From Octopus sinensis (taxonomy: Eukaryota): a stretch of DNA of 5,208 nucleotides. This document shows positions 1 to 5,208 of the stretch, in pieces. The stretch covers positions 1 through 5,208 of the forward strand of contig NW_021830113.1 of NCBI RefSeq assembly GCF_006345805.1, read 5' to 3'. Both the position numbers and the translations under genes were made by a program. The notes beneath the pieces are model-generated. The model made no database searches and was not told the DNA's origin. It worked only from the letters and a program-made list of their open reading frames with translations. How positions within the stretch are numbered: position 1 is the first letter of the stretch; each line of letters opens with the position of its first letter.

Positions 1-25
1 TACAAGATTATTCATCTTTCTATTT

Positions 26-31
26 CACATA

Positions 32-62
<31 letters not shown>

Positions 63-109
63 TATATATATATACATATATATATTATATTATTAAATAT
101 ATATATTAA

Positions 110-186
<77 letters not shown>
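26..186. repeat. Interrupted (TA)n microsatellite grading into (TACATA)n
   Basis: Direct: atatatat runs from ~30, then tacata hexamer units at ~143-184. Confidence 0.97.
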
Positions 187-668
187 CTGTATGTGTGTTG
201 TCTGTTGCATTGCCCGTTACACCAATGTGTTATCACAACATGATCCATCATACAACAAATTGGCCTTTTACTCAACGACATACATGCATGTAGTAGTAAA
301 CAAGGTAATGTAAACTGGGAGGCTAAGAGAAACTTATACGCAAATGAATTAACATCAACAGAACCAGAAGCCAAACAGAAGATATTTGATGATAAGCTAT
401 CTGCGTTAAACAATGTTGACAAACAATAGAAAGGGAGACATTGTTCGATTTTAGGGAGTAACTCGAAATGCTTGTGTTCTAGTATAAGGTTACAGCGTGC
501 TGTCTGACGATTGAAACTGGTGTTTGTTTGTTTATTCGATAGATTGGTGTGTAGAGCTAAAAGCCCCATCCTATGGGCTAAAATTCTTTTTTTTTCACCC
601 TAATGTTAGGAACTAGGAGATTAGCAAATGGAATTTAAAACGATTAAAGATGCTACACTTAGCTGCTA

Positions 669-670
<2 letters not shown>

Positions 671-719
<49 letters not shown>

Positions 720-739
720 ATGATGAGGAGGAGGAGGAG
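671..739. repeat. Compound trinucleotide microsatellite (GCT)10(GAT)8(GAG)5
   Basis: Direct count: gct x10 at 671-700, gat x8 at 701-724, gag x5 at 725-739, all in one phase. Confidence 0.97.
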
Positions 740-754
740 GAAGAGGGGGACTTT

Positions 755-993
755 GCATCTTTCACCTGTTTCAGTCATTGGACTGTGGCCATACAAGGAG
801 GGTTTTAGTCGAACAAAACGACCCCTGCGCGTATGTTGTTTTTACTTTTGAAGCCTGGTGCAATCGGACTCTTGCCGAACCACTAGGTTACGTGGACATA
901 AAAAACCAACAAATGTCAAGTGCTGTGATATTGGACATACACAAGCACGCCACGCACACACGCACACCGAACACAAACACACACACACACATA

Positions 994-1072
<79 letters not shown>

Positions 1073-1080
1073 ATATATTA
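755..1080 (-). mobile_element. SINE-like interspersed repeat, copy 1 (3' part plus internal (CA)n(TA)n tract), probable Octopus family
   Basis: 849-934 aligns with the reverse complement of 4740-4838 (aagcctggtgca..atcggactcttgccg..tgtcaagtgctgtgat vs aagtctggtact..atcggcctcttttgccg..tgtcaagcggtggtgat). The - strand 3' end atggccacagtccaatgactgaaacaggtgaaag matches a cephalopod SINE tail I recall. No tRNA head or TSD seen. Confidence 0.75.
943..1079. repeat. (CA)n followed by (TA)n microsatellite, inside SINE copy 1
   Basis: Direct: degenerate then near-pure CA run ~943-1039, TA run ~1039-1079. Confidence 0.97.
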
Positions 1081-1358
1081 TCATACACGCCAGCTCAATT
1101 TGATTCGTTTAGTTATATTAGATACATTATGAAATGAGAGGCCTTAGTACGCAGGAAATATAGATTAGTACCGTTAGGATTAAGTACGGTTATTATATAC
1201 TGTATGAAGTCTTGTACATGGTACTTGATAACGTATTTTGCCTGGACACAACGTTTGTTGTTTGCATCAGCTGTGTTCATATCTTATTACTGGGGCTTAG
1301 CGATGTCTTTGATTGATGCCACGAACTTCCTTTTTCGACTATCTCGCTGTCTCTTTTT

Positions 1359-1400
1359 ACACACACACACAGACACGCACGCACAGATTATATATATGTA
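1359..1400. repeat. Short (CA)n/(TA)n microsatellite
   Basis: Direct: acacacacacacagacacgcacgcacagattatatatatg. Confidence 0.8.
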
Positions 1401-1770
1401 TGAATTTTGTCAATAAATATACTTATTTCTGAGTAAGTTCGGTTATCAGTTACAAATATGTTAGATTTGTCGTTTAACTGATATGTGTGAAATAGTCAAA
1501 ACGAAACAGAACATCTGTACATCTCAAGTTTCCATGGCAAGACACCAGGTATGCCTGTTGATCCGTGGATTATTGTGTCAATTCAAAGATGACAGGATAC
1601 GCTGTTTTAATTGCTTAGTCAAAGGAACAAGATCAACACCTCTGATCTCTTCCAGGGTTTATGAGACAGATGTAAACGAGAAATCCTGATCCAAATACTT
1701 GTATTGGAAAAGGCTCCATTAAAGACACTCAACAGCGACGTTGTAACGTTAAACTGTGCGCTTGGTTTAT

Positions 1771-1980
1771 AATTTAGCCACGAGTTATTCGTGATTGAGT
1801 TGATTAATTATCAAAGACATTTAAGCCATAACAATCCCGTCTTAATTTTCAGGGATACCGTTCCATTCATATTCACATGACTTTAAAAATAAAAAATAAA
1901 AACCGCAGTGTAATTAGAGGGAGATTTGGCTGCTATGTGTAGGACATCAAGCGATCGTATAGAGAGTCTCTTATTGATTC
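1771..1980 (-). repeat. ~200-bp bipartite repeat, unit U1
   Basis: A-block 1771-1850 (tttagccacgag..tgattgag..caaagacatt..atcccgtctt). B-block 1906-1975 (gtgtaattagagggagatttggctgctat..tcaagcgatc..tagag). atcccgtctt is identical at 1834-1843 and 2670-2679. Strand inferred from the AAC-type tail seen in other units. Confidence 0.8.
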
Positions 1981-2035
1981 GATAACAAAATACATGGATC
2001 AACTTCCCGTCAAAGTGTTTGATAATGTTGAATCT

Positions 2036-2186
2036 ATTGTTTGAACCCAAGCCAACCCTAATCGAGCAGACCCCCACGAAAAAGAATTTTGTATCTGCTT
2101 GTTTAAGCCGGTAGGGGTACAATACGATAAAGATTCGGCTGCTATTTCTGACAGGCCAAGTAACCAAATAGAGATTCTAACATTGT
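2036..2186 (-). repeat. Bipartite repeat, unit U2 (internal deletion)
   Basis: A-block tgtttgaacccaagccaaccctaatcgagcaga; atcgagcaga 2061-2070 vs atcgagtaga 2631-2640 is 9/10. B-block ggtagggg..agattcggctgctatttctgacaggccaagtaacca is 14/15 to U1 over agatt(t/c)ggctgctat. Confidence 0.8.
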
Positions 2187-2345
2187 TTCATTTCATCCAC
2201 TCATACTGTTATTGTCCAAAAGTATTCCACGTGTGGTAATCTCGTTTCTTTGAGGCTCATAGAAGAACATTACCCAATGTGTCTTGTTTTACGTAGGTTC
2301 AATCGGTGGAATGACCAAGAGCAATCCACAAATCTAGAGTTTCAG
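2182..2345 (-). repeat. Degenerate bipartite repeat, unit U2b
   Basis: caaaagtattccacgtgtggtaatctcgtttcttt resembles the A-block end. acattacccaatgtgtc 2267-2283 is 14/17 to acattatcgaacgtgtc 3144-3160. B-block is heavily eroded. Confidence 0.55.
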
Positions 2346-2359
2346 ACACAAGTATACTT

Positions 2360-2490
2360 CAGGTTTCCTAAGGACCAGGTTCTCACTCTAGCATACAGCG
2401 GTTTATGGCATGGGATGCATTGATACGGCTGAATCTAGTGGTGGCTTTAGAGACAGATTTGGTAGCATCGCCCATAGCACGATATTTGCA
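2360..2490 (-). repeat. Degenerate bipartite repeat, unit U3
   Basis: tagtggtggctttagagacagatttggtagc (2436-2466) resembles the B-block tagagtgtaatttgagggagatttggctgc. The upstream ccaggtt.. is only weakly A-like. Confidence 0.4.
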
Positions 2491-2603
2491 ATACATTTGC
2501 ATCTATCTCTAGTGATACGGATTTAAAGGTAATGATGGTGCTCCTATTTTAGCGTGTATATGCTTTTTATGTTTTCTTGGCTGTTTTTTGTACTATCATA
2601 GTT

Positions 2604-2818
2604 GCTGTTGTTTAGTCCAGAACGTCCATGATCGAGTAGATTTACAAGCAAACGCATACAACCCATGCATATCCCGTCTTTTATCGAGGTGTTCTGTATC
2701 TAAATTTGCATTATTCAACGTTTCCTAGTCTTTAAGATAGTAGAGCGTAATTTGAGGAAGAGTTGGTTGTTATTTTCAACCAGTTGAGCAACCACGTAGA
2801 AGTTCCTTTATTGCTTCT
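2604..2818 (-). repeat. Bipartite repeat, unit U4
   Basis: gctgttgtttagtccag..tgatcgagtaga..atcccgtctttt, linker gcattattcaacgtttc, then B-block gtagagcgtaatttgagg (17/18 to U5)..gagcaaccacgtagaagttcct. Confidence 0.85.
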
Positions 2819-3041
2819 GAAAACTGAGCTATCTTATGTTATTTATAGTCTGTTGGAGTTTGCAGCAGAGTGTTTGGGGTCAGGTCTAGTGTAAACTATA
2901 ACGGATCTAGTACATCGTTTGAGCAAAGTAAAAGACATTCCTTCATTTGAAGAAATTGACGGTGTTTCGGAAAGCATCTGCGACAACGCTGACAACAACG
3001 TTGGCAATATTTTCGCTGTCATCATCGTCGTCGACATCATC

Positions 3042-3250
3042 GCTGTTGTTTAATCCCGAGTTAGTCCTGATTGAATATGTCTATCACCAAATGTACTCCA
3101 AATGTGACCATCTCTCTTTTTGAAAAAGCAGAAGCACAGGACTACATTATCGAACGTGTCCTTGAGATATGGTAGAGTGTAATTTGAGGGATATTTGTCT
3201 GCTGTTTCTGGCAGATTGTGTAACCAGGCTGAGGCTTCCGCGTTGGCTTA
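3042..3250 (-). repeat. Bipartite repeat, unit U5
   Basis: gctgttgtttaatcccgagttagtcctgattgaa..gtgaccatctctctttt, linker ggactacattatcgaacgtgtcc, then B-block ggtagagtgtaatttgagggatatttgtctgctgtttctggcag..taaccagg..gaggcttcc. Confidence 0.85.
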
Positions 3251-3306
3251 GTGGTGATGATGCTGAGAATTGTTGTTGTTGCTGTTGGTGGTGGTGATGG
3301 TAGTCG
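3250..3306. repeat. Degenerate trinucleotide low-complexity tract (GGT/GAT/GTT)
   Basis: Direct: gtggtgatgatgctgagaattgttgttgttgctgttggtggtggtgatggtagtcg. Confidence 0.8.
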
Positions 3307-3402
3307 TGCTGGCCATAATAAGGATTAACCAGATAATTCGCTGGACTAGAATATAATTCCATCGGTTCCTAATTTTTAAAATTTTCTGTCTGGACTGTAT
3401 TC

Positions 3403-3617
3403 CTGTGTGTATGAGTGTCGGTGAACGCGAGTGTGTGCGTGTTTGAGCGTGTGTATATGTATGTGCATGTGTCTGTGTTTGTATCTCAAAAGATGTGTCA
3501 ATGAGTTTTTATGATTGTTCCTTTCAGTGTGTACGAACGTATGCGTTTGATATTGTGTCTGCACATGCGTGTTTTTGCGAATATTTTCGTTTGTGTATGC
3601 ATACGTGTGCGTGTATA
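3403..3617. repeat. Degenerate (GT)n-rich low-complexity region
   Basis: Direct: many gtgtgt/gtgcgt/gtatgt stretches interrupted by short unique sequence. Confidence 0.75.
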
Positions 3618-3619
3618 CT

Positions 3620-3681
3620 GAGAGAGAGAGAGAAAAGAGAGAGAGGAAGAGAGAGATATATATATATAGAGAGAGATAGAT

Positions 3682-3711
<30 letters not shown>
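3620..3711. repeat. (GA)n with embedded (TA)n
   Basis: Direct: gagagagagagaaaagagagagaggaagagagagatatatatatatagagagagatagatagagagag... Confidence 0.95.
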
Positions 3712-3712
<1 letters not shown>

Positions 3713-3733
3713 TTGCTCTGCGTGAGTGTATGC

Positions 3734-3737
3734 ACAA

Positions 3738-3768
<31 letters not shown>

Positions 3769-3852
3769 CATGCACGTAATCCTCTGTGTGCGTATATATA
3801 TTACACATACACAAACATACACACATACACACACATATACGTATATCTATAC
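3734..3852. repeat. (CA)n/(TA)n mixed microsatellite
   Basis: Direct read of the sequence. Confidence 0.9.
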
Positions 3853-3858
3853 ACAGAG

Positions 3859-3896
<38 letters not shown>

Positions 3897-3905
3897 AAGA
3901 GACAT
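3853..3905. repeat. (GA)n microsatellite
   Basis: Direct read of the sequence. Confidence 0.95.
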
Positions 3906-3963
3906 ATAGATATTTCTGTACATATGTATCCCTATTCGGATGCATATGTAAATGAAAGTTAGT

Positions 3964-3990
3964 GCACACACACACACACACAACACACAC

Positions 3991-4034
<44 letters not shown>
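3964..4034. repeat. Compound (CA)n(CT)n(CA)n microsatellite
   Basis: Direct read of the sequence. Confidence 0.95.
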
Positions 4035-4134
4035 GCTCGTTTGTATGCCTGTATGTGTGAACCTGAATGCATTGAGCGTGTATATTTATTTTACACAAAC
4101 ACAAGTGTTTCTTACAAAGATAACTTTCCTACAA

Positions 4135-4135
<1 letters not shown>

Positions 4136-4191
<56 letters not shown>
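4136..4191. repeat. Perfect (CA)n microsatellite, ~27 units
   Basis: Direct read of the sequence. Confidence 0.98.
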
Positions 4192-4193
<2 letters not shown>

Positions 4194-4479
4194 ATAAATG
4201 GACGGACTAAACAAATATCAGAACAGATTACAAACTACTACGACTTCATTTCAAATCGGCTGCAGTAATTTTGTGATCCATCTTTGCAATAAATCTACTT
4301 CAGCTGGTCCCAGGATAACTTAACCTTCGATTATAAGTATCAGATCTCCTGTGATGATAACCTACGATACGTTACCATTCCATCAAAAAGATTTTCATCA
4401 AAATTTTTAGGGTTATGAAATCTGAGGTAAACAGTGCTCCTTATAGGTTTTCCATGTATATTTACCCTCCAGTCACCTA

Positions 4480-4606
4480 TATACATACATACACACATAC
4501 ATACATACATGCATGCATGCATGCATGCATACATACATACATACATACATACATACATACATACATACATACAAACATGCATGCATGCATACATACATAC
4601 ATACAT
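4480..4606. repeat. Compound tetranucleotide repeat (TACA)n with two (TGCA)n blocks
   Basis: Direct: TGCA blocks at ~4510-4530 and ~4578-4590 within TACA runs. Confidence 0.97.
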
Positions 4607-4843
4607 GGAAACTCGTGCTATATATACATATATAAAGAAGACCGTGGTATATATATATATGTGTGTGTGTGTGTGTTTGTGTGTGTGTGTGGGTGTGGGT
4701 GCGTGTGTGTGTGTGTGTGAGTGTGTGTTTCTGTCTCTGTCCCACCATCACCACCGCTTGACAGCAGGTGTTGATGCGTTTGCATCCCATAAGTTAGCAG
4801 CACGGCAAAAGAGGCCGATAAAATAAGTACCAGACTTGAAAAA

Positions 4844-4861
<18 letters not shown>
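4605..4861 (+). mobile_element. SINE-like repeat, copy 2 (same family as 755-1080), truncated at an internal A-tract
   Basis: 4740-4838 is the inverted homolog of 849-934 and is preceded by (TA)n(TG)n, mirroring copy 1. atggaaact..aagaagaccgtggtata resembles the pre-microsatellite segment of an Octopus SINE as I recall it; the left boundary relies on that recollection. Confidence 0.7.
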
Positions 4862-4888
<27 letters not shown>

Positions 4889-4931
4889 CTATTTATATAA
4901 TATATCTATATATATATATATATATATATAT
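4839..4931. repeat. A23 run followed by (TA)n
   Basis: Direct: A-run 4839-4861, then interrupted TA repeats to 4931. Confidence 0.97.
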
Positions 4932-5208
4932 GGTGTGCCCACTCCGTCGGTACGACGACGAGGGTTCCAGTTGATCCGATCAACAGAATAGCCTGCTCGT
5001 GAAATCAACGTACAAGTGGCTGAGCACTCCACAGACACGTGTACCCTTAACGTAGTTCTTGGGGAGATTCAGCGTGACACAGAGGGTGACAAAGCTGGCC
5101 CTTTGCAATAGGAAGAAAATGTAACCACGGTTGCTTCAGATAAGACCTGAGAACTCTACCCCCATTGCTTCCAAAGAATCGTGGGCGAAGAAAACGGATG
5201 GACGGAAG
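4932..5208 (+). mobile_element. Interspersed repeat body (SINE or non-autonomous retroposon-like, probable Octopus family), continues beyond the window
   Basis: Abrupt GC/CpG rise after (TA)n and several local hairpins. The stretch gttccagttgatccgatcaac..gtggctgagcactccacagacacgtgtacccttaacgtagttc matches an abundant octopus repeat I recall. It has no second copy in the window, so identity and strand rest on recollection. Confidence 0.6.

What the first reader, a model, noticed from the sequence alone, without database searches (positions are those of the whole stretch)
1771..3250. Cryptic same-orientation cluster of a ~200-bp bipartite element hidden in apparently unique DNA
Four clear units (U1, U2, U4, U5) and two eroded ones (U2b, U3) share the order A-block, linker (acattatccaatgtgtc-like), B-block. 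All are on the same strand. Some abut (U2/U2b) and others are separated by ~60-230 bp of unrelated sequence. Copies differ substantially from each other, so this is not a recent tandem duplication. Uniform orientation with no inverted copy suggests multimeric head-to-tail retro-insertion, self-targeted insertion, strand-biased retention in an intron, or an old decayed satellite. The alignments are seen directly; the mechanism is inference.
Basis: partly seen in the sequence, partly recalled or inferred. Interest (0 to 1): 0.7.

Follow-up and report, generated by a model that had tools for sequence, protein, structure and literature searches.

The report
Decayed same-strand ~212-bp repeat cluster
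A 1.5-kb stretch of non-coding, microsatellite-rich animal DNA holds three full and two partial very old copies of a ~220-bp sequence on one strand, most likely a worn-down short tandem array, which is an ordinary kind of repeat relic.

Summary
The repeat is real but smaller than described. Three full copies (1756-1988, 2591-2829, 3030-3251), one strong half copy (2110-2193) and one moderate partial copy (2197-2288) lie on the + strand. The best self-hit scores 46.8 bits, against at most 28.3 in 60 shuffles. There are no inverted copies and no copies elsewhere in the window.

Copies are 49-61% identical (JC 0.56-0.87), so they are old. The units show no ORF, codon periodicity, tRNA, Rfam family, Pol III boxes, terminal inverted repeats or stable fold. 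The DNA between units is unrelated both to the unit and to the other spacers. Its lengths (about 133, 302 and 200 bp) nevertheless keep all five copies in register on a 212-bp lattice (p about 0.03).

I favour a decayed short head-to-tail array (about 0.5), possibly once carried by a mobile element. Mollusc arrays with replaced monomers are a described precedent.

The main rival is independent insertions of an old SINE-like element (about 0.25). No cephalopod genome or repeat library was available, so genome-wide copy number, the decisive test, could not be measured. Interest is low.

The parts
1756..1988 (+). U1, a full unit (A-block, degenerate linker near 1875-1891, B-block with core at 1910-1934)
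   Evidence: nhmmer places it at 1768-1988 with the three-copy profile and at 1756-1892 plus 1902-1984 with the separate A and B profiles. It aligns to U4 at 61% identity, E 2e-6.
2032..2084 (+). Possible head of U2's A-block. Weak. If it is real, U2 carries an internal deletion of about 54 bp.
   Evidence: nhmmer E 0.34 and 0.14. Local-alignment z 1.9, reached by 10 of 200 shuffles.
2110..2193 (+). U2 B-block, a strongly supported half unit
   Evidence: nhmmer E 1e-8 against a profile that did not include it. z 10.9 against shuffles. 55-57% identical to the other B-blocks.
2197..2288 (+). U2b, the distal A-block plus linker (ACATTACCCAATGTGTC at 2267-2283). It abuts U2 and has no B-block.
   Evidence: nhmmer E 1e-4 against the three-copy profile. 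z 3.3. Closest to U5 at 57% identity, but only 39% to U1. Linker match.
2289..2590 (.). 302-bp spacer unrelated to the unit. Its length equals the missing U2b B-block (about 90 bp) plus one 212-bp unit.
   Evidence: No similarity to the units, with z -1.4 and -0.1 in local alignment and -0.5 in global alignment. Not homologous to the other spacers. U3 has E 1.2.
2591..2829 (+). U4, a full unit (linker GCATTATTCAACGTTTC near 2708-2724, B core at 2747-2771)
   Evidence: nhmmer 2591-2829. Aligns to U5 at 62% identity, E 4e-8, and to U1 at 61%.
2830..3029 (.). 200-bp spacer, about one unit long and unrelated to the unit. A weak, non-significant, roughly in-register B-like stretch lies at 2945-3005.
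   Evidence: z 1.8 in local alignment, reached by 11 of 200 shuffles. z -0.55 in global alignment. The best local alignment, to the U5 B-block, implies a unit start 25 bp from the lattice position.
3030..3251 (+). U5, a full unit (linker ACATTATCGAACGTGTC at 3144-3160, B core at 3179-3203)
   Evidence: nhmmer 3030-3250. Alignments. Linker. B-core pattern.

Best explanation
This is the relic of a short local head-to-tail array of a non-coding monomer of about 212-220 bp. It is a satellite-DNA-like short array of roughly seven monomer slots spanning about 1756-3251. It formed by local amplification (replication slippage or unequal exchange) and may have arrived already arrayed inside a non-autonomous mobile element, as described for other molluscs. 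It then decayed neutrally to 50-60% identity.

Some monomers or monomer parts were mutated beyond recognition or replaced by unrelated sequence of about the same length. This left three full and two partial recognisable units in register, all in one orientation.

What is shown: the copies, their shared orientation, their divergence, their register, and the absence of coding, RNA or transposon-end signals. What is inferred: the amplification mechanism, any mobile-element carrier, and the replacement events. I assign no present-day function.
For: - The copies are real, occur only on the + strand, and are confined to this 1.5 kb.
- U1, U2 and U2b follow one another within 45 bp and 3 bp.
- Homologous anchor points 1914, 2124, 2308, 2751 and 3183 fit a 212-bp lattice at slots 0, 1, 2, 4 and 6, with a maximum residual of 15 bp. 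Only 3% of random placements fit as well.
- The unrelated stretches (about 133, 302 and 200 bp) match the lengths of the missing unit parts (about 140, 90+212 and 212 bp).
- B-block distances are nearly equal (JC 0.56-0.69), which fits one amplification burst. U2b against U1 is already at noise level (39%), so fully unrecognisable units are plausible.
- There is no tRNA-like head, Pol III box, terminal inverted repeat or poly(A).
- Short dispersed arrays averaging about 3.6 monomers are documented in the oyster (PMC7492417).
- Monomer remnants in register with an array, interrupted by unrelated sequence as long as the missing part, are documented in the oyster Crassostrea gigas (PMC5139131).
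Against: - The two long spacers (2289-2590 and 2830-3029) show no similarity at all to the unit (z about -0.5) or to each other. Monomers of equal age should have decayed equally, so extra replacement or insertion events must be assumed.
- U1, U4 and U5 begin and end at roughly the same unit positions next to unrelated DNA, within about 15-25 nt. That pattern is more typical of a discrete insertable element.
- The lattice p-value is only about 0.03. One step of the lattice (U1 to U2, 210 bp) may result from a 45-bp gap offsetting a 54-bp deletion.
- Tandem Repeats Finder does not see any array here.
- No genome-wide data could be obtained.
Confidence: 0.5

Rival explanations
1. The units are independent insertions of an old dispersed short element (SINE-like or other non-autonomous). 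The copies accumulated in one neighbourhood in one orientation, through target preference (for example the triplet-type simple sequence seen at the unit heads) or through orientation-biased retention in a transcribed region.
For: - The full units have roughly coincident ends and are flanked by unrelated complex DNA.
- Distances among copies are star-like.
- Octopus genomes are very rich in SINEs: 11.6% of the genome with hundreds of unclassified families (PMC13282606), and SINEs make up about 40% of transposable-element content (PMC8967140).
- Read on the minus strand, each unit ends in an AAC/AGC-rich run (for example the complement of 2597-2620 and of 3035-3050), which could be a degenerate simple-repeat tail. 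This comes from reading the sequence.
Against: - No tRNA-like head or RNA-family match, and no conserved A or B box.
- No poly(A), unlike the retroposon-like piece at 4741-4861 in the same window.
- No recognisable target-site duplications on reading the flanks.
- Five copies cover 58% of 1.5 kb, with none in the other 3.7 kb. That is far above chance for any but a million-copy family.
- The in-register 212-bp spacing is unexplained by this model.
- U2b lacks both ends of the unit, so secondary deletions are needed on either strand.
Confidence: 0.25
2. This is an ancient tandem duplication of a segment of about 430 bp, in which only about 220 bp per period is kept similar by selection, for example as repeated cis-regulatory modules. 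The rest has drifted to randomness.
For: - Unit starts at U1, U2b, U4 and U5 are spaced 405, 433 and 438 bp apart (virtual starts 1752, 2157, 2590 and 3028).
- Similarity falls to background at about the same unit positions in different copies.
- Three-way invariant positions cluster in blocks, for example 18 of the 25 positions of the B core.
Against: - U2 sits inside the first supposed spacer, which breaks the 430-bp scheme.
- The 430-bp pattern depends on choosing which copies to count.
- There is no structural RNA signal (z 0.66 and -0.01; weak consensus fold).
- There is no coding signal.
- Identity of 50-60% between paralogous copies is not what constrained modules usually show.
- No cross-species data are available.
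Confidence: 0.07
3. These are chance similarities in AT-rich, low-complexity DNA, so no real repeat exists.
For: Identity is low (49-61%). The window is full of simple repeats.
Against: - The four best + strand self-alignments (46.8, 41.1, 35.4 and 32.6 bits) all exceed the maximum of 28.3 in 60 shuffles.
- The U2 B-block is found at E 1e-8 by a profile that did not include it.
- The 25-nt B-core pattern occurs 3 times, against 0 in 200 shuffles.
Confidence: 0.02

Closest known systems
Short satellite-DNA-like arrays carried by non-autonomous Helentron/Helitron-type elements in bivalve molluscs (Cg_HINE in Crassostrea gigas, PMC7492417; the 'pearl'/DTC84 type in Donax trunculus, PMC3879986)
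   Same: A few same-orientation head-to-tail monomers in the 100-200-bp range, dispersed in euchromatic DNA (on average 3.6 monomers per array). A microsatellite lies upstream of the array at a variable distance of 10-500 bp. Here (AC)n at 1359-1385 lies about 370 bp before U1. The host is a mollusc, if my attribution to an octopod is right.
   Different: The monomer here is about 212-220 bp, against 140-180 bp. Copies are only 50-60% identical and are interleaved with unrelated DNA. No 11-12-bp subterminal inverted repeats link the left and right flanks. No palindrome is conserved at unit junctions. With microsatellites everywhere in this window, the upstream (AC)n is not diagnostic.
'Cut-and-replace' interrupted monomers beside Cg170/BIV160 satellite arrays in molluscs (PMC5139131)
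   Same: Recognisable monomer pieces stay in register with the array but are separated by anonymous sequence of about the same length as the missing monomer part. Here the spacers are 133, 302 and 200 bp, against expected 140, 302 and 212 bp.
   Different: In the published cases the replaced pieces are 19-64 bp and the monomers are 80-90% similar to consensus. Here whole monomers would be replaced and everything is far older. Register is supported only at p about 0.03.
tRNA-derived SINEs of octopuses (tRNA-Core, tRNA-Deu and many unclassified families; PMC8967140, PMC13282606)
   Same: Unit size of about 200-250 bp, non-coding, roughly constant ends, star-like divergence, and a host genome in which SINEs are the dominant repeat class.
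   Different: No tRNA-like head or Pol III boxes, no A-rich tail and no target-site duplications. Local density and register are far from a dispersed pattern. Copy number in the genome is unknown.

Membership tests
tRNA-derived SINE | tRNA-related 5' head with Pol III A box (TRGCNNAGTGG) and B box (GGTTCGANNCC) | tested here: not met
   ARAGORN finds no tRNA. Rfam has no hit within 1771-3250. There is no B-box match with up to 1 mismatch anywhere in the window. One A-box-like match lies at the end of U5 only (3244-3254), and the window total of 2 is consistent with chance. Old copies could have lost these signals.
tRNA-derived SINE | 3' poly(A) or simple-repeat tail and flanking target-site duplications | tested here: inconclusive
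   No poly(A) on either strand. On the minus strand each unit ends in a degenerate AAC/AGC-rich run. No duplications were seen on reading the flanks. At this divergence both features could be erased.
tRNA-derived SINE | Many dispersed solitary copies genome-wide | not testable with these tools
   No cephalopod genome, Dfam or Repbase was available. The pattern scans covered only metagenome, viral and prokaryote collections.
MITE / TIR DNA transposon | Terminal inverted repeats at the unit ends | tested here: not met
   The inverted-repeat search of 1700-3320 gives only scattered 12-16-nt pairs, none at unit termini.
Tandem-repeat-bearing non-autonomous Helentron (Cg_HINE / DTC84 type) | Central array of head-to-tail monomers | tested here: inconclusive
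   U1, U2 and U2b are near-contiguous, and all five copies fit a 212-bp lattice (p about 0.03). However, two lattice slots hold unrelated DNA, and Tandem Repeats Finder reports no array.
Tandem-repeat-bearing non-autonomous Helentron (Cg_HINE / DTC84 type) | 11-12-bp subterminal inverted repeats in the left and right flanks | tested here: not met
   No 11-mer with up to 1 mismatch is inverted between 1085-1765 and 3240-3420. At 25-30% divergence per copy such short signals would mostly be lost, so this is weak negative evidence.
Tandem-repeat-bearing non-autonomous Helentron (Cg_HINE / DTC84 type) | Microsatellite in the left flank, 10-500 bp before the first monomer | tested here: inconclusive
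   (AC)n-like tract at 1359-1385, about 370 bp upstream of U1. The window carries more than 20 microsatellite tracts, so the coincidence is uninformative.
Tandem-repeat-bearing non-autonomous Helentron (Cg_HINE / DTC84 type) | Palindrome near each monomer junction (DTC84) | tested here: not met
   Only U1 has a stable head hairpin (z -4.2). U2, U4 and U5 do not (z 0.0 to 0.8).
Classical satellite DNA | Long homogeneous tandem array | tested here: not met
   At most about 7 slots, 49-61% identity, interrupted.
Structured non-coding RNA or miRNA cluster | Stable or covarying secondary structure, or an Rfam match | tested here: not met
   Fold z-scores are 0.66 (+ strand) and -0.01 (minus strand) for U5. 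Consensus-fold energy is weak, -14 and -7 kcal/mol. No Rfam hit lies in the region.
Tandemly duplicated coding exons | An open frame per unit and three-base periodicity of substitutions | tested here: not met
   Every full unit has 2-8 stop codons in all six frames. Variability by codon phase is 0.59, 0.65 and 0.67.

The most novel reading that the evidence does not exclude
The units are copies of a cephalopod repeat that is not yet catalogued and that propagates as monomers in register. It could spread by inserting next to its own kind in a fixed orientation, or by a 'cut-and-replace' process that swaps whole monomers for foreign DNA of equal length. On this reading the lattice of recognisable and unrecognisable slots records an active mechanism and not plain decay.
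Probability: 0.07. Interest if true: 0.5.

Novelty: new member of a known kind. Interest (0 to 1): 0.18.

Why it matters
This matters little on its own. It is a very old, non-coding repeat relic in a genome type where about two thirds of the DNA is repeats (PMC13282606). It has modest value in two ways:
- The held paper library returned no satellitome study of a cephalopod, so these repeats appear little described. A monomer family of about 212 bp organised in short interrupted arrays would extend to cephalopods a pattern described so far in bivalves.
- It shows that unique-looking sequence between microsatellites can hide repeats at 50-60% identity that standard tandem-repeat finders miss.

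Tried and rejected
- **Coding exons:** rejected. No ORF above 94 aa in 1100-3450, stops in every frame of every unit, and no codon periodicity.
- **Structured RNA or miRNA cluster:** rejected. The many sub-threshold miRNA hits elsewhere in the window are microsatellite artefacts.
- **tRNA-derived SINE head:** not found.
- **MITE or Helentron ends:** not found.
- **Conserved palindrome at the unit head:** present in U1 only.
- **The unit as a dimer of related A and B halves:** rejected, z 0.0.
- **Higher-order repeat of 430 bp or 837 bp with homologous spacers:** rejected, because the spacers are not similar to each other.
- **Spacers as decayed units:** no support in local, profile or global tests.
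- **External searches, all uninformative:**
  - Exact look-up of window ORFs found nothing on record.
  - Two protein homology searches found no candidates.
  - The B-core pattern scan of metagenome contigs gave three contigs from one project that match only the 25-45 nt around the pattern, so they are chance hits.
  - Scans of viral and prokaryote genome contigs gave nothing.
  - A literature search for sequence strings from the flanking SINE-like elements gave nothing.
- **Source organism:** my attribution to an octopod rests only on my memory of abundant octopus SINE-like sequences resembling 755-900, 4741-4838 and 4930-5208. No tool confirmed it.

Full report
**Setting**

The window is eukaryote-like non-coding DNA, 38% GC, with more than twenty microsatellite tracts: (AT)n, (CA)n, (GA)n, (ATAC)31 and a compound (GCT)13(TGA)9(GAG)8. 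The finding lies in the only long stretch free of simple repeats, about 1100-3400.

From memory only, the pieces at 755-900 (minus strand), 4741-4838 and 4930-5208 resemble very abundant octopus SINE-like elements. No tool could confirm it. Two protein searches and exact ORF look-ups returned nothing, as did a literature search for the sequence strings.

**Is the repeat real?**

Yes. A sensitive self-comparison of 1081-3420 gives four + strand alignments:
- 2597-2806 with 3035-3239 (62%, E 4e-8)
- 1792-1986 with 2629-2824 (61%, E 2e-6)
- 1907-1947 with 3176-3216 (78%)
- 1922-1980 with 2131-2189 (70%)

In 60 dinucleotide-preserving shuffles the best + strand self-hit averages 19.8 bits and never exceeds 28.3, against 46.8 observed. 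The best minus-strand hit (22.6 bits) is below the shuffle mean, so there is no inverted copy.

A profile of the three full copies recovers five pieces on the + strand and nothing else on either strand of the window:
- U1 at 1768-1988
- U4 at 2591-2829
- U5 at 3030-3250
- the U2 B-block at 2122-2190 (E 1e-8), which was not in the profile
- U2b at 2216-2283 (E 1e-4), also not in the profile

Against shuffles, the U2 B-block has z 10.9 and U2b has z 3.3. The 25-nt B-core pattern occurs three times, against none in 200 shuffles.

**What does not hold up**

- The head of U2 (2032-2084) is weak, E 0.14-0.34.
- The linker motif is well kept only in U2b and U5.

The supported inventory is therefore three full units, one strong half unit and one moderate partial unit. 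Together they cover 870 of the 1496 bp between 1756 and 3251.

**Properties of the unit**

| Property | Result |
|---|---|
| Pairwise identity | 49-61% (JC 0.56-0.87) |
| B-block distances | Nearly equal for all six pairs (JC 0.56-0.69), i.e. star-like |
| U2b relationships | 57% to U5 but only 39% to U1 |
| Open reading frames | Stops in all six frames of every unit |
| Codon periodicity | None (0.59, 0.65, 0.67 by phase) |
| tRNA | None |
| Rfam | No match in the region |
| Pol III boxes | Not conserved |
| Terminal inverted repeats | None |
| RNA fold of U5 | z 0.66 (+ strand) and -0.01 (minus strand); consensus folds weak |
| Relation of A-block to B-block | None, z 0.0 |
| Base composition | Units and spacers do not differ |

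A calibration quoted for octopus transposable elements puts JC 0.2 to consensus at about 56 My (PMC13282606). On that basis, about 0.3 per lineage would mean roughly 80-100 My. This is a rough inference that assumes neutrality and an octopus source.

**Arrangement**

U1 is followed after 45 bp by the weak U2 head. U2's B-block is followed after 3 bp by U2b. Then come 302 bp of unrelated DNA, U4, 200 bp of unrelated DNA, and U5.

The spacers are not similar to the unit in local, profile or global tests (z about -0.5 for both long spacers). They are also not similar to each other.

Two features point in different directions:
- **Towards a discrete insertable unit.** Similarity between full copies falls to background at roughly the same unit positions, within about 15-25 nt.
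- **Towards one head-to-tail array.** Homologous anchors at 1914, 2124, 2308, 2751 and 3183 fit a 212-bp lattice at slots 0, 1, 2, 4 and 6, with a maximum residual of 15 bp. Only 3% of random placements do as well, with the period left free between 190 and 250 bp. Put another way, the unrelated stretches (about 133, 302 and 200 bp) have just the lengths of the unit parts they stand in for.

**Interpretation**

I favour a relic of a short head-to-tail array of a monomer of about 212-220 bp (confidence about 0.5). It was amplified locally, or delivered already arrayed inside a non-autonomous mobile element, and then decayed. Some monomers were lost to mutation or replaced by unrelated DNA.

This account explains the clustering, the single orientation, the register, the adjacency of U1, U2 and U2b, the burst-like distances and the absence of retroposon hallmarks.

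Its weak point is that equally old monomers should have decayed equally, so replacement or insertion events must be added. There is a published precedent in the oyster Crassostrea gigas. Monomer remnants there lie in continuity with an array but are disrupted by unrelated sequence similar in length to the missing part, which the authors interpret as cut-and-replace events (PMC5139131). Short dispersed arrays averaging 3.6 monomers are also carried by non-autonomous Helentrons in the oyster (PMC7492417) and by the DTC84 MITE in a clam (PMC3879986).

I do not claim membership of those families. No subterminal inverted repeats link the flanks. No junction palindrome is conserved. The upstream (AC)n tract is uninformative in a window this rich in microsatellites.

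**Rivals**

- **Independent insertions of an old SINE-like element (about 0.25).** This explains the roughly constant unit ends and the unrelated spacers, and it suits a genome in which SINEs dominate. It has no positive hallmark. It leaves the density unexplained, with five copies in 1.5 kb and none in the other 3.7 kb. It leaves the register unexplained, and it needs secondary deletions for U2b.
- **A 430-bp duplication with a selectively conserved half (about 0.07).** It has no independent support.
- **Chance (about 0.02).** The shuffle controls exclude it.

**What could not be done**

No cephalopod genome or repeat library is reachable with these tools. The scans of metagenome, viral and prokaryote contigs gave only three chance matches limited to the pattern itself. 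They are spelled out under next steps.

**Verdict**

This is a real but ordinary feature: an ancient, decayed, same-orientation repeat cluster. Interest is low.

Noticed in passing
window 662-750: Compound triplet microsatellite (GCT)13 (TGA)9 (GAG)8. In one frame it reads as poly-Leu, poly-Met and poly-Arg, but no credible ORF surrounds it.
   Followed up: no
window 4741-4931: A stretch of about 100 bp (4741-4838) is followed by a perfect A23 run (4839-4861) and then (AT)36. It looks like a retroposon copy with its poly(A) tail seeding a microsatellite. From memory it resembles the 5' part of an abundant octopus SINE-like element. It serves as an in-window contrast to the tail-less units of the finding.
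   Followed up: partly
window 755-900 (minus strand) and 4930-5208: Two further pieces that, from memory, resemble abundant octopus SINE-like repeats. An A-box-like TAACCTAGTGG lies at 880-890 on the minus strand. A protein-level search with a translation of 4925-5208 found nothing.
   Followed up: partly
window 3400-4740: A very dense block of different microsatellites: (TG)n-like, (GA)47, (CA)n, (CT)n, (AC)27, (ATAC)31 and (TG)34. These tracts produce dozens of sub-threshold Rfam miRNA hits (mir-297, mir-466 and others) that are artefacts. The (CA)n and (TG)n tracts also form long imperfect inverted repeats (995-1078 with 4622-4705; 4131-4191 with 4660-4740).
   Followed up: no
window 2012-2030: Between U1 and U2, the minus strand carries a short linker-like motif (ACATTATCAAACACTTT). 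It is complementary to 1807-1821 and pairs with the linkers of U2b and U5 (inverted pairs I3, I10, I15). It is too short to separate from chance, and no wider minus-strand similarity to the unit exists.
   Followed up: partly
window 3010-3050 and 3252-3300: U5 is bracketed on both sides by degenerate triplet-type simple sequence (GAT/GTC/GCT/GTT/GGT runs). The heads of U4 and U5 begin with GCTGTTGTT. This could be a simple-repeat tail or target on the minus strand, or just local slippage.
   Followed up: partly
L001 1388-1432, L002 1496-1532, L003 5805-5849: Three metagenome contigs from one project (Ga0114962, Ga0114963, Ga0114967) match the 25-nt degenerate B-core pattern. Similarity does not extend beyond about 45 nt, so these are chance matches to one organism sampled three times.
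   Followed up: yes
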